Shown piece after piece: positions 1 to 64,000 of a stretch of 64,000 nt of DNA. The DNA comes from Escherichia phage HY03. The stretch lies in the sequence record NC_031047.1. One strand, written 5' to 3'. A program made the position numbers and the translations under genes. The notes under the pieces were generated by a model. That model worked only from the letters and a program-made list of their open reading frames with translations, was not told the origin of the DNA and did no database searches. The number at the start of each line of letters is the position of its first letter. Within the stretch, counting starts at the first letter, position 1.

Positions 1-7
1 GGTAAGC

Positions 8-553
8 ATGAGAAAAGCACTACTCGCTGGTCTATTGGCCATTTCAATGATGGCACATAGCTCCGAGCATACTTTCAGTAATGTCCAACTCGATAACATG
101 CGTTACGCGTATCAATTCGGGGAACAATTTTCTAAGGATGGAAAATATAAAACACACAAAAATATCCACAAGAGCGGATTAGGTCATATAATGGCTGCTA
201 TTTTATGGCAAGAAAGCTCTGGCGGAGTTAATTTAAAATCTAAACCAAAGCATCACGCTTATGGAATGTTCCAAAATTATTTGCCTACTATGCGAGCGAG
301 AGTTAAGGAACTTGGTTATAATATGACCGATGCTGAAATAAAAAGAATGTTGAATAAACGATCCAATTCAGCTTCCTGGGCGTACATTGAACTTTCTTAT
401 TGGTTAAATATACACAAGGGAGATATAAGAAAAGCAATATCCTCTTATAATTCGGGATGGAATGTTAAAGCTGGTTCTAAATATGCTTCTGAAGTCCTAG
501 AAAAGGCTAATTACCTTAAAAATAATAAACTTTTGGAAATAGTAAATGACTAA
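8..553 (+). CDS. SLT-domain lytic transglycosylase-like protein (T4 vs.1 position)
   Basis: 181-aa ORF; ILWQESSGG...AYGMFQ motif typical of soluble lytic transglycosylase fold; lies upstream of vs/tk. Confidence 0.6.
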   Translation: MRKALLAGLLAISMMAHSSEHTFSNVQLDNMRYAYQFGEQFSKDGKYKTHKNIHKSGLGHIMAAILWQESSGGVNLKSKPKHHAYGMFQNYLPTMRARVKELGYNMTDAEIKRMLNKRSNSASWAYIELSYWLNIHKGDIRKAISSYNSGWNVKAGSKYASEVLEKANYLKNNKLLEIVND

Positions 554-893
554 AATTTTGGTTTTATGTATAGGATTAATTTCATTTTCTGCTTCTGCGT
601 CAGCAGATACATCATATACTGAAATTAGAGAATATGTAAACCGCACTGCGGCAGATTATTGTGGGAAAAATAAAGCATGCCAAGCTGAATTTGCGCAGAA
701 ATTAATATATGCATATAAAGACGGAGAAAGAGATAAATCAAGCAGATACAAAAATGATACTTTATTAAAACGATATGCTAAAAAGTGGAATACCTTAGAA
801 TGTTCAGTTGCGGAGGAGAAAGATAAAGCCGCTTGTCATTCAACGGTTGACCGTTTGGTAGATTCTTATAATCGAGGATTGAGTACTAAATGA
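546..893 (+). CDS. vs: small protein with N-terminal signal-like segment; position of T4 valyl-tRNA synthetase modifier
   Basis: 115-aa ORF overlapping the previous stop; hydrophobic N-terminus; synteny only. Confidence 0.45.
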   Translation: MTKILVLCIGLISFSASASADTSYTEIREYVNRTAADYCGKNKACQAEFAQKLIYAYKDGERDKSSRYKNDTLLKRYAKKWNTLECSVAEEKDKAACHSTVDRLVDSYNRGLSTK

Positions 894-1357
894 TTGTAAA
901 ATATATCAAGGGCGATATTGTCGCCCTTTTCACTGAAGGTAAAAATATTGCGCATGGATGCAATTGTTTTCATACGATGAAAGCTGGAGTCGCAGGTCAA
1001 TTAACCAAAGCTTTCCCTAAAATTTTGGAAGCTGATAAATTACAGACTGAATGGGGTGATGTAACTAAACTTGGTTCTTATTCAGTCTATGAAAAATACT
1101 TTAGGACTCATAAAGCTTACTGCTTTAATCTTTATACTCAATTTCAACCAGGGCCAAATTTTGAATATTCCGCTTTAATGAATTGTATGTTAGAATTAAA
1201 TGAGTTTGGTGAAAATAAACTGATTAAACCTACAATCTATATGCCTAGGATTGGTGCAGGCATAGGTAAAGGGAACTGGGATATTATTGAGGGGATTTTA
1301 GATACATATTCCTCTAAATTAGAAATTGTGATTGTTGATTGGGAACCATTATTATGA
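890..1357 (+). CDS. hypothetical protein with macro-domain-like motif (tk.4 position)
   Basis: 155-aa ORF; HGCNCFHTMKAGVAGQL resembles macro-domain ADP-ribose-binding loop; weak motif-level call. Confidence 0.5.
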   Translation: MIVKYIKGDIVALFTEGKNIAHGCNCFHTMKAGVAGQLTKAFPKILEADKLQTEWGDVTKLGSYSVYEKYFRTHKAYCFNLYTQFQPGPNFEYSALMNCMLELNEFGENKLIKPTIYMPRIGAGIGKGNWDIIEGILDTYSSKLEIVIVDWEPLL

Positions 1358-1566
1358 ATATACATTATCCACATCCATATGACCCAAAGAATAAGGCAGT
1401 AATTATTCGTCAATGGGAACGCATTTGCCGTACTAAATGCCCAATTAATAGTCCGCATGATGTAGATAAAGACTATATTGGAACATTCGTTGAATATACC
1501 TTTATTGATAAGAAAGGTCGTAAACAACACGTAGAAGAATATTGCTTAAAGGTGCAATGGTTATGA
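1354..1566 (+). CDS. hypothetical protein
   Basis: in-frame ATG of track ORF 1339..1566 in ATGA overlap with upstream stop. Confidence 0.45.
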   Translation: MNIHYPHPYDPKNKAVIIRQWERICRTKCPINSPHDVDKDYIGTFVEYTFIDKKGRKQHVEEYCLKVQWL

Positions 1567-1748
1567 GTCTGAGTAAAGGACAAAAAGATAAATTGTTTGA
1601 GCTTATCCATGAACTTCTAGATGAGCATACAGAAGCAAACACCTTTTATGATGAATACGGCCCGCTATCTCCCGAACAGCAAGAAGAATTTGCTGACCGG
1701 TTTGATAAGAAAGAAAACGAATTAATAGCTTATGTGAATACGCTTTAA
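1557..1748 (+). CDS. hypothetical acidic protein
   Basis: track ORF 1542..1748; first in-frame ATG after AAGGTG; start uncertain (1557 or 1563). Confidence 0.45.
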   Translation: MVMSLSKGQKDKLFELIHELLDEHTEANTFYDEYGPLSPEQQEEFADRFDKKENELIAYVNTL

Positions 1749-1757
1749 GAAGGTGAT

Positions 1758-2339
1758 ATGGCGAGTTTAATTTTTACTTATGCAGCAATGAATGCTGGAA
1801 AATCTGCTTCTCTTTTGACTGCTGCGCATAATTATAAAGAACGTGGAATGAGTGTATTAGTTCTTAAGCCTGCTATTGATACTCGTGATTCTGTCTGTGA
1901 AGTCGTTTCTCGCATTGGAATTAAACAGGAAGCTAATATTATTACGGATGATATGGATATTTTTGAGTTCTATAAATGGGCTGAAGCACAAAAAGATATT
2001 CATTGCGTATTTGTAGATGAAGCTCAGTTTTTAAAAACTGAACAAGTGCATCAATTGAGTCGAATTGTTGATACATATAATGTTCCTGTTATGGCTTATG
2101 GATTAAGGACTGATTTCGCTGGAAAATTATTTGAAGGTTCTAAAGAACTTTTGGCGATTGCAGATAAACTTATTGAACTAAAAGCAGTTTGTCATTGTGG
2201 TAAAAAAGCTATTATGACAGCTCGATTAATGGAAGATGGAACACCAGTTAAAGAAGGTAATCAAATCTGTATTGGTGATGAAATTTATGTTTCTTTGTGC
2301 AGAAAACATTGGAATGAATTAACTAAAAAGCTCGGTTAG
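1758..2339 (+). CDS. tk: thymidine kinase
   Basis: 193 aa; P-loop NAGKSASLL and C-terminal Cys cluster; matches recalled T4 Tk. Confidence 0.95.
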   Translation: MASLIFTYAAMNAGKSASLLTAAHNYKERGMSVLVLKPAIDTRDSVCEVVSRIGIKQEANIITDDMDIFEFYKWAEAQKDIHCVFVDEAQFLKTEQVHQLSRIVDTYNVPVMAYGLRTDFAGKLFEGSKELLAIADKLIELKAVCHCGKKAIMTARLMEDGTPVKEGNQICIGDEIYVSLCRKHWNELTKKLG

Positions 2340-2348
2340 TGCAAAAGT

Positions 2349-2356
2349 TATAAATA
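2349..2356 (+). promoter_or_regulatory. T4 late promoter box TATAAATA
   Basis: exact TATAAATA 25 nt upstream of the ATG at 2382. Confidence 0.55.
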
Positions 2357-2381
2357 GGTTTATCTAACTAAAGGGGTATAT

Positions 2382-2594
2382 ATGTTACAATTAACTGAAA
2401 AGCAACTTCGCAATCTTACTGTTCTTCAATTAGATGAAATTCGTAGGGAAGTTGGAAATATCATTTCAGCTTTGCGTCGAGAAGTATCACTCAACCAATC
2501 TCCGGCAGACTATACTAGATTGCGAAATTTTGAAAAATACCTTGATAAAGTTAAGGCCGTGCATCGGCATAAAGTAAATACAGGGCAAAAATGA
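2382..2594 (+). CDS. hypothetical protein (rI.1 position)
   Basis: 70-aa ORF between tk and rI. Confidence 0.6.
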
Positions 2595-2606
2595 TAGGAG
2601 GCCTTT

Positions 2607-2900
2607 ATGGCCTTAAAAGCAACGGCACTATTTGCCATGCTAGGATTGTCATTTGTTTTATCTCCATCGATTGAAGCGAATGTCGATCCTCATTTTGATA
2701 AATTTATGGAATCTGGTATTAGACATGTTTATATGCTTTTTGAAAATAAAAGCGTAGAATCATCTGAACAGTTCTATAGTTTTATGCGAACGACTTATAA
2801 AAATGACCCGTGCTCTTCCGATTTTGAATGTATAGAGCGAGGCGCGGAGATGGCACAATCATACGCTAGAATTATGAACATTAAATTGGAGACTGAATGA
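2607..2900 (+). CDS. rI: lysis inhibition regulator rI
   Basis: 97 aa with N-terminal signal-anchor MALKATALFAMLGLSFVL; matches recalled T4 RI. Confidence 0.9.
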   Translation: MALKATALFAMLGLSFVLSPSIEANVDPHFDKFMESGIRHVYMLFENKSVESSEQFYSFMRTTYKNDPCSSDFECIERGAEMAQSYARIMNIKLETE

Positions 2901-3283
2901 AATTCAGCGACTTTTCACAAAGTGGAAAACCTTCAAAGGCAGATGAATACTTAGGTTTATTAATGGCTGCGCAAGCTTATTTTCATTCTGCGCATTTTGA
3001 AACTAAAAGTTATGCTAGACACAAAGCATACGATTTTATTTTCTCTGAGTTGCCAGATTTGATTGATAAATTTGGTGAGCAATATTTGGGGTATTCTGGT
3101 AGAAAATACACGCCTTCAATTCCAGATGCTAGTAAACTTCCTACCGACACAATTAAAATGATTGATCGCATACTAGACCAATCTAACAGCATTTATAAAG
3201 AAATGCCTCCAGCTATCCAAAGCACGATAGATGATATTACTGGAATGTTTTACCAGAGTAAGTATCTTCTTTCCCTCGAATAA
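2897..3283 (+). CDS. hypothetical protein (rI.-1 position)
   Basis: 128-aa ORF overlapping rI stop. Confidence 0.6.
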
Positions 3284-3287
3284 CATT

Positions 3288-3310
3288 AGTCTCCTTCGGG
3301 AGACTTTTTT
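3288..3310 (+). terminator. rho-independent terminator
   Basis: AGTCTCC-TTCG-GGAGACT hairpin followed by T6. Confidence 0.8.
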
Positions 3311-3320
3311 CATTTTACCG

Positions 3321-3350
3321 GTTTACTTTCCGTTTGAGCTGTGGTACTAT
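3321..3350 (+). promoter_or_regulatory. T4 early promoter
   Basis: GTTTAC, 18-nt spacer, TACTAT; conserved TGGTACTATACAACTATC segment. Confidence 0.75.
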
Positions 3351-3378
3351 ACAACTATCGGATAAAGAGGAGAACATC

Positions 3379-3567
3379 ATGAAAATTGAAGCACTTAATC
3401 AAGAAGGAAATATCTACGTCATCATTAATGGTGATTTTTTCGTCGACATGGATGAAGTTACCAGTGAAGAACTTGTAGAACTTCTTAAGAAACGTTATAA
3501 TATGTGTGATGAAGTTGCAACTCACATGGCGTGTGCAATATTCTCTCTTTCATATGTGGTGGAATAA
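3379..3567 (+). CDS. hypothetical protein
   Basis: 62 aa; AGAGGAG RBS before ATG. Confidence 0.5.
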
Positions 3568-3770
3568 TGATTAGTATCGAACAAGCGGATAAGATTAAAG
3601 AATTGGTAGCTTTAATTCGTAAAGCAGATGAAGAGCTGATTGACTTTGCTTGGTATTCATCGGGTATTTCGAATAAAGGCATTAAAGACTTTGAAACTAA
3701 AGTGGATAATGCTATAGAAGCGTTAGATATGTTTCTTGATGAAATTATTGATCATAATACGAGAGTTTAA
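3567..3770 (+). CDS. hypothetical protein
   Basis: 67 aa; GGTGGA RBS; start overlaps upstream stop. Confidence 0.5.
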   Translation: MISIEQADKIKELVALIRKADEELIDFAWYSSGISNKGIKDFETKVDNAIEALDMFLDEIIDHNTRV

Positions 3771-3772
3771 GT

Positions 3773-3973
3773 ATGTTAACACGTGAACAGTTTGAAAAAA
3801 TCATTAAATTAGCACGTGATGTTGAAATAGATTCATACCAATTGGCAGTTGAGCATTGTGAAGGATATTCATACGACGGTATAGAAGCAGCTAAAAAGGA
3901 TTTGGATAAATCTAAAGCTAAGTTAGTTCAATATCTTGAAATGATTAGGTGGAATAATGAAAACTGTAGTTAA
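3773..3973 (+). CDS. hypothetical protein
   Basis: 66-aa ORF. Confidence 0.5.
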   Translation: MLTREQFEKIIKLARDVEIDSYQLAVEHCEGYSYDGIEAAKKDLDKSKAKLVQYLEMIRWNNENCS

Positions 3974-4967
3974 GTCTTATTTTGGTAGTCATCTTTATGG
4001 AACTTCTACTCCAGAATCTGATGTAGATTTTAAAGAAATCTTTGTTCCTCCTGCTCGTGATATTCTTATCGGAAATGTTAAAGAGCATATGAGTAAAAAC
4101 ACTAACAACACATCATCTAAAAACACCAAAGATGATATTGACCATGAACTATACAGTCTTAAATATTTCTTTAAATTAGCAGCAGATGGTGAAACTGTAG
4201 CATTGGATATGCTCCACACTCCACCTGAACTGGTAGTTAAATCTGATTTGCCTGATGTATGGAAGTTTATTCAAGACAATCGTTCTCGTTTTTATACGAC
4301 TAACATGAAATCCTATTTAGGATATGTTCGCAAGCAAGCTTCTAAATACGGTGTTAAGGGTTCTCGTTTGGCCGCATTACGTGATGTATTGAAAGTAGTT
4401 AATCAAATCCCCGATCAGTGGGTTGATTATCAAGAAGGAATCCCTGATAGACTTCGTCGTACTAAGGTAGAAGATATCAAACACAGACTCCCTGAAAACG
4501 AATTCTGTGAATGGGTGTTCCATAATCATGAGAAAACAGGCCCACAGACGTTTTACACAGTGTTGGGTCGTAAATATCAGACAACTCTTTCTCTTATTGA
4601 GCTTAAGCAGTCACTGAATAAATTAGATGCTGAATACGGTGAACGCGCTCGTAAGGCCGAAGCCAATGAAGGCATTGACTGGAAAGCTCTGAGTCATGCT
4701 TGTCGTGGTGGACTCCAACTATTGGAAATTTACAAAACTGGTGACTTGGTTTATCCACTTCAAGACGCTCCATTTATTCTCGACGTGAAGTTGGGTAAAC
4801 ATCCATTTAAAACCGTTCAAGAGTTTTTGGAAGATGTGGTCGATCAAGTAGAAGCAGCATCTACTGAAGCTTCTAAGAACGGTATGCCTAAAACAGTAGA
4901 CATGAGTTTCTGGGATGACTTCCTTGAGAAGGTCTATCTTGAAAACCACCGAAGTTATTATAAATGA
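3957..4967 (+). CDS. nucleotidyltransferase-fold protein (Pol-beta superfamily motif)
   Basis: 336 aa; N-terminal GSHLYGTSTPESDVDF matches the G[GS]x(9-13)DxD nucleotidyltransferase signature; AGGTGG RBS. Confidence 0.6.
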   Translation: MKTVVKSYFGSHLYGTSTPESDVDFKEIFVPPARDILIGNVKEHMSKNTNNTSSKNTKDDIDHELYSLKYFFKLAADGETVALDMLHTPPELVVKSDLPDVWKFIQDNRSRFYTTNMKSYLGYVRKQASKYGVKGSRLAALRDVLKVVNQIPDQWVDYQEGIPDRLRRTKVEDIKHRLPENEFCEWVFHNHEKTGPQTFYTVLGRKYQTTLSLIELKQSLNKLDAEYGERARKAEANEGIDWKALSHACRGGLQLLEIYKTGDLVYPLQDAPFILDVKLGKHPFKTVQEFLEDVVDQVEAASTEASKNGMPKTVDMSFWDDFLEKVYLENHRSYYK

Positions 4968-4969
4968 TA

Positions 4970-4993
4970 GGGAGCCTTCGGGCTCCCTTTTTT
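4970..4993 (+). terminator. rho-independent terminator
   Basis: GGGAGCC-TTCG-GGCTCCC hairpin plus T6. Confidence 0.8.
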
Positions 4994-5018
4994 ATTTCAA
5001 AAATTTTTTCACAAAGTG

Positions 5019-5048
5019 GTTTACAAGCATAAAGCTTTATGGTACTAT
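5019..5048 (+). promoter_or_regulatory. T4 early promoter with A/T-rich UP region
   Basis: AAAATTTTTTCACAAAG upstream; GTTTAC, 18-nt spacer, TACTAT. Confidence 0.75.
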
Positions 5049-5084
5049 ACAACTATCAAAACAAACACTTAAACGGAAAACAAA

Positions 5085-5234
5085 ATGAAAATTACACCAA
5101 TTGAAGTAAAAAAGTTGATTGACACAGAAGAAATTTCAGAGTGTTTTGAAAGTTTCTTAGAAGATGCAACTGAAGATAATGCAGTTTATCTCGCTCAGAA
5201 AATTATCGAAACTTATTTGGAGAAGAATCAATGA
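5085..5234 (+). CDS. hypothetical small protein
   Basis: 49 aa, below the ORF-track cutoff; ATGA overlap with next gene. Confidence 0.4.
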   Translation: MKITPIEVKKLIDTEEISECFESFLEDATEDNAVYLAQKIIETYLEKNQ

Positions 5235-5494
5235 CAGTTTACGTAGATGTTTTAATGAATCATGGATGGAAACTTCGCGGTCATCCAACTAAAAATTGTC
5301 ATATGTTCACTGATGGAGATATTGAAGAGCTTCACGAAATGGCAGAAGCAATAGGAATGAAACGTTCTTGGTTTCAAGATAAACGCATTAAACATTATGA
5401 CTTACACGCTCGGCGACGCCAAAAAGCTGTAGAACTTGGAGCTGTAGAAGTATCTCGTCGCGAAGCAGTAAAAATTTGGCAAACATTAAAATAA
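5231..5494 (+). CDS. hypothetical protein, DUF4031-like
   Basis: 87 aa; MTVYVD...HMF...LH..A..IG pattern recalled for DUF4031. Confidence 0.5.
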   Translation: MTVYVDVLMNHGWKLRGHPTKNCHMFTDGDIEELHEMAEAIGMKRSWFQDKRIKHYDLHARRRQKAVELGAVEVSRREAVKIWQTLK

Positions 5495-5563
5495 ATTGTT
5501 TACAGCAGGGTAGTAGTGTGATACTATTACCCTATCAAAACAAATGTAAAATTGGAGAATAAA

Positions 5564-6532
5564 ATGAAAACTGTAACTATCAATAAGGGTATCTACTTTG
5601 GTAAAGAAATCTCTGGAACTTTTGAGCTCTTAGGTGAATGGTTCCCAGATAATGCTCCGGTAGATGCACAAGGAGATGGTAAAGTTTTTGTTGAAATTGA
5701 CGGTAAACGTCGCGGTGTTTGGGTTTACAAATCAGACATTTCATATGATGGTGTAAAAGTTGAAGAAGTTAAAGAATCATATGAAGATATGAAAACCCGC
5801 ATTAATAAAAGATTTAATGTTATGGGAATGATGACGAATGGTATTATTAACGGAAACATTCGTTCATTAATTATCTCTGGTGCGGCGGGTATTGGTAAAA
5901 CGTATTCTTTAGATAAAGCTTTAAATAAAGCAAATGATAATGGATACATTGAATATAAAAGCATTAACGGTAAAATCTCTGGTATCGGTCTTTATGAACA
6001 GCTCTGGAATAATCGTGAAGAGAATTCTGTCCTTTTGATTGATGATGTGGATGTTTTCTCTGATATGGACATTCTTAATCTTCTGAAAGCTGCTCTGGAC
6101 ACTGGAGAGACCCGTAAAGTCTGCTGGAGCACCGCATCTTCTTACTTAGAAGAAAAAGGCATTGAGCGTGAGTTTGAATTTAAAGGAACGATTGTTTTTA
6201 TCACAAACGTTGACATTGACCGCGAATTAGACCGTGGTACTAAACTTGCTCCACATTTACAAGCATTAGTGTCCCGCTCAGTTTATTTAGATTTGGGTGT
6301 TCACACTAATGAAGAAATTATGGTCAGGGTTGAAGATGTTATTCTTTCAACCGACATGATGCAAAAGCGTGGTCTTTCTGATGAAGAAACTTATAAAGCA
6401 TTATCATGGATGAAAGTCAATGTTAACCGTTTACGTAATGTTTCACTGCGTACTGCACTTTATCTTGCTGACTTTATTATGACCGACAAAAACGGTTGGG
6501 AAGAAATTGCTGAGGTTACTCTTCTGAAATAA
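5564..6532 (+). CDS. AAA-type ATPase
   Basis: in-frame ATG of track ORF 5552..6532; Walker A GAAGIGKT and Walker B VLLIDDVD. Confidence 0.7.
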   Translation: MKTVTINKGIYFGKEISGTFELLGEWFPDNAPVDAQGDGKVFVEIDGKRRGVWVYKSDISYDGVKVEEVKESYEDMKTRINKRFNVMGMMTNGIINGNIRSLIISGAAGIGKTYSLDKALNKANDNGYIEYKSINGKISGIGLYEQLWNNREENSVLLIDDVDVFSDMDILNLLKAALDTGETRKVCWSTASSYLEEKGIEREFEFKGTIVFITNVDIDRELDRGTKLAPHLQALVSRSVYLDLGVHTNEEIMVRVEDVILSTDMMQKRGLSDEETYKALSWMKVNVNRLRNVSLRTALYLADFIMTDKNGWEEIAEVTLLK

Positions 6533-6634
6533 ATTCATAAGAGGACTTCTAAGACAAAAAGGCAGTTCAGAAATAGATTATATGGACTGCCATTAAAAAG
6601 ATGACTAGAATTAAACTGGTAAATGGAGGTAATG

Positions 6635-6937
6635 ATGTTATACTCAAAGGCTCGTGAAATTTACGAAACTAAGATTAAAGAAGCTGTATTTCAGTTCGCA
6701 ACAACAATGCGATGGACAAATGATTGGGAATATTCAAAAAATCATAAGAAGCCCATGGTGACAAGAAAGGCTCATATGTTAGTGTTAATAGACCGTGAGC
6801 AGATTAAAGCCCGAGAAGCCCTCCAGAATCATAAAAAGGCTGCCTTTGAATGGTTTATGGATAACACTGCTCCTGAGACTAAGAAAGTAGTGAGCGCATG
6901 GTTCAGTGGAAAAAATTGTGAAAGAAGTTTCTTTTAG
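6635..6937 (+). CDS. hypothetical protein
   Basis: track ORF 6623..6937; GGAGG RBS then tandem ATGs; start uncertain. Confidence 0.5.
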   Translation: MLYSKAREIYETKIKEAVFQFATTMRWTNDWEYSKNHKKPMVTRKAHMLVLIDREQIKAREALQNHKKAAFEWFMDNTAPETKKVVSAWFSGKNCERSFF

Positions 6938-6939
6938 TT

Positions 6940-6969
6940 GTTTACAAGACTGTTCCTCTGTGGTACTAT
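6940..6969 (+). promoter_or_regulatory. T4 early promoter
   Basis: GTTTAC, 18 nt, TACTAT; near-identical copy at 62807. Confidence 0.75.
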
Positions 6970-6997
6970 ACAACTATCAACTACGGAGGAACACAAA

Positions 6998-7525
6998 ATG
7001 AACGCTAAAGATATTTTCAACCTGGTAAATTACAACGATGGTAAATTTAAATCTGAAGCACAAAGCAAGTTCTTTAATGACATCTCAATCGGAGGTGAAA
7101 TCACGGTTGATGGAGGACAAATTTACAAATCCCGTTGGAATTGGATCGTTATTATCGATGAGATTGGTATTGTAGAAATTTACAAGAATACGAATAAAAA
7201 TCGTACATTACACTGGTCTCGTGATACTAACGAACAGTACAAAAAGGATAAAGCATCTAAATTATCTCGTGTAACTCAAGAAGATATTGAGTTCATCAAG
7301 AAAGATATTTTAATGTATGATAACTTAATTGCTGAAGAGCAAGCTGTTATTGATAAATTTGACGAGATTAAAGCTTCTCGTGAAATTCCTGATTTTATGA
7401 AAGAATCAGTAAATGAACGATACACTCTCATTTCAGAGCGTATTGAAACTTACAAAAAGCAAAGAGCTGAACGCCAAAATACTCTTCGGAAGTTTGAAGA
7501 ACGGTTAAAGACGGTACTCGCATAA
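6998..7525 (+). CDS. hypothetical protein
   Basis: 175 aa; GGAGGA RBS. Confidence 0.6.
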   Translation: MNAKDIFNLVNYNDGKFKSEAQSKFFNDISIGGEITVDGGQIYKSRWNWIVIIDEIGIVEIYKNTNKNRTLHWSRDTNEQYKKDKASKLSRVTQEDIEFIKKDILMYDNLIAEEQAVIDKFDEIKASREIPDFMKESVNERYTLISERIETYKKQRAERQNTLRKFEERLKTVLA

Positions 7526-7526
7526 C

Positions 7527-7551
7527 TGCTTTATACCAAGGATGGTATAAT
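7527..7551 (+). promoter_or_regulatory. T4 middle promoter (MotA box)
   Basis: TGCTTTA, 12-nt spacer, TATAAT. Confidence 0.6.
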
Positions 7552-7580
7552 GGTTCTAAGCCCTTTTAATTGAGATTATT

Positions 7581-7988
7581 ATGAAACAGTTGATAATTAA
7601 AAGATTGAATTTATTGATATGTTGTTTATGTATAGCAATTGCATATGGTTATTACGCAATTAATGATTATATGCATTATAAAGATTATGATGTTACTGTA
7701 GTTAATACTATTACAGGAACACAAGGAAAGGGGTCTAGTTTATCGTTTATTGCTATATATGAACTCAAAGACGGTTATAGATTTAGTGAATATATTTCCC
7801 CAGAGATGTATTCTTCAATAGAAAAAGGCGATAATATTACTGTAAGTTTACGTCCTTTTGACGTAAAACAGACATTGTTTGATAATATTGTTTGGTTCTT
7901 TGGAATGGTATTAGTTCAATCTGTGTGTGGTGCTTATATAGTCTGTTCCATCATATTCTGTGTATTTAGTAAAATTGAAATTGAGTGA
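7581..7988 (+). CDS. hypothetical membrane protein
   Basis: 135 aa; hydrophobic N- and C-terminal segments. Confidence 0.6.
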   Translation: MKQLIIKRLNLLICCLCIAIAYGYYAINDYMHYKDYDVTVVNTITGTQGKGSSLSFIAIYELKDGYRFSEYISPEMYSSIEKGDNITVSLRPFDVKQTLFDNIVWFFGMVLVQSVCGAYIVCSIIFCVFSKIEIE

Positions 7989-7995
7989 GGAAAAT

Positions 7996-8883
7996 ATGTC
8001 AGTAGCAATTAATAATGTCAATGCAGTAATTAAATCTTTAGTTAATAAAAAATCAAATGAATGGACTGTACTTCAACGCGACGAGTCAGATAAATTTTTT
8101 CATAAATTTAACCCAGTACTAAATTTAAATGTTATTGATAAAGATGTTCATGCTGAAATTTTAGATAAGTTTAAAGTTGATATTGGATTTGGATTAGAAA
8201 AACATTTACAACGAACAAACGGGTCTGGAATGCTTTTATCTAATCGCATCATGAAAGCCCTTAATAAAATTGGAGCATTGTCTCGTATTAATGCGAGTGA
8301 AATCCTTCGCAATTATAATAAAGGATACGACCTTTATGGTCGACTAATGCCGAAATTATCATTTGACCAAATGATCGCAGATTTGTGGGAAAATCAACGA
8401 CGATTATTAGCATTAGGCGCTCGATTGGCTAAAGGTCTAGATAAACAAATGATTTTTAAGACCAATAATACAGAAGACCTTAAATGCTTTAAATTTAGCA
8501 CTCGTGGAGATGATTATTACGTCAGAGCTCACTCTACAGATTATGTTAATATGGGGCATCATCTCTGTTTAGCTTTTGAAATTTTAAAAGAAGCTGGAAC
8601 ATTAGAATATGTGTCTGGTGCTAAATGTCCGATTGGTTCAAATTGCATTTTAATTTATCGCCCGGATGAATCCAGTTCATCTAAATTACCTACAAAACCT
8701 GTACCAGTTCGCAGTAATGAAAAACATTCTGAACAAATTGCTTATTTTAATAAGCAGATTGAAGAGCTAAATATTTCTATTCAGCAATATGATGATGAAA
8801 TTTTCAGACTATCTGGATTGAGTAGTAAAGCTAAATCTGAACGTGAAAAATTAATTAAAATTGTTGATTTACTTAAATCTTAA
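7996..8883 (+). CDS. hypothetical protein
   Basis: 296 aa from in-frame ATG after TGAGGAAAAT RBS. Confidence 0.6.
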   Translation: MSVAINNVNAVIKSLVNKKSNEWTVLQRDESDKFFHKFNPVLNLNVIDKDVHAEILDKFKVDIGFGLEKHLQRTNGSGMLLSNRIMKALNKIGALSRINASEILRNYNKGYDLYGRLMPKLSFDQMIADLWENQRRLLALGARLAKGLDKQMIFKTNNTEDLKCFKFSTRGDDYYVRAHSTDYVNMGHHLCLAFEILKEAGTLEYVSGAKCPIGSNCILIYRPDESSSSKLPTKPVPVRSNEKHSEQIAYFNKQIEELNISIQQYDDEIFRLSGLSSKAKSEREKLIKIVDLLKS

Positions 8884-8891
8884 GGAACACC

Positions 8892-9188
8892 ATGAAAACT
8901 CGTTCTCAAATTGAAGATATGGTTCGTAATGCCAGTTATACTCGTGATGTTATGACATTTTTGTGTGAAAATAATTTAGACCCTGATAAAGTTAATCGTG
9001 TTATTTATCACTTTAAGTATACGAATAGCAGTGAATGGTTACGTCATTTTAGTAAAGCGGGGTATATTACACAAATGACTGCTCGTGAACAGCTCACCGA
9101 TTTCTGTAAAACTATTGATTATAAAAATCCTCTATTTGTTCGAGGCGTTGGTCAAAGTAAGACTGATCTATCAACTGGATTTTTTTAA
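8892..9188 (+). CDS. hypothetical protein
   Basis: 98 aa; ends at TAA directly after a T7 run. Confidence 0.6.
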   Translation: MKTRSQIEDMVRNASYTRDVMTFLCENNLDPDKVNRVIYHFKYTNSSEWLRHFSKAGYITQMTAREQLTDFCKTIDYKNPLFVRGVGQSKTDLSTGFF

Positions 9189-9915
9189 TCCAAATCATTA
9201 TCGTCTTGAATGGAGATTTATTGCTTTATTCCGTAAACAATTAAAGCAAATTTTGTCTACTGCTAGTCGATTAAAAGGCTCTGATATTAACTTAAAGAAT
9301 CTGAAATTTGATGGTTATACTCTTCAGATGGAAGTAAGACCGTTAAAAGAAAATAATAGAACTGCACGAATTAGCTTTAAACCTAATACAAAAAATTCTC
9401 TTTCAATTTGCGAATGCCTTAAATCGCAGTTGACAGAAGCATTTAAGTATATGGATGTTGTTGCTGCTGTTCAATCTAAGATTTTACCTCGTTTTGAGCG
9501 AAATTGGGAACATACAACAACATATGAACTTGATATGATCGTTTCATTTAAATATGAATTTTTGAGAAAGGATGAAATTGTTCAAGAGAAAAAGCAGGAA
9601 GTGCAAGATACCTTAAATTCATCTAATTACTCATCAAACGATCCTAAATTTTGGATGTATAGCTCAAGCAATATAGATGCATGTAAACTTAATAAAGTGA
9701 GTTTTCTTCCTACTGAAAATTCAAATTTTAAACCTGTTGAAAAATGGCACGCGGATGCGATTGAGAAGTCTATCAAGGCAGTAGATGATGAACTCGTTAA
9801 AGCAACTAATGAAGTGTTAGAAGCTGAAAAGATGCTAGAAAAAGCTCAAGAAAAAGTCAAAAATCTCACGAAGCAACGTTCTAAACTGAACAATGCACTA
9901 AATGCACTAAACTAG
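9085..9915 (+). CDS. hypothetical protein, start unresolved (possible frameshift fusion with 8892..9188)
   Basis: track ORF in +1 frame overlaps upstream gene by about 100 nt; no good RBS at in-frame ATG 9328 or TTG 9253. Confidence 0.35.
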   Translation: MNSSPISVKLLIIKILYLFEALVKVRLIYQLDFFNPNHYRLEWRFIALFRKQLKQILSTASRLKGSDINLKNLKFDGYTLQMEVRPLKENNRTARISFKPNTKNSLSICECLKSQLTEAFKYMDVVAAVQSKILPRFERNWEHTTTYELDMIVSFKYEFLRKDEIVQEKKQEVQDTLNSSNYSSNDPKFWMYSSSNIDACKLNKVSFLPTENSNFKPVEKWHADAIEKSIKAVDDELVKATNEVLEAEKMLEKAQEKVKNLTKQRSKLNNALNALN

Positions 9916-9944
9916 TTTACTTCGCCACAAGGATGTGGTATAAT
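9915..9944 (+). promoter_or_regulatory. T4 early promoter
   Basis: GTTTAC, 18 nt, TATAAT. Confidence 0.7.
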
Positions 9945-9972
9945 GTTCTTACTTTCTACTGAGGAGATTAAT

Positions 9973-10899
9973 ATGACTCGTAAACATTATATTGATTATT
10001 TTGACAGTCTTATTACTAAACACCGTAATTATCAGATCGGACGCAGAGCAGTAATCAATAATATTCTTCGTGATTTCCTTCAATATGTTGGCCAGGAAAA
10101 TCATATCTGTAAAGATACTCAAAACGCTTATTCTCATTCGTTAGGCAATTTGCTTCAATGGTTTAAACGTTCTCGTCTGTTATCTTCTACTGTAGCTAGT
10201 GATAACATTAAAAACTTTATGAAGCCGAGCTTCATTAAATCTGAGACATCTATAACCGATTTGGTTGAATTTACTATTGTTAACGATGTTAAAAAGACCC
10301 ATTTGGCTGATTGGTTATCTACCATTCCCGAAACTAAATTTGCTGATAAATTCGCTTGTCAATTCAATGACCAAGTGAATATGCTTTTTAAGCATGCTCG
10401 TAAACTATTTACCGCGGGCGATGACCGTACAAATACAGTTCATGTTAAGGATTGGGTTATTGCTGATGAAGTAACACGCAAGCCAGGTGGTTCATCAGTA
10501 TTAATTAATATCCAGGTTCCTTATTATTACTCACATAATCTCGGCACCATGACAGCTAGAGAAATTAATAAGCACAACAAAATTATTCGTTCGTTGTCTT
10601 ATAAACTCTGCACGATGGTGGAGATGATGGACGTAGTGGAAATGTATGACGAAACCGAAGATAATGGTTCAATGCTGTACAGTTCACGCATTCTAATTAA
10701 ACTGAAGAACCCTAATACATATAAGCAAGTTGTAAAAGAACCTAAAGCAGAAAAGGCTGATAATCTGAGTGAAGAACGTGAATATCTCAATGCTCGTTTG
10801 ATTGAAGTTGAAGCCCAAATTGCAGAACACACCAAATTGTTAAAAGCTCTTAATGCAAAAGCAAATGGTTTACGCAATGCTATTGAGGTATTGAAATGA
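9973..10899 (+). CDS. hypothetical protein with coiled-coil C-terminus
   Basis: in-frame ATG after GAGGAG RBS; track ORF 9943..10899. Confidence 0.6.
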   Translation: MTRKHYIDYFDSLITKHRNYQIGRRAVINNILRDFLQYVGQENHICKDTQNAYSHSLGNLLQWFKRSRLLSSTVASDNIKNFMKPSFIKSETSITDLVEFTIVNDVKKTHLADWLSTIPETKFADKFACQFNDQVNMLFKHARKLFTAGDDRTNTVHVKDWVIADEVTRKPGGSSVLINIQVPYYYSHNLGTMTAREINKHNKIIRSLSYKLCTMVEMMDVVEMYDETEDNGSMLYSSRILIKLKNPNTYKQVVKEPKAEKADNLSEEREYLNARLIEVEAQIAEHTKLLKALNAKANGLRNAIEVLK

Positions 10900-11210
10900 A
10901 AAAGCGTCTATTAGAAGACATTGCAGCTTCAAGTAATTCTAGTCTAATTAAAATTATTATGGCTGGTGAAGAAGACGATTTGGAAATGCGTGGAAAGATT
11001 CATGGTTGTGATGATTATAGCCCTCCTGTTAATTGGGATTCTGTAATGGTCATGGTTAAACGTCGCGAAAGGGCTTCTAAAAACGTTCCTAATTGTCCTG
11101 AATGCGGTACTGAACAGGTACAATTAGTTCATTGGCAGACTAGTAATCTTCGTTATAAATGTCGCCATTGTAAACACCGATTTGACCGAGAAGAAAATGA
11201 CCAAGCGTAA
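10896..11210 (+). CDS. hypothetical zinc-ribbon protein
   Basis: 104 aa; CPECG...CRHCKHRF. Confidence 0.6.
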
Positions 11211-11439
11211 AGAATATATGGAGGCTGCTGAAAAGGCAGTCCGTGAATTAGCAATAGCTTATTATAATGAACATGGTAAATTTCCTGATAGATACAGCGT
11301 GCTTAAATCTGCTTTAACTCGTTCATATAAAAATATGCTATCAGAAGTAAGTGATATTATATACAAACATAAAGAACAAACGGGCCAAAGTCTTGATTAC
11401 GACGAGACTTTTAAACAAGTACTAGGAATTAAGGAATAA
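11197..11439 (+). CDS. hypothetical protein
   Basis: track ORF 11182..11439; start uncertain. Confidence 0.45.
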
Positions 11440-11440
11440 T

Positions 11441-11704
11441 ATGTTTAAAGTATATGGTTATGATAGCAACATTCATAAATGCGTGTATTGCGATAATGCA
11501 AAACGTCTTTTGACCGTGAAGAAACAGCCGTTTGAATTTATCAACATTATGCCGGAAAAAGGTGTTTTTGATGATGAGAAAATTGCTGAGCTTCTGACTA
11601 AACTAGGTCGTGATACTCAAATCGGCTTGACAATGCCTCAGGTATTTGCTCCTGATGGAAGTCATATTGGTGGATTTGACCAATTGCGGGAATACTTTAA
11701 ATGA
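11441..11704 (+). CDS. nrdC: glutaredoxin (phage thioredoxin)
   Basis: 87 aa; CVYC active site; matches recalled T4 NrdC. Confidence 0.9.
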   Translation: MFKVYGYDSNIHKCVYCDNAKRLLTVKKQPFEFINIMPEKGVFDDEKIAELLTKLGRDTQIGLTMPQVFAPDGSHIGGFDQLREYFK

Positions 11705-11916
11705 TGCTCGAAGGAACTGATTATATTCACGATTACCGCGGAAGCGCGGTATATGTAGGTGATGAAGTTGCAGTTTATTATGGGTATGGAACTTTGATGA
11801 CAGCAAAGGTTATTCAAATTAAAAATAATCGTGCTAAACTTGAAGTTTATTATTCTAATGGTGAAAAGTCCATTTCTAAGTGGAAATACGGCGATTGTAT
11901 GGTCAAACTGGGGTAA
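11701..11916 (+). CDS. hypothetical protein
   Basis: 71-aa ORF. Confidence 0.5.
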   Translation: MMLEGTDYIHDYRGSAVYVGDEVAVYYGYGTLMTAKVIQIKNNRAKLEVYYSNGEKSISKWKYGDCMVKLG

Positions 11917-11918
11917 AT

Positions 11919-12089
11919 ATGATTTACGATATTAATGTAGCAAGAGCTCCGTCAATGGTTACTATTCCTGCTGAAGAATTAGATCGTCTTCATAAAATTG
12001 AAGAACTTCTTTGGGAAATTGAATCTGATTTGCCATCAGGATTAGAATCCTGGATTGATTATGAAGAACTTAATAAGCTTCGGGGTTAA
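11919..12089 (+). CDS. hypothetical protein
   Basis: 56 aa from in-frame ATG of track ORF 11880..12089. Confidence 0.45.
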   Translation: MIYDINVARAPSMVTIPAEELDRLHKIEELLWEIESDLPSGLESWIDYEELNKLRG

Positions 12090-12141
12090 ACCCTGGTGGG
12101 CGGTTAGATGGGAAACTGTAGAGCCAGAGCCGGAAGAACCG

Positions 12142-12171
12142 GTTTACACTGATGAAGAAACAGTATATAAT
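12142..12171 (+). promoter_or_regulatory. T4 early promoter
   Basis: GTTTAC, 18 nt, TATAAT in the 120-nt gap. Confidence 0.65.
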
Positions 12172-12211
12172 GAACCTACAATAAATGACTTAATTGATAT
12201 GGAGATGGGAC

Positions 12212-12658
12212 ATGATTACAGTAGATAAGTGGTTTAGAATTAATCGTGCTGATAAAGGGCTGTGTAATTACTGGCCGGAACTTAGTGCAGGTACTGTCTT
12301 TAAAGTTCGTGAACTTGCAAAAGAATGTGAAGATGACATAGAACCTGATACTGGAATTATTGAAATTGAACTTTCTGATGGAAAGATTATTAACATCTAT
12401 GATAAGCCAATTACGTATTGGTGCTTGTGGAATACTGAATCCGCAGAAAATGGCGAAATTGAAGAAGTTGTAGAACGAATTGATCAAGTTATTCGGAAGC
12501 CTGAAGCCGCTTTTCAAGGTGAACGTATTTCATATGCATTAGCTAAATTAGCTGCACAAGAAAATAATGATGGTTATGAAGGAAATTTAATGCAAGCTGC
12601 GGCAGAATATATTGAATGGCTTGAAACTCAAATTTCTTTTTCTGACCGAGCGTTTTAA
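12212..12658 (+). CDS. hypothetical acidic protein (pin/49.x position)
   Basis: 148 aa from ATG with GGAG RBS; track start is an upstream TTG. Confidence 0.55.
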   Translation: MITVDKWFRINRADKGLCNYWPELSAGTVFKVRELAKECEDDIEPDTGIIEIELSDGKIINIYDKPITYWCLWNTESAENGEIEEVVERIDQVIRKPEAAFQGERISYALAKLAAQENNDGYEGNLMQAAAEYIEWLETQISFSDRAF

Positions 12659-12675
12659 TACTTGAAATAATAAAT

Positions 12676-12704
12676 ACCCTTATCTATTTAAGGTAAGGGT
12701 TTTA
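12676..12704 (+). terminator. possible terminator hairpin
   Basis: ACCCTTA / TAAGGGT stem with 11-nt loop then TTTT. Confidence 0.45.
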
Positions 12705-12706
12705 TT

Positions 12707-13180
12707 ATGTTATTGACTGGCAAATTATACAAAGAAGAAAAACAAAAATTTTATAATGCACAAAACGGTAAATGCTTAATTTGCCAACGAGAACTAAATC
12801 CTGATGTTCAAGCTAATCACCTCGACCATGACCATGAATTAAATGGACCAAAAGCAGGAAAGGTGCGTGGATTGCTTTGTAATCTCTGCAATGCCGCAGA
12901 AGGTCAAATGAAGCACAAATTTAATCGTTCTGGCTTAAAGGGACAAGGTGTTGATTATCTTGAATGGTTAGAAAATTTACTTACTTATTTAAAATCCGAT
13001 TACACCCAAAATAATATTCACCCTAACTTCGTTGGAGATAAATCAAAGGAATTTTCTCGTTTAGGAAAAGAGGAAATGATGGCTGAGATGCTTCAAAGAG
13101 GATTTGAATATAATGAATCTGACACCAAAACACAATTAATAGCTTCATTTAAGAAGCAGCTTAGAAAGAGTTTAAAATGA
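12707..13180 (+). CDS. 49: endonuclease VII (Holliday junction resolvase)
   Basis: 157 aa; zinc-binding CLICQ...CNLCN; matches recalled T4 gp49. Confidence 0.9.
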   Translation: MLLTGKLYKEEKQKFYNAQNGKCLICQRELNPDVQANHLDHDHELNGPKAGKVRGLLCNLCNAAEGQMKHKFNRSGLKGQGVDYLEWLENLLTYLKSDYTQNNIHPNFVGDKSKEFSRLGKEEMMAEMLQRGFEYNESDTKTQLIASFKKQLRKSLK

Positions 13181-13714
13181 CAATTGAAAAAGAAATTGAA
13201 GGATTGATTCATAAAACTAATAAAGACCTTTTAAACGAGAATGCTAATAAAGATTCTCGTGTTTTTCCAACTCAACGGGACCTTATGGCCGGTATTGTGT
13301 CTAAACACATTGCCAAAAATATGGTCCCGTCTTTTATTATGAAAGCGCATGAAAGCGGAATTATTCACGTGCATGATATTGATTATTCTCCTGCTCTTCC
13401 GTTTACCAATTGCTGTTTAGTCGATTTAAAGGGGATGCTTGAGAATGGATTTAAATTAGGCAATGCTCAAATTGAAACGCCTAAATCTATTGGCGTTGCT
13501 ACTGCAATTATGGCACAAATTACAGCACAAGTTGCTTCACACCAGTATGGCGGAACTACATTTGCGAATGTCGATAAAGTTCTTTCTCCTTATGTTAAAC
13601 GTACATACGCTAAACATGTTGAAGATGCAGAAAAATGGCAAATCGCTGATGCGTTGAATTATGCTCAATCTAAAACAGAAAAAGATGTATACGATGCATT
13701 CCAGGCGTATGAGT
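13177..13714 (+). CDS. nrdD: anaerobic ribonucleotide reductase NrdD, exon 1
   Basis: N-terminal 179 codons plus one nt; exon ends in U that can wobble-pair with intron guide GCUCAU. Confidence 0.75.
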
Positions 13715-13925
13715 TAATTTAATTCAGGCTCATGTAAAACCGGTCTAAACGGGGAACCTCTCTAGTAGACAATCCCGTGCTAAATGTTCTTTTGAACTAA
13801 ATGCCTAACGACTAACCGTGATGAATGTAGCGGTGTAGAATAGAAGCTAATGCTATTCGAAACGGCCGGCATCGAAAGATGAAGATATAGTCTAATCTGC
13901 ATGGCGACATGCAGCAGTCATCTTG

Positions 13926-13933
13926 TATAAATA
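13926..13933 (+). promoter_or_regulatory. T4 late promoter box TATAAATA
   Basis: exact TATAAATA 29 nt upstream of the intron ORF ATG. Confidence 0.6.
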
Positions 13934-13962
13934 AGATTATCTTATGAATACGAGGTGAAACA

Positions 13963-14733
13963 ATGAAATGGATAAAAAGACGTTGTACTAAAATAAAAGA
14001 TAAAGACGCATTTACATACTTAGTTAAGTTTTCTAATGGCGACATTTATATCGGTTATAAAAAATTTAGAACAATTAAAAACAAGCCCACAAACTGGAAA
14101 ACTTACACAACGTCATCTAAGTATATAAATGAACGCTTAAAAACTGATACACCTACTAAATGGATAATTTTAAAAACATTTGATAGTTATAAAGATGCAT
14201 TAAAACATGAAGAAGAGGTCATACGTAAATATTTTTATAGCAAAAAATGTTTAAATAAATCCATAGGCGGTAAAAAGTTTTATAAGCATCCGGATACTGA
14301 AGAACATATTCAAAAATTAAGAGATGCTCATAAGGGTAAAGTGTTATCCGAATCTCATAAAAACAATATAAAATCTTCTGTGGCTGAATATTATGCTAAA
14401 AACAGAAGATCTAAGGAACATGTGCAAAATAATATCAATAGTCGAAAAAGTAAAAAACAAGTATCGATAAAGCTTAAAAATAAAACTTTTAGAAGTTTTA
14501 AAAAAGCAGCGGAATATTTAAATTGCACTGAAAGTGAAGTCGAAACTCATCCTCTTGTTTTGAGTATTAAGACTACTATTCATAAAGTTCCTGAATATGT
14601 GGTTGTTGACGGTATTAAGTATACGTCTTATATAGAAGCAGCTAAAGCGCTAAATTTTCATCCTAGCACTATAAAAGAACGTTGCATATCTATGGACTAT
14701 CCAAATTTTGTTGTTTCATATAAACGGGCATGA
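13963..14733 (+). CDS. I-TevII: intron-encoded GIY-YIG homing endonuclease
   Basis: 256 aa; GDIYIGYKK motif; inside the nrdD intron. Confidence 0.8.
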   Translation: MKWIKRRCTKIKDKDAFTYLVKFSNGDIYIGYKKFRTIKNKPTNWKTYTTSSKYINERLKTDTPTKWIILKTFDSYKDALKHEEEVIRKYFYSKKCLNKSIGGKKFYKHPDTEEHIQKLRDAHKGKVLSESHKNNIKSSVAEYYAKNRRSKEHVQNNINSRKSKKQVSIKLKNKTFRSFKKAAEYLNCTESEVETHPLVLSIKTTIHKVPEYVVVDGIKYTSYIEAAKALNFHPSTIKERCISMDYPNFVVSYKRA

Positions 14734-14747
14734 ATTTGCGACTCATG

Positions 14748-16039
14748 CTGAATATAATGATGAAGTAAATACACTTTTCAGCTCTAATGGACAGACTCCT
14801 TTTGTAACAATTACATTTGGTACGGGAACTGACTGGACTGAACGAATGATTCAGAAAGCAATTCTGAAAAATCGTATTAAAGGTCTTGGTCGTGATGGGA
14901 TAACTCCTATTTTCCCTAAGCTTGTTATGTTTGTTGAAGAAGGTGTTAATCTTTACAAAGACGATCCGAACTATGATATTAAGCAGCTTGCTCTAGAGTG
15001 CGCAAGCAAAAGAATGTATCCTGATATTATTTCAGCTAAGAACAATAAAGCTATCACTGGTTCATCTATTCCTGTTTCTCCGATGGGATGCCGTAGTTTC
15101 TTGAGTGTATGGAAAGATTCGACTGGTAATGAAATTCTTGATGGACGTAATAATCTTGGTGTTGTAACACTGAATCTTCCTCGTATCGCATTAGATTCTT
15201 ATATTGGAACACAGTTCAATGAACAGAAATTTGTTGAATTGTTCAATGAACGAATGGATTTGTGTTTTGAAGCTTTGATGTGTAGAATTAGTTCCTTAAA
15301 AGGAGTTAAAGCTACTGTTGCTCCTATTCTTTACCAAGAAGGTGCATTCGGGGTTCGTCTTAAACCTGATGACGACATAATTGAGTTATTTAAAAACGGT
15401 AGAAGTTCAGTGTCCCTAGGATACATTGGTATTCATGAATTGAATATTCTTGTCGGTCGTGATATTGGACAGGAAATTTTAACTAAAATGAATGCCCATC
15501 TTAAACAGTGGACTGAAAGAACTGGATTTGCTTTTAGTTTATATTCGACTCCTGCTGAAAACCTTTGTTATCGCTTCTGTAAACTTGATACAGAAAAATA
15601 TGGAAGCGTAAAAGATGTTACCGATAAAGGTTGGTACACTAATAGTTTCCATGTTTCAGTAGAAGAAAATATTACTCCGTTTGAAAAGATTTCTCGTGAA
15701 GCGCCATATCATTTCATTGCGACAGGTGGTCACATTTCTTATGTTGAACTTCCTGATATGAAAAATAACTTAAAAGGTCTTGAGGCCGTATGGGATTATG
15801 CTGCACAGCATTTAGATTATTTTGGTGTTAATATGCCAGTAGATAAATGTTTTACATGTGGAAGTACCCATGAAATGACTCCTACTGAAAACGGATTTGT
15901 TTGTTCTATTTGTGGAGAAACTGATCCTAAAAAGATGAACACCATAAGAAGAACATGCGGATATCTTGGAACTCCTAGCGTTGTCCCATGGAATTTAGGT
16001 AAAATGAAAGAAATGGTAAAACGAGTAAAACATGCATAG
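14748..16039 (+). CDS. nrdD: anaerobic ribonucleotide reductase NrdD, exon 2
   Basis: begins CUGAA (pairs with intron UUCAG); C-terminal glycyl-radical motif RRTCGYLG and Cys cluster. Confidence 0.75.
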
Positions 16040-16862
16040 GTATTATATAATTTATAAAATAACAAATATAATTAATTCAAAGGAATATATCGGTGCGCAT
16101 AGCACCGATAACATAAATGACGGTTATATGGGGTCAGGAACATTGATTCGTGCCGCTTTATTAAAATATGGTAGAAAAAATTTTAATAAAGAAATTTTAC
16201 ATGTTTTTGATAATGAAAAACAAATGTATGATAAAGAAGCTGAACTCGTAACCGAAGAGTATTGTCTAAAAGAAAATACATATAATATTAAACCTGGTGG
16301 CAAAGGTGGAACTGCCTATGAACAGACGCTTGAACATCGCCGCAAAAATAGCTTAGCAAATAAAGGTAAAAAGAGAACAGCAGAAACTAAAATAGCTATT
16401 TCAAATGCTTTAAAGAAATATAAACGTACGTCAGAACATCAAGCAAACTTAAATAAAGCTGTAAGCATAGCCATGAAGCGAAAAGATGTTAGAAGTAAAT
16501 TAACTGGAGCGCGTTCTGAGAAAGATAAATTATCTATATCAAATGGTGTTAAAAAATATTACAATTCTTTGAGCGAAGAAGAACGTGAACTTCATCGCAA
16601 GCGAATTATTGAAGGTAAAAAGAATTCTCCCATGACATTGGAATCCAGACAAAAGCTTTCAAAAGCTTTAAAAGGACTTCAAGTTGGTTCAAAAAATCCA
16701 ATGTATGGAAAAATTTCTCCAACTAGCAAAACCGTTTCAGTTGACGGTATTAAATATGATTCAATTAAAAAGTGCTCAAATGCCATAAAAGTTTCTAGAC
16801 ATCTTATACTAAAACGCTGTAATTCTACTGATGAAGCTTGGAAAAATTGGATATTATTATGA
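16032..16862 (+). CDS. free-standing GIY-YIG homing endonuclease (segH-like, at the T4 mobC position)
   Basis: 276 aa; YYIIYKITNIINSKEYIGAHS motif, NUMOD-like repeats, C-terminal HTH-like segment. Confidence 0.75.
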   Translation: MHRYYIIYKITNIINSKEYIGAHSTDNINDGYMGSGTLIRAALLKYGRKNFNKEILHVFDNEKQMYDKEAELVTEEYCLKENTYNIKPGGKGGTAYEQTLEHRRKNSLANKGKKRTAETKIAISNALKKYKRTSEHQANLNKAVSIAMKRKDVRSKLTGARSEKDKLSISNGVKKYYNSLSEEERELHRKRIIEGKKNSPMTLESRQKLSKALKGLQVGSKNPMYGKISPTSKTVSVDGIKYDSIKKCSNAIKVSRHLILKRCNSTDEAWKNWILL

Positions 16863-17329
16863 ATTATGATAGATTTTATCCTTGCGATTTTGTTAATGGT
16901 CCTGGGTGCAGGACCGTTCTTTTTGTTACTGGATGTTTGCATAAATGCGAAGGGTGTTATAATAAATCAACATGGAATGCTAGAAATGGTATTCCATTCA
17001 CTGGTGAAACACTAGAGCAATTAATTGAATGTTTGAATAATGATTATATAGAAGGATTGACTATAACTGGAGGAGACCCTCTCTATCCTGATAACCGAGA
17101 TGTTATTCATTGCATTGTTCAAACAGTAAAAAATCTTTATCCAAATAAAAGCATTTGGTTGTGGACAGGATATAAGTTTGAGGATATTAAACAACTAGAA
17201 ATGCTTAAATATGTTGATGTTATTATTGATGGGAAGTATGAGAAAAATCTTCCGACTAAAAAGCTGTGGCGAGGATCAGATAATCAGCGACTTTGGTCAA
17301 ATACCGATGGGGTGTGGAAACATGATTAA
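16859..17329 (+). CDS. nrdG: anaerobic ribonucleotide reductase activating protein
   Basis: 156 aa; radical-SAM-like Cys cluster CRTVLFVTGCLHKCEGC. Confidence 0.85.
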   Translation: MNYDRFYPCDFVNGPGCRTVLFVTGCLHKCEGCYNKSTWNARNGIPFTGETLEQLIECLNNDYIEGLTITGGDPLYPDNRDVIHCIVQTVKNLYPNKSIWLWTGYKFEDIKQLEMLKYVDVIIDGKYEKNLPTKKLWRGSDNQRLWSNTDGVWKHD

Positions 17330-17444
17330 ATTGAATTATATTATGGACACTATAAATGATATGATTTTTCATTTTGGTCCAGAGTTTTATTCACAATATA
17401 GTTTAGTGCTTATCAATGCTTGGTTAATCAATTAAGGGTAAAAT

Positions 17445-17657
17445 ATGTATAAATTTCGTAAAGGTTTAGCTGATTTTCTTACAACTGTAACATTCTTTTT
17501 GTTTATGGCAGTTGGAGCTATTTTTCTTATTCCTTTTATTGCTATATTTTTCGTGATTAGTTTGATTTCTCCAGAAAAAGGACTGTCTTCTAGTGAGTTC
17601 AATGAGCGTCTGGATAAAATTACTAACAAACTGAATGCTGCTCTTAGTAAGGAATAG
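17445..17657 (+). CDS. hypothetical membrane protein
   Basis: 70 aa with one hydrophobic helix. Confidence 0.5.
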   Translation: MYKFRKGLADFLTTVTFFLFMAVGAIFLIPFIAIFFVISLISPEKGLSSSEFNERLDKITNKLNAALSKE

Positions 17658-17659
17658 TT

Positions 17660-17968
17660 GTGAAACAGAACAAGATTGAAGTCTATGGAATTCCAGATGA
17701 AGTAGGTCGTTGTCCTGGATGTCAATCAGTTACAAAACTTCTAAAGGAGCTCAATGCTCCTTTTACTTTCTATAAAGTTCTTACAAATAATGGTAAGATT
17801 GAGTATGATCGTCCACTGATTGTATCTCTTGCTAAACGCGCTGGATTCACATCTCTTAATATTCGTTATCCAGTCATTTTCATTAATGATTCTAGACAAA
17901 AGAATATTAAACACTTCAAAGAAACTCTCATTTCACTTGGATATGATAGAGATATCATAGAAGATTAA
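17660..17968 (+). CDS. nrdH: glutaredoxin-like protein
   Basis: 102 aa; CPGC redox motif; GTG start after AAGGAA RBS. Confidence 0.7.
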   Translation: MKQNKIEVYGIPDEVGRCPGCQSVTKLLKELNAPFTFYKVLTNNGKIEYDRPLIVSLAKRAGFTSLNIRYPVIFINDSRQKNIKHFKETLISLGYDRDIIED

Positions 17969-17971
17969 GAC

Positions 17972-17995
17972 GGGCCCTCTGGGCCTTTCTTTCTC
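17972..17995 (+). terminator. possible terminator hairpin
   Basis: GC-rich GGCCC/GGGCC hairpin followed by T-rich tract. Confidence 0.45.
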
Positions 17996-18066
17996 GCATT
18001 CTGTATATTACCATTCTAAGCTATCGTTCCTTTCTTATCATTCCCTAAAATAATTTTCACAAAGTT

Positions 18067-18096
18067 GTTTACAACGAGCTCAAACTGTGGTATTAT
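18067..18096 (+). promoter_or_regulatory. T4 early promoter
   Basis: GTTTAC, 18 nt, TATTAT. Confidence 0.7.
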
Positions 18097-18126
18097 TAAC
18101 ACATGAATTGCCTTTGAGGAATTGAT

Positions 18127-18309
18127 ATGGTTATGATTGATAAAGAAATTAAAAAGGGACAGTATTATCTTATTAATGATAATGTTGTTCGCGTTACTTA
18201 CGTAAATGGTTATGATGTTTATTATCTTATACTTAAGTTACATAAACACATGATTTGTGACCGTGCTGTATTTAGTTCAGTTGCTAAGGAAATTAAACTC
18301 CATGGGTAA
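18127..18309 (+). CDS. hypothetical protein
   Basis: 60-aa ORF. Confidence 0.5.
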   Translation: MVMIDKEIKKGQYYLINDNVVRVTYVNGYDVYYLILKLHKHMICDRAVFSSVAKEIKLHG

Positions 18310-18595
18310 AACGTATCGTCGTAAAGACTTAAAAGTGCGTGATTATGACTATTTCGGAAAGCGTAAAGCTCCTGATGGGGTAAGTCATAAAGATATGGTT
18401 GAAAACATTTTTCGCTCAGATAAATGGCGACGTATGCGAGGTGTTGATTCAGAGGTTAAGAATGAATTGAATCGTCAATTACGTGGTGAAGTAAGAAAGT
18501 TGAAAAAATCAGTTTACATTGACGATGATTTTGATTATAATATTTCTCAACGAGTTGCTAAACGTAAATCAAACGAGTGCTATCGTTACAGCTGA
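18302..18595 (+). CDS. hypothetical basic protein
   Basis: 97 aa from in-frame ATG of track ORF 18257..18595. Confidence 0.5.
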   Translation: MGKTYRRKDLKVRDYDYFGKRKAPDGVSHKDMVENIFRSDKWRRMRGVDSEVKNELNRQLRGEVRKLKKSVYIDDDFDYNISQRVAKRKSNECYRYS

Positions 18596-18602
18596 GGAAA
18601 AT

Positions 18603-18734
18603 ATGAATATCAAACGAATGCTTTTTAAGCAGGGGTTATATACTTTAAATGTTACTCCAAAAGGCGATACGACCAAGTGGTCAGTAAATGACTGGATTAA
18701 ATTTATTGATGAAAACGGTAACTGGAAAATTTAA
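18603..18734 (+). CDS. hypothetical small protein
   Basis: 43 aa from ATG after GAGGAAAAT RBS. Confidence 0.4.
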   Translation: MNIKRMLFKQGLYTLNVTPKGDTTKWSVNDWIKFIDENGNWKI

Positions 18735-18935
18735 ATGAATCCTGAATCTAAATTATCGCAGCGAATTGCTGAAGAACGCGCCAAATTTTTCCAGAACATG
18801 AAACACAATGGTATTGAGGATGAAGTTTTTCTAAATTGGTTCTGGAATAATAAGTATGCAGCATGTGAAGGAGCTTTGTCATTGTCAGTCGCAATGATGT
18901 ACGAAGGCTGGAAGGGTGCCAAAAAGTTTAGCTAA
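18735..18935 (+). CDS. hypothetical protein
   Basis: 66-aa ORF. Confidence 0.5.
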   Translation: MNPESKLSQRIAEERAKFFQNMKHNGIEDEVFLNWFWNNKYAACEGALSLSVAMMYEGWKGAKKFS

Positions 18936-18952
18936 GGGCTTCGGCCCTTTTT
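18934..18952 (+). terminator. UUCG-tetraloop hairpin terminator
   Basis: AAGGGC-TTCG-GCCCTT followed by TTTT. Confidence 0.7.
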
Positions 18953-18987
18953 GGATAATAAAATTTTAACGTAATTGAGGATAATGT

Positions 18988-19314
18988 ATGACTATTCAAA
19001 TTAAAAACGTCATTAATTCTTACGCATATGATAAAGTAGTTTCTTTGCTAGAAAAAGGCGATATTGTAACTCCTCAAATTTTGGATAAATGGGAAAAAGA
19101 GCTTCATCAGATGATGAAACAGAATGATCAGAAGATTGGACGCAATACTGTCCGTGAATTGTTGGTTCAATATATCTTGTCAGAATTTGATGTTAAAGCT
19201 TTTGGTGTAGAATCTAAAGCTTATCAAAAGCATGAAATTTCCGATAAAACTATTCGTCGCATGAAAAATCAACGCAAGAAAAAATTTGCAGACCTGAAAA
19301 TTACTAAGGTATAA
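18988..19314 (+). CDS. hypothetical protein
   Basis: 108-aa ORF. Confidence 0.55.
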   Translation: MTIQIKNVINSYAYDKVVSLLEKGDIVTPQILDKWEKELHQMMKQNDQKIGRNTVRELLVQYILSEFDVKAFGVESKAYQKHEISDKTIRRMKNQRKKKFADLKITKV

Positions 19315-19316
19315 TT

Positions 19317-19532
19317 ATGAACGAAGCTCTTATTAACGATTTGCGTCTTGCTGGATATGAAGTAAATACAAATGGCATTGGTTTAACTCAAATTGAAGGA
19401 AACGGATTCATCCTTGAGTATGAATTTAGCCAATGGTGGTTATATGCTAATTACGGCGAATTGATTGAATATGTTGACCAATTTGATTCACTAGATGCAG
19501 CTCTTGAAGCGGCTAAGTTGATGAATGTATGA
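19317..19532 (+). CDS. hypothetical protein
   Basis: 71-aa ORF. Confidence 0.5.
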   Translation: MNEALINDLRLAGYEVNTNGIGLTQIEGNGFILEYEFSQWWLYANYGELIEYVDQFDSLDAALEAAKLMNV

Positions 19533-19798
19533 AATTTATTAATATTTCTATTACTATTGAAAATTATGGCATTTTCTATGTTGACCAATGCATGAAAATT
19601 TCATTTTTCCCAAATAAGACTGGTGTTGGATATTGGGAAAGTCATGTTTCTGAATTAAATGAAAGTGAATATGTTAGCACACATGAAAAGTTTTTAGACT
19701 TTTTATATCATGCTGATTTAACTAGTCATTATATAGATATTCATGAATTTAAAAAGATGATGGAGAAAGTATTCCAAGCATACTGTTTACTTAGATAA
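19529..19798 (+). CDS. hypothetical protein
   Basis: 89-aa ORF. Confidence 0.5.
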   Translation: MKFINISITIENYGIFYVDQCMKISFFPNKTGVGYWESHVSELNESEYVSTHEKFLDFLYHADLTSHYIDIHEFKKMMEKVFQAYCLLR

Positions 19799-19811
19799 CT
19801 GATATCCTCTA

Positions 19812-19847
19812 TGCTTTAAGATAGATCTTCAAATATTATGATATAAT
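19812..19847 (+). promoter_or_regulatory. possible middle promoter upstream of gene 55
   Basis: TGCTTTA box; candidate -10 AAATAT at 12 nt or TATAAT further downstream. Confidence 0.4.
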
Positions 19848-19876
19848 AGATCTATGAATTGAGCTAAGAGGTGAAA

Positions 19877-20434
19877 ATGTCAGAAACTAAGCCTAAATAT
19901 AATTACGTAAACAATAAAGAGCTTTTACAAGCTATTATTGATTGGAAAACAGAATTAGCAAATAATAAAGACCCAAATAAAGTAGTTCGTCAGAATGATA
20001 CTATCGGATTAGCCATTATGCTTATTGCAGAAGGCTTATCTAAACGTTTCAACTTTTCAGGATACACCCAGTCTTGGAAACAAGAAATGATTGCAGATGG
20101 TATAGAAGCTTCTATTAAGGGGCTTCATAATTTTGATGAAACGAAATATAAAAACCCACATGCGTATATAACTCAAGCTTGTTTTAATGCATTCGTCCAA
20201 CGTATTAAAAAAGAACGTAAGGAAGTTGCAAAGAAATATAGTTACTTCGTTCACAATGTCTATGACAGCCGTGACGACGATATGGTTGCGTTAGTAGATG
20301 AAACTTTTATTCAAGACATCTACGATAAAATGACGCATTACGAAGAATCAACCTATAGAACACCGGGGGCTGAAAAGAAAAGTGTTGTAGACGATTCTCC
20401 TAGTTTGGATTTTTTATATGAGGCTAACGATTAA
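19877..20434 (+). CDS. 55: late-transcription sigma factor gp55
   Basis: 185 aa from ATG after AGAGGTGA RBS; matches recalled T4 gp55. Confidence 0.9.
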
Positions 20435-20636
20435 CCTCTCCGGATTCTTGGAAGAAATACCTGAAGTTGAAGCTATTCCCTATTTACTTAAAATGTATCT
20501 CAGGGAAGTTTTAGCTCTTGACATTGATATTGATCCAGAAAATCCGTATGATACCGCTTTTAAATCTAATGGTGTAGAATTAAACTATCGGTATCATTTA
20601 ACAGATGATGATTTTTATTTTATATTAGAGAAATAA
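20418..20636 (+). CDS. hypothetical protein
   Basis: 72-aa ORF. Confidence 0.5.
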
Positions 20637-20637
20637 T

Positions 20638-20955
20638 ATGACTGATAAACCCGAAATTAATGATGAAGTGGAAAAGCTTATTTCTTCTATTGAAGAAAAG
20701 AACCGTCTTGAAGCAGAAAGAAAAGCAAATAAGTTATTGTCTAAAAACAAACGCGAACTGAATCGTCTTTATAAGCACGCTCAGATTGCGGCTGAAAATA
20801 ATAATTTTGCTCAATACGAGTATGCTATCAAGAAAAGTCGGGATATTCTAAAACAGCCATATAACGATGAACTCATCAGTATTCTTTGGAAGACTACTAG
20901 ATCGCAGATTGAGGATATGATTGATGCTTACACACGTAAAATTCAAGCGTCTTAA
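20638..20955 (+). CDS. hypothetical protein
   Basis: 105-aa ORF. Confidence 0.5.
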   Translation: MTDKPEINDEVEKLISSIEEKNRLEAERKANKLLSKNKRELNRLYKHAQIAAENNNFAQYEYAIKKSRDILKQPYNDELISILWKTTRSQIEDMIDAYTRKIQAS

Positions 20956-21127
20956 AATTAATGCAGGATTTACTGAATCTTTGAACGGTCATCTTTGCGT
21001 GAAAATTTCTGAAAAAGAATACCACGATAGTTCAATTAAAGAAGTTAATCCTCCTATTGTAAGAGCAGACCCTAATATGAAAGTGTGGGTTGATTCTTAT
21101 CAAGTCAAAAAATGGTGGCAGTTATGA
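20921..21127 (+). CDS. hypothetical protein
   Basis: 68-aa ORF; start uncertain. Confidence 0.4.
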   Translation: MMLTHVKFKRLKINAGFTESLNGHLCVKISEKEYHDSSIKEVNPPIVRADPNMKVWVDSYQVKKWWQL

Positions 21128-21264
21128 AAGATGAACACCAGACTTCTGAAATAGATTATAATAAAATTCGTTCCTCTAAAGTAGAAATGATGAGACGCTT
21201 TAAAGAGTCTCATGATAAAGCTAAAGCAGAAGGAACTATAACATATAAGCGTATAAAAATTTAG
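21124..21264 (+). CDS. hypothetical small protein
   Basis: 46 aa; ATGA overlap with previous stop. Confidence 0.35.
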   Translation: MKDEHQTSEIDYNKIRSSKVEMMRRFKESHDKAKAEGTITYKRIKI

Positions 21265-21302
21265 AAGCTCTAACGAGCCTTTGTATGGGCGTATTATGCG
21301 GA

Positions 21303-21320
21303 TAGGAGCTTCGGCTCCTA
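21303..21320 (+). other. UUCG-tetraloop stem-loop
   Basis: TAGGAGC-TTCG-GCTCCTA directly upstream of a MotA box. Confidence 0.5.
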
Positions 21321-21323
21321 TAT

Positions 21324-21348
21324 TGCTTTATAAATTTTTTGATAAAAT
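21324..21348 (+). promoter_or_regulatory. T4 middle promoter (MotA box)
   Basis: TGCTTTA, 12-nt spacer, TAAAAT upstream of alpha-gt. Confidence 0.6.
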
Positions 21349-21372
21349 AAACCAAAACAAAGAGGATATTAA

Positions 21373-22575
21373 ATGAAAGTATGCATTTTTCTGGCTCGGG
21401 GTCTTGAAGGTTGTGGTGTAACTAAATTTTCTCTTGAGCAGCGTGATTGGTTTATTAAAAATGGTCATGAAGTAACTTTGGTTTATGCTAAAGATAAATC
21501 ATTTACTCGTACAAGTTCTCATGACCACAAATCATTTTCAATTCCAGTTATTTTAGCTAAAGAATACGATAAAGCACTTAAACTGATTAATGATTGTGAT
21601 ATTCTAATTATTAATTCTGTTCCTGCTACTTCCGTTCAAGAAGCCACGATTAATAACTATAAAAAACTTTTAGATAATATTAAACCTTCTATTCGTGTTG
21701 TAGTTTATCAGCATGATCATTCTGTTCTTTCTTTGCGTCGAAATTTGGGATTAGAAGAAACTGTTCGTCGAGCTGATGTTATTTTTAGTCATTCTGATAA
21801 TGGCGATTTTAATAAAGTTCTGATGAAAGAATGGTATCCAGAAACTGTTTCTCTGTTTGATGATATTGAAGAAGCACCAACAGTATATAATTTTCAGCCT
21901 CCTATGGATATTGCGAAGGTTCGGTCAACTTATTGGAAAGATGTTTCTGAAATTAACATGAACATCAACCGTTGGATTGGTCGTACGACTACATGGAAAG
22001 GTTTTTATCAGATGTTTGATTTTCACGAAAAATTCTTAAAACCTGCTGGTAAATCCACTGTAATGGAAGGTCTTGAACGTTCCCCTGCTTTTATTGCAAT
22101 TAAGGAAAAAGGTATTCCGTATGAATATTATGGTAATCGTGAGATTGATAAAATGAATCTCACGCCGAATCAACCGGCACAAATCCTAGATTGTTATATT
22201 AATAGTGAAATGCTTGAACGAATGAGTAAATCTGGCTTTGGATATCAGTTGAGTAAACTTAACCAGAAATACTTACAACGCTCACTCGAATATACTCATC
22301 TTGAATTAGGTGCTTGCGGTACAATTCCTGTTTTCTGGAAATCAACAGGTGATAATTTAAAATTCCGTGTTGATAATACTCCTTTGACCTCACATGATAG
22401 CGGTATCATTTGGTTTGATGAAAATGACATGGAATCAACATTCGAGCGTATTAAAGAACTGTCATCTGACCGAGCTCTTTATGACCGTGAGCGAGAAAAA
22501 GCATATGAATTTTTGTATCAGCATCAAGATTCAAGCTTCTGCTTTAAAGAACAGTTTGACATTATTACAAAATAA
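21373..22575 (+). CDS. agt: DNA alpha-glucosyltransferase
   Basis: 400 aa; matches recalled T4 alpha-gt. Confidence 0.9.
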   Translation: MKVCIFLARGLEGCGVTKFSLEQRDWFIKNGHEVTLVYAKDKSFTRTSSHDHKSFSIPVILAKEYDKALKLINDCDILIINSVPATSVQEATINNYKKLLDNIKPSIRVVVYQHDHSVLSLRRNLGLEETVRRADVIFSHSDNGDFNKVLMKEWYPETVSLFDDIEEAPTVYNFQPPMDIAKVRSTYWKDVSEINMNINRWIGRTTTWKGFYQMFDFHEKFLKPAGKSTVMEGLERSPAFIAIKEKGIPYEYYGNREIDKMNLTPNQPAQILDCYINSEMLERMSKSGFGYQLSKLNQKYLQRSLEYTHLELGACGTIPVFWKSTGDNLKFRVDNTPLTSHDSGIIWFDENDMESTFERIKELSSDRALYDREREKAYEFLYQHQDSSFCFKEQFDIITK

Positions 22576-22591
22576 AGGGCTTCGGCCCTTT
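22574..22591 (+). terminator. UUCG-tetraloop hairpin
   Basis: AAAGGGC-TTCG-GCCCTTT overlapping the alpha-gt stop. Confidence 0.6.
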
Positions 22592-22616
22592 AGCTTTATA
22601 CAGAGTTTGATATAAT
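22592..22616 (+). promoter_or_regulatory. middle-type promoter (variant MotA box)
   Basis: AGCTTTA, 12 nt, TATAAT upstream of gene 47. Confidence 0.5.
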
Positions 22617-22755
22617 GATATTTCTTGGATATGTGATACTTTTTCTTGCATTTTATCTATTCGCTAGAGCATGTTGGATTGGGTTCTTTAGCACTCCAGA
22701 TGGATTTATTTCAATAATTTTATTTTGCATTTCAATGACGGTTCTTGATATATGA
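22615..22755 (+). CDS. hypothetical small hydrophobic protein
   Basis: 46-aa membrane-like ORF; ATG inside the -10 element, no obvious RBS. Confidence 0.3.
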   Translation: MIFLGYVILFLAFYLFARACWIGFFSTPDGFISIILFCISMTVLDI

Positions 22756-23771
22756 AAATTTTAAATTTAGGTGATTGGCATTTAGGCGTTAAAGCTGATG
22801 ATGAGTGGATTCGCGGTATTCAAATTGATGGAATTAAACAAGCAATAGAATATTCTAAGAAAAATGGAATTACTGTATGGATTCAATATGGTGATATTTT
22901 TGATGTGCGAAAAGCAATCACACATAAAACTATGGAGTTTGCCCGTGAAATAGTTCAAATGCTTGATGACGCTGGAATCACATTACATACTATTGTAGGA
23001 AATCACGATCTCCACTACAAAAATGTAATGCATCCAAATGCCTCTACTGAGCTTTTGGCTAAATATCCTAATGTTAAAGTATATGATAAGCCTACTACAG
23101 TAGATTTTGACGGATGTTTGATTGATTTAATTCCTTGGATGTGCGAAGAAAATACTGGTGAAATTCTTGAGCACATCAAAACTTCATCTGCTTCTTTTTG
23201 TGTTGGTCACTGGGAACTGAATGGATTTTATTTTTATAAAGGAATGAAATCTCATGGTCTTGAACCCGATTTCCTTAAGACTTATAAAGAGGTGTGGTCT
23301 GGTCACTTCCATACTATCTCTGAGGCTGCTAACGTCAGATATATTGGGACACCATGGACACTAACTGCCGGTGACGAGAATGACCCTCGTGGGTTCTGGA
23401 TGTTTGATACAGAAACAGAACGAATGGAATTTATTCCAAACAATACTACCTGGCATCGTAGAATTCATTATCCATTTAAAGGAAAAATTGACTATAAAGA
23501 TTTTACAAATCTATCAGTACGTGTTATAGTAACTGAAGTAGACAAAAATCTGACGAAGTTCGAATCTGAACTAGAAAAAGTTGTGCATTCATTACGAGTT
23601 GTGTCAAAGATTGATAACTCTGTCGAGTCAGATGACAGTGAAGAAGTTGAAGTTCAATCGCTTCAGACATTAATGGAAGAGTATATTAATGCAATTCCAG
23701 ACATCACTGATTCTGACCGTGAAGCACTTATTCAATATGCAAATCAGCTATATGTAGAGGCAACACAATGA
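22752..23771 (+). CDS. 47: recombination nuclease subunit gp47 (Mre11-like)
   Basis: 339 aa; phosphoesterase motifs GDWHLG, GNHD; matches T4 gp47. Confidence 0.9.
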   Translation: MKILNLGDWHLGVKADDEWIRGIQIDGIKQAIEYSKKNGITVWIQYGDIFDVRKAITHKTMEFAREIVQMLDDAGITLHTIVGNHDLHYKNVMHPNASTELLAKYPNVKVYDKPTTVDFDGCLIDLIPWMCEENTGEILEHIKTSSASFCVGHWELNGFYFYKGMKSHGLEPDFLKTYKEVWSGHFHTISEAANVRYIGTPWTLTAGDENDPRGFWMFDTETERMEFIPNNTTWHRRIHYPFKGKIDYKDFTNLSVRVIVTEVDKNLTKFESELEKVVHSLRVVSKIDNSVESDDSEEVEVQSLQTLMEEYINAIPDITDSDREALIQYANQLYVEATQ

Positions 23772-24031
23772 CTTTTGATGAATTTAAAAATGTTATGATG
23801 AGTCAGCATTTTGAATGCGAAGTAAAAGATGATATTGGGCATAAAGAAATTATTGAATACTGGTTTGAACCGCTAGAAGTTGAAGATAATTGTATTAAAA
23901 AGGTTACAGTCTGCACTGACTGGGCTGTATCTTTTAACTTCAACATTTTAGATAATGACACACCTAAATCATTACGAAATATGGCTGTATCTTGTATTAA
24001 GGATGCATACTGTGAAGTTTTCGACATTTGA
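23768..24031 (+). CDS. hypothetical protein
   Basis: 87-aa ORF. Confidence 0.5.
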   Translation: MTFDEFKNVMMSQHFECEVKDDIGHKEIIEYWFEPLEVEDNCIKKVTVCTDWAVSFNFNILDNDTPKSLRNMAVSCIKDAYCEVFDI

Positions 24032-24218
24032 CATTAATGATGAATTCATAGCAAATATTGATTACACCGAAGAAGATTCTAGATATGTTGGAATAATTTA
24101 TATCACATCAAAAGCAGCACAAGGCGTTGTTTGCACGGCTGAATTTGATGAATACTTTTTAGATTATGATGATATGATAGAATGGTCTAAAAGATACATT
24201 AAAAGGAATCTTTTGTGA
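24003..24218 (+). CDS. hypothetical protein
   Basis: track ORF 23955..24218; start uncertain (ATG 24003 or GTG 24012). Confidence 0.4.
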   Translation: MHTVKFSTFDINDEFIANIDYTEEDSRYVGIIYITSKAAQGVVCTAEFDEYFLDYDDMIEWSKRYIKRNLL

Positions 24219-25897
24219 AGAATTTTAAACTAAACCGAGTTAGGTATCAAAATATAATGTCAGTAGGTGGAAATCCTATTGACATTCAATTAGATAAGGT
24301 TCAAAAAACTCTTATTACTGGACGAAATGGCGGTGGTAAGTCTACTATGTTAGAAGCCATCACATTTGGGCTTTTTGGCAAGCCATTTCGCGATGTAAAG
24401 AAAGGTCAATTAATAAACAGCACAAATAAGAAAGAACTTTTAGTTGAACTGTGGATGGAATATGATGAGAAAAAGTATTATATCAAAAGAGGACAAAAAC
24501 CAAACGTTTTCGAAATCACCGTTAACGGTACACGTCTTAATGAATCTGCCAGCAGTAAAGATTTCCAAGCAGAATTTGAACAGCTTATCGGAATGTCATA
24601 TGCCAGTTTCAAGCAGATTGTTGTCCTTGGTACAGCAGGGTATACCCCTTTCATGGGTTTGTCGACCCCTGCGCGAAGAAAGCTTGTGGAAGACCTGCTC
24701 GAGGTAGGAACATTAGCTGAAATGGATAAGCTTAATAAAGCACTAATACGTGAATTAAATTCACAAAACCAAGTGCTTGATGTTAAAAAAGATAGTATTA
24801 TCCAACAAATTAAAATATATAATGATAATGTTGAACGCCAGAAAAAATTGTCTGGTGACAATCTTACTCGTCTTCAAAATATGTATGATGATTTGGCAAA
24901 AGAAGCTAGAACGCTAAAATCGGAAATAGAAGAAGCTAATGAAAGATTAGTTAATATTGTTTTGGATGAAGACCCTACTGATGCATTTAATAAAATCGGT
25001 CAAGAAGCAGTTTTGATTAAATCAAAAATTGACTCGTATAATAAAGTCATTAATATGTATCACGAAGGTGGATTATGTCCAACCTGTTTGTCACAATTAA
25101 GTTCCGGTGATAAAGTTGTTTCTAAAATTAAAGATAAAGTTTCTGAATGTACGCATTCGTTTGAACAGCTTTCAACACACCGTGATAATTTAAAAGTTCT
25201 TGTTGATGAATACCGAGATAATATTAAAACCCAGCAGTCGTTGGCAAATGATATTCGCAATAAAAAGCAATCTCTGATCGCAGCAGTAGATAAAGCTAAA
25301 AAGGTTAAAGCGGCTATAGAAAAAGCATCTTCTGAGTTTATTGACCATGCTGATGAAATAGCACTGCTTCAAGAAGAACTTGATAAAATTGTTAAGACAA
25401 AAACTAATTTAGTAATGGAAAAATACCACCGAGGAATTTTGACTGATATGCTCAAAGATTCTGGTATTAAAGGTGCTATTATTAAAAAGTACATTCCATT
25501 ATTTAATAAGCAGATTAACCATTATCTTAAAATAATGGAAGCGGATTATGTGTTTACATTAGATGAAGAATTTAATGAGACAATTAAATCCCGTGGTCGT
25601 GAAGATTTTAGTTATGCTTCATTTAGTGAAGGTGAAAAGGCACGAATCGATATTGCTCTTTTATTTACTTGGCGTGATATTGCTTCTATCGTATCTGGTG
25701 TTAGTATTAGTACATTAATTCTTGATGAAGTGTTTGATGGGTCATTTGATGCCGAAGGTATTAAAGGTGTAGCTAATATTATAAATTCAATGAAAAACAC
25801 TAATGTTTTTATAATTTCGCATAAAGACCATGACCCGCAAGAATATGGTCAGCATCTTCAAATGAAGAAAGTCGGTCGATTTACTGTAATGGTTTAA
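24215..25897 (+). CDS. 46: recombination nuclease subunit gp46 (Rad50-like ATPase)
   Basis: 560 aa; Walker A GRNGGGKST, long coiled coil, CPTC zinc hook; GTG start. Confidence 0.9.
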   Translation: MKNFKLNRVRYQNIMSVGGNPIDIQLDKVQKTLITGRNGGGKSTMLEAITFGLFGKPFRDVKKGQLINSTNKKELLVELWMEYDEKKYYIKRGQKPNVFEITVNGTRLNESASSKDFQAEFEQLIGMSYASFKQIVVLGTAGYTPFMGLSTPARRKLVEDLLEVGTLAEMDKLNKALIRELNSQNQVLDVKKDSIIQQIKIYNDNVERQKKLSGDNLTRLQNMYDDLAKEARTLKSEIEEANERLVNIVLDEDPTDAFNKIGQEAVLIKSKIDSYNKVINMYHEGGLCPTCLSQLSSGDKVVSKIKDKVSECTHSFEQLSTHRDNLKVLVDEYRDNIKTQQSLANDIRNKKQSLIAAVDKAKKVKAAIEKASSEFIDHADEIALLQEELDKIVKTKTNLVMEKYHRGILTDMLKDSGIKGAIIKKYIPLFNKQINHYLKIMEADYVFTLDEEFNETIKSRGREDFSYASFSEGEKARIDIALLFTWRDIASIVSGVSISTLILDEVFDGSFDAEGIKGVANIINSMKNTNVFIISHKDHDPQEYGQHLQMKKVGRFTVMV

Positions 25898-25911
25898 TTT
25901 ATAAGAGATTA

Positions 25912-25935
25912 TGCTTTAATTTATTAGAGTATAAT
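25912..25935 (+). promoter_or_regulatory. T4 middle promoter (MotA box) inside an inverted repeat
   Basis: TGCTTTA, 11-12-nt spacer, TATAAT; flanked by AGAGATTAT / ATAATCTCT. Confidence 0.55.
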
Positions 25936-25952
25936 CTCTATGGAGGAAAAAC

Positions 25953-26141
25953 ATGGAATATTCAACTGGACAGCATCTATTAACTATTCCTGAAATAAAA
26001 CGATATATTCTGAGAAATAATTTTTCTAACGAAGAGCATATAGTTACTGAATCTATGCTTAGGAATGCATTTAAATCAGAATATACAAAAATAATGTCCA
26101 ATAGAAATGAAGCTTGGACTGTTACTGATTATTATGACTAA
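25953..26141 (+). CDS. hypothetical protein
   Basis: 62-aa ORF. Confidence 0.5.
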   Translation: MEYSTGQHLLTIPEIKRYILRNNFSNEEHIVTESMLRNAFKSEYTKIMSNRNEAWTVTDYYD

Positions 26142-26150
26142 AGGTGTATT

Positions 26151-26540
26151 ATGACTAAAATTACTGTGAATTATACTGTTGATGTAAAAGATATTCAGCC
26201 AAAACACGTGCGTTCTGAATCAAATCCACAAAACCAAAATAAAATTCGTCGAGCATGGGTTTTGTCTCTTTCTGATAACGCAATGGAAGTTATTCAGAAC
26301 AAAATTAAATCTGCACCTGCTCGTCATGCGTATTATGAAGCTATCGATCGTGAAGTAAGTAATAAATGGATTGAACTAATGCGCAAACATACTACAGAAT
26401 CTCTAAACGCTGGTGCTAAATTTATTATGACTTCATGTGGTGAACGCCTTGAAGATGATTATTGCGGTAATGCAGATGAACGTCTAATTGTTGCTGCTCA
26501 AATTATTGCGGAAACAATTGCGGCTGATTTTAATCGTTAA
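26151..26540 (+). CDS. rpbA: RNA polymerase binding protein A
   Basis: 129 aa between 46 and 45; size and position as in T4. Confidence 0.75.
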
Positions 26541-26541
26541 T

Positions 26542-26566
26542 TGCTTTATTAAATTAGTTATAAAAA
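26542..26566 (+). promoter_or_regulatory. T4 middle promoter (MotA box)
   Basis: TGCTTTA, 12 nt, TAAAAA upstream of gene 45. Confidence 0.55.
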
Positions 26567-26595
26567 TAAATCTCATTTGAATTGAAGGAAATTAC

Positions 26596-27282
26596 ATGAA
26601 ACTGTCTAAAGATACACTGAATATTTTGAAAAATTTCGCTACTATTAACTCCGGTATTATGCTTAAATCCGGTCAATTTATTATGACTCGCGCAGTTAAT
26701 GGTACAACTTATGCGGAAGCAAATATTTCTGACGTTATTGATTTTGATGTAGCAATTTACGATTTGAACGGTTTTCTCGGTATTCTGTCTTTAGTTAATG
26801 ATGATGCAGAAATTTCCCAGTCAGAAGATGGTAATATTAAAATTGCTGATGCTCGCTCAACAATTTTTTGGCCAGCAGCCGATCCGAGTACAGTAGTTGC
26901 TCCTAATAAACCAATTCCATTCCCGGTAGCATCTGTTGTTACTGAAATTAAAGCTGAAGACCTTCAACAACTGTTGCGTGTATCTCGTGGTCTGCAAATT
27001 GATACAATTGCTATCACGGTAAAAGAAGGTAAAATCGTAATTAACGGTTTTAATAAAGTAGAAGATTCTGCTCTGACCCGTGTTAAATATTCTTTGACTC
27101 TTGGTGATTATGATGGTGAAAATACATTTAATTTCATTATCAATATGGCAAATATGAAAATGCAACCAGGAAATTATAAACTTCTGCTCTGGGCAAAAGG
27201 TAAACAAGGTGCTGCTAAATTTGAAGGTGAACACGCGAATTATGTAGTAGCTCTTGAAGCTGATTCTACCCACGACTTTTAA
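26596..27282 (+). CDS. 45: sliding clamp gp45
   Basis: 228 aa; matches recalled T4 gp45. Confidence 0.9.
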   Translation: MKLSKDTLNILKNFATINSGIMLKSGQFIMTRAVNGTTYAEANISDVIDFDVAIYDLNGFLGILSLVNDDAEISQSEDGNIKIADARSTIFWPAADPSTVVAPNKPIPFPVASVVTEIKAEDLQQLLRVSRGLQIDTIAITVKEGKIVINGFNKVEDSALTRVKYSLTLGDYDGENTFNFIINMANMKMQPGNYKLLLWAKGKQGAAKFEGEHANYVVALEADSTHDF

Positions 27283-27284
27283 TA

Positions 27285-27300
27285 GAGGGCTTCGGCCCTT
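27285..27300 (+). terminator. UUCG-tetraloop hairpin
   Basis: AGGGC-TTCG-GCCCT followed by a TATAAT-like hexamer. Confidence 0.55.
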
Positions 27301-27333
27301 TATAATTTACACTAAAACTTGAATGAGGAAATT

Positions 27334-28293
27334 ATGATTACTGTAAATGAAAAAGAACACATTCTTGAACAGAAATATCGTCCATCTACTATCGATGAAT
27401 GTATTCTTCCCGCCTTTGATAAAGAAACCTTTAAATCTATTACAAGTAAAGGTAAGATTCCACATATTATTCTTCATTCTCCTTCTCCGGGAACAGGTAA
27501 AACAACTGTAGCAAAAGCATTGTGTCATGATGTAAATGCTGATATGATGTTTGTGAATGGATCAGATTGTAAAATTGATTTCGTTCGCGGTCCTTTGACC
27601 AATTTTGCTAGTGCAGCTTCATTTGATGGTCGTCAAAAAGTAATCGTTATTGATGAATTTGACCGTTCAGGGTTAGCAGAGTCTCAGCGACATCTTCGTT
27701 CCTTTATGGAAGCTTATAGTTCAAACTGTAGTATTATTATTACTGCTAACAATATTGATGGTATTATTAAACCACTTCAGTCACGCTGCCGAGTTATTAC
27801 ATTCGGTCAACCGACCGATGAAGATAAAATTGAAATGATGAAGCAGATGATTCGTCGATTGACTGAAATCTGCAAGCGTGAAGGAATTGCTATAGCTGAT
27901 ATGAAAGTTGTAGCAGCTTTGGTTAAAAAGAATTTTCCTGATTTTCGTAAAACTATTGGCGAGCTCGATAGTTATTCATCTAAAGGTGTTTTGGATGCTG
28001 GTATTTTATCACTGGTTACTAACGATCGTGGTGCTATTGATGATGTTCTTGAGTCTCTCAAAAATAAAGATGTTAAACAGCTCAGAGCTTTAGCACCAAA
28101 ATATGCAGCTGATTATTCGTGGTTCGTAGGTAAACTTGCCGAAGAAATCTATACACGCGTAACTCCGCAAAGTATTATTCGTATGTATGAAATTGTTGGT
28201 GAAAATAACCAGTATCATGGAATTGCGGCTAATACTGAATTACATTTAGCATATCTTTTCATTCAATTGGCATGTGAAATGCAGTGGAAGTGA
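27334..28293 (+). CDS. 44: clamp loader large subunit gp44
   Basis: 319 aa; Walker [11 protein letters not shown]; track start is an upstream TTG. Confidence 0.9.
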
Positions 28294-28294
28294 T

Positions 28295-28858
28295 ATGAGC
28301 TTATTTGAAGATGATATTCAATTAAACGAGCATCAAGTTGCTTGGTATTCAAAAGATTGGACAGCTGTCCAATCTGCTGCTGATTCTTTTAAGGAAAAAG
28401 CTGAAAATGAATTTTTTGAAATAATTGGAGCGATCAATAATAAAACTAAATGCTCTATTGCTCAAAAAGATTATTCAAAATACATGGTTGAGAATGCATT
28501 ATCACAATTTCCTGAGTGCATGCCAGCTGTATATGCTATGAATTTAATTGGATCAGGTTTAAGCGATGAAGCCCATTTTAATTATCTGATGGCTGCTGTT
28601 CCTCGTGGTAAAAGATATGGTAAATGGGCAAAACTGGTTGAAGATTCTACCGAAGTATTGATTATTAAGTTACTTGCTAAGCGGTATCAAGTTAATACAA
28701 ATGATGCAATTAACTATAAATCAATTCTTACTAAAAATGGAAAACTTCCTTTAGTATTAAAAGAACTAAAAGGTTTAGTCACGGATGATTTTTTGAAAGA
28801 AGTGACTAAGAACGTAAAAGAACAGAAACAACTCAAAAAACTAGCATTGGAATGGTAA
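28295..28858 (+). CDS. 62: clamp loader small subunit gp62
   Basis: 187 aa; start 1 nt after gene 44 stop. Confidence 0.9.
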
Positions 28859-28859
28859 A

Positions 28860-29228
28860 ATGATTGAAATTACTCTTAAAAAACCTGAAGATTTTCTGAA
28901 AGTTAAAGAAACTCTGACTCGTATGGGAATTGCTAATAATAAAGATAAAGTTCTGTATCAATCCTGTCATATTCTCCAGAAAAAAGGACTATACTATATC
29001 GTTCATTTTAAAGAAATGCTTCGTATGGATGGTCGCCAGGTTGAAATGACAGAAGAAGATGAAGTTCGTCGTGATTCGATTGCATGGCTGTTAGAAGATT
29101 GGGGACTGATTGAAATCGCTCCCGGTCAAAGAACTTTTATGAAAGATTTAACTAATAACTTCCGAGTTATTTCTTTTAAACAAAAACACGAATGGAAACT
29201 CGTTCCTAAATATACGATTGGTAATTAA
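28860..29228 (+). CDS. regA: translational repressor RegA
   Basis: 122 aa; matches recalled T4 RegA. Confidence 0.9.
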   Translation: MIEITLKKPEDFLKVKETLTRMGIANNKDKVLYQSCHILQKKGLYYIVHFKEMLRMDGRQVEMTEEDEVRRDSIAWLLEDWGLIEIAPGQRTFMKDLTNNFRVISFKQKHEWKLVPKYTIGN

Positions 29229-29230
29229 GC

Positions 29231-29248
29231 AAGGGGCTTCGGCCCCTT
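29231..29248 (+). terminator. UUCG-tetraloop hairpin
   Basis: AAGGGGC-TTCG-GCCCCTT. Confidence 0.55.
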
Positions 29249-29270
29249 AATTGGAGTATAATATATCAAG

Positions 29271-29306
29271 AGCCTAATAACTCGGGCTATAAACTAAGGA
29301 ATATCT
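29271..29306 (+). promoter_or_regulatory. gene 43 translational operator (autoregulatory hairpin plus RBS)
   Basis: AGCCU-AAUAACUC-GGGCU (5-bp stem, 8-nt loop) followed by AAGGAA RBS, as described for T4 gp43 autoregulation. Confidence 0.6.
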
Positions 29307-32003
29307 ATGAAAGAATTTTATATCTCTATTGAAACAGTCGGAAATAACATTGTTGAACGTTATATTGATGAAAACGGAAAGGAACGTACTCGCGAAGTAG
29401 AATATCTTCCAACTATGTTTAGACATTGTAAGGAAGAGTCAAAATACAAAGACATTTATGGTAAAAACTGCGCTCCTCAAAAATTTCCATCAATGAAAGA
29501 TGCTCGAGACTGGATGAAGCGAATGGAAGACATCGGTCTCGAAGCTCTCGGTATGAACGATTTTAAACTCGCTTATATCAGTGATACATATGGTTCAGAA
29601 ATTGTTTATGACCGAAAATTTGTTCGTGTAGCTAACTGTGACATTGAGGTTACTGGCGATAAATTTCCTGACCCAATGAAAGCAGAATATGAAATTGATG
29701 CTATCACTCATTATGATTCAATTGACGACCGTTTTTACGTCTTTGATTTGTTGAATTCAATGTACGGTTCAGTATCAAAATGGGATGCAAAGTTAGCTGC
29801 TAAGCTTGACTGTGAAGGTGGTGATGAAGTTCCTCAAGAAATTCTTGACCGAGTAATTTATATGCCATTTGATAATGAGCGTGATATGCTCATGGAATAT
29901 ATCAATCTTTGGGAACAGAAACGACCTGCTATTTTTACTGGTTGGAATATTGAGGGATTTGACGTTCCGTATATCATGAATCGCGTTAAAATGGTTCTCG
30001 GTGAACGTAGTATGAAACGCTTCTCTCCAATCGGTCGAGTAAAATCTAAACTAATTCAAAATGTGTACGGTAGCAAAGAAATTTATTCTATTGATGGCGT
30101 ATCTATTCTTGATTATTTAGATTTGTATAAGAAATTCGCATTTACTAATTTGCCGTCATTCTCTTTGGAATCAGTTGCTCAACATGAAACCAAAAAAGGT
30201 AAATTACCGTACGATGGTCCTATTAATAAACTTCGTGAAACTAATCATCAACGATACATTAGTTATAACATCATTGACGTAGAATCAGTTCAAGCAATTG
30301 ATAAAATTCGCGGGTTTATCGATCTAGTTTTAAGTATGTCTTATTATGCTAAAATGCCTTTTTCTGGTGTAATGAGTCCTATTAAAACTTGGGATGCTAT
30401 TATTTTTAACTCATTGAAAGGTGAACATAAGGTTATTCCTCAACAAGGTTCGCACGTTAAACAGAGTTTTCCGGGTGCATTTGTGTTTGAACCTAAACCA
30501 ATTGCTCGTCGATATATTATGAGTTTTGACTTGACGTCTCTGTATCCTAGCATTATTCGTCAGGTTAACATTAGTCCTGAGACTATTCGTGGGCAGTTTA
30601 AAGTTCATCCAATTCATGAATATATTGCAGGAACAGCTCCTAAACCGAGTGATGAATATTCTTGTTCTCCGAATGGATGGATGTATGATAAGCATCAAGA
30701 AGGTATCATTCCAAAGGAAATCGCTAAAGTATTTTTCCAGCGTAAAGACTGGAAAAAGAAAATGTTCGCTGAAGAAATGAATGCCGAAGCTATTAAAAAG
30801 ATTATTATGAAAGGCGCAGGGTCTTGTTCAACTAAACCAGAAGTTGAACGATATGTTAAGTTCAGTGATGATTTCTTAAATGAACTATCGAATTACACCG
30901 AATCCGTTCTCAATAGTCTGATTGAAGAATGTGAAAAAGCGGCTACACTCGCTAACACAAATCAACTGAACCGTAAAATTCTTATTAACAGTCTTTATGG
31001 CGCTCTTGGTAATATTCATTTCCGTTACTATGATTTGCGAAATGCTACTGCTATCACAATTTTCGGCCAAGTTGGTATTCAGTGGATTGCTCGTAAAATT
31101 AATGAATATCTGAATAAAGTATGCGGAACTAATGGCGAAGATTTCATTGCAGCAGGTGATACTGATTCGGTATATGTTTGTGTAGATAAAGTTATTGAAA
31201 AAGTTGGTCTTGACCGATTCAAAGAGCAGAACGATTTAGTTGAATTCATGAATCAGTTCGGTAAGAAAAAGATGGAACCTATGATTGATGTTGCATATCG
31301 TGAGTTATGTGATTATATGAATAACCGCGAGCATCTGATGCATATGGACCGTGAAGCTATTTCTTGCCCTCCACTTGGTTCAAAGGGTGTTGGTGGATTT
31401 TGGAAAGCGAAAAAGCGTTATGCTCTGAACGTTTATGATATGGAAGATAAACGATTTGCTGAACCACATCTAAAAATCATGGGTATGGAAACTCAGCAGA
31501 GTTCAACACCAAAAGCAGTGCAAGAAGCTCTCGAAGAAAGTATTCGTCGTATTCTTCAGGAAGGTGAAGAGTCTGTCCAAGAATACTACAAGAACTTCGA
31601 GAAAGAATATCGTCAACTTGACTATAAAGTTATTGCTGAAGTAAAAACTGCGAACGATATAGCGAAATATGATGATAAAGGTTGGCCAGGATTTAAATGC
31701 CCGTTCCATATTCGCGGTGTGCTAACTTATCGTCGAGCTGTTAGTGGTCTGGGTGTAGCTCCAATTTTGGATGGAAATAAAGTAATGGTTCTTCCATTAC
31801 GTGAAGGAAATCCATTCGGTGACAAGTGCATTGCTTGGCCATCGGGTACAGAACTTCCAAAAGAAATTCGTTCTGATGTGCTATCTTGGATTGACCACTC
31901 AACTTTGTTCCAAAAATCGTTTGTTAAACCGCTTGCAGGTATGTGTGAATCGGCTGGCATGGACTATGAAGAAAAAGCTTCGTTAGACTTCCTGTTTGGC
32001 TGA
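29307..32003 (+). CDS. 43: DNA polymerase gp43 (family B)
   Basis: 898 aa; exonuclease and polymerase motifs (DTDS, SLYPS); matches T4 gp43. Confidence 0.95.
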   Translation: MKEFYISIETVGNNIVERYIDENGKERTREVEYLPTMFRHCKEESKYKDIYGKNCAPQKFPSMKDARDWMKRMEDIGLEALGMNDFKLAYISDTYGSEIVYDRKFVRVANCDIEVTGDKFPDPMKAEYEIDAITHYDSIDDRFYVFDLLNSMYGSVSKWDAKLAAKLDCEGGDEVPQEILDRVIYMPFDNERDMLMEYINLWEQKRPAIFTGWNIEGFDVPYIMNRVKMVLGERSMKRFSPIGRVKSKLIQNVYGSKEIYSIDGVSILDYLDLYKKFAFTNLPSFSLESVAQHETKKGKLPYDGPINKLRETNHQRYISYNIIDVESVQAIDKIRGFIDLVLSMSYYAKMPFSGVMSPIKTWDAIIFNSLKGEHKVIPQQGSHVKQSFPGAFVFEPKPIARRYIMSFDLTSLYPSIIRQVNISPETIRGQFKVHPIHEYIAGTAPKPSDEYSCSPNGWMYDKHQEGIIPKEIAKVFFQRKDWKKKMFAEEMNAEAIKKIIMKGAGSCSTKPEVERYVKFSDDFLNELSNYTESVLNSLIEECEKAATLANTNQLNRKILINSLYGALGNIHFRYYDLRNATAITIFGQVGIQWIARKINEYLNKVCGTNGEDFIAAGDTDSVYVCVDKVIEKVGLDRFKEQNDLVEFMNQFGKKKMEPMIDVAYRELCDYMNNREHLMHMDREAISCPPLGSKGVGGFWKAKKRYALNVYDMEDKRFAEPHLKIMGMETQQSSTPKAVQEALEESIRRILQEGEESVQEYYKNFEKEYRQLDYKVIAEVKTANDIAKYDDKGWPGFKCPFHIRGVLTYRRAVSGLGVAPILDGNKVMVLPLREGNPFGDKCIAWPSGTELPKEIRSDVLSWIDHSTLFQKSFVKPLAGMCESAGMDYEEKASLDFLFG

Positions 32004-32016
32004 TAGAATAAATCTA

Positions 32017-32037
32017 GGGACCTCCAGGTCCCTTTTT
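32017..32037 (+). terminator. rho-independent terminator
   Basis: GGGACC-TCCA-GGTCCC hairpin plus T5. Confidence 0.8.
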
Positions 32038-32121
32038 CATACAAGTAATATAAATCTATACTTATGAAAAAGAGATGATTCTGGACCCTTTGGATTCCCT
32101 AAAAATTTTTTTCACAAAACT

Positions 32122-32151
32122 GTTTACATCCCTGTTCTTCTATGGTACTAT
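32122..32151 (+). promoter_or_regulatory. T4 early promoter with UP region
   Basis: AAAAATTTTTTTCACAAAAC upstream; GTTTAC, 18 nt, TACTAT. Confidence 0.75.
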
Positions 32152-32184
32152 ACAACTATCAACTGATATGGATTGGAGAATAAA

Positions 32185-32421
32185 ATGAAAATTGTTTATG
32201 GTTGTTTAGCAGTGTGTTTAGTTGCATTAGCAGCTGTTCCATTTATTGATATTGAAAATGATACTCAGAATGTGATTGAATCTAATACTGTTATTCACAT
32301 GAATGGTAAAGTATCAACAAAAATTGATGATAATCTTCATATGAATACTAATGGAACGCTGGGTGTTCAATTAGGTAATATCTGTGTAAGCACTACTGGA
32401 GTAATTACTACTTGTATTTGA
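32185..32421 (+). CDS. hypothetical secreted/membrane protein
   Basis: 78 aa; signal-like N-terminus. Confidence 0.5.
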   Translation: MKIVYGCLAVCLVALAAVPFIDIENDTQNVIESNTVIHMNGKVSTKIDDNLHMNTNGTLGVQLGNICVSTTGVITTCI

Positions 32422-32431
32422 GGAAATTATT

Positions 32432-32812
32432 ATGAAAATCGCTATTTTGGTTATTGCATTAGGTCTTACTGGTTGTGTAGCTCAAGGACCGGTAGTAAAT
32501 CAGTCTGATGTAGGAAAAATTGTAAACTGTTCAAGCAAATTTTATAATCCTAATGTCAAGTGCTATAAAGAAGCTCCAAAACAGACAGTAGAACAAATGC
32601 AGGCGAATTTTGACGAAGCTATTCGTCCAGATGAATCTGCTCAAGCGTATCGTAATTCAGATGTAATTACACGCGAAGAAAAAATTGAAAACTACTGTGC
32701 CGAACTTTGGGCTAATTGGGCTAATAATTACCAATGGCGTACAGGTAAAAATGCTCCGATGGAGTATGTAGTGAATTCTTATAATTCATGTGTAAAAAAT
32801 TTGACTAAGTGA
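32432..32812 (+). CDS. putative lipoprotein
   Basis: 126 aa; lipobox LTGC at N-terminus. Confidence 0.6.
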   Translation: MKIAILVIALGLTGCVAQGPVVNQSDVGKIVNCSSKFYNPNVKCYKEAPKQTVEQMQANFDEAIRPDESAQAYRNSDVITREEKIENYCAELWANWANNYQWRTGKNAPMEYVVNSYNSCVKNLTK

Positions 32813-32819
32813 GGAAAAC

Positions 32820-33071
32820 ATGGAAACTTTAGTAGCAGGTTCAATTTTTATGGTTTTAGTTTCAGGCGTGTTGGCTATTATTATATACATGCTTCCATGG
32901 TTTATCGCCTTGATGCGTGGGTCAAAATCGACAGTAGGAATCTTTTTCACATCTTTACTGTTTAACTGGTCAATTATTGGTTGGTTTATTACATTTATTT
33001 GGTCAATTGCAGGTGAAACTAAAAAGTCTGCGCAGCCAAATCAGGTAATTATCATCAGAGAGAAGGAATGA
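32820..33071 (+). CDS. imm: superinfection immunity membrane protein
   Basis: 83 aa, two hydrophobic helices; size and position as in T4. Confidence 0.8.
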   Translation: METLVAGSIFMVLVSGVLAIIIYMLPWFIALMRGSKSTVGIFFTSLLFNWSIIGWFITFIWSIAGETKKSAQPNQVIIIREKE

Positions 33072-33217
33072 AAAGCAAAATTATAACAGCATTGCTTTTA
33101 ATCTTGATGGTTATAATAAGTATATACTATAGTGTAACGGTTCCTCTTATGATTCCAACTATTGTTTTAGGTTGGAGTTTATTACTGTTACAAGTTAAAT
33201 ATGAATGTATCAATTGA
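33068..33217 (+). CDS. hypothetical small membrane protein
   Basis: 49-aa hydrophobic ORF; ATGA overlap with imm stop. Confidence 0.4.
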   Translation: MKSKIITALLLILMVIISIYYSVTVPLMIPTIVLGWSLLLLQVKYECIN

Positions 33218-33224
33218 GGTTTAA

Positions 33225-33965
33225 ATGATTAGTGACTCTATGACAGTTGAAGAAATCCGTCTTCATTTGGGGCTTGCATTAAAGGAAAAAGATTTCGTAG
33301 TTGATAAAACTGGCGTTAAAACTATTGAAATTATTGGCGCATCATTTGTAGCAGATGAACCGTTTATTTTTGGCGCTCTTAATGATGAATACATTCAGCG
33401 TGAACTTGAATGGTATAAGTCTCAAAGTCTGTTTGTTAAAGATATTCCAGGTGAAACACCGAAGATTTGGCAGCAGGTAGCATCTTCTAAAGGTGAAATT
33501 AACTCGAATTATGGTTGGGCTATCTGGTCAGAAGATAACTATGCTCAATATGATATGTGTTTAGCTGAACTTGGTCAAAATCCTGATTCTCGACGTGGTA
33601 TCATGATTTATACTCGTCCATCTATGCAGTTTGACTACAATAAAGATGGCATGTCAGATTTCATGTGTACGAATACAGTACAGTACCTGATTCGTGATAA
33701 GAAAGTCAATGCGGTTGTTAGCATGAGAAGCAATGATTGCTGGGCAGGCTATCGTAATGATTATGCTTGGCAAAAATACGTACTAGATAAATTAGTATCT
33801 GATTTGAATGCAGGCGACCCATCGCGGCAATATAAAGCAGGTTCTATTATATGGAACGTTGGAAGTCTTCATGTGTACGAAAATCAGTTTTATTTAGTTG
33901 ACCATTGGTGGAACACCGGTGAGACTCATATTGCTAAAAAGGATTATACTGGAAAATGGAAGTAA
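33225..33965 (+). CDS. 42: dCMP hydroxymethylase
   Basis: 246 aa; thymidylate-synthase-like fold; matches recalled T4 gp42. Confidence 0.9.
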   Translation: MISDSMTVEEIRLHLGLALKEKDFVVDKTGVKTIEIIGASFVADEPFIFGALNDEYIQRELEWYKSQSLFVKDIPGETPKIWQQVASSKGEINSNYGWAIWSEDNYAQYDMCLAELGQNPDSRRGIMIYTRPSMQFDYNKDGMSDFMCTNTVQYLIRDKKVNAVVSMRSNDCWAGYRNDYAWQKYVLDKLVSDLNAGDPSRQYKAGSIIWNVGSLHVYENQFYLVDHWWNTGETHIAKKDYTGKWK

Positions 33966-34597
33966 ATGTGCCGCATGTTTATAAGTATAAACATCCTAAA
34001 ACTAAAAAGTGGTATATAGGAAGTCATGATGGTCACAACCCGAATTATGATGGTTCGGGTGTAGTTTGGCAACATGCTAAAAAGAAATATGGAATAAAAT
34101 CCTTTAATAAAGAAATATTATATGAAGGACCAATGTTTAGACAGGTTGAAGAAATTATTTTAACTTGTTTAGATGCTGCTAATTGTCCGGATTCATATAA
34201 TTTAAAGAATGAAGCATGGGGAGGAAGTTTTCCAGGCAAATTAAATGGAATGTACGGTAAAAAACTATCTCCAGAAGAAAGATATAAGTGCGGAAATGCC
34301 TTTCGTGGAATCAAGCGTCCTGATCATTCTAAAAGAATGAAAGGCGAAGGTAATCCAATGTATGGTAAAAATGAGCAGGCATATGGAATTATAAATCGAG
34401 CCAAGGAAAATTCTGGTAAAACTTATGAAGAAATTTTTGGCGTAGAAAAAGCTAAAATAATTAAAGAAACGATGTCTAAAAATCGTAAAGGAAAACCTCA
34501 TAATTTGATAGAAAAAATATGTCCGCATTGCGGACTAAAAGGACGTGGGCCAAATATGACAAGATACCATTTTGACAAATGTAAGGCACTTAAATGA
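33956..34597 (+). CDS. free-standing GIY-YIG homing endonuclease
   Basis: 213 aa; HVYKYKHPKTKKWYIGSH motif; NUMOD-like repeats; C-terminal CPHCG...C zinc motif; overlaps gene 42 stop. Confidence 0.75.
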   Translation: MEVNVPHVYKYKHPKTKKWYIGSHDGHNPNYDGSGVVWQHAKKKYGIKSFNKEILYEGPMFRQVEEIILTCLDAANCPDSYNLKNEAWGGSFPGKLNGMYGKKLSPEERYKCGNAFRGIKRPDHSKRMKGEGNPMYGKNEQAYGIINRAKENSGKTYEEIFGVEKAKIIKETMSKNRKGKPHNLIEKICPHCGLKGRGPNMTRYHFDKCKALK

Positions 34598-35436
34598 TTC
34601 AATTCGTAATTCCAAGTTATCAGCGTGTAGGGGCAGTTTCTGCCCTTAATATGTTTCCGACTGATTATGAACCCCATATTGTAGTGCGTGAACACGAAGA
34701 AAAAGCTTATTATGATGCTTATGGGTCTAGAGCTAAAATTGTAACTATTCCTGATGATGTTAATGGAATTTCCGGTACTCGTAAAGCAATTACTGATATG
34801 TATGCAGGTCAACGAATCTGGATGATTGATGATGATACTACTATTCGTATGAGTTCAATACGAAAGAGAGACGATAAACGGCGCGTAGATAAAATTAATC
34901 AATTAACTCGTGAACAGTTCTATGAATTAATTCAATACGTTGAGGATGCTATGGATTGCGGGTATTATCACGGTCATGCTCGTCTACCAATTTTTAAAAT
35001 TACTTCATCTTGGGGTAATTATCGTGAAAACTCATATGGATTCACGAATACATGGTATGACCTCGGAAAACTTACGGCAGAACAAATTGGGTATGGAAAA
35101 ATTGATTTATGCGAAGATATGTATGCATTTCTCAATTTAATTAATCAAGGTTATCCGCATTTGGCCTTGTTCAAATATCTAGTTGTATCTGGAAAATCAC
35201 ACGCTCCCGGTGGGTGTAGTTCAATTCGTAGTAATTCTAAACATAATAGAGCGCTTGAGCAAATCAATAGAGAGTTTCCAGAGCAAGCTCGTTGGAAAAC
35301 TTCAAATATTGAAAAACGAAAATCGTTGGGTGAAGAAGACGAGCCATTAAAGGTTCTTCGCATGTGTGTTTCGCGTAAAGAAAAATCAGAAGCATTTCAT
35401 AAGTTTAATGCTATTCATCCAATAGCAGTTGATTAA
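34594..35436 (+). CDS. putative glycosyltransferase (not T4 beta-gt; possibly beta-alpha-gt-like)
   Basis: 280 aa; acidic IWMIDDD motif; occupies the T4 beta-gt slot but does not match recalled T4 beta-gt. Confidence 0.55.
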   Translation: MIQFVIPSYQRVGAVSALNMFPTDYEPHIVVREHEEKAYYDAYGSRAKIVTIPDDVNGISGTRKAITDMYAGQRIWMIDDDTTIRMSSIRKRDDKRRVDKINQLTREQFYELIQYVEDAMDCGYYHGHARLPIFKITSSWGNYRENSYGFTNTWYDLGKLTAEQIGYGKIDLCEDMYAFLNLINQGYPHLALFKYLVVSGKSHAPGGCSSIRSNSKHNRALEQINREFPEQARWKTSNIEKRKSLGEEDEPLKVLRMCVSRKEKSEAFHKFNAIHPIAVD

Positions 35437-35513
35437 TGCCTAAATTTATTGTGTTATAATTACCCTATCTTTAACCAGTGAGGAAAATATAATGATGCCT
35501 ATGGAAAAAATGA

Positions 35514-36443
35514 ATGTCTATTGCAGATTTAAAATCCCGTTTGATTAAAGCTTCCACTTCTAAAATGACTGCAGAGCTTACTAAAAGCAAGTTCTTTAAT
35601 GAAAAGGATGTGGTTCGTACTAAAATTCCAATGCTGAATATTGCAATTAGCGGTGCGTTGGACGGTGGCATGCAGTCTGGTTTAACTATTTTCGCAGGGC
35701 CTTCTAAACATTTTAAATCTAATATGTCACTGACAATGGTAGCAGCTTATTTGAATAAGTATCCTGATGCTATCTGTTTGTTCTATGACTCAGAGTTTGG
35801 TATCACTCCGGCTTATCTTAAGTCTATGGGTGTTGACCCGGAACGAGTAATTCATACGCCAATCCAATCAGTTGAACAGCTGAAAATTGATATGGTGAAT
35901 CAGCTTGAAACTATTGAGCGTGGTGAAAAGGTTATTGTATTCATCGACTCAATTGGTAATATGGCTTCTAAGAAAGAAACGGAAGATGCCTTGAATGAAA
36001 AATCTGTGGCAGATATGACTCGTGCTAAATCACTGAAGTCATTATTCCGTATTGTTACTCCTTATTTTAGTATTAAAAACATTCCATGTGTTGCGGTTAA
36101 CCATACAATTGAAACAATTGAACTGTTTAGTAAAACCGTGATGACAGGTGGTTGTGTTATTGCTGGTACTAAAATCCAGATGTCCGATGGTTCTACTAAA
36201 GCAGTTGAAGATATTCGTCCAGGTGAACGTGTTAAAACCATGGTCGGTGATAATGAAGTAACTTATGTTTGGGACCCAGAAACTCTGGCTGAAGGTACTC
36301 CTGAATGTTTCGAAATTGAATTCGAAGACGGTTATAAAGTAACTACTTCAGATACCCACAAGTTCCTGGTAATGGTTAAAGACATTCCAACTTGGGTTGA
36401 AGCTAAAGATTTAGTAGCTGGAATGGATTGTGTTGTAAGGTAA
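35514..36443 (+). CDS. uvsX: UvsX recombinase N-terminal extein (213 aa) fused to N-terminal intein fragment (96 aa)
   Basis: matches T4 UvsX to ...FSKTVMTGG, then CVIAGTKIQMSDGS (intein block A) and TSDTHKFLV (block B); ends at double stop TAA TAA. Confidence 0.85.
   Translation: MSIADLKSRLIKASTSKMTAELTKSKFFNEKDVVRTKIPMLNIAISGALDGGMQSGLTIFAGPSKHFKSNMSLTMVAAYLNKYPDAICLFYDSEFGITPAYLKSMGVDPERVIHTPIQSVEQLKIDMVNQLETIERGEKVIVFIDSIGNMASKKETEDALNEKSVADMTRAKSLKSLFRIVTPYFSIKNIPCVAVNHTIETIELFSKTVMTGGCVIAGTKIQMSDGSTKAVEDIRPGERVKTMVGDNEVTYVWDPETLAEGTPECFEIEFEDGYKVTTSDTHKFLVMVKDIPTWVEAKDLVAGMDCVVR
36153..36440 (+). other. intein N-terminal fragment (Hint blocks A and B)
   Basis: starts at Cys codon directly after extein TGG; 96 codons. 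Confidence 0.8.
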
Positions 36444-36446
36444 TAA

Positions 36447-36488
36447 ATATGGGTACCGGACTAATGTATATTTTTGAGGTACCCATAT
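36447..36488 (+). promoter_or_regulatory. stem-loop occluding the endonuclease start codon
   Basis: perfect 11-bp inverted repeat ATATGGGTACC / GGTACCCATAT, 20-nt loop; right arm overlaps the GAGG RBS and the AT of the ATG at 36487. Confidence 0.65.
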
Positions 36489-37209
36489 GAATTTTGTCTA
36501 TAAAATTGTGTTCAACGATAGAATTAAAAACGGCACTCCGCCGTATTACTACATAGGAAGCAAGACAAATGCTTCTTATGTAGACGGTAAGATTATTGAC
36601 GCCCGTGGTCGCGAGTACTATGGCTCATCGAGATATCCCGGATATCATGATTTTATCAATAATGTTACTGTTGAAATACTGGAGCAATATGATGATATTA
36701 AACATGCTAAACTGCTAGAGCGCGAAAATTTCTATCAGAAACAAGTAAACGTTAAAACAAATCCAGATTATTTTAATTTGGATTATGCTTGTGGACATAA
36801 TTCATATGCTAATGCTGATTTTGCATCATACAAGCATCATATAACAGGTAAATGTATTCGTCTTGAAAGAAACCATCCGCTTGTTAAATCTGGTGTGTAT
36901 GTTGGCGTCACAAAAGGCGTGAAATCTTCTGATGAACACCGTAAGCACATATCAGAAGGTATTACAGGAGAAAACAATGGGTTCTATGGTAAGAAACACA
37001 CCAAAGAAACAATTAATGAAATATCAGAAAAAGCAAAGAAAAGATTAAAGCATTCTCATCCTAGACAAAAAGGCGTTATCATAAACGGTATTGAATACCG
37101 GGGCGTCAGACCTGCTGCAAGAGCGCTGGGAATTAATCCTAACACAATTATCAACAAAATTAAAGCTAACACAAAAGGATGGGCTTATGCAGTAGATGCA
37201 CGTGGTTAA
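36487..37209 (+). CDS. free-standing GIY-YIG homing endonuclease between the split intein halves
   Basis: 240 aa; VYKIVFNDRIKNGTPPYYYIGSK motif; ENNGFYGKKHTKETINEISEKAKK and C-terminal segment resemble I-TevI linker/DNA-binding region. Confidence 0.8.
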   Translation: MNFVYKIVFNDRIKNGTPPYYYIGSKTNASYVDGKIIDARGREYYGSSRYPGYHDFINNVTVEILEQYDDIKHAKLLERENFYQKQVNVKTNPDYFNLDYACGHNSYANADFASYKHHITGKCIRLERNHPLVKSGVYVGVTKGVKSSDEHRKHISEGITGENNGFYGKKHTKETINEISEKAKKRLKHSHPRQKGVIINGIEYRGVRPAARALGINPNTIINKIKANTKGWAYAVDARG

Positions 37210-37351
37210 GGCATTCCAATGCGAGTTCTTTACGGGTTCGCACTACATTCGAAGATATGGTAAAAGAATTTGGAATGAACGCGACAATCAAGATTATGCT
37301 TTCATGAAATATGTATATTGAAACTAGCTACTACGAAACACAAGGTAAAGT

Positions 37352-37456
37352 ATGAAAATTAAATCTGTTAAATCTGTTGGTAAAAAAGAAGTCTATGATT
37401 TGTCTGTTGCTGACGTAGAGCATTATGTTTTAGAAAATGGTATCGTTACACACAAT
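37352..37456 (+). other. intein C-terminal fragment (Hint blocks F and G)
   Basis: ends ...THN followed by Thr as +1 extein residue. Confidence 0.8.
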
Positions 37457-37999
37457 ACAGGCGTAATGTATTCGGCTGATACTGTATTCATTATCGGTAA
37501 GCGTCAGATTAAAGATGGTTCTGATCTTCAGGGGTATCAATTTGTTCTAAATGTAGAAAAATCTCGTACCGTTAAAGAAAAAAGTAAATTCTTTATTGAT
37601 GTTAAATTTGACGGTGGTATCGATCCTTATTCTGGATTGTTAGATATGGCTCTAGAATTAGGATTTGTAGTAAAACCAAAAAATGGCTGGTATGCTCGTG
37701 AATTTCTTGATGAAGAAACCGGCGAGATGATTCGCGAAGAAAAATCTTGGCGTGCAAAAGATACCAACTGCACTACATTCTGGGGTCCTTTATTTAAGCA
37801 TCAACCATTCCGAGATGCTATTAAACGTGCTTATCAGTTAGGTGCTATTGATAGTAATGAAATTGTTGAAGCTGAAGTTGATGAATTGATTAACTCAAAG
37901 GTTGAAAAATTTAAATCTCCAGAAAGTAAAAGTAAATCAGCAGCTGATTTAGAAACTGACCTCGAGCAGTTAAGTGATATGGAAGAATTTAATGAATAA
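37352..37999 (+). CDS. uvsX: C-terminal intein fragment (35 aa) fused to UvsX C-terminal extein (180 aa)
   Basis: own ATG and AAGGT RBS; VYDLSVADVEHYVLENGIVTHN (blocks F/G) then TGVMYSADTVFIIGKRQ... matching T4 UvsX C-terminus. Confidence 0.85.
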   Translation: MKIKSVKSVGKKEVYDLSVADVEHYVLENGIVTHNTGVMYSADTVFIIGKRQIKDGSDLQGYQFVLNVEKSRTVKEKSKFFIDVKFDGGIDPYSGLLDMALELGFVVKPKNGWYAREFLDEETGEMIREEKSWRAKDTNCTTFWGPLFKHQPFRDAIKRAYQLGAIDSNEIVEAEVDELINSKVEKFKSPESKSKSAADLETDLEQLSDMEEFNE

Positions 38000-38336
38000 A
38001 GATGATTTAGACTTAGATCTAGAAATTATCGATGAATCCCCCTCTTCGGAGGGGGAAGAAGAAAGAAAAGAACGTCTTTTTAATGAGTCTCTTAAGATAA
38101 TTAAATCTGCCATGGAAAATGTTATCCAGGAGATTGTCATTAAACTAGAAGATGGTTCTACACACATTGTGTATGTGACAAAATTAGATTGGGTTGATGG
38201 AAAGGTTGTAATGGACTTTGCTGTTCTTGACCAAGAAAGAAAAGCTGAGTTAGCTCCTCATGTAGAAAAATGTATTACAATGCAACTACAAGATGCATTC
38301 AATAAAAGGTCAAAGAAAAAGTTTAAATTCTTTTAA
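37992..38336 (+). CDS. 40: head vertex assembly chaperone gp40
   Basis: 114 aa directly downstream of uvsX; size and position as in T4. Confidence 0.7.
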   Translation: MNKDDLDLDLEIIDESPSSEGEEERKERLFNESLKIIKSAMENVIQEIVIKLEDGSTHIVYVTKLDWVDGKVVMDFAVLDQERKAELAPHVEKCITMQLQDAFNKRSKKKFKFF

Positions 38337-38345
38337 GGAGTAAGT

Positions 38346-39773
38346 GTGGTAGAAATTATTCTTTCCCATCTCATATTTGATCAAGCTTATTTTTCAAAAG
38401 TTTGGCCATATATGGATTCAGAATATTTTGAAAGTGGTCCAGCTAAAAATACATTCAAATTAATTAAATCTCATGTTAATGAGTACCATAGCGTTCCATC
38501 TATTAATGCGTTAAATGTTGCATTAGAAAATAGTTCATTTACTGAAACAGAATATTCTGGTGTAAAAACACTTATTTCAAAACTGGCTGATTCTCCGGAA
38601 GACCACAGCTGGTTAGTAAAAGAAACAGAAAAATATGTTCAGCAAAGGGCGATGTTTAATGCTACGTCTAAAATAATCGAAATTCAAACTAATGCTGAGC
38701 TTCCTCCGGAAAAACGAAATAAGAAAATGCCGGATGTTGGTGCTATTCCTGACATCATGCGCCAAGCATTATCAATTTCATTTGATAGCTACGTTGGTCA
38801 TGATTGGATGGATGACTACGAAGCACGTTGGCTATCTTATATGAATAAAGCTCGTAAGGTTCCATTTAAACTCAGAATTCTAAACAAAATTACTAAAGGC
38901 GGAGCTGAGACTGGAACACTGAACGTTTTAATGGCTGGCGTTAACGTTGGTAAGTCATTAGGATTGTGTTCATTGGCAGCAGATTATTTGCAGCTCGGAC
39001 ATAATGTTCTTTACATTTCCATGGAAATGGCAGAAGAAGTCTGTGCTAAACGTATTGACGCTAATATGCTTGATGTTTCTCTTGATGACATTGATGATGG
39101 GCATATTTCTTACGCTGAATATAAAGGAAAAATGGAAAAATGGCGTGAGAAATCTACTCTCGGTCGTTTAATCGTTAAACAGTATCCTACTGGTGGAGCA
39201 GACGCTAATACATTTCGATCACTTTTAAACGAATTGAAGCTCAAGAAGAATTTTGTTCCAACAATCATTATTGTCGACTATCTAGGTATTTGTAAATCTT
39301 GCCGCATTAGAGTTTATTCAGAAAATAGTTACACAACTGTTAAAGCTATTGCAGAGGAATTGCGTGCTCTGGCTGTTGAAACCGAAACTGTTCTTTGGAC
39401 TGCAGCACAGGTTGGTAAACAAGCTTGGGATTCTTCTGATGTTAACATGAGCGATATTGCAGAATCTGCCGGTCTTCCAGCAACAGCTGATTTTATGCTT
39501 GCGGTCATTGAAACCGAGGAGCTAGCAGCTGCTGAACAACAACTCATTAAGCAAATCAAATCACGATACGGTGATAAGAATAAATGGAATAAGTTTTTGA
39601 TGGGTGTTCAAAAAGGAAATCAGAAATGGGTAGAAATTGAACAAGATTCTACTCCAACTGAAGTGAACGAAGTAGCAGGTTCACAGCAAATTCAGGCTGA
39701 ACAGAATCGCTATCAAAGAAACGAATCCGCTCGAGCTCAGTTAGATGCTTTGGCAAATGAATTAAAATTTTAG
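38346..39773 (+). CDS. 41: replicative DNA helicase gp41 (DnaB-like)
   Basis: 475 aa; Walker A GVNVGKS; GTG start; matches T4 gp41. Confidence 0.95.
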   Translation: MVEIILSHLIFDQAYFSKVWPYMDSEYFESGPAKNTFKLIKSHVNEYHSVPSINALNVALENSSFTETEYSGVKTLISKLADSPEDHSWLVKETEKYVQQRAMFNATSKIIEIQTNAELPPEKRNKKMPDVGAIPDIMRQALSISFDSYVGHDWMDDYEARWLSYMNKARKVPFKLRILNKITKGGAETGTLNVLMAGVNVGKSLGLCSLAADYLQLGHNVLYISMEMAEEVCAKRIDANMLDVSLDDIDDGHISYAEYKGKMEKWREKSTLGRLIVKQYPTGGADANTFRSLLNELKLKKNFVPTIIIVDYLGICKSCRIRVYSENSYTTVKAIAEELRALAVETETVLWTAAQVGKQAWDSSDVNMSDIAESAGLPATADFMLAVIETEELAAAEQQLIKQIKSRYGDKNKWNKFLMGVQKGNQKWVEIEQDSTPTEVNEVAGSQQIQAEQNRYQRNESARAQLDALANELKF

Positions 39774-39802
39774 TTTACAAGCTGACAAGACTATGGTATA
39801 GT
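39773..39802 (+). promoter_or_regulatory. T4 early promoter with inverted repeat around the -10
   Basis: GTTTAC overlapping gene 41 stop, 18 nt, TATAGT; flanked by ACAAGACTA / TAGTCTTGT. Confidence 0.7.
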
Positions 39803-39831
39803 AGTCTTGTTGGTTAAATGAGGAGATTGTT

Positions 39832-40014
39832 ATGGAATTGGTAAAGGTAGTTTTTATGGGGTTGTTTAAGAACGAAAGCATGTTTACTAAAGAGATCACA
39901 ATGATGAAAGATGACGTTCAATGGGCTACTACTCAATATGCTGAAGTTAATAAAGCATTAGTTAAAGCTTTCATTGATGACAAGAAAGTATGTGAAGTGG
40001 ATTGCCGAGGATAA
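39832..40014 (+). CDS. dmd: Dmd (discriminator of mRNA degradation; antitoxin against RnlA/LsoA)
   Basis: 60 aa; matches recalled T4 Dmd. Confidence 0.85.
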   Translation: MELVKVVFMGLFKNESMFTKEITMMKDDVQWATTQYAEVNKALVKAFIDDKKVCEVDCRG

Positions 40015-40015
40015 T

Positions 40016-40273
40016 ATGCATATTGTTTTATTTAAACCTACTCCGTATAACGTCAGGAAAAATACGCAATTCAAAGCACTTATTGCCGATACGTGGGAAT
40101 TGGTGTTAGATATTCCAGCAGAAGAAAGTCCTCCATTTGGTCGAGTGGAATTTATTAAGTTTGCTGTTCGCCCTACGAAGCGGCAGATTCGTCAGTGTAA
40201 AAGGTATTTTCGTAAGATCGTTAAGCTAGAGAAACAGTTTGTAACATGTGATTACGCAAAAGTTTTAAAATAA
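40016..40273 (+). CDS. hypothetical protein (61.4 position)
   Basis: 85 aa from ATG after GAGGA RBS; track start is upstream. Confidence 0.6.
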   Translation: MHIVLFKPTPYNVRKNTQFKALIADTWELVLDIPAEESPPFGRVEFIKFAVRPTKRQIRQCKRYFRKIVKLEKQFVTCDYAKVLK

Positions 40274-40275
40274 CT

Positions 40276-40305
40276 GTTTACTTTTATTGGAAATTGAGAT
40301 ACTAT
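40276..40305 (+). promoter_or_regulatory. T4 early promoter
   Basis: GTTTAC, 18 nt, TACTAT. Confidence 0.65.
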
Positions 40306-40334
40306 ATAAACATAAACTACTGAGGAGATTAATC

Positions 40335-40628
40335 ATGAAAAAATTTGTTTTTGCTGCAATTTTTGCTTTAGCTTCTTGTGCTGCTCAGCCTGCTATGGCA
40401 GGTTATGATAAAGATTTGTGCGAATGGTCTATGACTGCGGATCAGACTGAGGTTGAAACTCAAATTGAAGCAGATATTATGAATATCGTTGAGCGTGATC
40501 GTCCTGAAATGAAAGCTGAAGTGCAAAAACAGCTTAAGTCTGGTGGTGTAATGCAGTATAATTATGTTCTGTATTGCGATAAAAACTTTAATAATAAAAA
40601 TATCATCGCTGAAGTGGTAGGTGAATAA
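40335..40628 (+). CDS. sp: spackle periplasmic protein
   Basis: 97 aa with signal peptide MKKFVFAAIFALASCAAQPAMA; GAGGAG RBS. Confidence 0.8.
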   Translation: MKKFVFAAIFALASCAAQPAMAGYDKDLCEWSMTADQTEVETQIEADIMNIVERDRPEMKAEVQKQLKSGGVMQYNYVLYCDKNFNNKNIIAEVVGE

Positions 40629-40640
40629 TTAGAGGTTAAT

Positions 40641-40997
40641 ATGTATAGTTCTGAATTTTCATATTTAAAAATGGAAAAAATTTCATACGATTTTATAGAT
40701 GAAAAGGTTTATTACAGTTTCCATGAGCCGCGTTTTAATAGTGAGGTTGGGTTTATTGTAGTAAAAGATAATTTTATTTTAAAAATATATTCAGCATTAA
40801 AGGATTTTCACTACGAAAATATTAACCTAAAATTTGATAAAGAAAACGTTCGTAATTGTGCAGTAACAATTACAGGAAATAAAGGCACATGTGTTATGCT
40901 ATCTGATGAAATTAATGATTTGCTAAATGATGCCGAAAAGGTTGCTATTCCATCTATTGATGACCAAATTTTTAATGCTTTTATGAATAGAGGTTAA
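40641..40997 (+). CDS. hypothetical protein (61.2 position)
   Basis: 118 aa; GAGGT RBS. Confidence 0.6.
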   Translation: MYSSEFSYLKMEKISYDFIDEKVYYSFHEPRFNSEVGFIVVKDNFILKIYSALKDFHYENINLKFDKENVRNCAVTITGNKGTCVMLSDEINDLLNDAEKVAIPSIDDQIFNAFMNRG

Positions 40998-41162
40998 TAT
41001 GAAAACATTTAAAGAATTTATCAAAGAAGATATGGTCGCTGGAGATTCAGGTGGTAATCCTGAAAATATCTCTACTGGAACAACATCAGGCGCTGTAGTA
41101 AATAAAGGTCCTGAACAGATTCCTAAAAAGAAAAAAGAGGAATCTAAAGAAAAAGAAGAGTA
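40998..41162 (+). CDS. hypothetical small protein (61.1 position)
   Basis: 54 aa, below the track cutoff; lysine-rich C-terminus. Confidence 0.45.
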
Positions 41163-41165
41163 AAA

Positions 41166-42194
41166 ATGTCATCAATACCTTGGATTGATAATGAGTTTGC
41201 ATACCGTGCATTAGCTCATTTACCTAAATTCACACAAGTAAATAATAGTTCAACTTTTAAATTGCGGTTTAGATGCCCTGTTTGTGGAGATTCAAAAACC
41301 GACCAAAATAAAGCCCGTGGATGGTATTATGGTGATAATAATGAAGGAAATATTCATTGTTATAACTGTAACTATCATGCACCAATCGGAATATATTTAA
41401 AGGAGTTTGAACCCGATTTATATCGTGAGTATATCTTTGAAATAAGAAAAGAAAAAGGTAAAAGTCGTCCAGTAGAAAAACCTAAAGAACTTCCTAAACA
41501 ACCTGAGAAGAAAATAATTAAATCTCTTCCGTCATGTGTTAGATTAGATAAACTGGCGGAAGACCATCCAATTATAAAATATGTAAAAGCTCGTTGTATT
41601 CCAAAGGATAAATGGAAATATCTTTGGTTTACAACTGAATGGCCTAAATTGGTTAATAGCATAGCACCGGGAACATATAAAAAGGAAATTTCTGAGCCTC
41701 GTCTTGTTATTCCAATTTATAATGCTAATGGAAAAGCTGAGTCTTTTCAAGGACGTGCATTAAAGAAAGATGCTCCTCAAAAATATATCACCATCAAAGC
41801 TTATCCTGAGGCAACAAAAATCTATGGAGTCGAACGAGTTAAAGATGGTGATGTATATGTTCTAGAAGGACCTATAGATTCACTTTTTATTGAAAATGGT
41901 ATAGCTATTACGGGTGGTCAATTAGACCTAGAAGTTGTTCCATTTAAAGATAGACGAGTGTGGGTTTTAGATAATGAACCTCGTCACCCTGACACTATCA
42001 AACGAATGACTAAATTAGTTGATGCAGGAGAAAGGGTTATGTTTTGGGATAAATCTCCCTGGAAATCAAAAGATGTTAATGATATGATTAGAAAGGAAGG
42101 TGCAACCCCTGAACAAATTATGGAATATATGAAAAATAATATTGCACAGGGGTTGATGGCTAAAATGCGGCTATCTAAATATGCTAAGATTTAA
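41166..42194 (+). CDS. 61: DNA primase gp61
   Basis: 342 aa; N-terminal zinc ribbon CPVCGDS...CYNC and Toprim region. Confidence 0.9.
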   Translation: MSSIPWIDNEFAYRALAHLPKFTQVNNSSTFKLRFRCPVCGDSKTDQNKARGWYYGDNNEGNIHCYNCNYHAPIGIYLKEFEPDLYREYIFEIRKEKGKSRPVEKPKELPKQPEKKIIKSLPSCVRLDKLAEDHPIIKYVKARCIPKDKWKYLWFTTEWPKLVNSIAPGTYKKEISEPRLVIPIYNANGKAESFQGRALKKDAPQKYITIKAYPEATKIYGVERVKDGDVYVLEGPIDSLFIENGIAITGGQLDLEVVPFKDRRVWVLDNEPRHPDTIKRMTKLVDAGERVMFWDKSPWKSKDVNDMIRKEGATPEQIMEYMKNNIAQGLMAKMRLSKYAKI

Positions 42195-42391
42195 ATTAAC
42201 CCAACTAAAGCAAATGCTAAATCTACGAATGTATCAAGAGTAACTACTGGAATACTAACGCCATGAGCAATAGCAACTGGCGATAAAACAAAATTCCAAA
42301 GTAAAATTCCTATCATAGCAGAAATAGTAAAAGCTATGCGCCTTTTATTACCTTTGATGGCATTAACAAGTGCCATTAATTTTTGTACCAT
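42191..42391 (-). CDS. hypothetical small membrane protein on the opposite strand
   Basis: 66 aa, two hydrophobic helices; AAAGGAGG RBS 4 nt upstream of ATG on the minus strand; only minus-strand ORF lying in an otherwise non-coding gap. Confidence 0.45.
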   Translation of the reverse strand: MVQKLMALVNAIKGNKRRIAFTISAMIGILLWNFVLSPVAIAHGVSIPVVTLDTFVDLAFALVGLI

Positions 42392-42426
42392 ATGTCCTCC
42401 TTTAAATTAATATTTATCATAAATTT

Positions 42427-42456
42427 GTTTACTTTCTCAGCTTGTTATGATATTAT
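42427..42456 (+). promoter_or_regulatory. T4 early promoter
   Basis: GTTTAC, 18 nt, TATTAT. Confidence 0.65.
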
Positions 42457-42478
42457 AAAATAAATTGCTGAGGATGAT

Positions 42479-43821
<1,343 letters not shown>

Positions 43822-43881
43822 TTGCTTACATATTCAAATGATATAATTATTTAACTTATTAATGAATTGAAAGGAAAAATA

Positions 43882-44400
43882 ATGGCTTACTTTAACGAAT
43901 GTAGTCAACTGATCGAAGGCGCTGATAAAGCTCAAAATGAATACTGGGATATTCTTGGTGATGAAAAAGACCCGCTGCAGGTAATGCTTGACATGCAGAA
44001 ATCTCTGCAGATTCGTTTAGCTAAAGATAAACCTGAATATAACCGTCATCCTGATGATTTGGCTACCGCAGGTGAAGTTGTTGATTGGCTGCGCAATCAG
44101 AAAGACTATATTGATGATGAATTCCGCGAACTTCTGACTTCTCTTGGTGGTATGAGCAATGGCGAAAAAGATGCATCTGCTGTATGGAAACCTTGGAAGT
44201 CGCAGCATGGTGAACGCCGTGAAACTCTGATTACTGATTTGTCTCCACAAGACCAATTGGAAATTAAATTTGAAATGATTGATATTCTCCATTTCGTTCT
44301 GAACATGTTCCAAGGTCTTGGTCTTACAGCAGAAGAAATTTTTAAACTTTATTATCTGAAAAATGCTGAAAACTTTGCTCGTCAAGACCGAGGTTATTAA
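43882..44400 (+). CDS. 56: dCTPase/dUTPase gp56 (MazG-like)
   Basis: 172 aa; matches recalled T4 gp56; track start is upstream. Confidence 0.85.
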   Translation: MAYFNECSQLIEGADKAQNEYWDILGDEKDPLQVMLDMQKSLQIRLAKDKPEYNRHPDDLATAGEVVDWLRNQKDYIDDEFRELLTSLGGMSNGEKDASAVWKPWKSQHGERRETLITDLSPQDQLEIKFEMIDILHFVLNMFQGLGLTAEEIFKLYYLKNAENFARQDRGY

Positions 44401-44600
44401 TGGCTCGTTTAAATAAACGTCAACTTAAGAAAGCCCACAAGAAACGTATTGACCAGCTATTTAAAAATTATGACAAGGAGCTCACATACGAGCTCTTATC
44501 TAATCAGCTCCACAAAGCTTACACAATTAAAACTGGACATATACAATTAGGTAAGGTGCATGAAGAAGCCTTAAAATTAATTATAGAGCATTCAAAATGA
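44400..44600 (+). CDS. hypothetical basic protein
   Basis: 66-aa ORF. Confidence 0.5.
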   Translation: MARLNKRQLKKAHKKRIDQLFKNYDKELTYELLSNQLHKAYTIKTGHIQLGKVHEEALKLIIEHSK

Positions 44601-44806
44601 AATTTGATTTTTATGCATGGCAAAAAGCCGGGAGACCGGCTAGTCGAGCATTTGGTTCTGATGGATATAATATTAGAGCTCATTGGAAGTTTAATGCTCC
44701 AGCCGATTATTCTCCGGTAATTATTAACGGTGATGTTGTTATATTAACTAAAATTGGGTATTTTAACGTTCCGCAAGAATTTATTATAAATAATCATGTA
44801 ATTTAA
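44597..44806 (+). CDS. hypothetical protein
   Basis: 69-aa ORF. Confidence 0.5.
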   Translation: MKFDFYAWQKAGRPASRAFGSDGYNIRAHWKFNAPADYSPVIINGDVVILTKIGYFNVPQEFIINNHVI

Positions 44807-44822
44807 ATAAAAGGAGAATTAC

Positions 44823-45065
44823 ATGGCTAGTACTCGCGGTTATGTTAATATTAAAACATTTGAGCAGAAATTAGATGGAAATAAGAAAATTGAAGGAAAG
44901 GAAATTTCTGTAGCTTTCCCTCTTTATTCTGACGTTCATAAAATTTCTGGTGCTCATTACCAGACATTCCCTTCAGAAAAAGCAGCATACACTACTGTGT
45001 ATGAAGAAAATCAACGTGATGCATGGATTACTGCAAACGAAGATTTGTGGAAAGTAACTGGTTAA
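44823..45065 (+). CDS. soc: small outer capsid protein
   Basis: 80 aa; matches recalled T4 Soc. Confidence 0.85.
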   Translation: MASTRGYVNIKTFEQKLDGNKKIEGKEISVAFPLYSDVHKISGAHYQTFPSEKAAYTTVYEENQRDAWITANEDLWKVTG

Positions 45066-45073
45066 TAATTCAA

Positions 45074-45097
45074 GGACTCCTTCGGGAGTCCTTTTTT
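45074..45097 (+). terminator. rho-independent terminator
   Basis: GGACTCC-TTCG-GGAGTCC hairpin plus T6. Confidence 0.8.
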
Positions 45098-45107
45098 CAT
45101 TTTACCG

Positions 45108-45138
45108 GTTTACTTTCCAAAATGAGTATGGTATAATA
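45108..45138 (+). promoter_or_regulatory. T4 early promoter
   Basis: GTTTAC then TGGTATAAT; same terminator-promoter module as at 3288..3350. Confidence 0.7.
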
Positions 45139-45163
45139 GAATTATCTTATAGAGGAGAGCACT

Positions 45164-45370
45164 ATGTTAAATCGCTGGATTAAACCGAATGAAGATTTAG
45201 ATATTATCATTTCACGACATGTAATGAAAAAATATGAACTGCAGCCATGGTCTACAGAAGTTGTTGTGCATTCATTTATGATGTACGCAGATGGTTCTGT
45301 CGAATTTAATGCAGAGATTCGATATGATTATGGTGAGAAGCAAGTTGAATTCAAGAGAGGCTTTTTGTAA
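45164..45370 (+). CDS. hypothetical protein
   Basis: 68-aa ORF. Confidence 0.5.
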   Translation: MLNRWIKPNEDLDIIISRHVMKKYELQPWSTEVVVHSFMMYADGSVEFNAEIRYDYGEKQVEFKRGFL

Positions 45371-45711
45371 TGTTTATCTTTAATTGGTTTAAAAGTTTCT
45401 TTACGGATTTTTTCTCTACAGCTCCTGGAGAAGGTTTAGTTCCTATTTCAAACGACTACCTTCCTTTAACTGTAGTTGAATATGTTTATATGGGAGATGG
45501 AACAGTAGAAGCAGTTACTATGACTTATGAAGAAGCCCAAGAATATTATAAAAATCCTTGGCGTTGGTCAGTACCTACTACATCATCTAATGCACAGAAT
45601 ACACAGTCTAGTTCTGACTCATATGACACTAATGTTCCTGTTCATGTATGGGCGGGCGATTCATGTGGAAGTTCTTGTGATTCTAGTTGTTCATCTACAT
45701 CTTGTGATTGA
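45370..45711 (+). CDS. hypothetical Ser/Cys-rich protein
   Basis: 113-aa ORF. Confidence 0.5.
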
Positions 45712-45719
45712 GGAAAATT

Positions 45720-46205
45720 ATGGAAGCGATTTTGTTTGAAATGTATATTAGCAGTAATAGTATGTCGTTTGTCAAGGATGTTCCAATTACCGTAGCAGTA
45801 ATGATTGATAAAAGATATGATAATAACATGTATCTAGTAGAAGATTTTATTTCAATGCCAGTTCCAGAAGATGTTGAAATAAAACTTAAAAAGATCGGAA
45901 TTATTGAAACTGTACGAAATTCTCCATTTATGTCAATTCAAGCATTTACTAAATCTAACTATATTGATGTTGCTGAAGCATATTATAATAATAAACCGTT
46001 ATCCTTCTATTCATATGATTCAATATATGATTGGAAAATAGATAAAGGAAATAAATTTATAATTACGGACGAAAGCGCGCTATCATATTTTATTACCTCT
46101 TTATGGAATAATTTAAATCCAAATTTGCTAAAAATTCATAAATTTAACGATGCTCCTACTATTGTTTTAGGTAAAATAAATGAAAGCTTTCAAGAAGATT
46201 CTTGA
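45720..46205 (+). CDS. hypothetical protein (mrh position)
   Basis: 161 aa from ATG after TGAGGAAAATT RBS. Confidence 0.55.
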
Positions 46206-46383
46206 ATGGTTCAATAGACCAAACTCAATGTACATTGATGATGGTTGGGTTGAACAGGCAAATAAAGAAATGCAGAACGAATCGGAAGAATGGATGAAAT
46301 CAATGATTAGTGCTGAGAAAGAAAAGAAATTAGAACGCTCAGCGCTTAAATTGATGAGAGACATCTATGGGGATAAATCGTGA
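46180..46383 (+). CDS. hypothetical protein
   Basis: 67-aa ORF. Confidence 0.5.
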
Positions 46384-46391
46384 ACAGAGAT

Positions 46392-46544
46392 ATGACGTTA
46401 GAAGAGGCCAAGGCTAAAGCAAATGAAGCACTGGATTTGCTTCTTAAAATTGGCAGTAAAATGATGGAAGAAAATGAGAAATATATCCAGGAAAACAAAA
46501 TTCCCGATGGTCCATTAGTAGGCAAAAGGAAATCACATGATTGA
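46392..46544 (+). CDS. hypothetical small protein
   Basis: 50 aa, below track cutoff. Confidence 0.35.
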
Positions 46545-47007
46545 AGTAGCAAAACACTATTCAATAGAATTTATGTCTAAAGAAGGTAAATCAGTAAATA
46601 CGCTTGATAAAAATTGCTCATTGATTATTCCTTTAGCAGAAAATCCGGATATTTTAATTAAAGATATAAAAGAAAGAAAATATCCAGAAAATATTATTCT
46701 AATTATAAAGCATACTGAAGATATTTTGCAGAATACTGATTCACCGTTTTCTTCTTCTGAAGCTTTAACTATTAAAGGCTATAAAAGAGCTCATGAATAT
46801 GGTCTTTTTGACCTGTTTGAAGACGATAAAGTTAAATTAGCGAGTCAACCTTCTAAAAGTAAAACATTCATTATTGAAGATATTAAAGATATAAATGCAT
46901 TTGTTAGGATGGTCTGGGCTCATTTTGATGTTGGACTACGCTGGAGAATGTCCGAAGAAGAAAGAAAGATTGCTGAAGCTAATCGTCATTTTGGTTTTTA
47001 TCGCTAG
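46537..47007 (+). CDS. hypothetical protein
   Basis: 156-aa ORF. Confidence 0.55.
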
Positions 47008-47015
47008 GAATTAAT

Positions 47016-47198
47016 ATGGATTTATTTGAGATGTTAGAAGATAATCATTCTACGAATAACCAGAATGATTCTAGTGATTATAAGAAAGAGTACCGTATAG
47101 TATTACAGAATTATGGAATTGAAGCCCCAGATGCTCTTCTAGAAGAACTAGCTTCATACCATCTTGACCCTCCGCCTTGGGCTCCCTGGGCAAAATAA
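47016..47198 (+). CDS. hypothetical acidic protein
   Basis: 60-aa ORF. Confidence 0.45.
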   Translation: MDLFEMLEDNHSTNNQNDSSDYKKEYRIVLQNYGIEAPDALLEELASYHLDPPPWAPWAK

Positions 47199-47209
47199 TT
47201 CAAAAAGTT

Positions 47210-47239
47210 GTTTACTTTCCTTTCTAACGATGATATGAT
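47210..47239 (+). promoter_or_regulatory. T4 early promoter
   Basis: GTTTAC, 18 nt, TATGAT. Confidence 0.65.
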
Positions 47240-47265
47240 AGCTTCTGAAGTATACGGAGGCTATC

Positions 47266-47889
47266 ATGATTATTAATCTTGCAGATGTTGAACAGTTATC
47301 TATAAAAGCTGAAAGCGTTGATTTTCAATATGATATGTATAAAAAAGTCTGTGAAAAATTTACTGACTTTGAGCAGTCAATTCTTTGGCAGTGTATGGAA
47401 GCCAAAAAGAATGAAGCTCTTCATCGGCAATTGAATAAAATCATTAAAAAGCATTTAACTAAATCACCATATCAGTTATATCGTGGTATATCAAAATCAA
47501 CAGAAGAACTTATTAAAGATTTACAAGTTGGAGAAGTGTTTTCAACGAACAGGGTAGATTCATTTACTACTAGTTTGCACACAGCATGTGGTTTTTCTTA
47601 TGTTGAGTATTTCACTGAAATAATATTTCGCTTAAAAACTGATAAAGCTTTTAATTATTCTGACCATATCAGCGACATTATACTTTCTTCTCCTAATACT
47701 GAGTTTAAGTATACATATGAAGATACTGATGGATTAGATTCAGAACGTACTGATAACTTAATGATGATTGTGCGTGAACAAGAATGGATGATTCCAATTG
47801 GAAAGTATAGAATAACTTCTATTTCAAAAGAAAAATTACACGATTCATTTGGAACATTTAAAGTGTATGATATTGAGGTAGTTGAATGA
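47266..47889 (+). CDS. modB: ADP-ribosyltransferase, Mod family
   Basis: 207 aa; R-S-E motif YRGIS, STN, EQEWMIP; modB versus modA assigned from length and order only. Confidence 0.6.
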   Translation: MIINLADVEQLSIKAESVDFQYDMYKKVCEKFTDFEQSILWQCMEAKKNEALHRQLNKIIKKHLTKSPYQLYRGISKSTEELIKDLQVGEVFSTNRVDSFTTSLHTACGFSYVEYFTEIIFRLKTDKAFNYSDHISDIILSSPNTEFKYTYEDTDGLDSERTDNLMMIVREQEWMIPIGKYRITSISKEKLHDSFGTFKVYDIEVVE

Positions 47890-48488
47890 AATATTCAGCA
47901 ATGCAATTAAAAGATTTTAAAATCAAATCAATGGATGCATCGGTGCGTGCTTCTATTCGTGAAGAATTACTTTCTGAAGGATTTAATTTATCTGAAATTG
48001 AACTTTTAATTCATTGTATTACTAATAAGCCAGACGATCATTCTTGGTTAAATGAAATAATCAAATCTCGTTTGGTTCCAAACGATAAACCTCTTTGGAG
48101 AGGTGTTCCAGTTGAGACTAAACAGGTGTTAAATCAAGGAATTGATATTATTACATTTGATAAAGTAGTATCAGCTTCATATGATAAAAATATAGCTCTA
48201 CATTTTGCTTCCGGTTTAGAGTATAACACACAAGTTATTTTTGAATTCAAAGCTCCTATGGTATTCAATTTCCAGGAGTATGCTATAAAAGCTCTACGCT
48301 GTAAAGAATATAGTCCAAGTTTTAAGTTTCCGGATAGCCATCGTTATCGTAATATGGAATTAGTTTCAGATGAACAAGAAGTAATGATACCAGCTGGAAG
48401 TGTATTTAGAATTGCAGATAGATATGAGTACAAAAAGTATTCAACATATACTATCTATACTCTTGATTTTGAAGGATTTAATCTATAA
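47886..48488 (+). CDS. modA: ADP-ribosyltransferase, Mod family
   Basis: 200 aa; R-S-E motif LWRGV, SAS, EQEVMIP; paralog of the upstream gene. Confidence 0.6.
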   Translation: MKYSAMQLKDFKIKSMDASVRASIREELLSEGFNLSEIELLIHCITNKPDDHSWLNEIIKSRLVPNDKPLWRGVPVETKQVLNQGIDIITFDKVVSASYDKNIALHFASGLEYNTQVIFEFKAPMVFNFQEYAIKALRCKEYSPSFKFPDSHRYRNMELVSDEQEVMIPAGSVFRIADRYEYKKYSTYTIYTLDFEGFNL

Positions 48489-48544
48489 TGGAAGGACTTA
48501 GATTCATTATACCATGAAAGTTTTAAAGCATTTTTCATAAAGTT

Positions 48545-48574
48545 GTTTACAAGCTGAAGTAAAAATGTTATAGT
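48545..48574 (+). promoter_or_regulatory. T4 early promoter
   Basis: GTTTAC, 18 nt, TATAGT. Confidence 0.65.
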
Positions 48575-48604
48575 ATAAGTAGTTAACCCGTCCGTGAGAA
48601 AAAT

Positions 48605-49351
48605 ATGAAGCTGTCTAATAACCAAATTCGTAAAATTAAACGTCGTCTAGAGCATACTCAGGCATCTGCAAAAAGACGTTCTAAAGATTTTAACTTAGAC
48701 TTCAATTACATTAAGAACATTTTAGATCAAAAAGTTTGTGCTTACTCGGGAGAACCTTTTGATAATCGTATTGAAGGAGAGAAATTATCGTTAGAACGTT
48801 TTGATAATAACGTTGGATACATTAAAGGGAATGTTATTGCAGTAAAGAAAAAGTATAATACATTTCGTTCTGATTATACTTTAGAAGAGTTGATTGAAAA
48901 GCGTGATTTATTTGCTTTGCGAATTGGTCGTTCATCTGCGAAAAAAGTTCATAAACTAAATTTAGATGAAAAGAAATGGGCTAAAATCAAAAAGACTTAT
49001 AATCAAATTAAAGCTATACAGAAAAAACGTGAAAACCGAATTGAACACATTTCTCAGCTTTCTAAATCAAAACAGACCTCTGACATTAAGCTAAGAATTA
49101 TAGCACTTAAAGCACGTATTGATGGTTCTCGCATAGCAGAAGGCGCTGAAGTTGTTAAATTGAACGTTCTTCTTAAAGGCTCGGATTGGAAAATTGTGAA
49201 AAAGCTGTCAGAAGCAGAAATGCAATATGATATGTGTGATAAAATTATTCAAGGTGTAGAGCGGTATCAAAATTTGTCTTTTATTGATAAACTTAAACTG
49301 AAAAGAGGATACCCGCTAAATTGTTCAATTTTTAAACTTATCCGAGGATAA
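48605..49351 (+). CDS. srd: hypothetical basic protein (T4 srd position)
   Basis: 248 aa between modA and dda.1; synteny only. Confidence 0.45.
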   Translation: MKLSNNQIRKIKRRLEHTQASAKRRSKDFNLDFNYIKNILDQKVCAYSGEPFDNRIEGEKLSLERFDNNVGYIKGNVIAVKKKYNTFRSDYTLEELIEKRDLFALRIGRSSAKKVHKLNLDEKKWAKIKKTYNQIKAIQKKRENRIEHISQLSKSKQTSDIKLRIIALKARIDGSRIAEGAEVVKLNVLLKGSDWKIVKKLSEAEMQYDMCDKIIQGVERYQNLSFIDKLKLKRGYPLNCSIFKLIRG

Positions 49352-49352
49352 T

Positions 49353-49664
49353 ATGGTTTATGTATATGCGATAGTTTACCGAGACAAAGACGGATTTACG
49401 GCGCCAGTTCCACTTGATGAACATCGTCCTGCTGTATTTTTTGAATGGAAGATTGCTGATAAAGTATTTACCACTCTTAAAGAGCAGTATCGACTAGCTT
49501 TAGGTAAAGGAATTCCAAGATTAGTTGAGACTCCACGTAAATTTTGGTTTAATAAAATAGAAGTTAAACATGTTAAGCCTGATGTAGATACACAAAGATT
49601 ATATCAACGAATTCTAGATACTGGGCGTATTGTTAGTATTCCAATTGCAGGGACTTTCCGATGA
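49353..49664 (+). CDS. hypothetical protein (dda.1 position)
   Basis: 103-aa ORF. Confidence 0.5.
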   Translation: MVYVYAIVYRDKDGFTAPVPLDEHRPAVFFEWKIADKVFTTLKEQYRLALGKGIPRLVETPRKFWFNKIEVKHVKPDVDTQRLYQRILDTGRIVSIPIAGTFR

Positions 49665-50980
49665 CATTTGATGATTTGACAGAAGGCCAGAAAAATGCCT
49701 TTAACATCGTTATGAGGGCTATTAAAGAAAAGAAACATCATGTAACTATTAATGGACCTGCTGGTACCGGTAAGACTACTCTTACTAAGTTCATCATTGA
49801 AGCTTTAATATCTACGGGTGAAACTGGTATTATTTTAGCAGCTCCTACTCATGCAGCTAAAAAGATTCTTTCAAAACTATCAGGGAAAGAAGCAAGTACT
49901 ATTCATAGCATTCTTAAAATTAACCCAGTAACATATGAAGAAAATGTCCTCTTTGAGCAGAAGGAAGTACCAGATTTAGCTAAATGCAGGGTATTAATCT
50001 GCGATGAAGTGTCAATGTATGATAGAAAGCTATTTAAAATTCTGCTTTCAACTATTCCACCTTGGTGTACTATAATTGGAATAGGGGATAATAAGCAAAT
50101 TAGACCTGTTGACCCAGGAGAAAACACTGCTTATATCAGTCCATTCTTTACACACAAAGATTTTTATCAGTGTGAACTCACTGAAGTTAAACGCAGTAAT
50201 GCTCCTATTATTGATGTAGCTACTGACGTTCGCAACGGTAAGTGGATTTATAATAAAATTGTTGACGGGCATGGAGTACGTGGATTTACTGGTGATACCG
50301 CTTTACGCGATTTTATGGTAAATTATTTTTCAATCGTCAAATCTCTAGATGATTTGTTTGAAAATCGTGTAATGGCATTTACGAATAAATCTGTTGATAA
50401 GTTAAATAGCATTATTCGTAAAAAGATTTTTGAAACTGATAAAGATTTTATTGTCGGTGAAATTATTGTAATGCAGGAACCATTAATTAAAACATATAAA
50501 ATTGATGGAAAGCCTGTGTCAGAAATTATTTTTAATAACGGACAATTAGTTCGTATTATAGAAGCAGAGTATACATCAACATTTGTTAAAGCTCGTGGTG
50601 TTTCTGGAGAATATCTAATTCGTCATTGGGATTTAACAGTAGAAACTTACGGCGATGATGAATATTATCGTGAAAAGATTAAAATAATTTCATCTGATGA
50701 AGAGCTGTATAAGTTTAACTTATTTTTAGGTAAAACTGCAGAAACTTACAAAAATTGGAATAAAGGTGGAAAAGCTCCGTGGAGTGATTTTTGGGATGCT
50801 AAATCACAGTTTAGTAAAGTGAAAGCACTTCCTGCATCAACATTCCATAAAGCTCAGGGTATGTCTGTAGACCGTGCTTTCATTTATACGCCTTGTATTC
50901 ATTATGCAGATGCTGAATTGGCCCAACAACTTCTTTATGTTGGTGTTACCCGTGGTCGTTATGATGTATTTTATGTATGA
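49661..50980 (+). CDS. dda: Dda DNA helicase (SF1B)
   Basis: 439 aa; Walker A GPAGTGKTT; matches T4 Dda. Confidence 0.9.
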   Translation: MTFDDLTEGQKNAFNIVMRAIKEKKHHVTINGPAGTGKTTLTKFIIEALISTGETGIILAAPTHAAKKILSKLSGKEASTIHSILKINPVTYEENVLFEQKEVPDLAKCRVLICDEVSMYDRKLFKILLSTIPPWCTIIGIGDNKQIRPVDPGENTAYISPFFTHKDFYQCELTEVKRSNAPIIDVATDVRNGKWIYNKIVDGHGVRGFTGDTALRDFMVNYFSIVKSLDDLFENRVMAFTNKSVDKLNSIIRKKIFETDKDFIVGEIIVMQEPLIKTYKIDGKPVSEIIFNNGQLVRIIEAEYTSTFVKARGVSGEYLIRHWDLTVETYGDDEYYREKIKIISSDEELYKFNLFLGKTAETYKNWNKGGKAPWSDFWDAKSQFSKVKALPASTFHKAQGMSVDRAFIYTPCIHYADAELAQQLLYVGVTRGRYDVFYV

Positions 50981-51001
50981 TTAAATTTGAGGAAGCTATT
51001 C

Positions 51002-51247
51002 GTGGAAATAACTAAAGATCAGTTTTATCTTCTTCAAGATAAAGTTAGCGAAATTTATGAAATTGCTCATGGTAAAAATCGTAAAACTGTAAAAATTGAA
51101 TCTAGTAAGTTGATGCTTCAATTAGAAGAAATTGAACGAGATTTAATTGCGTTAGAATTCTTTTGTGGTGAAGTGAAAACTGTTACAATTAATGATTATG
51201 TTTTAGGCGAAATTAGCTATCTTTATGAGGCGGTTATTAATGATTGA
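51002..51247 (+). CDS. hypothetical protein (dexA.2 position)
   Basis: 81 aa from in-frame GTG after GAGGAAG; start uncertain. Confidence 0.4.
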   Translation: MEITKDQFYLLQDKVSEIYEIAHGKNRKTVKIESSKLMLQLEEIERDLIALEFFCGEVKTVTINDYVLGEISYLYEAVIND

Positions 51248-51482
51248 ATTAAGTTGGTGGCAGTTTAAATCTCTTATAACAAATGTTAAAGATGTCATTG
51301 AAGAAAATCCAGGTCCTGAAAATATTACTATTCGCGAAAAAGCTTCAAAGATAGTATACAGTCTTGAAGAGATACAAAAAGACATTGAATCTGTGGCAAA
51401 ATTTATTGATGAGCCCATTAATAAAGTTTATATTCAAGACTATACTGTAGGTCAAATTCGCGATTTAGCAAGGAAAATTTAA
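51240..51482 (+). CDS. hypothetical protein (dexA.1 position)
   Basis: 80 aa; paralogous to the upstream ORF. Confidence 0.45.
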   Translation: MIELSWWQFKSLITNVKDVIEENPGPENITIREKASKIVYSLEEIQKDIESVAKFIDEPINKVYIQDYTVGQIRDLARKI

Positions 51483-52165
51483 TGTTTGATTTTATTATAG
51501 ATTTTGAAACAATGGGAAGTGGTGAAAAGGCAGCTGTTATTGATTTGGCTGTTATTGCCTTTGACCCTAATCCAGAAGTAGTTGAAACATTTGATGAATT
51601 AGTTTCACGTGGCATTAAAATCAAATTTGATTTAAAAAGCCAAAAAGGACATCGTCTTTTTACTAAAAGCACTATTGAATGGTGGAAAAATCAGTCTCCT
51701 GAAGCTCGAAAAAATATTGCACCATCAGATGAAGATGTAAGCACCATTGATGGTATTGCAAAATTTAATGATTACATCAATGCACATAACATCGATCCTT
51801 GGAAATCTCAAGGCTGGTGCCGTGGAATGTCGTTTGATTTTCCAATTTTAGTCGATCTCATTCGCGATATTCAACGTCTTAACGGCGTTTCCGAGAATGA
51901 GCTTGATACATTTAAGTTAGAACCGTGTAAATTTTGGAATCAGCGTGATATTCGTACCAGAATTGAAGCGCTTCTACTTGTTCGTGATATGACCACGTGT
52001 CCCCTTCCAAAGGGAACTTTAGATGGATTTGTTGCGCATAATTCTATTCATGACTGTGCGAAAGACATCCTGATGATGAAGTATGCTTTGCGATACGCTA
52101 TGGGTCTTGAAGATGCTCCGTCAGAGGAAGATTGCGATCCTCTGTCTCTTCCAACAAAACGATAA
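51482..52165 (+). CDS. dexA: exonuclease A (DEDD-type 3-5 exonuclease)
   Basis: 227 aa; DFET exonuclease motif; matches T4 DexA. Confidence 0.85.
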   Translation: MFDFIIDFETMGSGEKAAVIDLAVIAFDPNPEVVETFDELVSRGIKIKFDLKSQKGHRLFTKSTIEWWKNQSPEARKNIAPSDEDVSTIDGIAKFNDYINAHNIDPWKSQGWCRGMSFDFPILVDLIRDIQRLNGVSENELDTFKLEPCKFWNQRDIRTRIEALLLVRDMTTCPLPKGTLDGFVAHNSIHDCAKDILMMKYALRYAMGLEDAPSEEDCDPLSLPTKR

Positions 52166-52171
52166 AAAGTT

Positions 52172-52201
52172 GTTTACTTCCTCGGTTAGTTGTGGTATTA
52201 T
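52172..52201 (+). promoter_or_regulatory. T4 early promoter
   Basis: GTTTAC, 18 nt, TATTAT. Confidence 0.7.
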
Positions 52202-52228
52202 AACACCATAGCTACTGAGGATAATAAA

Positions 52229-52729
52229 ATGAAAATTTATCGTGTTGAATCATCGTTTAGTATTCTTAATAATGAAGATGCTATAACAATACGTCGAAAT
52301 CTTTGTGTTCAAATAACGCCGTACAGGAGTATAATAGATTCATGGAGCGAAGAGTGGCTATTACACGTAGGTTATGACAGACCTAATTTTATGCATCATA
52401 GCGATAATAATAAAAGAATTCCTTTACCACACGAAGACAAATTATTAGTTAAAAACGCTAATATAGCAATTAATACTAAGTTCAAGAAAGATTATGTTGG
52501 AGTAGAATATCATATTCCAGGATGGTTTATAGCTCTTTATCATTTTGCTTTCGCTAGTGAATATGATATGATGAGATGGTTCACACGAGAAGAGCGTGAA
52601 GAATTATCTTCTAAAGGATTTTATCTTGCTGTATACGAAGTGCCAGATGACCAAGTTATCATTGGCGGACATCAAGTAATGTTCCGTAAATCCCATGCTG
52701 AACTTATAGATTTTATTGAAATGAGATAA
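52229..52729 (+). CDS. hypothetical protein (motB.2 position)
   Basis: 166 aa from in-frame ATG of track ORF 52190..52729. Confidence 0.55.
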   Translation: MKIYRVESSFSILNNEDAITIRRNLCVQITPYRSIIDSWSEEWLLHVGYDRPNFMHHSDNNKRIPLPHEDKLLVKNANIAINTKFKKDYVGVEYHIPGWFIALYHFAFASEYDMMRWFTREEREELSSKGFYLAVYEVPDDQVIIGGHQVMFRKSHAELIDFIEMR

Positions 52730-52731
52730 TT

Positions 52732-53271
52732 ATGAAATTTAATTATAATCCTGAATACACACCAAATCCGGTAGCTAAACTGATTGATTTTGATGTTGTA
52801 AGCACTTATGTATGCCCTGTTAAACCACTGGAAATTAAGGAACCTACTATGACTACCGCTATTGAAATCGGCAAAATCTACAAACTGGTTGAAACTGAAA
52901 TTAAAACTAATGCCTTGATTTCTGGTCATAAAACTCTGACTGATGTTTTTGGCGAAGGCGAGTTTGTGGTTAAAAGTTTTTCAAAAAGTAATTGGTATGA
53001 TAAGAATAAAGCTTACGTGATTCGAGCACAACGCTTAGATAATGATGAAGTAATTAAAACTATAGTCTTTGAAGCAGAGCTTATCCTCTTCCAAGAATGC
53101 GATCCTACTGACCTTTTGACTCGTGCTGTAGCTATCAAGACACCATTTATTTCGGTCTGTGGTTGGGTAACAGACCAGTGGATTGAAGATGGTGTTGAAC
53201 TCCTGAACGTTGTTCATGCAGGTGATTTTAGCGTAGTACCTCGTAGTGCAGTAGTAGCTATTTTGAATTAA
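52732..53271 (+). CDS. hypothetical protein, MotB paralog (motB.1 position)
   Basis: 179 aa; C-terminal CGWVTDQWIEDGVEL similar to downstream ORF. Confidence 0.55.
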   Translation: MKFNYNPEYTPNPVAKLIDFDVVSTYVCPVKPLEIKEPTMTTAIEIGKIYKLVETEIKTNALISGHKTLTDVFGEGEFVVKSFSKSNWYDKNKAYVIRAQRLDNDEVIKTIVFEAELILFQECDPTDLLTRAVAIKTPFISVCGWVTDQWIEDGVELLNVVHAGDFSVVPRSAVVAILN

Positions 53272-53273
53272 TA

Positions 53274-53303
53274 GTTTACAAACTCTTGGGACCAGAGTAT
53301 AAT
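53274..53303 (+). promoter_or_regulatory. T4 early promoter with inverted repeat around the -10
   Basis: GTTTAC, 18 nt, TATAAT; GGACCA / TGGTCC arms flank the -10. Confidence 0.7.
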
Positions 53304-53347
53304 GGTCCTGTGGAGTATAAAATCTTTTTAACAAGTGAGAGATAACT

Positions 53348-53845
53348 ATGATTATTAATATTGGTGAAATTGCTCGTGTATCTGATAAATCCCGTTCTAA
53401 AGCAGCAGGAAAATTGGTTGAAATTGTAAGCATTCAGCTTAAACACGGTGTTAAAGATGAAGATTCTGAAGTAAAAGTGCGTATCATTCCTAAAGATGGA
53501 AAGTCTAAACCCCAGTTTGGCTATGTTCGTGCGAAATTTCTTGAGTCTGCGTTTTTGAAAGCTGTTCCTGCTAAAGGAATTGAAACGATTGATACTTCGC
53601 ATGTAGGTGTAGACTTTAAGTGGAAACTCGGTCAAGCTATTAAGTTCGTCGCTCCTTATGAATTTGAATTTACTGAAGATGAGGAAGGGGTTGTTCAAAA
53701 ACGCCGTACTCGTGCTATGTGCGCATACATTACCGATCAGTGGGTAGAAGATGGTGTTAAGCTGTACAACGCGGTATTTTTAGGAACATACAAAGTCATT
53801 CCTGAAAGTTGGATTAAACACTATAGCAAAGCTCGCTGTGCATAA
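53348..53845 (+). CDS. motB: MotB-like transcription modifier
   Basis: 165 aa; position dexA-motB-cef as in T4. Confidence 0.55.
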   Translation: MIINIGEIARVSDKSRSKAAGKLVEIVSIQLKHGVKDEDSEVKVRIIPKDGKSKPQFGYVRAKFLESAFLKAVPAKGIETIDTSHVGVDFKWKLGQAIKFVAPYEFEFTEDEEGVVQKRRTRAMCAYITDQWVEDGVKLYNAVFLGTYKVIPESWIKHYSKARCA

Positions 53846-53869
53846 AGTTTAAAATTTTTTCATAAAACT

Positions 53870-53899
53870 ATATACATCAGTAGTTGATTATGGTACTAT
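53870..53899 (+). promoter_or_regulatory. possible promoter with 11-bp inverted repeat around TACTAT
   Basis: CAGTAGTTGAT / ATCAACTACTG flank TATGGTACTAT; -35 is only TATACA. Confidence 0.4.
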
Positions 53900-54016
53900 A
53901 TCAATATCAACTACTGATACAGAAAACAACTTGGAGAATAAAATGGAAATTCGCCAAAGGTGCTGATACTCTTCTGAAACGCATCGCTCCAATGTTTAAT
54001 TAATGAGGAAATTGTA

Positions 54017-54232
54017 ATGAAACGTAAAATTGTTCAGAATTGCACTAATGATGAATTTGAAGATGTATTATTCGATCCAGATTTGGTAGTAGTTCAAAAG
54101 GAACATACTAGCAAGTTTACTCACTTGACTTCTGTTTATGTGTATGAGAAAGTCGGTGATAAACAACCAATTTATGGTGTATTTCGTGAAATTACTGAAA
54201 ATGGCACAACTTATTGGAAGGAAATTTATTAA
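54017..54232 (+). CDS. cef: Cef (modifier of suppressor tRNAs)
   Basis: 71 aa; size and position as in T4. Confidence 0.6.
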
Positions 54233-54645
54233 TGGCTATTAAATTTGAAGTTAATAAATGGTATCAATTCAAAAATAAACAAGCTCAAGAAAATTTTATT
54301 AAAGACCATACTGATAACGGAATCTATGCGCGGCGTTTAGGTATGGAACCTTTTAAAATTTTAGATGTTGACTATTACGGGCGTCCTACTAAAATTGTGA
54401 CATCTACTGGCATAGTTGGATATTCATCACGAGGTACAGTCATTGACGAAAACTTTATCTGGCTTTCTAGCAACGAAGCCGAGTTCTTTAATGAAGTGGA
54501 AAATCCATATCAGGCTGCTGAAGAGCAGGAAGACCCTGCACCAGTAACTGAACCATCTGAATTCCCGGTAATGAAAGTTACTATTGAAAATAATGAACAA
54601 GCATGGTCCTTGTATCAGATGTTGAAAGCTCACTTTAAGGAATAA
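54232..54645 (+). CDS. hypothetical protein (T4 goF position)
   Basis: 137 aa from in-frame ATG of track ORF 54214..54645. Confidence 0.5.
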
Positions 54646-54647
54646 TT

Positions 54648-54824
54648 ATGCCGCTTTATGATTATAAATGTCAATCCAAAGACTGTGCAAAAGAATACGA
54701 AAAAATCAAGAAAATTTCTGAAAGAGATACTGATGTATGTCCTGATTGTCATCGGATTGCTATTCGGTTAGTTTCCGCTCCTAAGCATGTGAACGGTGGA
54801 TTTTACGACTTACTTAAAGGGTAA
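54648..54824 (+). CDS. zinc-ribbon protein (39.2 position)
   Basis: 58 aa; CxxC...CxxC (CQSKDC...CPDC). Confidence 0.5.
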   Translation: MPLYDYKCQSKDCAKEYEKIKKISERDTDVCPDCHRIAIRLVSAPKHVNGGFYDLLKG

Positions 54825-54826
54825 TT

Positions 54827-55084
54827 ATGAAATATGTTAATCGTTCTATCGCAGCATTAGTATTAGCAGTGTCTTTAGTAGGATGTACTGATGCTGATAA
54901 TGCAACCAAAGTTTTGTCTTCAAGCGGTTTTACTAATATTGAAATCACTGGATATAATTGGTTCGGTTGCTCTGAAAATGATTTCCAGCATACTGGATTT
55001 CGTGCTATTGGGACCTACTGGGCAGAAAGTAGAAGGAACAGTATGTTCTGGACTATTCTTCAAGGATTCGACTATCCGTTTTAA
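54827..55084 (+). CDS. putative lipoprotein (39.1 position)
   Basis: 85 aa; lipobox LVGC. Confidence 0.55.
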   Translation: MKYVNRSIAALVLAVSLVGCTDADNATKVLSSSGFTNIEITGYNWFGCSENDFQHTGFRAIGTYWAESRRNSMFWTILQGFDYPF

Positions 55085-55087
55085 ATA

Positions 55088-55105
55088 AAAGGCCTTCGGG
55101 CCTTT
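55088..55105 (+). terminator. UUCG-tetraloop hairpin
   Basis: AAAGGCC-TTCG-GGCCTTT. Confidence 0.55.
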
Positions 55106-55130
55106 AGCTTTATGATTACCGGAGTATAAT
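55106..55130 (+). promoter_or_regulatory. middle-type promoter (variant MotA box)
   Basis: AGCTTTA, 12 nt, TATAAT upstream of gene 39. Confidence 0.5.
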
Positions 55131-55157
55131 ATTCCCGAAACCAAACGAGGATAAGTG

Positions 55158-56708
55158 ATGATTAAGAATGAAATTAAAATTCTGAGCGATATTGAACATA
55201 TCAAAAAGCGTAGCGGCATGTACATTGGCTCTTCTGCTAATGAAATGCATGAGCGCTTTCTGTTTGGTAAATGGGAAAGTGTTCAGTATGTACCTGGTCT
55301 TGTTAAGCTTATTGATGAAATTATCGATAACTCAGTAGATGAAGGTATTCGTACTAAGTTTAAATTCGCAAATAAAATTAATGTTACTATTAAAAACAAT
55401 CAAGTAACAGTTGAAGATAACGGTCGCGGTATTCCACAGGCGATGGTTAAAACACCTACCGGTGAAGAAATTCCTGGTCCTGTTGCTGCGTGGACTATTC
55501 CAAAAGCAGGTGGTAACTTCGGTGATGATAAAGAACGCGTCACTGGCGGTATGAATGGTGTTGGTTCTAGTTTGACAAACATTTTTTCTGTGATGTTTGT
55601 CGGTGAAACTGGTGATGGTCAAAATAATATTGTAGTTCGTTGTTCAAATGGCATGGAAAATAAATCATGGGAAGATATTCCCGGAAAATGGAAAGGAACT
55701 CGTGTTACTTTCATTCCTGATTTTATGTCATTTGAAACTAATGAGTTGTCCCAAGTTTATCTTGACATTACATTAGATCGTCTCCAGACACTTGCTGTTG
55801 TTTATCCTGATATTCAATTTACCTTTAATGGTAAAAAGGTTCAGGGCAATTTTAAGAAATATGCACGCCAATATGATGAACATGCTATCGTTCAAGAACA
55901 AGAAAATTGTTCTATTGCGGTCGGTCGTTCACCGGATGGTTTTCGTCAATTAACATACGTCAATAACATTCACACTAAGAATGGTGGTCATCACATTGAC
56001 TGTGTTATGGATGATATTTGTGAAGACCTTATTCCACAAATCAAACGTAAGTTCAAAATTGATGTAACTAAAGCACGTGTCAAAGAATGTTTGACTATCG
56101 TTATGTTTGTTCGTGATATGAAAAACATGCGATTTGATTCTCAAACTAAAGAACGACTTACTTCTCCTTTTGGTGAAATTCGTAGTCATATTCAACTTGA
56201 TGCTAAAAAGATTTCACGTGCTATTTTAAATAATGAAGCAATTTTAATGCCGATTATTGAAGCTGCTTTGGCTCGTAAATTGGCGGCAGAAAAAGCAGCA
56301 GAAACTAAAGCAGCTAAAAAGGCTTCTAAAGCTAAGGTTCATAAACATATTAAAGCGAATCTTTGCGGTAAAGATGCTGACACTACTCTTTTCTTGACTG
56401 AGGGTGATTCGGCTATCGGATATCTTATTGATGTTCGTGATAAAGAACTTCACGGCGGTTATCCATTGCGTGGTAAAGTTCTTAATAGCTGGGGTATGTC
56501 ATATGCTGATATGCTTAAAAACAAAGAACTATTTGATATTTGCGCAATCACTGGATTAGTTCTTGGTGAAAAAGCGTTTGAAGAAAAAGAAGACGGTGAG
56601 TGGTTTACTCTCGAACTAAATGGTGATACAATTATTGTAAATGAAAATGATGAAGTACAGATTAATGGTAAATGGATAACAGTAGGTGAATTACGAAAAA
56701 ATCTATAA
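55158..56708 (+). CDS. 39: DNA topoisomerase II large subunit gp39 (ATPase plus Toprim N-part)
   Basis: 516 aa; GHKL ATPase motifs; matches T4 gp39. Confidence 0.9.
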   Translation: MIKNEIKILSDIEHIKKRSGMYIGSSANEMHERFLFGKWESVQYVPGLVKLIDEIIDNSVDEGIRTKFKFANKINVTIKNNQVTVEDNGRGIPQAMVKTPTGEEIPGPVAAWTIPKAGGNFGDDKERVTGGMNGVGSSLTNIFSVMFVGETGDGQNNIVVRCSNGMENKSWEDIPGKWKGTRVTFIPDFMSFETNELSQVYLDITLDRLQTLAVVYPDIQFTFNGKKVQGNFKKYARQYDEHAIVQEQENCSIAVGRSPDGFRQLTYVNNIHTKNGGHHIDCVMDDICEDLIPQIKRKFKIDVTKARVKECLTIVMFVRDMKNMRFDSQTKERLTSPFGEIRSHIQLDAKKISRAILNNEAILMPIIEAALARKLAAEKAAETKAAKKASKAKVHKHIKANLCGKDADTTLFLTEGDSAIGYLIDVRDKELHGGYPLRGKVLNSWGMSYADMLKNKELFDICAITGLVLGEKAFEEKEDGEWFTLELNGDTIIVNENDEVQINGKWITVGELRKNL

Positions 56709-57504
56709 TGACTTAATAGCGCGGGGTAAAACTCGCGTTTCTAAATTTAAAGGTGAAATTCACCATATCCTTCCAAGATCAATGGGAGGTTCTGATGATA
56801 AAGAAAATTTGGTAAAACTGACTTTTCGTGAACACTTTTTAGCACATTTTCTACTATATAAAATTCATCGTAATCGTGAAATGGCATATGCGATGAATAG
56901 AATGTTAAACACTGAAAAATATTTACGTTCTAGTAAATTATATGAAATTGCTAGAATTTACCATCAAAGAGCAGTATCTGAATGGTCAAAAAACTTTATG
57001 AAAGATAAAGTTTTAATGAGAAGTATTAAATCGGGTAAATGCGCCTTATTAATTAAAGGATCATTTAACCCAAAGGAATGGTGCGGTGTTAATAAAGGTG
57101 TTAAGCTTCCTGGAATTAAAGGCATGACATGCTTTAAAAATGAAAAAGGCGAAGTTTTTCGTCTTCATGTTAATGATCCACGCATTAAAGCTGAAAAATT
57201 AGTTGGTATTGGAAATACTGTTGCTGCTACTGCAAAAGCAGCTGAACTTGAAAAAGCGAAACCATGGTATAATAAATCAGCGACAAATCCAGAGGCTGTA
57301 AAATTAATACCAAATTTATATGAATGGTACGTCACGAAATATGACCCCGATCATTATAAACGAACGGGAGTTGCTAAATGGAAATCAGTTAATAATATAA
57401 CTGTGAATTCAAAATTATTCGGCCGAGCATTTAATGAATTTAAACGCGGCTGGATTCCTGATGAAAAGTTCTACGAGGTGTATAATGAAATTTGTAAAAA
57501 TTGA
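56686..57504 (+). CDS. mobA: HNH homing endonuclease
   Basis: HNH motif EIHHILPRSMGGSDDKENLVKLTFREHFLAH; inserted between 39 and 60; start (GTG 56686) uncertain. Confidence 0.65.
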   Translation: MNYEKIYNDLIARGKTRVSKFKGEIHHILPRSMGGSDDKENLVKLTFREHFLAHFLLYKIHRNREMAYAMNRMLNTEKYLRSSKLYEIARIYHQRAVSEWSKNFMKDKVLMRSIKSGKCALLIKGSFNPKEWCGVNKGVKLPGIKGMTCFKNEKGEVFRLHVNDPRIKAEKLVGIGNTVAATAKAAELEKAKPWYNKSATNPEAVKLIPNLYEWYVTKYDPDHYKRTGVAKWKSVNNITVNSKLFGRAFNEFKRGWIPDEKFYEVYNEICKN

Positions 57505-57622
57505 TTCTTCTAGCATTGATATGAAAAAATATAAATCGCAGAACAATGTCCGTCGTTCTATTAAATCCTCTTCAATGAACTATGCGAATGTCGCTATTAT
57601 GACAGACGCAGATCACGATGGA
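57485..57622 (+). CDS. 60: topoisomerase II subunit gp60, codons 1-46 (before bypass)
   Basis: MKFVKIDSSS...DADHDG ending at take-off GGA followed by TAG. Confidence 0.85.
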
Positions 57623-57672
57623 TAGCCTTCGGGCTATCTATAGAAATACCTCATAATTAAGAGATTATTGGA
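57620..57672 (+). promoter_or_regulatory. gene 60 translational bypass element (take-off GGA, 50-nt gap, landing GGA)
   Basis: GGA UAG then UAGCC-UUCG-GGCUA hairpin; landing GGA exactly 50 nt after take-off; reading frame resumes UUA GGU UCU. Confidence 0.85.
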
Positions 57673-58017
57673 TTAGGTTCTATTTATCCTTCTCTGCTCG
57701 GATTTTTTAGTAATTGGCCAGAATTGTTTGAGCAAGGACGAATTCGTTTTGTCAAAACTCCTGTAATCATCGCTCAGGTCGGTAAAAAACAAGAATGGTT
57801 TTATACAGTCGCTGAATATGAGAGTGCCAAAGATGCTCTACCTAAACATAGCATCCGTTATATTAAAGGACTTGGTTCTTTGGAAAAATCTGAATATCGT
57901 GAGATGATTCAAAACCCAGTATATGATGTTGTTAAACTTCCTGAGAATTGGAAAGAGCTTTTTGAAATGCTCATGGGAGATAATGCTGACCTTCGTAAAG
58001 AATGGATGAGCCAGTAG
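57673..58017 (+). CDS. 60: topoisomerase II subunit gp60, codons 47-160 (after bypass)
   Basis: LGSIYPSLLGFFSNWPELFEQGRIRFVK... matches T4 gp60. Confidence 0.85.
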   Translation, partial: LGSIYPSLLGFFSNWPELFEQGRIRFVKTPVIIAQVGKKQEWFYTVAEYESAKDALPKHSIRYIKGLGSLEKSEYREMIQNPVYDVVKLPENWKELFEMLMGDNADLRKEWMSQ

Positions 58018-58046
58018 TTTACTTTACCACAAGGATGTGGTATAAT
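58017..58046 (+). promoter_or_regulatory. T4 early promoter
   Basis: GTTTAC overlapping gene 60 stop, 18 nt, TATAAT. Confidence 0.7.
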
Positions 58047-58071
58047 TAATTGGGCAAATGAGGATATTGAA

Positions 58072-58275
58072 ATGAAATCATATAGAGTAAATTTAGAACT
58101 TTTTGATAAAGCAGTTCATCGAGAATATAGAATCATTCAACGCTTTTTCGATATGGGAGAAGCCGAAGAATTTAAAAACCGCTTTAAGGATATTAGAGAT
58201 AAAATTCAATCCGACACCGCAACTAAAGATGAACTACTAGAAGTTGCTGAAGTTATTAAACGCAATATGAATTAA
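58072..58275 (+). CDS. hypothetical protein (rIIA.1 position)
   Basis: 67-aa ORF. Confidence 0.55.
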
Positions 58276-58285
58276 TGAGGAAATT

Positions 58286-60463
58286 ATGATTATCACCACT
58301 GAAAAAGAAACAATTCTTGGTAATGGTTCTAAATCAAAAGCATTTAGCATCACAGCATCTCCTAAAGTATTTAAAATTCTGTCATCTGATTTGTATACAA
58401 ACAAAATTCGCGCAGTAGTCCGTGAATTAATTACTAACATGATTGATGCTCATGCACTTAATGGAAATCCTGAAAAATTTATTATACAAGTTCCTGGACG
58501 TTTAGACCCACGATTTGTTTGTCGAGATTTTGGTCCGGGTATGAGTGATTTTGATATTCAAGGTGATGATAATTCTCCTGGTCTGTATAATTCATACTTC
58601 AGTTCATCTAAGGCTGAATCTAACGATTTCATTGGCGGATTTGGTTTAGGTTCTAAATCTCCATTTAGTTATACTGATACATTTAGTATTACTTCGTATC
58701 ATAAAGGTGAAATTCGTGGTTATGTAGCTTACATGGATGGTGATGGTCCACAGATTAAACCTACATTCGTAAAAGAAATGGGTCCAGATGATAAAACTGG
58801 TATTGAAATCGTAGTTCCAGTTGAAGAAAAAGACTTTAGAAACTTTGCTTATGAAGTTTCTTATATCATGCGACCGTTCAAAGATTTGGCTATCATTAAT
58901 GGTCTTGACCGCGAAATTGATTATTTTCCGGATTTTGATGACTATTACGGTGTAAATCCAGAAAGATACTGGCCAGATCGTGGTGGATTGTATGCTATCT
59001 ATGGTGGTATTGTTTATCCTATTGATGGTGTTATTAGAGACCGTAACTGGCTAAGCATTCGCAATGAAGTGAATTACATTAAGTTTCCAATGGGTTCACT
59101 TGATATTGCTCCATCACGTGAAGCTCTTTCATTGGATGATCGTACTCGTAAAAATATTATTGAACGAGTTAAAGAGCTTAGTGAGAAAGCATTTAATGAA
59201 GATGTAAAACGATTTAAAGAATCTACATCTCCTCGTCACACATACCGTGAATTGATGAAGATGGGGTATTCTGCTCGAGATTATATGATTAGTAATTCAG
59301 TCAAATTCACGACTAAAAATCTGTCATATAAAAAGATGCAGAGCATGTTTGAACCTGACAGTAAGTTATGCAATGCAGGGGTTGTGTATGAAGTAAATCT
59401 TGACCCTCGACTGAAACGCATTAAGCAAAGTCATGAAACTTCAGCCGTCGCATCAAGTTATCGTCTGTTTGGTATTAATACAACAAAAATTAATATCGTT
59501 ATTGATGATATTAAAAATCGTGTTAATATTGTTCGTGGATTAGCACATGCGTTAGATGATAGTGAATTTAATAACACTTTAAATATTCATCACAATGAGC
59601 GTCTTCTGTTTATTAATCCAGAAGTAGAATCGCAGATTGATTTACTCCCTGATATTATGGCGATGTTTGAAAGTGATGAAGTTAACATTCATTATTTGTC
59701 AGAAATCGAAGCTTTAGTTAAAAGCTATATTCCAAAGGTAGTTAAAAGTAAAGCTCCTCGTCCTAAAGCTGCTACAGCATTTAAGTTTGAAATTAAAGAC
59801 GGGCGCTGGGAAAAAGAGGAATTATTTACGCTCACATCAGAAGCAGATGAAATTACTGGTTATGTAGCGTATATGCATCGTTCTGATATTTTCTCTATGG
59901 ATGGTACTACATCTCTTTGTCATCCATCTATGAATATTTTGATTCGTATGGCTAATCTTATTGGCATTAATGAATTTTATGTTATTCGTCCGCTTTTACA
60001 GAAAAAGGTAAAAGAACTCGGTCAGTGCCAATGTATTTTTGAAACTTTGCGTGATTTATATGTAGATGCTTTTGATGATGTAGATTATGATAAGTACGTA
60101 GGTTATTCAAGTTCAGCTCAACGATATATTGATAAAATTATCAAGTATCCTGAGTTAGATTTTATGATGAAGTACTTCAGTACAGATGAAGTTTCTGAAG
60201 AATATACACGACTCGCTAATATAGTTAGTTCATTGCGCGGTGTATATTTTAATGGTGGAAAAGATACCATTGGTCATGACATCTGGACAGTAACTAATCT
60301 TTTTGATGTATTATCAAATAATGCTTCAAAAAACAGTGATAAAATGGTTGCTGAGTTTACCAAGAAATTCCGCATTGTTTCCGACTTCATCGGTTATCGC
60401 AACTCTTTAAGTGATGATGAAGTTTCTCAAATCGCTAAAACTATGAAGGCCCTTGCGGCCTAA
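58286..60463 (+). CDS. rIIA: rIIA membrane-associated protein
   Basis: 725 aa; GHKL-like N-terminal ATPase motifs; matches T4 rIIA. Confidence 0.9.
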
Positions 60464-60474
60464 TAAGGAAAATT

Positions 60475-61413
60475 ATGTACAATATTAAATGCCTGACCAA
60501 AAACGAACAAGCTGAAATTGTTAAACTGTATTCAAGCGGTAATTATACCCAACAGGAATTGGCTGATTGGCAAGGTGTATCGGTTGACACAATCCGTCGT
60601 GTTTTGAAAAATGCTGAAGAAGCTAAACACCCTAAAGTTACTATTAGCGGTGACATTACAGTTGAAGTTAAGAGTGATGTAGCTATTGCTCCAGTTGCTA
60701 AATCTGACATTATTTGGAATGCATCTAAAAAATTCATTTCAATTACTGTTGACGGTGTAACTTATAACGCAACTCCTAATACTCATTCAAACTTCCAGGA
60801 AATTCTTAATCTGCTTGTAGCGGATAAGCTGGAAGAAGCAGCACAAAAAATTAATGTTCGTCGCGCCGTTGAAAAATATATTTCCGGCGATGTTCGAATT
60901 GAAGGTGGAAGCTTGTTCTATCAAAATATCGAATTGCGGTCTGGTTTGGTTGATCGTATTCTTGACTCGATGGAAAAAGGCGAAAACTTTGAATTTTATT
61001 TTCCGTTCTTGGAAAATCTGCTGGAAAACCCAAGCCAAAAAGCGGTATCTCGACTCTTTGATTTCTTGGTAGCAAACGATATTGAAATTACAGAAGATGG
61101 TTACTTCTATGCTTGGAAAGTAGTTCGCAGCAATTACTTTGACTGTCACTCAAACACCTTTGATAACAGTCCTGGTAAAGTAGTTAAAATGCCACGTACT
61201 CGTGTGAATGACGATGATACACAAACTTGTTCTCGTGGTCTGCATGTGTGTTCTAAATCTTATATTCGTCACTTTGGCAGTTCAACCAGTCGAGTTGTAA
61301 AAGTTAAAGTACATCCGCGTGATGTAGTATCAATTCCGATTGATTACAACGATGCTAAAATGCGTACCTGCCAATACGAAGTAGTTGAAGACGTTACTGA
61401 ACAATTTAGATAA
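60475..61413 (+). CDS. rIIB: rIIB protein
   Basis: 312 aa; initiation region GGAAAATTATGTACAAT as in T4 rIIB. Confidence 0.9.
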   Translation: MYNIKCLTKNEQAEIVKLYSSGNYTQQELADWQGVSVDTIRRVLKNAEEAKHPKVTISGDITVEVKSDVAIAPVAKSDIIWNASKKFISITVDGVTYNATPNTHSNFQEILNLLVADKLEEAAQKINVRRAVEKYISGDVRIEGGSLFYQNIELRSGLVDRILDSMEKGENFEFYFPFLENLLENPSQKAVSRLFDFLVANDIEITEDGYFYAWKVVRSNYFDCHSNTFDNSPGKVVKMPRTRVNDDDTQTCSRGLHVCSKSYIRHFGSSTSRVVKVKVHPRDVVSIPIDYNDAKMRTCQYEVVEDVTEQFR

Positions 61414-61429
61414 GGGCTTCGGCCCTTAT
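61410..61429 (+). other. UUCG-tetraloop stem-loop
   Basis: ATAAGGGC-TTCG-GCCCTTAT overlapping rIIB stop; no U-run. Confidence 0.5.
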
Positions 61430-61445
61430 CACATTAAGGAAAATT

Positions 61446-61640
61446 ATGTTAGGTTATCAAGCACGAGTAAAAGAAGAATACGACCAATTAATGCTCAAAA
61501 TTAATGCACTGAGCAAATTTTTAGAAAGTACAAAGTTTCTAACGATTAATGAAGTTGAGCAAGAACTGTTGTTTTCGCAGTTTATCTCAATGAAATCTTA
61601 TGCAGAGTGTTTAGAGAAAAGAATCGCACAATTCAAATAA
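61446..61640 (+). CDS. hypothetical protein
   Basis: 64-aa ORF. Confidence 0.5.
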   Translation: MLGYQARVKEEYDQLMLKINALSKFLESTKFLTINEVEQELLFSQFISMKSYAECLEKRIAQFK

Positions 61641-61643
61641 AGT

Positions 61644-61667
61644 AAAGGGCTTCGGCCCTTTTGTTTT
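61644..61667 (+). terminator. rho-independent terminator
   Basis: AAAGGGC-TTCG-GCCCTTT followed by TGTTTT. Confidence 0.75.
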
Positions 61668-61726
61668 AAGAGAAACTATGATTTATTATATGAATATCAG
61701 TGATTCCGACGTAAAAGGAAAGTTTA

Positions 61727-62284
61727 ATGCAGAAAACGAATCCGGGTTTACAGAGACTATTTCAGATTCCGACATTTACCCTATCGAACAGTGACTTGAC
61801 TAGTGAAATGAAGGTCAAAATTGCTGATACTGCAAGATACTCTTTAAAACAAAACCCGAACCAGGATAAAGCAGAAGTTATTGAAAGATGCCGTATCGCG
61901 GTGTACGCAGAGTTTTTTGTAGCAGATTGGCTAAGCGGGTATGTTAACAAAGGTCAAGAAGATGTCGATGATCCGTACACATATGCATGGGATGTATTGG
62001 CGCATCCAAGATACTGCGGGCTTCGTGTAGAAGTTAAGACACACCAAACTGACTCACGTTGGATTTCTGTAACAACAGGATGCAGCGGAGAGTATCCATA
62101 CGGTTCTGGAATAAATCTAGGGCCCATTCTGAATCATCAGGTCGCTGACTGTATAATTATATTCAACACTAAAGAAATTCATCCAGGTGTCATCCAGTAC
62201 ACTCCGAAGTTCATCGGTGATAGAGAAGACCTTCGTAAGGTTGTAAGAAAAAGCAACTACAACGGATGGTATCTTTCCATTTAA
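61727..62284 (+). CDS. denB: endonuclease IV (DenB)-like protein
   Basis: 185 aa between rIIB and ndd; size and synteny. Confidence 0.6.
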   Translation: MQKTNPGLQRLFQIPTFTLSNSDLTSEMKVKIADTARYSLKQNPNQDKAEVIERCRIAVYAEFFVADWLSGYVNKGQEDVDDPYTYAWDVLAHPRYCGLRVEVKTHQTDSRWISVTTGCSGEYPYGSGINLGPILNHQVADCIIIFNTKEIHPGVIQYTPKFIGDREDLRKVVRKSNYNGWYLSI

Positions 62285-62300
62285 AAATTTTCACAAAACA

Positions 62301-62330
62301 GTTTACATACCACAAGGACTGTGGTACTAT
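62301..62330 (+). promoter_or_regulatory. T4 early promoter with UP region
   Basis: GTTTAC, 18 nt, TACTAT. Confidence 0.75.
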
Positions 62331-62357
62331 ACAACTATCAGCTACGGAGGAGTAAAA

Positions 62358-62621
62358 ATGAAATTTAAATTCTTTTATGTTAAACATAAAATCACAGGTG
62401 AATTTGTTTATGTACAATATTCTGAAATTGACGATGCAACATCATTTATTTCATTGGGATTGTCTAAATATGAATCAGACCAACCATATCTTACTGATAA
62501 ATTGCAACAAGAGCGTTTGTTGAATGGTGATTTAAACAATTCTTGGGAAGTTCTTATTTACGATGATTTAAAGAAAGCTATTAAAGAAAATAATCTTGAA
62601 ATCATTGAGATTGAACTATGA
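62358..62621 (+). CDS. hypothetical protein
   Basis: 87 aa; GGAGGAG RBS. Confidence 0.5.
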   Translation: MKFKFFYVKHKITGEFVYVQYSEIDDATSFISLGLSKYESDQPYLTDKLQQERLLNGDLNNSWEVLIYDDLKKAIKENNLEIIEIEL

Positions 62622-62806
62622 GTTCATTATGGTGGTGTTTTGTTTGGTTAATTAGTATTCCAATAATTTGTTTAACATTTACTTTTGTGATGAGGTTATT
62701 ATGAAAATTTTGAATTCTGTACTTATTGCGTGTGCGTGGTGGGTTGCGCAAGTTTCGGCGGTAGTAGTTGGTATTCACATTTATTACGAATATTTTTAAA
62801 AAAGTT

Positions 62807-62836
62807 GTTTACAAGACTGTTCCTCTGTGGTATTAT
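62807..62836 (+). promoter_or_regulatory. T4 early promoter
   Basis: GTTTAC, 18 nt, TATTAT; duplicate of the 6940 module. Confidence 0.7.
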
Positions 62837-62864
62837 TATCCTATCAACTACGGAGGAACAGAAA

Positions 62865-62978
62865 ATGAAAAAGATTATTAAAGCTATATGGAATGTAGTT
62901 ATAATACTAGTAGTTTTGAGTATATTCCCAATCGTTTTAATGATTGATGTATTAAACGCTTACTTTGGATTTATGTGA
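62865..62978 (+). CDS. hypothetical small membrane protein
   Basis: 37-aa hydrophobic ORF after GGAGGA RBS. Confidence 0.35.
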   Translation: MKKIIKAIWNVVIILVVLSIFPIVLMIDVLNAYFGFM

Positions 62979-62985
62979 GGAAAAT

Positions 62986-63183
62986 ATGAAGCGTAAACGC
63001 AGTGCTTTTACATTTATGGAATGGTTTTTCGATAATATTTTTCCGGCTTTATTCATTTTCATGTTGATTTTCGCCTTGGGTTCAGTTGTAGTTGGAATCT
63101 ATTTGATGACAGTAGTCGGAATTGATATTCATCAAAATGGTTTAAAATCTGTGGTTGAAACAATTTGGAATGGTGTAAAATGA
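62986..63183 (+). CDS. hypothetical membrane protein
   Basis: 65 aa from ATG after GAGGAAAAT; hydrophobic core. Confidence 0.45.
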   Translation: MKRKRSAFTFMEWFFDNIFPALFIFMLIFALGSVVVGIYLMTVVGIDIHQNGLKSVVETIWNGVK

Positions 63184-63298
63184 TGAATTTACTAAACATT
63201 TGGTTTTATATTCTTATGTTTTACATTGGTGCAAATTTCCCATATTGGATGGGATGGTCAACAACTGCATTTGGATTTTATACTCCCTGAGGTGAATT

Positions 63299-63514
63299 AT
63301 GAAAATTTTTAAAGATGTAAAAGTTGGTGAAATTTTCTGTTTAGATAACGGTGATCAGTTAATTCGTATTTCACCTCTTAAGAGCACTAACGAGAAACCG
63401 ACAGTTAATGCTACTTTAGCAAATAACAGTAATGAACGTTTCTGTATTGAAAATGATACTGAAACTTATACCGTAGAAGAATTCTGGGAATTGAGCGTCG
63501 ACTGCGACGAGTAA
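63299..63514 (+). CDS. hypothetical protein
   Basis: 71-aa ORF. Confidence 0.5.
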   Translation: MKIFKDVKVGEIFCLDNGDQLIRISPLKSTNEKPTVNATLANNSNERFCIENDTETYTVEEFWELSVDCDE

Positions 63515-63574
63515 TTTAATGGCCGTGTGTATTCATGCGGCCTTGGAGTAGAAAATAATTTAGAGGAAATTAAT

Positions 63575-64000
63575 ATGAAATATATGACTGTTACTGATCT
63601 GAATAATGCAGGCGCAACTGTTATTGGTACAATCAAGAACGGTGAATGGTTTTTGGGAGTTCCACATAAAGATATTTTATCTAAACCTGGATTTTACTTT
63701 TTAGTAAGTAAATTAGATGGTCGTCCATTTAGTAATCCATGTGTGTCTGCACGATTTTATGTAGGTAATCAGCGTTCTAAGCAAGGATTCAGTGCGGTTT
63801 TAAGTCATATTCGCCAGCGTCGATCTCAGCTTGCGCGTACTATTGCAAATAACAATGTTCCATACACGGTATTTTATCTACCTGCTTCTAAGATGAAACC
63901 TCTGACGACGGGATTTGGAAAAGGTCAGTTAGCTTTAGCGTTTACTCGTAATCATCATTCTGAGTATCAAACGCTTGAAGAAATGAATCGTATGTTGGCT
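63575..64000 (+). CDS. ndd: nucleoid disruption protein Ndd (3-prime end beyond window)
   Basis: [18 protein letters not shown]... matches recalled T4 Ndd N-terminus; runs off the window. Confidence 0.8.

Follow-up and report, generated by a model that had tools for sequence, protein, structure and literature searches.

NrdC.11 of Escherichia phage HY03, an RlaP-family nucleotidyltransferase with a possible role in RNA repair

The nrdC.11 locus of phage HY03

The window, i.e. the whole 64,000-nucleotide stretch of DNA of Escherichia phage HY03 (NC_031047.1) that was analysed, belongs to a Tequatrovirus (T4-like) genome and runs in the orientation opposite to that of the T4 map. The gene order was determined to be vs.1 (by the T4 map), vs, tk.4, tk (1758-2339), rI (2607-2900), rI.-1, mobD.5, mobD.4 and mobD.3 (3773-3973). 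The 3' side of mobD.3 is occupied by nrdC.11 (3957-4967), then by nrdC.10 (5552-6532), and the block continues to nrdC (11441-11701). The ORF at 3957-4967, called on the plus strand, encodes 336 amino acids followed by a stop codon. A Shine-Dalgarno-like AGGTGG (3947-3952, plus strand) is present in the sequence 4 nt 5' of its ATG. The antisense of 3957-4967 contains many stops, leaving no open frame on the opposite strand, and the Rfam scan of the window gave no match.

The encoded protein shares 96% identity with T4 NrdC.11 (NP_049709.1) across all 336 residues. The genes also agree in the surrounding rI-to-nrdC block, in length and in the 17-nt overlap between the start of nrdC.11 and the end of the upstream ORF, mobD.3. 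The position between rI and nrdC, given in the first-pass annotation, is in accordance with this synteny, and by identity and map position the ORF is assigned as the ortholog of T4 nrdC.11. In phage ELT1 the homolog is a 100% identical protein and the local gene order is also the same. The T4 RefSeq gene label of nrdC.11 is 'nucleotidyltransferase' and the title of the NP_049709.1 protein is 'uncharacterized 38.9 kDa protein'. The HY03 locus differs from that of T4 by a 49-aa ORF and a DUF4031 ORF located between nrdC.11 and nrdC.10, both of which are absent from T4.

The megablast search with the 3957-4967 ORF resulted in matches in 676 phage records, and the tblastn search with the protein in 1517 cultured-phage records, mainly Straboviridae. 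At E<=1e-3 the NrdC.11 family comprised 3486 representatives (50%-identity clusters), most of them full length; 835 of these, mostly full length, were retained at E<=1e-30. The ORF is a genuine gene, far above the chance expectation.

In T4 the immediate upstream neighbour of nrdC.11 is mobD, a free-standing HNH endonuclease gene inserted between nrdC.11 and mobD.1 (PMC2988022). The comparison with T4 revealed that mobD, mobD.1, mobD.2 and mobD.2a are absent from the HY03 window, and nrdC.11 therefore directly follows mobD.3. The initial placing of the ORF at the position of mobD was thus off by one gene. Assignment of 3957-4967 as a MobD HNH homing endonuclease was rejected: there was no HNH family among its Pfam matches, and the search with T4 MobD gave nothing at this ORF, its sole match in the window being at 56686-56874. 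The thioredoxin/glutaredoxin label found in many GenBank records, which derives from the gene name nrdC.11, was rejected as well, as no such Pfam match was obtained and the structural model has a nucleotidyltransferase (NTase) fold.

A T4 early-promoter-like site, TTTACT-17 nt-TACTAT, was read from the sequence at 3322-3350 on the plus strand by its match to the consensus. Its architecture is the same as that of the scanned TTTACA-17-TACTAT sites at 5020, 5499 and 6941, and a terminator hairpin (3288-3305) lies just before it. The site probably drives a unit of mobD.5, mobD.4, mobD.3 and nrdC.11. Directly 3' of the nrdC.11 stop, an intrinsic-terminator-like hairpin with a T run was found at 4969-4997 on the plus strand (hairpin 4969-4988), with an 8 bp stem, 6 G-C pairs and a UUCG loop. 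Its folding energy was -17.7 kcal/mol (z = -3.9 compared with shuffled sequences). According to these signals, nrdC.11 is predicted to come last in a short early unit that is closed by the 4969-4997 hairpin.

The DUF4031-like ORF and the AAA ATPase noted downstream of nrdC.11 were confirmed to different degrees: the ORF at 5231-5494 matched PF13223 with E=1e-21, whereas the P-loop/AAA matches of NrdC.10 were all under the Pfam gathering scores. Separate early-promoter-like sites were located at 5020-5048 for the 49-aa and DUF4031 ORFs and at 5499-5527 for NrdC.10. Among the loci fetched for this study (78 viral and 80 genome loci, each encoding a NrdC.11 relative), the 49-aa/DUF4031 cassette was present in 9 of the 78 viral ones at varying positions, NrdC.10 adjoined nrdC.11 in T4-like phages only, and neither the cassette nor NrdC.10 was found in the bacterial loci (0 of 80). 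Because of the intervening terminator, the separate promoters and the unconserved linkage, neither the DUF4031 ORF nor the NrdC.10 ATPase is counted as a partner of nrdC.11; they are assigned to transcription units of their own, and the functional context initially hinted at by these neighbours is not supported.

Family, catalytic residues and predicted fold of NrdC.11

The RlaP family was reportedly named in a paper by Burroughs and Aravind in 2016. It takes its name from the proximity of its genes to those for RNA ligases or RNA repair. The profile PF10127, proposed early as a candidate family, matched NrdC.11 at residues 7-135 with 43.6 bits (E=3.9e-11) at a gathering cutoff of 23, and PHROG 388 'nucleotidyltransferase' matched the protein end to end (E=1.8e-136). 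PF10127 scored above the gathering threshold also in 43 of the 43 diverse relatives, 34-54% identical to NrdC.11, that were used as the conservation set. The score of PF01909 (NTP_transf_2), 13.7 bits, was under its cutoff of 21. PADLOC-DB, searched for defence NTases (CD-NTase, MNT), gave no match at E<=0.01; NCBIfam gave no match for NrdC.11, and the PDB sequence searches with the single protein and with the family profile returned nothing relevant.

The 336-aa protein opens with the Pol-beta-type NTase signature recognised in the first-pass annotation, GSHLYGTSTPESDVDF at residues 10-25, and the catalytic residues of the signature are invariant. The residues G10, S11, G15, S21, D22, D24, N56, D62, Y131, R230, K243, H247, R250 and P267 were the same in all 43 relatives. 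Exactly three aspartates are invariant in the set, which agrees with the three described for RlaP. G10, S11, D22, D24 and D62 are kept in the RNA-repair-linked relatives and in the phage clade, the HY03 ORF included; one bacterial relative (L101) carries N at the D22 position. In the hhalign alignment with canonical RlaP, G10-S11 corresponds to G37-S38, D22 to D49, D24 to D51 and D62 to D88. The catalytic motif is encoded on the plus strand at 3984-3989 (G10-S11), 4020-4022 (D22), 4026-4028 (D24) and 4140-4142 (D62), the last being the probable third carboxylate. Based on PF10127, the T4 identity and PHROG 388, the gene at 3957-4967 on the plus strand is classified as encoding an RlaP-family NTase of the NrdC.11 subtype with a conserved catalytic set.

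The AF2 model of NrdC.11, built from a 60-sequence alignment, had a pLDDT of 88.2 and a pTM of 0.72. The predicted layout consists of an N-terminal alpha/beta NTase core with strands at residues 2-9, 23-30, 44-48 and 61-67, followed by helices, a beta-rich part at ~154-208 and a C-terminal helical bundle that ends in a long helix, 316-335. Together with the invariant residues and the hhalign result, the model places the N-terminal Pol-beta NTase core at residues 1 to ~95 (3957-4241, plus strand). The HEPN/KNTase_C-like helical bundle at residues 222-336 (4620-4964, plus strand) contains the invariant R230, K243, H247, R250 and P267. The R-x4-6-H nuclease motif was not found in NrdC.11. Foldseek of the model against PDB gave nothing at E<=1e-3, and the meaningful fold matches were all NTases; the prediction is therefore in accordance with the suggested fold. 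The description of the remainder of the protein as largely helical was correct for the helical domain but did not include the five-stranded beta subdomain at ~154-208, which is set inside the helical part. The fold of NrdC.11 is thus predicted to be a Pol-beta NTase with a HEPN-like helical domain that is interrupted by a beta-rich insert.

In the full-length protein only the first ~130 residues could be aligned to canonical RlaP and to the PF10127 profile. The region behind them, residues 137-221 (85 residues; 4365-4619, plus strand), was delimited as a subtype-specific insertion by the end of the Pfam match at residue 135, in-silico deletion, the AF2 model and the alignment. It opens with a helix and continues with five beta strands, accompanied by a short helix, and the first part of a long helix; it is missing from both the PF10127 profile and canonical RlaP. 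After the in-silico deletion of 137-221 the match took in the DWKALSHACR motif as well, reaching profile position 175 with an increased score of 50.1 bits. The pLDDT of the insert modelled alone was 93.4. The length of the insert was 64-87 residues in the aligned NrdC.11-type relatives compared with 18 aligned residues in the canonical RlaPs of ~270 aa.

[quoted passage not shown] However, NrdC.11 is ~65 residues longer than the canonical proteins due to the beta-rich insert, the canonical proteins have Y where NrdC.11 has H247, and the two types fall into separate clusters of the similarity network. In view of these differences, the NrdC.11 type is best described as a separate RlaP subfamily bearing a beta-rich insert.

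Gene neighbourhoods of NrdC.11-type relatives

In the fetched loci the ORFs were called and clustered, the recurrent neighbours were identified by Pfam and HMM scans were performed in six frames. The bacterial and archaeal relatives of the same subtype were 32-54% identical by tblastn, and the insert was seen in those RNA-repair-linked ones that were aligned. Counting genes within 10 kb of the relative, 11 of the 80 genome loci encoded RtcB, 6 Pnkp, 5 Ro60/TROVE, 3 T4-like Pnk and 2 an RNA ligase. In all, 18 of the 80 had one or more RNA-repair genes no more than 10 kb away. The chance of finding a single-copy gene in a given 20-kb window is estimated at well under 1%. In Nitrosospira the order is Ro60, RtcB, an unannotated ORF and the NrdC.11-type gene, with Pnkp ~5 kb further downstream, while a Chlamydiales MAG encodes Hen1, Pnkp, the NrdC.11-type protein, canonical RlaP and RNA ligase. 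In several loci an HD_4 phosphohydrolase gene directly adjoins the NrdC.11-type gene.

A canonical RlaP of ~270 aa was located immediately 3' of the NrdC.11-type gene on the same strand, often overlapping it, in 23 of the 80 genome loci. Two of these downstream proteins were tested with Pfam, and both were full-length PF10127 matches of more than 220 bits. Natural fusions of the two types were rejected, since the apparent cases turned out to be overlapping ORFs in different frames. Judged by the RNA-repair neighbourhoods and the pairing with canonical RlaP, the NrdC.11 type is a distinct RlaP paralog of RNA-repair gene sets. Of the contexts listed initially for such enzymes, RNA repair is favoured by the RtcB, Ro60, Hen1-Pnkp and RNA ligase operons, but nucleotide signalling and toxin-antitoxin systems are not, given the lack of a PADLOC match and the sub-threshold PF01909 score.

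No canonical RlaP partner was found in the viral loci (0 of 78). Canonical RlaP was encoded in 80 cultured-phage records, almost all of them jumbo phages and none T4-like. T4-like phages thus carry the NrdC.11 type without the canonical partner, whereas bacteria often pair the two. Among the ~27 viral loci with a protein at most 50% identical to NrdC.11, Pnk, Rnl1, Rnl2 or RtcB was located within 10 kb in 8, and in one metagenomic phage contig an RNA ligase gene lies 3.4 kb upstream of the relative. The T4 genome encodes Pnk, Rnl1 and Rnl2; the distances from nrdC.11 are ~79 kb for pseT and rnlA and ~53 kb for rnlB. The 64-kb window of HY03 was searched for RNA ligase, Pnk, RtcB and a further RlaP, with no match.

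Possible role of NrdC.11 in RNA 3'-end repair

The nrdC.11 orthologs were previously matched to the COG3541 nucleotidyltransferase by Nolan et al. 2006 (PMC1524935), and a function of RlaP in replacing, ahead of ligation, the nucleotides missing from RNA ends was predicted by Iyer et al. 2021 (PMC7824862). In the study of Carruthers, Fatma and Huang (bioRxiv, Dec 2025), two Pseudomonas RlaPs added 1-2 NMP to the RNA 3'-OH with a preference for Mn2+ and for a broken-tRNA mimic (PMC12776372). With the annealed mimic, the 3' end at the break was favoured over the acceptor-end strand; DNA and E. coli protein were not labelled, whereas in total RNA from E. coli species with the size of full-length tRNA and rRNA were, and single-stranded RNA was also accepted (PMC12776372). 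Any NTP was added in vitro with no base specificity, the product carried a 3'-OH, and the aminoacylation of a tRNA lacking one anticodon-loop nucleotide was partly restored (PMC12776372). The crystal structure of PfRlaP consists of an N-terminal NTase and a C-terminal helical domain, the final helix of which folds back against the NTase part, and the P. fluorescens and P. aeruginosa RlaPs are encoded in rtcB-rlaP-rtcA operons (PMC12776372). In the same work, T4 NrdC.11 was marked as an RlaP family member of unknown function in SSN cluster 5, the characterised enzymes being in cluster 1a (PMC12776372). Laboratory growth does not require nrdC.11: the nrdC.11-mobD.3 fragment was lost in a genome-reduction study (PMC9825161), and in the deposited viable T4 mutant T4_7t1 only the last 39 codons of the gene are left.

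By analogy with these enzymes, we infer that NrdC.11 acts on RNA as a template-independent 3'-end NTase supporting the repair of tRNA breaks by T4 Pnk and Rnl1, and estimate the probability of this reading as about 0.6. The protein would be expressed early, as the last gene product of the short early unit, and would bind an NTP and two divalent metals by means of the G10-S11 pair and the aspartates D22, D24 and D62. The 2',3'-cyclic phosphate would be removed beforehand by the T4 polynucleotide kinase/phosphatase, the missing nucleotide would then be restored by NrdC.11 between the end-healing by Pnk and the sealing by Rnl1, and T4 RNA ligase 1 would seal the break. The substrates of T4 RNA ligase 1 are a 3'-OH and a 5'-phosphate, and the 3'-OH of the RlaP product suits 5'-phosphate ligases. 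During the reaction the RNA would be held by the positively charged helical domain together with the subtype-specific beta insert. The expected outcome would be the repair of tRNAs cut by nucleotide-excising anticodon nucleases such as RloC. The laboratory dispensability of nrdC.11 is as expected for a counter-defence gene.

Several observations count against the repair reading. The characterised RlaPs belong to a different similarity cluster and are alignable to NrdC.11 over its first ~130 residues only. In T4-like phages nrdC.11 adjoins no RNA-repair gene, and as these phages have no canonical RlaP partner, their unpartnered enzyme may have properties of its own. As the RlaPs select no base in vitro, true restoration would be inefficient. 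No T4-restricting, nucleotide-excising nuclease is known to be genetically linked to nrdC.11.

The isolated position of nrdC.11 in T4-like phages, far from the ligase and kinase genes, would also suit an enzyme that tails RNA 3' ends or mends CCA on intact RNAs, for example topping up phage or host tRNA ends or tagging host RNA during takeover. The use of full-length tRNA- and rRNA-sized species and of single-stranded RNA by the Pseudomonas RlaPs points in the same direction (PMC12776372). Template-independent addition to an RNA 3'-OH by a Pol-beta NTase is known from CCA-adding enzymes, Cid1 and TUT7, which were among the weak Foldseek matches. However, the Foldseek probability was low, the head-neck-body-tail architecture of these enzymes is absent from NrdC.11, and the base specificity needed for CCA is absent in RlaPs (PMC12776372). 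The preference of RlaPs for the 3' end at a break, with weaker activity on the acceptor-end strand (PMC12776372), and the location of same-subtype relatives in break-repair operons with RtcB, Hen1-Pnkp, Ro60 or RNA ligase make such tailing unlikely. A protein or a small molecule could serve as the substrate instead, if NrdC.11 neutralised a host defence protein in the manner of the MNT antitoxin, DrrA or aminoglycoside NTases. Kanamycin nucleotidyltransferase ANT(4') and the MNT-HEPN modules resemble it in their two domains, a HEPN-like four-helix bundle coming after the Pol-beta NTase, but they act on aminoglycosides or HEPN proteins, and NrdC.11 has no toxin partner. The fold scores reflect a generic likeness common to all Pol-beta NTases, and E. 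coli proteins were not labelled by RlaPs (PMC12776372). With PF01909 under its cutoff, no PADLOC match and neighbourhoods of RNA repair instead of toxin-antitoxin pairs, this activity is considered quite improbable.

The solo, insert-bearing NrdC.11 might alternatively be a counter-defence polymerase, the short oligonucleotides or host-RNA tags of which would silence an immune effector. The closest structural relative invoked here is Hailong HalB (PDB 9dbh, 9dbj), a protein of 217 aa that synthesises Tyr-primed poly-dA and is paired with the HalA channel. The identity with NrdC.11 is 16% with no relation at the sequence level, and no HalA-like gene recurred among the clustered and annotated neighbour families, the flanks of nrdC.11 being the 66-aa mobD.3 and the 49-aa ORF; the proposal is given little credence. 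The synthesis of a nucleotide polymer or signal (oligo-dA as by HalB, cyclic nucleotides as by CD-NTases) by NrdC.11, acting as a phage-made decoy to hold a host effector in the off state, is very improbable. The Foldseek E-values were only ~1e-2, no sequence relation to any PADLOC defence NTase was found, RlaPs halt after 1-2 additions (PMC12776372), and the relatives are found in RNA-repair operons with no recurrent channel or effector among the clustered neighbour families. The N at the D22 position of the one bacterial relative could indicate an inactive, structural or RNA-binding NTase remnant, but the invariance of GS, DxD and D62 in the 43 relatives of 34-54% identity and in the phage clade, HY03 included, renders a loss of activity extremely improbable for NrdC.11. 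In a milder form of the proposal on the solo enzyme, which stays with tRNA repair, the beta insert might stand in for the bacterial canonical RlaP and the phage enzyme alone might restore the wobble nucleotide removed by RloC-type nucleases.

Both nrdC.11 and its nucleotidyltransferase assignment are already catalogued, which makes this a genuine yet unremarkable finding, and the nucleotide-restoring hypothesis is also in the literature. The HY03 window adds no new gene but one more copy of nrdC.11, without the mobD insertion. The beta-insert subfamily, its typical tandem arrangement with canonical RlaP in the RNA-repair operons of bacteria, and its solo occurrence in T4-like phages as compared with canonical RlaP in jumbo phages may be of interest to specialists. 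RNA repair was discovered in T4, where Pnk and Rnl1 counter the anticodon nuclease PrrC. If the repair reading is true, NrdC.11 could be a third T4 component, mending those tRNAs that have also lost a nucleotide.

Gene content and labels around nrdC.11

Seven T4 genes, mobD, mobD.1, mobD.2, mobD.2a, nrdC.4, 49.2 and 49.3, were absent from phage HY03, and T4 nrdC.5 was matched by its C-terminal part alone. A mobD-like HNH ORF distinct from T4 mobD was located at 56686-57504; its identity with T4 MobD was 57% across the first 68 residues of the ORF. Tk.4 (890-1357), which lies two transcription units upstream of nrdC.11, was 98% identical to T4 Tk.4, for which an A1pp (macro) phosphatase motif is annotated. 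This type of domain also occurs in RNA-end and ADP-ribose processing.

The matches of the nrdC.11 ORF (3957-4967) were labelled as 'thioredoxin' or 'putative HNH homing endonuclease' in many GenBank/RefSeq records. The 'thioredoxin' label was likewise carried by nrdC.10 to nrdC.7 of ELT1, a phage with an identical NrdC.11 protein, and mobD.4 in the T4 RefSeq record was named 'molybdopterin-guanine dinucleotide biosynthesis protein MobD'. The thioredoxin, HNH and molybdopterin labels appear to originate from the gene names and not from homology.

A possibly optional early-gene cassette and the viability of T4 without nrdC.11

The 49-aa ORF (5085-5234) and the DUF4031 ORF (5231-5494) downstream of nrdC.11 formed a small unit of their own (5020-5494) with an early-promoter-like site at 5020-5048. 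T4, unlike HY03, was without this cassette. Since the cassette was detected in only 9 of the 78 related viral loci, and at differing positions, it has the appearance of an early-gene element that is mobile or optional.

In the T4 clone T4_7t1 (L169, OL964745.1), a deletion fused mobD.1 to the final 39 codons of nrdC.11. Both mobD and nearly all of nrdC.11 were thereby removed, and the genome-reduced T4 was still viable.

Neighbours of NrdC.11-type genes in distant relatives

In distant T4-like viral contigs, a nicotinamide phosphoribosyltransferase gene was recurrent 1.4-6.6 kb from the RlaP gene (L051, L054, L059-L061, L063, L066, L069, L072-L074, L078), accompanied in some of these loci by a PRPP synthetase gene. 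This proximity probably reflects the synteny of an NAD-salvage module and not functional linkage. In one metagenomic phage contig (L006:6350-11698), the gene after RlaP was an IS605 OrfB/TnpB gene, encoded on the other strand. The two genes together were flanked by a duplicated block that codes for a DNMK-like protein, SSB and a 142-aa protein.

A canonical RlaP of ~270 aa was encoded on the same strand immediately 3' of the NrdC.11-type gene, often with an overlap between the two ORFs, in 23 of the 80 bacterial genome loci (L164:5975-12836; also L090, L092, L103, L106, L108, L113, L115, L116, L117, L120, L137, L139, L143, L145, L148, L149, L151, L152, L154, L157, L158, L163), whereas none of the 78 viral loci had a canonical RlaP directly after it. 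This distribution of same-strand adjacency suggests that the two paralogs constitute a module within RNA-repair operons.

In one bacterial relative (L101:10001-10972), the first catalytic Asp, D22 in NrdC.11, was replaced by Asn; RtcB and HD_4 genes were close by all the same. In several loci, some bacterial and some viral (L078:9426-9995, L101:9549-9986, L155:9366-10004; also L134, L126 and L132), the NrdC.11-type gene was directly adjoined by a gene for an HD_4 (RelA/SpoT-type HD) phosphohydrolase. The HD_4 phosphohydrolase could be an end-healing partner of the NrdC.11-type enzyme, providing the 3'-OH.

Follow-up and report, generated by a model that had tools for sequence, protein, structure and literature searches.

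Repeated early promoters of a T4-like phage lie within predicted hairpins that may gate translation by transcript origin

Two near-identical modules that stand 56 kb apart in a T4-like phage genome are early promoters of the T4 early-promoter/PeSL family, each probably placed inside a hairpin that masks a ribosome binding site (RBS), an arrangement by which translation of the downstream gene would be gated by the origin of its transcript. The modules were found in 64,000 nucleotides of Escherichia phage HY03 (NC_031047.1), referred to here as the window. Each promoter would be embedded in DNA that codes for an RNA hairpin of 14-15 bp, with the promoter spacer and the TGn element providing the 5' arm and the Shine-Dalgarno (SD) region providing the 3' arm. 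RNA made from the module's own promoter would start in the loop and lack the 5' arm, leaving an open leader that could be translated immediately after infection. RNA from promoters located further upstream would carry both arms, and the buried RBS would keep the gene translationally silent on these long transcripts. Burial of the GGAG would probably protect it from the RegB nuclease as well. Common origin and occasional gene conversion, tolerated since the arms are interchangeable, may explain why the two copies are nearly identical.

Results

A module repeated at two distant loci

The window derives from a T4-like (Tequatrovirus) genome, and its + strand corresponds to the early-gene-bearing minus strand of T4. 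When 2 kb around each module was compared, about 500 Tequatrovirus genomes matched at 95-99% identity. The direct repeat described in the earlier note (here module 1) is present, although the starts given there (6930 and 62797) lie ~6 nt too early. A 30-mer, AGTTGTTTACAAGACTGTTCCTCTGTGGTA, occurs in identical copies at 6936-6965 and 62803-62832, followed by an identical 20-mer, CTATCAACTACGGAGGAACA, at 6974-6993 and 62841-62860. The chance expectation for these exact matches is 0, even with 3 mismatches allowed. Overall the two copies share 91% identity over 67 nt, a value that is the same over 58 aligned nt. Identity ends at upstream stop codons on one side and at ATGAA on the other, and the coding sequences located 3' of the two copies are unrelated. 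By local BLAST against T4 segments, the first is a homologue of nrdC.8 (6998-7525, + strand, ATG at 6998), which codes for 175 amino acids of unknown function and is 98% identical to T4 53885-53706; the second is a homologue of ndd.4 (62865-62978, + strand, ATG at 62865), which codes for a hydrophobic peptide of 37 amino acids and has its T4 counterpart at 166749. Pfam returned no match for either nrdC.8 or ndd.4, and no Rfam family was matched at the gathering score anywhere in the 64-kb window.

Both modules are promoter and leader units, as the earlier note had proposed, and they can be assigned as the sigma-70 early promoters of the nrdC.8 and ndd.4 homologues. The window has 19 sites with the T4 early-promoter pattern GTTTAC-N15-TGnTAnnnT, all of them on the + strand and none on the - strand, and 16 of these 19 sites lie 50-65 nt upstream of a start codon with a Shine-Dalgarno sequence. 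The nrdC.8 promoter, located by the pattern search and by sigma-70 scans, occupies 6940-6969 on the + strand, with the -35 GTTTAC at 6940-6945, a 15-nt spacer, TGn at 6961-6963 and the -10 TACTAT at 6964-6969; its +1, predicted from the position of the -10 rather than mapped, falls at ~6976, and the orthologous T4 promoter is at 53943. The ndd.4 promoter (62807-62836, + strand) has its -35 at 62807-62812, its -10 TATTAT at 62831-62836 and a predicted +1 at ~62843, with the T4 orthologue at 166807. Both therefore have a GTTTAC/TTTACA -35, 17-bp spacing, a TGn extended -10 and a TAnnAT -10, and directly 5' of the -35 both carry an A/T-rich, UP-like stretch (AAAAAATTGTGAAAGAAGTTTCTTTTAG and ATATTTTTAAAAAAG). 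The T4 motA early promoter, for which -35 and -10 were annotated by the depositors, agrees with module 1 in its -10 region and shares TGTGGTACTATACAACTATCAACTAC with it. T4 early promoters have a common consensus that reaches beyond the sigma-70 elements (PMC2988021). With these promoters (Pe, described as 'über' UP/-35/TGn/-10 promoters), module 1 has in common the -35, the 17-bp hexamer spacing, TGn and the -10, as well as the A/T-rich upstream region and the extra conserved positions downstream of the -10. Like them it is oriented with the early genes, and as a promoter it is no different. In T4, nrdC.8, motB.2 and modB have been classed as early at both the RNA and protein level and ndd.4 as early at the RNA level (PMC9697503 supplement).

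The sequence shared by the two copies extends far past the promoter consensus. In the promoter alignment, the module 1 pair was 93% identical at the 30 non-consensus columns. Among 16 early promoters of the window (120 pairs), the median identity was 50% overall and 30% at non-consensus columns, and the 95th percentile of the 120 pairs lay at 67% and 50%, respectively. Since 93% at non-consensus columns compares with a median of 30%, the shared segments are longer than the promoter consensus, and the objection anticipated in the earlier note, that they might be no longer, does not hold. The two copies of module 1 are much more alike than is usual for the T4 early-promoter family.

A second repeat is a terminator-promoter cassette

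A further repeat consisting of a hairpin terminator and promoter sequence (module 2) had been reported with slightly different boundaries, and is placed here at 3288-3331 and 45072-45118. The 27-mer TTTTTTCATTTTACCGGTTTACTTTCC is identical at 3305-3331 and 45092-45118, and 5' of each copy lies a terminator hairpin of the form CTCC-TTCG-GGAG (3288-3305 and 45072-45093) whose outer stems differ between copies by compensating changes. The full first copy (3288-3350, + strand) comprises the UUCG-tetraloop terminator at 3288-3305 with its T-run, and an early promoter with the -35 at 3321-3326 and the -10 at 3345-3350, and precedes the mobD.5 homologue (ATG at 3379). The second (45072-45137, + strand) has the same terminator type at 45072-45093, again with a T-run, the -35 at 45108-45113 and the -10 at 45132-45137, and precedes the mrh.2 homologue (ATG at 45164). 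Module 2 is a standard PeSL, that is, a classic UUCG terminator plus an early promoter.

The module 1 hairpin is predicted to form in read-through RNA and to bury the Shine-Dalgarno sequence

The inverted repeat TGTTCCTC/GAGGAACA noted previously within module 1 is present and is longer than had been stated, extending to 14-15 bp in RNA. The RNA stem of copy 1 has 14 bp (UGUUCCUCUGUGGU / ACUACGGAGGAACA), of which two are G·U pairs, and that of copy 2 has 15 bp, with stem stabilities of -20 to -23 kcal/mol. On the + strand of copy 1, the 5' arm TGTTCCTCTGTGGT (6951-6964) runs from within the promoter spacer through TGn to the first -10 base, and the 3' arm ACTACGGAGGAACA (6980-6993) holds the SD sequence GGAGG at 6985-6989. 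For copy 2, also on the + strand, the 15-nt 5' arm occupies 62817-62831 and the 3' arm 62847-62861, with GGAGG at 62852-62856 and a fold of -23.2 kcal/mol (z = -5.9). The loop consists of the remainder of the -10 and the predicted +1. The hairpin was rejected as an intrinsic terminator, with no T-run and no call in the terminator scan.

We compared the folding of read-through RNA that contains the whole module with that of leaders beginning at the predicted +1. Read-through RNA folded at -23.2 kcal/mol with GGAGG in the stem (z = -4.3 and -4.5 for the two modules; 0 of 200 shuffles were as good), and the own-promoter leaders of both modules were unstructured, at 0 kcal/mol. In the window, the predicted cost of opening the start region in read-through RNA is 20.3 kcal/mol for nrdC.8 and 19.6 for ndd.4; in the own transcripts it falls to 0.9 and 1.0 kcal/mol, respectively. 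Since the 5' arm lies upstream of the predicted +1, masking of the RBS would be possible only in transcripts started further upstream. The earlier suggestion of a leader hairpin that covers the GGAGG thus survives for read-through RNA; it fails for the module's own leader, which would begin 3' of the arm at 6951-6964 and folds at 0 kcal/mol. When only the 15 spacer bases were shuffled with their composition kept, the native sequences of the two copies stood out at z = -5.6 and -6.4. Folding also favored the sense strand over the antisense strand by 7-8 kcal/mol because the pairs that are not Watson-Crick are G·U, a difference that speaks for structure in RNA and not in DNA.

Promoters that could supply such read-through RNA lie upstream of both modules. 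Transcripts from early promoters at 5019-5048 and 5498-5527 (+ strand) cross nrdC.10 and nrdC.9 into the nrdC.8 module, and an early promoter at 62301-62330 (+ strand), which precedes the ndd.4 module by 506 bp, provides that locus with such RNA and is also its direct-repeat partner flanking a cassette of 3 ORFs. In the terminator scan, the + strand stretches that lead from these upstream promoters to the two copies of module 1 were free of terminators, and read-through RNA is therefore expected over both copies. Between the upstream stop codons and the 5' arms there are 14 and 18 nt, and we infer from the known footprint of the ribosome that one terminating at these codons would not melt the stem.

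Further loci and calibration against T4 gene starts

The same promoter-in-hairpin design occurs at motB.2 and modB, with arm sequences unrelated to those of module 1. At motB.2 the hairpin (52179-52221, + strand) encloses the -10 of the early promoter, whose -35 is at 52172, and buries the SD sequence GAGGA in front of the ATG at 52229. It folds at -23.7 kcal/mol in read-through RNA versus 0 in the gene's own transcript, and the spacer shuffle gave z = -3.6. At modB (47229-47274, + strand) the -10 and discriminator of the early promoter, whose -35 is at 47210, pair with the SD sequence GGAGG and the AUG (47266) at -22.3 kcal/mol. The spacer shuffle was also significant for an ORF at 42479 (p = 0.016) and for mrh.2 (p = 0.045).

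T4 itself gives the same folding picture, and allowed these stabilities to be placed on a scale that includes established cases. For 96 annotated T4 gene starts, each with 75 nt of upstream context, we calculated how much free energy it takes to open positions -14 to +3. At 17.0 kcal/mol each, nrdC.8 and ndd.4 had the highest costs, ahead of modB (16.7), gene 49 (15.9), motB.2 (15.2) and I-TevII (13.0). The cost for soc was 8.4 kcal/mol, below nrdC.8 and ndd.4. Gene 49 and soc are established cases of RBS sequestration, and an inhibitory structure has been reported for I-TevII (PMC3014915). In own-promoter transcripts the cost fell to 0.9-1.3 kcal/mol for nrdC.8 and ndd.4, and to 0.9-2.8 kcal/mol across the four early genes. 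Four of the top five T4 starts adjoin an early promoter, versus a base rate of 14 in 96 (hypergeometric p = 0.0014, with the cut-off chosen post hoc). Taken over all starts, promoter-proximal and other T4 gene starts did not differ significantly (Mann-Whitney p = 0.054). The feature is confined to about 4-6 of the 14-16 early promoters examined. The broader proposal that every early promoter carries an anti-SD spacer was rejected, with at least 10 of the 16 promoters in the window showing nothing and the same rank test at p = 0.054.

Pairing is kept with different arms in a second genus

Among 13 distinct Tequatrovirus sequences taken from both loci, 98.4% of stem cells were paired. All five variable stem columns were C/T transitions, four of which keep the pair by wobble, and the loop varied by transversions. 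No double-sided compensatory change was found within these 13 sequences, and their covariation was no greater than that of shuffles. The evidence across genera is stronger. In Dhakavirus, the nrdC.8 orthologues have a different and shifted 5' arm, ATCTCCAGTAG, which still pairs with an SD context that differs as well (CTACTGGAGGT), and pairing is likewise kept in IME08, where the 5' arm of nrdC.8 is ATCTCCGGTAG. The Dhakavirus nrdC.8 folds gave z = -6.9 and -5.4, with an opening cost of 17-17.5 kcal/mol versus 2.7 in the own transcript. At motB.2, the Tequatrovirus arms UUCCUCGGU-UAGUUGUGGU / ACCAUAGCUACUGAGGA are replaced in Dhakavirus-like phages by UUCUCCUCAUG / CAUGAGGAGAA, which are different yet pair. 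This replacement of arms between genera is out of register, and as such is not scorable on one alignment. In Mosigvirus and Gaprivervirus, nrdC.8 has a hairpin around the -10 in which the SD sequence is not strongly buried (opening costs of 6.3 and 1.4 kcal/mol). The sampling of nrdC.8 orthologues comprised 8 loci from IMG/VR and 12 loci from a metagenome scan, all from the same 3-4 genera; for ndd.4, denB was used as the anchor, since the peptide is too short to serve as a query.

Exchange between the two copies

T4-like phages are highly recombinogenic, and the two copies of module 1 bear what looks like a record of exchange. In 6 genomes that carry both copies, the states typical of each locus were swapped in linked blocks. 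One genome has an nrdC.8 promoter with the -10, loop and pre-AUG base of the ndd.4 type, and another has an ndd.4 promoter with an arm and loop of the nrdC.8 type. In the window, the ndd.4 copy carries a 5' arm of the nrdC.8 type. Mosaic blocks like these are what gene conversion between dispersed repeats should produce, and we infer it to be the mechanism at work. As the arms of the two modules are interchangeable, a partial conversion would leave the hairpin intact.

The earlier note further regarded the repeats as substrates for deletions and duplications. The 55.9 kb between the copies are collinear with T4 from ~166.8 kb through 0 to 53.9 kb, a stretch which we take from the established T4 map to hold replication genes, and since the interval holds these genes its deletion or duplication should not be viable. 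The essential genes of T4 and headful packaging also count against an event of this size, and a viable 56-kb deletion or duplication between the copies was rejected. Viable deletions are plausible only between neighbouring promoters, for example those at 62301 and 62807, which flank a cassette that diverges from T4. The ORFs between these two promoters have no T4 counterpart and form a variable cassette of 3 ORFs, and the promoters are spaced by 506 bp here versus 279 bp in T4. As a general property of the PeSL family, recombination at such repeats is known (PMC2839356, PMC4122927), and this part of the earlier claim stands.

Discussion

That T4 carries repeated promoters and terminator-promoter cassettes, and that these take part in recombination, is textbook knowledge, and the modules fit into it well. 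PeSL cassettes of T4-like phages combine a terminator or stem-loop, an early promoter, an SD sequence and an ATG, and have been implicated in gene shuffling (Arbiol 2010, PMC2839356; Comeau 2014, PMC4122927); the ndd.4/.5 locus is itself a published example (Comeau Fig. 6A, PMC4122927). The modules have this layout, with early promoter, stem-loop, SD sequence and ATG in one intergenic cassette that is repeated in the genome. They also share with PeSLs the A/T-rich region, the location of the repeats in hyperplastic regions and the variable ORFs that they flank. Module 2 matches the form found in T4 and PST, where the terminator lies just 5' of the promoter. Module 1 matches the form found in RB49, where the stem-loop overlaps the -10: the stem-loops of RB49 and phi1 PeSLs are commonly found in the -35/-10 interval or across the -10, and a reporter showed termination of transcription by one of them (PMC2839356). 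Module 1 differs from these: the Shine-Dalgarno region itself makes up its 3' arm, and the stem has no T-run after it. For this reason its stem-loop looks like a translational mask and not like a terminator. The word 'translation' is absent from the 2010 PeSL paper (PMC2839356).

The nearest known systems at the level of translation are the T4 genes e, soc, 49, I-TevI and related genes, whose RBS sequestration has been reviewed and which were all described as late genes in one review (PMC3014915, PMC2988022). In the gates of e, soc, 49, I-TevI/II/III and segB, and of Aeh1 mobE, the SD sequence or AUG lies in a helix on the long RNA, and the shorter transcript of an internal promoter lacks the 5' arm and is translated, which is what we predict here. 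By computation the two copies of module 1 have the same two properties: long RNA holds the SD sequence or AUG in a stable helix, and the 5' arm reaches no further than the first -10 base, upstream of the predicted +1. Their predicted stabilities are equal to or higher than those of the known gates. The difference is that gates of the e, soc, 49 and I-TevI type have a late (TATAAATA) or middle internal promoter and serve late genes, whereas here the promoter is a sigma-70 immediate-early promoter and the genes are early. The known gates limit translation to late times; the effect predicted here is the mirror image, an early pulse only. No description of an RBS-masking hairpin around an early promoter was found in the literature searched, which did not take in older T4 papers from subscription journals, and the same search found no genome-wide map of T4 transcription start sites. 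To our knowledge, we are probably dealing with an undescribed early-promoter variant of a known translational gate.

A link to RegB may also exist. This endoribonuclease targets the GGAG of early SD sequences, and the leader here likewise has GGAG followed by an A-rich tract. On read-through RNA this GGAG would sit in a helix, where it should be uncuttable. The GGAG of T4 nrdC.8 is cut 'moderately' by RegB in vivo, and RNA structure inhibits RegB (PMC1702504). Moderate cutting would be expected if short transcripts with an open site were mixed with long transcripts in which it is closed.

Several other readings of the module 1 hairpin have to be weighed against gating by transcript origin. The version put forward in the earlier note, in which the hairpin forms in the module's own mRNA leader and throttles its own translation, is right that the inverted repeat is real and covers GGAGG. 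However, the 5' arm ends at the first -10 base, such that any sigma-70 start 5-9 nt past the -10 excludes the arm, and with the predicted own leader at 0 kcal/mol we give this version almost no credence. We give very little to a role for the inverted repeat as DNA, whether as a cruciform, a protein-binding palindrome or a recombination hot spot. PeSLs are indeed recombination sites with crossovers mapped inside them (PMC2839356). Yet 2-3 of the 14 pairs form as G·U in sense RNA: a hairpin made of DNA would have mismatches at these positions, and on the opposite strand they become C·A mismatches. Folding of the antisense strand is poorer by 7-8 kcal/mol, and the substitutions seen preserve RNA wobble pairs.

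The complementarity could also have arisen without any function in RNA, through a recent duplication or gene conversion of the cassette combined with pyrimidine-rich spacers that match purine-rich SD sequences by chance. Several spacers do contain motifs resembling CTTTCC, the mosaic states show exchange between copies, and within the genus the structure is backed by one-sided changes only. Chance matching of this kind is nevertheless hard to reconcile with the shuffles in which spacer composition was kept (z = -5.6 and -6.4), with pairing that extends well past the SD core, with the unrelated arm pairs at motB.2, modB and the Dhakavirus orthologues, or with the preference for the sense strand through G·U pairs, and we consider this origin improbable. 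Somewhat more serious, if still unlikely, is a PeSL-type stem-loop with a transcriptional or RNA-metabolic job, such as attenuation, termination, processing, stability or shielding from RegB, with the masking of the SD sequence as a side effect. The stem-loops of RB49 and phi1 PeSLs lie in a similar place and one of them terminates in a reporter (PMC2839356), Mosigvirus and Gaprivervirus keep the -10 hairpin without strong SD burial, and RegB is blocked by RNA structure. Against this stand the lack of a T-run after the stem and a terminator scan that was empty at both copies of module 1, a 3' arm that is specifically the SD sequence or AUG at four loci and in a second genus, and opening energies equal to those of proven translational gates. 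On this computational and comparative evidence, gating of translation by the origin of the transcript is the reading that we favor, with moderate confidence, for both copies of module 1.

We put forward more tentatively, as a possibility that we would rate somewhat below even, that the T-even phages have a wider translational code based on the origin of transcripts. Under such a code nrdC.8, ndd.4, motB.2, modB and probably others would be translated only from RNA of their own promoters in a short pulse, read-through RNA would be shielded from RegB, and arm complementarity together with gene conversion would keep the cassettes alike. What may be new is that RBS masking, known in T4 for late genes only, is found around early promoters at stabilities equal to those of validated cases, and that it is kept with different arms in two genera and at several loci. 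If this is true, it would account for some of the extra conservation, so far unexplained, that T4 early promoter regions show. It would also offer a way to express potentially toxic early proteins (ModB, for example) in a pulse, by which the same DNA could still be transcribed in polycistronic RNA of the middle mode while synthesis is confined to a short pulse. Deleting or moving a T4 early promoter would then alter the translatability of the gene downstream, which matters for the re-use of these promoters and for T4 engineering.

Hairpins in other early promoters

A spacer stem-loop is also found in other early promoters of the window. The three promoters at 9915-9944, 58017-58046 and 62301-62330 have the common spacer CCACAAGGA[T/C]-GTGG, an inverted repeat (CCACA/TGTGG) that extends into the TGn/-10 element, and identity between the 9915 and 58017 promoters is 94% over 32 nt (repeat family D3). 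These promoters form a second sub-family, in which the internal stem-loop stops short of the SD.

Two further promoters were considered as read-through RNA, that is, as part of a transcript from an upstream promoter. At the promoter of the dmd homologue (39773-39832), this RNA folded at -20.2 kcal/mol, with the -10 enclosed by the helix ACAAGACU/AGUCUUGU and flanking pairs; the SD was weakly involved in the hairpin, and the opening energy (the cost of unfolding the translation initiation region) was 1.3 kcal/mol in T4. Window positions 42427-43042 hold an early promoter and, downstream of it, a 187-aa ORF. The promoter's spacer pairs with the SD (UUCUCAGC/GCUGAGGA), and opening energies at the start were 11.5 kcal/mol in read-through RNA vs 0.7 kcal/mol in the promoter's own transcript. 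No counterpart of the ORF was found among the T4 segments examined by local BLAST, and its Pfam hits, to DpnII-like and BanI-like restriction enzymes, all fell below threshold.

The start codon of T4 ndd.4

In T4 (NC_000866), the annotated start of ndd.4 is the ATG at 166764, orthologous to window position 62850, which arose by a C-to-T change within the 3' arm of the hairpin (ACTATGGAGG). A second ATG, 15 nt downstream at 166749, has a normally spaced GGAGGA SD and aligns with the ndd.4 start of other phages. The T4 start is probably annotated too far upstream.

Other repeat families

Seven GGGC-UUCG-GCCC hairpins, of repeat families D4 and D5, were located at 18922-18949, 22569-22598, 27279-27308, 29226-29255, 55083-55112, 61400-61427 and 61639-61668. 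Most are followed by T-runs; C(UUCG)G terminator hairpins such as these are typical of T4. Family D6 has two members, at 27322-27367 and 58274-58319, each a translation initiation region that includes the first codons; they are 80% identical over 46 nt (AATGAGGAAATTATGATTA...). The latter, judging by collinearity, is that of rIIA, and the former we take to be probably that of gene 44. Their likeness may reflect a common RegA-type operator.

Variable cassettes at early promoters

Three small ORFs, of 87, 28 and ~32 aa, lie between two early promoters at 62331-62806; the 87-aa ORF was the one compared with T4 by BLAST, and it has no counterpart there. The corresponding place in T4 (167086-166807) is occupied by ndd.6 and ndd.5 instead, and the inter-promoter distance is 506 bp in the window vs 279 bp in T4. 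This difference agrees with the exchange of cassettes flanked by promoter-early stem-loops (PeSLs) described for the ndd.4 locus (PMC4122927, Fig. 6A). At 5019-5235, an early promoter (5019) preceded by a terminator (4969-4988) is followed by a 49-aa ORF (ATG at 5085) with no counterpart found among the T4 segments examined; this arrangement is probably a further variable PeSL-flanked cassette.

Follow-up and report, generated by a model that had tools for sequence, protein, structure and literature searches.

An extra T in a homopolymer run splits an nrdC.5 ortholog in a T4-like phage sequence

Two overlapping open reading frames in the window, the 64,000-nt stretch of DNA that we analysed, are, as judged by homology, the two halves of one gene, an ortholog of T4 nrdC.5, split by one extra T in a run of seven. 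The seven-T state is, by comparison with the relatives and sequence collections we searched, private to this sequence. We favor, with moderate confidence, a reading in which the T7 run is a recent replication-slippage insertion that knocked out nrdC.5, a dispensable counter-defence gene. The finding amounts to a commonplace frameshift of one base, or to a miscall, in an accessory gene that is already known.

The window is part of a Tequatrovirus (T4-like) genome and is in the opposite orientation to the standard T4 map; its best public relatives share 95-97% identity with it. The interrupted gene sits in the nrdC-mobD block of small early genes, with the following features at and around the break.

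8882-8885, + strand: Shine-Dalgarno sequence AGGA of nrdC.5, 6 nt 5' of the ATG at 8892; its anti-SD duplex of -6.1 kcal/mol is like those of neighbouring real starts
8892-9188, + strand: 5' part of nrdC.5, codons 1-98, closed by a premature TAA; the fragment would end ...STGFF
9180-9186, + strand: T7 homopolymer, exactly seven bases by sequence count and, by alignment, one T more than the T6 or T5C tract of relatives
9186-9188, + strand: TAA stop generated by the extra T itself (TTT TTT AAT to TTT TTT TAA t), from sequence and alignment
9187-9915, + strand: 3' part of nrdC.5, codons 99-340 plus stop, in the +1 frame and without a start codon of its own, from tblastn and a start scan
T7-site cassette sequence: ACUGGAUUUUUUUAAUCC
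T7-allele sequence string: GGATTTTTTTAATCCAAATC
Shifted (wild-type) peptide across the junction: ...TDLSTGFFNPNHYR

The sequence and the ORF listing agree with the original prediction of a T7 run at the junction of two overlapping ORFs: the 98-aa ORF at 8892-9188 terminates in ...ACT GGA TTT TTT TAA, and the +1 frame is open from a GTG at 9085 to the TAG at 9913-9915, its post-run portion (9187-9915) comprising 242 codons and a stop. The insertion brings an immediate stop after codon 98 and leaves the remaining 242 codons out of frame. Removing one T, which had been expected to fuse the ORFs into a protein of about 340 aa, gave a reading frame of 1023 nt encoding 340 aa. By tblastn, residues 1-98 of NrdC.5 from phage JEP6 matched frame 3 of the window with 96.9% identity, and residues 97-340 matched frame 1 with 95.9% identity. 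The downstream ORF had also been described as having no convincing start, which our scores bear out, as the GTG at 9085, the TTG at 9253, and the ATG at 9328 showed near-zero anti-SD pairing (+0.7, -0.1, and -2.5 kcal/mol, respectively). A further candidate, the TTG at 9148, scored -1.8 kcal/mol, so that no canonical start among those scored for anti-SD pairing in this frame was backed by a Shine-Dalgarno sequence; five of the six neighbouring real starts tested fell between -6.1 and -9.2 kcal/mol. The sole start with such a sequence in the downstream frame was a non-canonical ATT at 9220, preceded by GGAG at 9212-9215 (-6.4 kcal/mol).

A perfect 6-bp inverted repeat, TGGATT/AATCCA (9176-9192), encloses the site, with the T run mostly in the loop. 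This repeat is also found in relatives and forms the centroid hairpin in the RNA fold. Such a hairpin might favor slippage, or trouble in base calling, at this position.

The identity of the gene follows from profile matches to the translation with one T removed. The fused protein matched Pfam DUF7235 (PF23882) in one stretch, with residues 1-340 spanning positions 1-307 of the 307-position profile (score 406 bits, gathering cutoff 30; E 1.2e-121), and also matched phrog_2351 over its full length. Because the fused protein matches both families end to end, the overlap of the two frames is not a matter of chance. Members of the DUF7235 family are expected to be encoded by one uninterrupted ORF of ~335-342 aa, in place of which the window has 98 aa, a stop, and 242 codons in the +1 frame. 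The gene lies directly downstream of nrdC.6 in the nrdC-mobD block, collinear with JEP6, RB3, T4, CE1, and SP21535. Its counterpart in T4 (NP_049703.1; NC_000866, 50973-51995) is the same gene, with ~93% DNA identity to that of the window once one T is removed; it carries Pfam DUF7235 and is described, in Swiss-Prot style, as an 'uncharacterized 39.7 kDa protein in nrdC-mobD intergenic region'. At the site of the break, however, T4 has T5C and an uninterrupted frame, whereas the window has T7 and a frame interrupted after codon 98.

T4 nrdC.5 is a non-essential early gene; when it is expressed, cells with the sirtuin defence Dsr1 can again be infected (PMC9391042). Our literature search found no renaming of nrdC.5, and no mechanism for it, beyond Srikant et al. 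2022. A search of solved structures returned no informative relative of the protein (best E-value 0.26), and an AlphaFold2 model of a close homolog (P0001), built from a 33-sequence alignment, was of too low a quality to place domain boundaries or to support a search for similar folds (mean pLDDT 49.5, pTM 0.33). In many GenBank records, JEP6, CE1, and SG1 among them, the whole nrdC.1-nrdC.11 block is labelled 'thioredoxin', a label that appears to have been propagated from the gene-name prefix; NrdC.5 matches DUF7235 alone.

The original prediction would have failed had orthologs formed two genes with a clear start for the second. We found the opposite: each intact relative has a single gene of 1008-1029 nt. 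The proposed comparison with T4 nrdC.4 and nrdC.5 held for nrdC.5 but not for nrdC.4, which is absent from this genome. A single CDS occupies this position in JEP6 (1023 nt), RB3 (1023 nt, labelled nrdC.5), T4 (50973-51995), and 310Ecol104PP (1020 nt, labelled '39.7 kDa protein in nrdC-mobD intergenic region'). All 15 intact relatives, consisting of JEP6, 310Ecol104PP, RB3, four IMG/VR genomes, CE1, SP21535, T4, and five metagenome contigs, have one open frame with T6 or T5C at the site. In the junction alignment, the sole difference is GGA-T7-AAT in the window versus GGA-T6-AAT or GGA-T5C-AAT in the relatives. An exact 30-mer with the T7 run was found in 0 of 50,697 phage records, compared with 107 for the T6 control, and no T7 pattern was found in IMG/VR or in the metagenome and genome collections. 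Within the 40 records listed out of 500 or more, only three features each lay under a query spanning nrdC.6, nrdC.5, and nrdC.4; thus, nrdC.5 is unsplit in those 40.

A protein search gave 56 clusters, 50 of which are 334-342 aa long and align with the query over its full length. Among the short ones, P0051 and P0053-P0055 run uninterrupted across GFFNPNHY. We had considered whether P0053 and P0054 (250-252 aa) might be downstream halves from other T7 genomes and rejected this, as they are N-terminal pieces, continuous across that motif.

The residues flanking the cut (85-143) are almost all invariant in 34 homologs, and the break therefore falls in a conserved core, not in a linker. Compared with 10 relatives, the nrdC.5 of the window differs privately by H39Y and by one synonymous substitution at L112, with no other lesion and no extra stops. 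With only these two substitutions, the frameshift must be either very recent or not real. The gene has the marks of a recent frameshift pseudogene, being disrupted relative to intact orthologs, having no alternative start, and showing little secondary decay. A contingency locus would have a polymorphic tract that switches the frame; here the relatives have T6 or T5C, and the window is the lone out-of-frame case.

Another T4-like phage, from a metagenome and represented by two sequences (L016, ENA ERZ28629209 scaffold_6; L017, Logan SRR7658682), likewise has an nrdC.5 broken by a 1-nt frameshift. The lesion differs, being a 1-nt deletion that lies ~40 nt 5' of the T run, and the run itself is T6 in that phage. 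This deletion is present in two separately made assemblies and is independent of the change in the window, indicating that nrdC.5 is lost naturally in the wild. In the same sequences (L016, 2070-3400; L017, 1931-3261), the 3' part of nrdC.5 is joined to a C-terminus of the nrdC.3/nrdC.4 type (P0056, Pfam Phage_T4_Y04OP); as judged by these matches, the gene is a hybrid of adjoining genes in the block.

Long homopolymers are scarce in this genome. We counted 529 A4, 273 A5, and 55 A6 runs in the window and none of A7 or more; for T, there were 320 T4, 101 T5, and 19 T6 runs and two of T7 or more. Extrapolating from run lengths, ~36 A7 (0 present) and ~9 T7 (2 present) would be expected. The other T7, at 32106-32112, lies outside any + strand ORF of at least 45 codons. 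As runs of 7 or more are nearly purged, the T7 of nrdC.5 is an unstable outlier and not a maintained device.

We also examined private changes across the window. In comparison with four relatives, no run of at least 5 bases other than the T7 has a private length change. By tblastn, 2 of the 114 JEP6 proteins that match the window are split between frames, nrdC.5 and the small gene 39.1; the same region gave two frame splits for CE1, one for SP21535, and three for T4. Two frame splits are therefore ordinary for real genomes, as the published relatives show one to three. Gene 39.1 (ORF 54827-55084, lipoprotein-like) also has a private 1-nt insertion, with GG becoming GGG at 55010-55012, that moves its last ~24 codons out of frame. 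None of 235 matching phage records is identical at this insertion, and the top matches listed are all one base shorter. The insertions in nrdC.5 and 39.1 could both be real mutations, or the assembly could be slightly prone to insertions. The remaining private 1-nt indels of the window are intergenic. Separately, the ORF at 3531-3770 has a private 21-nt (2 + 19) insertion at 3652-3677 relative to JEP6, CE1, SP21535, and T4, which keeps the frame.

If the T7 is real, one T would have been added to an ancestral T6 (GGA TTT TTT AAT to GGA TTT TTT TAA T), most likely by strand slippage at the homopolymer during replication, a Streisinger-type misalignment. Frameshift mutations at homopolymer runs in T4 arise by Streisinger slippage, with hot spots in rII at A6 runs. 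In nrdC.5, likewise, a run of six identical bases in a non-essential T4-type gene would have gained one base, although here the mutation is read only from comparison with relatives. The main competitor, which we judge less probable but a serious contender, is a sequencing or assembly artefact in which nrdC.5 is intact in the phage, with a true T6, and the consensus over-calls the homopolymer by one T. A T7 is the exact type of site that some platforms over-call, this one is unique among all relatives and collections, and the homopolymer lies inside a small hairpin-forming repeat. The gene is otherwise pristine, with two private substitutions, a lack of decay that suits an artefact as well as a very recent mutation, and the window carries the other private single-base insertion at 55010-55012. 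However, the window bears no sign of general error: private length changes are absent from its 55 A6 and 19 T6 runs, the 2 in 114 frame-split JEP6 proteins are of the same order as between published genomes, and the second insertion is in a GG dinucleotide, which is not a typical homopolymer-error site. Many more errors are expected in long-read-only assemblies of DNA containing glucosyl-hydroxymethylcytosine. We favor a slippage mutation over an over-call because the T7 is the lone private run change, the split count is ordinary, and nrdC.5 is naturally lost elsewhere.

Four explanations had been offered at the outset, and two of them, a recent pseudogenising indel and a sequencing error, are supported; programmed frameshifting and transcriptional slippage fare poorly, as the tract is not conserved and T7 is too short. 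Judged from these comparisons, we are not dealing with a programmed recoding device that has been conserved. We consider it very unlikely that recoding is functional here, with full-length NrdC.5 made at a set, useful level by +1 frameshifting at UUU_UAA or by slippage on U7; in one variant of this idea, the tract might serve as a reversible low/high switch on a counter-defence gene. The region of the stop at 9186-9188 does form a potential 'shifty stop' (UUU_UAA), in which the P-site UUU re-pairs perfectly with the +1 UUU, a stop occupies the A site, and the frameshift would give precisely the wild-type protein. Having UUU in the +1 frame is nevertheless an automatic outcome of the change from T6 to T7, the flanks are ancestral coding sequence, and no relative has T7 or two ORFs. 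Compared with prfB (RF2) and the 'shifty stops' CUU_UGA and CCC_UGA, the site lacks a conserved two-ORF layout and a conserved shift site among homologs, and its stop is UAA, not UGA. UAA followed by U is an efficient terminator. Unlike prfB, the site has no upstream SD-like stimulator beyond a GGA 3 nt upstream, which is an ancestral Gly codon in all relatives, and nothing suggests autoregulation. RNA folding of 9150-9270 revealed no stimulatory structure downstream (z = -0.94), and an Rfam search returned only sub-threshold noise. Unaided slippery codons do reach percent-level frameshifting in E. coli, as with CCC_UGA, for which >1% is seen in half of the genes with this ending (PMC5009743), and CCC-AGG-C, which reached 5% (PMC7022156). 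The argI UUU UAU is also reported to be frameshift-prone, but FSscan gives TAA an A-site score of 0.6, below the 0.9 of TAG and TGA (PMC2790909). Transcriptional slippage of the kind found in Thermus dnaX, IS elements, and Shigella mxiE is not matched by an unconserved run of 7, since the known bacterial genes use A/T runs of 9, sometimes 8 (PMC1088944), and this genome is almost devoid of runs of 7 or more. The absence of any T7 or two-ORF relative, a run shorter than 8-9, and the lack of an evolved stimulator together disfavor the programmed options. A parallel is offered by the G7 'savior' indels of herpes simplex thymidine kinase, which likewise involve a 1-nt indel in a 7-base run that leaves a dispensable viral gene nearly off; there the leak and its selective value have been demonstrated, whereas for nrdC.5 both are hypothetical (PMC5009743). 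A real T7 that gave a low but useful amount of wild-type NrdC.5 and reverted frequently to T6 would act as a reversible dimmer switch on an anti-Dsr1 gene, and hence as a homopolymer contingency locus in a lytic phage; we think this highly improbable. Least probable of all is a two-gene arrangement, in which the downstream 242 codons are translated separately after internal initiation or re-initiation beyond the TAA. The +1 frame is open from 9085, and GGAG at 9212-9215 precedes the in-frame ATT at 9220, but ATT is a rare initiator and is only 4 nt from the GGAG, while the canonical starts all lack a Shine-Dalgarno sequence. Moreover, every ortholog is one polypeptide, the cut falls in the most conserved block, and a start at 9220 or 9328 would lose 33 or 48 or more conserved residues.

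For a phage with a slippage-derived T7, the main product of nrdC.5 would be an 11-kDa N-terminal fragment, with essentially no full-length protein. Such a recent loss, or strong knock-down, of nrdC.5 would be tolerated on hosts without Dsr1. At most a small leak would be expected, if peptidyl-tRNA-Phe moves from UUU to the +1 UUU when the A site holds UAA; alternatively, RNA polymerase could drop one U and so regenerate the wild-type protein. As the stop lies inside the run and comes from the inserted T, a +1 slip yields the exact wild-type protein with no aberrant residues, so that a real T7 would let unaided +1 frameshifting at UUU_UAA be studied cleanly in a natural setting. T4 depends on nrdC.5 to overcome Dsr1 (PMC9391042), and a phage with a real T7 should therefore be restricted by E. 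coli that carry Dsr1, such as ECOR17. Reversion should be easy, and T6 revertants that escape Dsr1 should arise. For annotation, a single frameshifted nrdC.5 (a pseudogene or 'sequence needs checking') should be entered at the locus in place of two hypothetical proteins.

Downstream of the interrupted gene lie two further features.

9916-9944, + strand: promoter-like TTTACT-17-TATAAT with TG before the second hexamer; a consensus match only, in a region not enriched for such sites
9973-10899, + strand: nrdC.3-like gene, 308 aa, from blastn/tblastn against JEP6 and from phrog_1435

Given the candidate promoter, the next gene may not need read-through from nrdC.5. CE1 and SP21535 annotate a 957-nt ORF at the position of the nrdC.3-like gene, the length of the window ORF at 9943-10899. 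In T4, nrdC.5 is followed by nrdC.4, whereas in the window the nrdC.3-like gene comes directly after it and nrdC.4 is missing. In the alignment, a 17-nt stretch common to both genes (9976-9992) takes the start region of JEP6 nrdC.4 directly into the start of nrdC.3, which suggests that recombination between their similar 5' ends deleted nrdC.4. CE1 and SP21535 likewise lack nrdC.4 and share this layout.

Elsewhere in the window, uvsX is in two pieces (35514-37999), owing to a 1.3-kb insert and not to a frameshift.

35514-36443: uvsX piece 1, the RecA-like part followed by a Hint-like tail, CVIAGTKIQ...
36487-37209: 240-aa ORF between the uvsX pieces, with a NUMOD3 motif, homing-endonuclease-like
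37352-37999: uvsX piece 2, which starts ...HYVLENGIVTHN and runs into the T4_UVSX_C domain

The Hint and intein Pfam matches of uvsX are below the gathering score. The layout resembles that of a split intein accompanied by a free-standing homing endonuclease. uvsX is uninterrupted in JEP6, CE1, and T4, and the same three-ORF layout is annotated in SP21535.

Follow-up and report, generated by a model that had tools for sequence, protein, structure and literature searches.

A T4-type group I intron in the nrdD gene of Escherichia phage HY03, with a 3' splice site very probably at 14759/14760

Comparison of sequences indicates that nrdD of Escherichia phage HY03 in all likelihood contains a self-splicing group I intron that belongs to the T4 nrdD/sunY type and measures 1045 nt (13715-14759). 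Its 3' splice site is very probably 14759/14760, with G14759 as the terminal G; an earlier note on this DNA had placed it 12 bases early, at 14747/14748, which is very probably wrong. The gene encodes the large subunit of the anaerobic ribonucleotide reductase of this T4-like phage (Tequatrovirus) and occupies positions 13177-16039 on the plus strand of the window, the 64,000-nt stretch of record NC_031047.1 that was analysed. The sequence of the intron marks it as a diverged allele of its T4 nrdD/sunY counterpart, with which it shares the insertion site (codon 180, GAGU/AUGAAG, the slash marking the junction), and the element is of a familiar, already known kind. Work on I-TevII and the T4 nrdD intron goes back to the 1980s; the lineage is classed in subgroup IA2, and the P9.0/P10 rules of T4 sunY and the intron variants of T-even phages are reportedly the subject of work by Michel et al. 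in 1990, Sandegren and Sjoberg in 2004 and Sandegren et al. in 2005.

Table 1. Positions of the exons, intron helices and control elements of nrdD in the window
Feature	Position	Strand	Basis or remarks
nrdD exon 1	13177-13714	+	codons 1-179 and base 1 of codon 180; ORF list
P1	13709-13733	+	5' exon AUGAGU 13709-13714 / guide sequence GCUCAU 13728-13733
Predicted group I intron	13715-14759	+	Rfam match; T4 intron alignment; colinearity of the spliced product
Guide-sequence extension UUCA	13723-13726	+	predicted P10 with UGAA 14761-14764 in exon 2; sequence and T4 alignment
Ribozyme core	13740-13914	+	covariance-model alignment and window/T4 alignment
P3	13740-13745 / 13864-13869	+	
td-identical segment, P4-P5	13744-13785	+	42 nt identical to T4 td intron
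P4	13749-13754 / 13773-13778	+	
P5	13759-13761 / 13767-13769	+	
P6	13779-13780 / 13803-13804	+	
P6a	13786-13789 / 13794-13797	+	
P7	13810-13814 / 13888-13892	+	
P7.1	13815-13819 / 13830-13834	+	
P7.2	13838-13843 / 13853-13858	+	
P8	13870-13873 / 13878-13881	+	
J7/9 A and U	13895-13896	+	P9.0 with A14757-U14758, beside the terminal G; family covariation
P9	13897-13903 / 13908-13914	+	
Hairpin (P9.1-like)	13918-13958	+	fold -17.3 kcal/mol, z -4.6
T4 late-promoter box TATAAATA	13926-13933	+	in the hairpin 5' arm; 29 nt before ATG 13963
Putative autorepression operator TATGAATACGAGGTGAA	13943-13959	+	13/17 similar to the spliced homing site TATGAGTATGAAGTAAA
Homing-endonuclease gene	13963-14733	+	256 aa, I-TevII homologue
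P9.2-like hairpin	14728-14748	+	GCAUGA 14728-14733 / UCAUGC 14743-14748; fold -7.6 kcal/mol
Conserved 3' linker UGAAUAUAAUG	14749-14759	+	ends in terminal G14759; directly 3' of the P9.2-like hairpin
nrdD exon 2	14760-16039	+	1280 nt, length equal to T4's

A whole-window Rfam scan at gathering thresholds with default filters gave no match. With permissive filters and a search region of 1.3 kb, RF00028 (Intron_gpI) was found over its full model (1-253) at 13679-13914, with 70.9 bits (gathering score, 50 bits) and an E value of 1.1e-17, which bears out the claim of the earlier note that a group I intron interrupts nrdD. P1 comprises 6 bp with a 13-nt loop and the wobble pair U13714-G13728 at the splice site; the helix is recovered by folding, and its strands, including the U-G pair, are identical in T4. 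The 5' splice site after U13714, also as claimed before, is homologous to T4 GAGU/UAA. Both the intron match and P1, homologous to that of T4, are more than chance. The same intron is present in 44 phage genomes with an identity of at least 98.4%; phages ELT1, F2 and JK45 carry this allele. We infer splicing, and the junction at which it would occur, from the fold signature of the intron, its conserved hairpins, its homology, the position of its insertion and the colinear spliced product.

Compensatory changes relative to T4 are found in P3 (CCGGUC with GGCCGG vs UCUGCC with GGCAGA in T4), P4, P6a, P7.1 (ACCGU with GCGGU vs UCCCU with AGGGA), P7.2 (GAAUAG with CUAUUC vs GGGUC with GACCC) and P8 (CAUC with GAUG vs CAACUC with GAGUUG). 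P7.1 and P7.2, extra helices of the T4 nrdD/sunY lineage, are present in the homologous core. The longest exact match has 42 nt with the T4 td intron but only 17 nt with that of T4 nrdD; the 42-nt segment, over P4-P5, yields 100% matches to the td introns of many phages. It suggests exchange between introns, a point of modest evolutionary interest.

Exon 1 has the length of its T4 counterpart (538 nt), and its frame continues into the intron to stop at TAA 13720-13722. Joining 13714 to 14760 produces a NrdD of 605 aa, the number also found in T4, which reads AYEYEVNTL across the junction. Because the exons differ from those of T4 by 77 synonymous and 14 non-synonymous changes, we consider them to be under purifying selection. 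In every related record examined, nrdD is annotated as two separate CDS without a join; a search of related genome records for a spliced nrdD annotation with this type of intron found none. The junction proposed here would allow re-annotation as a single 605-aa protein in 44 deposited phage genomes.

Which G ends the intron? The T4 junction GAGU/AUGAAG aligns to 14759/14760 (G14759/AUGAAG). T4 has an A at the position homologous to G14747, and therefore that position cannot be the terminal G in T4. A spliced query joined at 13714/14760 aligned in one piece, over 300/300 nt, to intronless nrdD alleles (for example GCTTATGAATATGAAGTAAATACACTT; the intronless sequence at the junction is GCGTATGAGTATGAAGTAAATACACTTTTCAGC), and 619 records hold most of the 300-nt query in one place. 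The resulting product agrees with the sequence of the T4 NrdD crystal structure 1H78. The junction of the earlier note, QAYE-S-EYNDEVNTL, is in frame as it had stated, but AYEYEVNTL is the one supported: against the peptide across 14747/14748, AYESEYNDEVNTL, both PDB NrdDs aligned, 1H78 of T4 and the bacterial 9D3X, show a 4-residue gap. Synonymous-only change begins at 14760, the codons just 3' of it (182-189) differing between T4 and the window by 7 synonymous and 0 non-synonymous changes. The 12 nt at 14748-14759 hold 3 differences from T4, which would alter 2 of 4 residues in the frame of the 14747/14748 junction; on this comparison they evolve as intron, not as exon. Related introns of Vibrio phage F96 and Salmonella phage D1-2 occupy other nrdD positions and were unusable for the junction.

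The second-step site of group I introns is set by P10 and by P9.0, the latter adjacent to the terminal G (PMC11417360). G14759 is preceded by AU, complementary to the AU of J7/9, and followed by UGAA, complementary to UUCA, with which it would form 4 bp by the usual P10 rule of group I introns. Among 17 related introns, the third base of J7/9 and the base before the terminal G form AU in 9, GC in 6 and another combination in 2. G14747/CUGAA offers a longer P10 (5 bp vs 4) and has an identical AU dinucleotide in place for P9.0; by simple pairing rules alone, G14747 would be acceptable as well. P1/P10 pairing alone can thus choose the wrong G where a near-repeat adjoins; homology and the conserved 3' module decide.

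This module consists of the P9.2-like hairpin and the linker behind it. The hairpin holds the stop codon of the endonuclease gene (14731-14733) and sequesters G14747, which pairs with C14729; the pair is U-A in T4 and G-C in a third lineage. Compensatory changes separate the stem from that of T4 (GUAGAG with CUCUAC), and each of the six pairs shows covariation among 17 introns. The motif UGAANANANNG comes immediately after the hairpin in these 17 distinct related introns, the terminal G being its 11th base, and in the IMG/VR contig L024 the last G of this linker abuts the conserved NrdD motif SMG/CRSFL. In an alignment with loops trimmed to nine bases because their lengths differ, 94.9% of cells in the module are paired, compared to 59% in shuffles. 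The 100% pairing of the hairpin is partly by construction, as the 17 family members were picked by a stem criterion; that choice touches neither the covariation of P9.0 nor how varied the pair types are. All of the pairs (8/8) change on both sides, slid registers reach only 30-50%, and a stem is present at 18 of 45 linker matches vs 4.2% at random positions. A 3'-terminal module common to many phage introns is itself of modest evolutionary interest.

Could the intron nonetheless end at G14747, as first proposed? Such an intron would measure 1033 nt (13715-14747), use a P10 of UUCAG and CUGAA, and give a 609-aa NrdD reading ...AYE-S-EYND-EVNTL. The UUCAG (13723-13727) and CUGAA (14748-14752, directly after G14747) are both present as the earlier note reported and are fully complementary, the AU before G14747 could form P9.0, the junction is in frame and the length equals the 1033 nt of T4. 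We nevertheless give this model very little credence. Equal intron length is unexpected, since the gene in the window is 12 nt longer than that of T4 (2863 vs 2851 nt) and the exon lengths are equal; the supported length is 1045 nt, the agreement is coincidence, and we discarded it as support. The T4 guide extension GUCAA cannot pair with T4 CUGAA, so that this P10 is not conserved, and GCTGAA is a common hexamer (66 occurrences in the window, with two on the plus strand inside the intron, at 14383 and 14747), the G plus CUGAA match being not more than chance. The proposed CUGAA consists of the final base of the stem and the first bases of the conserved intronic linker: G14747 and C14748 are paired in the covariation-conserved hairpin, and UGAA forms the beginning of a linker that belongs to the intron in 17 relatives located in other genes. 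The A at the homologous T4 position and the intron-like evolution of 14748-14759 also count against G14747, as does the absence of the 4-residue insertion from the intronless alleles examined and from the T4 and bacterial PDB NrdDs. The second site 12 nt downstream, AUG/AUGAA with G14759, obeys the same rules with its 4-bp P10, and 14759/14760 is the alternative that the earlier note had itself named.

It is also unlikely, if somewhat less so, that both sites are used, with 14759/14760 as the main one and G14747/CUGAA as a minor or conditional one whenever hairpin 14728-14748 has been opened, for instance by ribosomes at the endonuclease stop codon, so that some NrdD would carry four extra residues. 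Both sites read AUG/NUGAA, the upstream P10 is longer, the choice of second-step site depends on P9.0 and P10, as stated above (PMC11417360), and the hairpin, at only about -7.6 kcal/mol, overlaps the stop codon. NrdD with the insertion is, however, absent among the intronless-allele matches and the two PDB NrdDs; the upstream G arose from a compensatory change that preserves the helix, the T4 allele is unable to use the upstream site, and the family-wide spacing puts the terminal G 11 nt past the stem. A version specific to this lineage and not to T4, in which late ribosomes finishing the endonuclease open the hairpin and some upstream splicing (14747/14748) follows, strikes us as very doubtful; if true, it would amount to translation-coupled alternative splicing of a group I intron, yielding NrdD with four extra residues. 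Finally, the intron might be a decayed, non-splicing relic and nrdD a split pseudogene, as the two unjoined CDS in the related records examined and the frameshifted or deleted endonuclease genes of some relatives would allow. Phage 215Ecol030PP supplies a natural variant from which the endonuclease is deleted. We find this scarcely credible: the core, which scores well above the Rfam threshold, has preserved every helix through compensatory changes with respect to T4, selection on the exons is purifying by the counts given above, the intron is conserved to at least 98.4% in 44 genomes, and its endonuclease ORF is intact.

The preferred intron, 13715-14759, carries this ORF after P9, in its 3' extension, where the earlier note had located it. 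The ORF does end 14 nt before 14748, as was counted then, but its distance to the supported splice site is 26 nt. The encoded protein is 56% identical to T4 I-TevII over its full length (257 aligned positions, E 2e-101), and two Pfam models lie just above threshold, SegE_GIY-YIG PF19835 (27.5 bits, cut-off 25) and NUMOD1 PF07453 (25.3 bits, cut-off 22.8). Endonucleases of the I-TevII type form only two lineages in the phage collection; a search of IMG/VR for relatives returned one T4-type contig only and no third lineage.

Expression of the endonuclease gene would be controlled by the hairpin upstream of it. Within the 3' arm of the P9.1-like hairpin (13948-13958) lies the Shine-Dalgarno sequence GAGGUGA (13952-13958), RNA from 13940 onward folds as unstructured, and the T4 equivalent has a similar energy (-17.4 kcal/mol). 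The TATAAATA box, whose spacing of 29 nt from the endonuclease ATG had been given correctly, presumably functions as a late promoter, the corresponding position of phage SA20RB being annotated as one. Both the late promoter and the hairpin masking the ribosome-binding site are conserved, and the same scheme of a masked ribosome-binding site has been described for I-TevII (PMC2988022). The 17-mer TATGAATACGAGGTGAA is identical in the T4 intron and represents a putative autorepression operator, an idea taken from the same paper (PMC2988022).

How, then, might splicing, promoter use and endonuclease activity proceed? By analogy with the family, free guanosine would attack after U13714 in the P1 U-G pair. 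In the second step, the terminal G14759, positioned by P9.0 (A13895-U14758, U13896-A14757) and P10 (13723-13726 with 14761-14764), would enter the guanosine site in P7, and the exons would be joined as GAGU/AUGAAG to encode the 605-aa NrdD with AYEYEVNTL. On early read-through RNA the endonuclease gene is probably silent, its ribosome-binding site being hidden within the hairpin 13918-13958; translation probably takes place on late transcripts that begin immediately downstream of TATAAATA, inside the hairpin. The endonuclease would cut intronless nrdD alleles and drive homing.

The closest known system is the T4 nrdD (sunY) intron with I-TevII, which shares the host gene, the insertion site GAGU/AUGAAG, the P1 strands, the helix order including P7.1 and P7.2, an ORF after P9, the late-promoter box inside the hairpin that masks the ribosome-binding site, and a terminal hairpin with an 11-nt linker behind it whose last base is the terminal G. 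The T4 intron measures 1033 nt, as compared to 1045 nt here, and I-TevII has 258 aa vs 256 aa; identity is 94% for the exons but only about 68% for the intron. P10 has 4 bp here and 3 bp in T4 (UCA with UGA), P9.0 is AU with AU here but AA with UU in T4, the P4-P5 segment is td-type, unlike that of the T4 nrdD intron, and T4 is devoid of the second G/NUGAA site that is present here 12 nt upstream of 14759/14760. The T4 td intron (I-TevI) is identical over the 42 nt of P4-P5 and shares the overall subgroup and regulatory logic (PMC2988022), but resides in another host gene at another insertion site; the rest of its core is unalignable at the sequence level, and its ORF, located elsewhere in the intron, encodes I-TevI. 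Short relatives that lack an ORF, such as the 251-nt intron in nrdD of contig L024 at SMG/CRSFL, possess the same P7-J7/9-P9 sequence and the terminal hairpin with the UGAANANANNG linker ending in the terminal G, but differ in their insertion sites or genes, have no endonuclease gene and carry a different guide sequence.

Gene 49 (endonuclease VII; Pfam matches) and nrdG flank the locus at 13177-16039. The nearest public genomes are Tequatrovirus phages (ELT1, 97.9% identity across the whole stretch), and at least 80% of the stretch is covered in 62 public records; the intron itself recurs at ≥98.4% identity in 44 phage genomes. That nrdD carries a group I intron, as an earlier note had proposed, is borne out by a covariance-model match. 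An Rfam search of 13600-14900 with permissive filters matched Intron_gpI over the full model length at 13679-13914 (70.9 bits, gathering score 50, E 1.1e-17). A scan of the whole 64-kb window (1-64000) with gathering thresholds and default filters gave no match at all, yet in the short stretch the intron scores 20 bits above threshold; a whole-window scan without a match thus does not show that an intron is absent.

The core can be aligned to the T4 nrdD intron, and compensatory changes keep each helix. P1 includes a U13714-G13728 pair and is the same in T4, whose exon 1 has the homologous GAGU at its end, so the 5' splice site proposed earlier is right. All motifs named in the earlier note were found in place: AUGAGU, UUCAG, GCUCAU, G14747 followed by CUGAA, and the late-promoter-type box 29 nt upstream of the endonuclease ATG.

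Features of the nrdD locus, with T4 counterparts
Feature	Position	Window	T4
T4-like NrdD, two halves (ORF list)	13177-13722 and 14708-16039		
256-aa ORF between NrdD halves (ORF list)	13963-14733		
P1	13709-13714 / 13728-13733	AUGAGU/GCUCAU	same
UUCAG	13723-13727		
P3		CCGGUC/GGCCGG	UCUGCC/GGCAGA
P6a		GUUC/GAAC	CAGC/GCUG
P7.1		ACCGU/GCGGU	UCCCU/AGGGA
P7.2		GAAUAG/CUAUUC	GGGUC/GACCC
P8		CAUC/GAUG	CAACUC/GAGUUG
Late-promoter-type box	13926-13933	TATAAATA	
Hairpin before endonuclease ORF	13918-13958		equivalent hairpin
Putative operator	13943-13959	TATGAATACGAGGTGAA	identical
3'-terminal hairpin	14728-14733 / 14743-14748	GCAUGA/UCAUGC	GUAGAG/CUCUAC, same place
Linker	14749-14759	UGAAUAUAAUG	
SegH ORF	16032-16862		mobC at this place

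Where does the intron end? The earlier note had placed the 3' splice site at 14747/14748. As a general rule for group I introns, P9.0 beside the terminal G and P10 together set the second-step site (PMC11417360). These local pairing rules suit both G14747 and G14759, so that other evidence is needed. That evidence is consistent: T4, intronless alleles, NrdD structures, substitutions, the terminal hairpin and the intron family displace the site by 12 nt to 14759/14760, and support a length of 1045 nt instead of the 1033 nt first proposed.

Two candidate 3' splice sites
Property	G14747/CUGAA	G14759/AUGAA	T4
Intron length (nt)	1033	1045	
NrdD length (aa)	609	605	605
Junction	AYE-S-EYND-EVNTL	AYEYEVNTL	
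P10 with guide extension (bp)	5	4	3
Dinucleotide before G	AU	AU	
Homologous T4 base	A	G	

The T4 nrdD gene, annotated as a CDS in two pieces, extends over 2851 nt; joined at GAGT/ATGAAG, it loses 1033 nt and encodes a 605-aa protein with AYEYEVNTL. The window's nrdD span of 2863 nt is that of T4 plus 12 nt, and its exons equal those of T4 in length (538 and 1280 nt) only when exon 2 starts at 14760. The agreement of the first proposed intron length with that of T4 is a coincidence. Since T4 has A at the position of G14747 (…CUCUA CUGAAC…), the upstream site cannot exist there; the T4 terminal G is aligned with G14759. Intronless nrdD alleles, one of which reads GCTTATGAATATGAAGTAAATACACTT, align with 300 nt of their own to all 300 nt of a query joined at 13714/14760, without a break; in 619 records most of this query is found in one place. 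Aligned to the 609-aa product, the T4 NrdD sequence from the crystal structure (1H78) and a bacterial NrdD of 734 aa (9D3X) each leave a four-residue gap exactly at SEYN. Codon differences between T4 and window nrdD number 77 synonymous and 14 non-synonymous. Codons 182-189, directly after 14760, hold seven synonymous changes and no non-synonymous one, and the 12 nt at 14748-14759 differ from T4 at three positions, which would alter two of four residues in the frame of the upstream junction. The hexamer GCTGAA is common (66 in the window, two on the + strand inside the intron). A near-repeat, AUGCUGAA / AUGAUGAA, lies 12 nt apart within 14745-14764, with CUGAAC / AUGAAG at equal spacing in T4; its first copy is part of the conserved linker and its second is exon.

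C14748 and G14747 form the first and second pairs of the terminal hairpin (-7.6 kcal/mol); the counterpart of C14729-G14747 in T4 is U-A, and in L024, a contig whose related intron is described below, it is G-C. The P7-J7/9-P9 sequence occurs in >120 IMG/VR viral contigs. Seventeen distinct family members, which occupy a variety of genes and sites, share one build of the 3' end: a stem of 6 bp, a loop with [AG]CGA[ACG] at its end, then the linker UGAANANANNG, whose last base is the terminal G. This module was found at loci L013, L022, L024, L029, L036, L040, L042, L047, L052, L055, L061, L071, L087, L107 and L109. L024 (IMGVR_UViG_3300010279_000001, about 2235-2535) carries a 251-nt ORF-less family intron in nrdD, at a site different from that in the window; the last linker G of this intron adjoins the conserved NrdD motif SMG/CRSFL and is thus the terminal G. 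In a register-corrected alignment, 8/8 pairs of stem and P9.0 change on both sides, and 94.9% of cells are paired (59% in shuffles, 30-50% in slid registers), the stem's 100% pairing being partly built in because it served to select members. For P9.0, which played no part in the selection, the third J7/9 base and the base preceding the terminal G covary (AU 9, GC 6, other 2). Such a stem accompanies 18 of 45 linker matches and 4.2% of random positions. The position of the window's linker makes G14759 the terminal G, and the CUGAA proposed for P10 comprises the final base of the stem followed by the conserved first bases of the intronic linker.

We therefore hold, with high confidence, to an intron of 13715-14759. 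Use of both 3' sites is improbable, even though P10 is longer at the upstream one and a hairpin of modest strength covers it. The upstream junction as sole site shares that longer P10, runs against the T4, allele and family evidence, and is less probable still; a dead intron is the least probable reading of all. From 13715-14759, standard two-step group I splicing would yield the 605-aa NrdD, and the homing endonuclease would be expressed late, with intronless nrdD as its target.

The endonuclease ORF matches I-TevII, the enzyme of the T4 nrdD intron, over its full length at 56% identity, with GIY-YIG and NUMOD1 signatures both just above threshold. Only two enzyme lineages occur in the phage collection, the window type (43 records) and the T4 type (25 records). 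The Shine-Dalgarno sequence is masked by the hairpin before the ORF (-17.3 kcal/mol, z -4.6), whose 5' arm contains the promoter-type box; RNA from 13940 onward is predicted to be unstructured. A corresponding arrangement has been published for I-TevII (PMC2988022). The putative operator matches the spliced homing site at 13/17 positions in the window and 14/17 in T4, and as a sequence would fit the proposed I-TevII autorepression operator. In L003 (Escherichia phage 215Ecol030PP, 749-1227) most of the endonuclease gene is deleted, leaving a 479-nt intron, and in phages F1, FN and 236Ecol005PP the endonuclease match falls in two pieces, which suggests a frameshift. Homing-endonuclease genes commonly decay in this way.

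The ORF between nrdD and nrdG encodes SegH, a free-standing GIY-YIG homing endonuclease 97.8% identical to RB3 SegH (AY262138). Ten of the non-synonymous differences between T4 and window NrdD, out of 14 in all, cluster beside it in NrdD codons 584-605 (about 15975-16039). Within the intron, 42 nt at 13744-13785 (P4-P5) match the td intron of T4, a separate group I intron, at 100% identity, as they do the td introns in many other phages. The T4 nrdD intron departs from this stretch at 11 positions, and both flanks are of nrdD-intron type. This pattern suggests gene conversion between two introns, which would be a case of intron domain shuffling in nature.

In the public records of this intron type examined (L002, L003, L130 and others), nrdD is annotated as two independent CDS, and none carries an intron or join annotation. 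The main result is that the 3' splice site is corrected by 12 nt; the element itself is of a known kind. It occupies the insertion site of the T4 nrdD/sunY intron and is a diverged allele of that intron, with about 68% nucleotide identity in the intron, 94% in the exons and 56% between the endonucleases.
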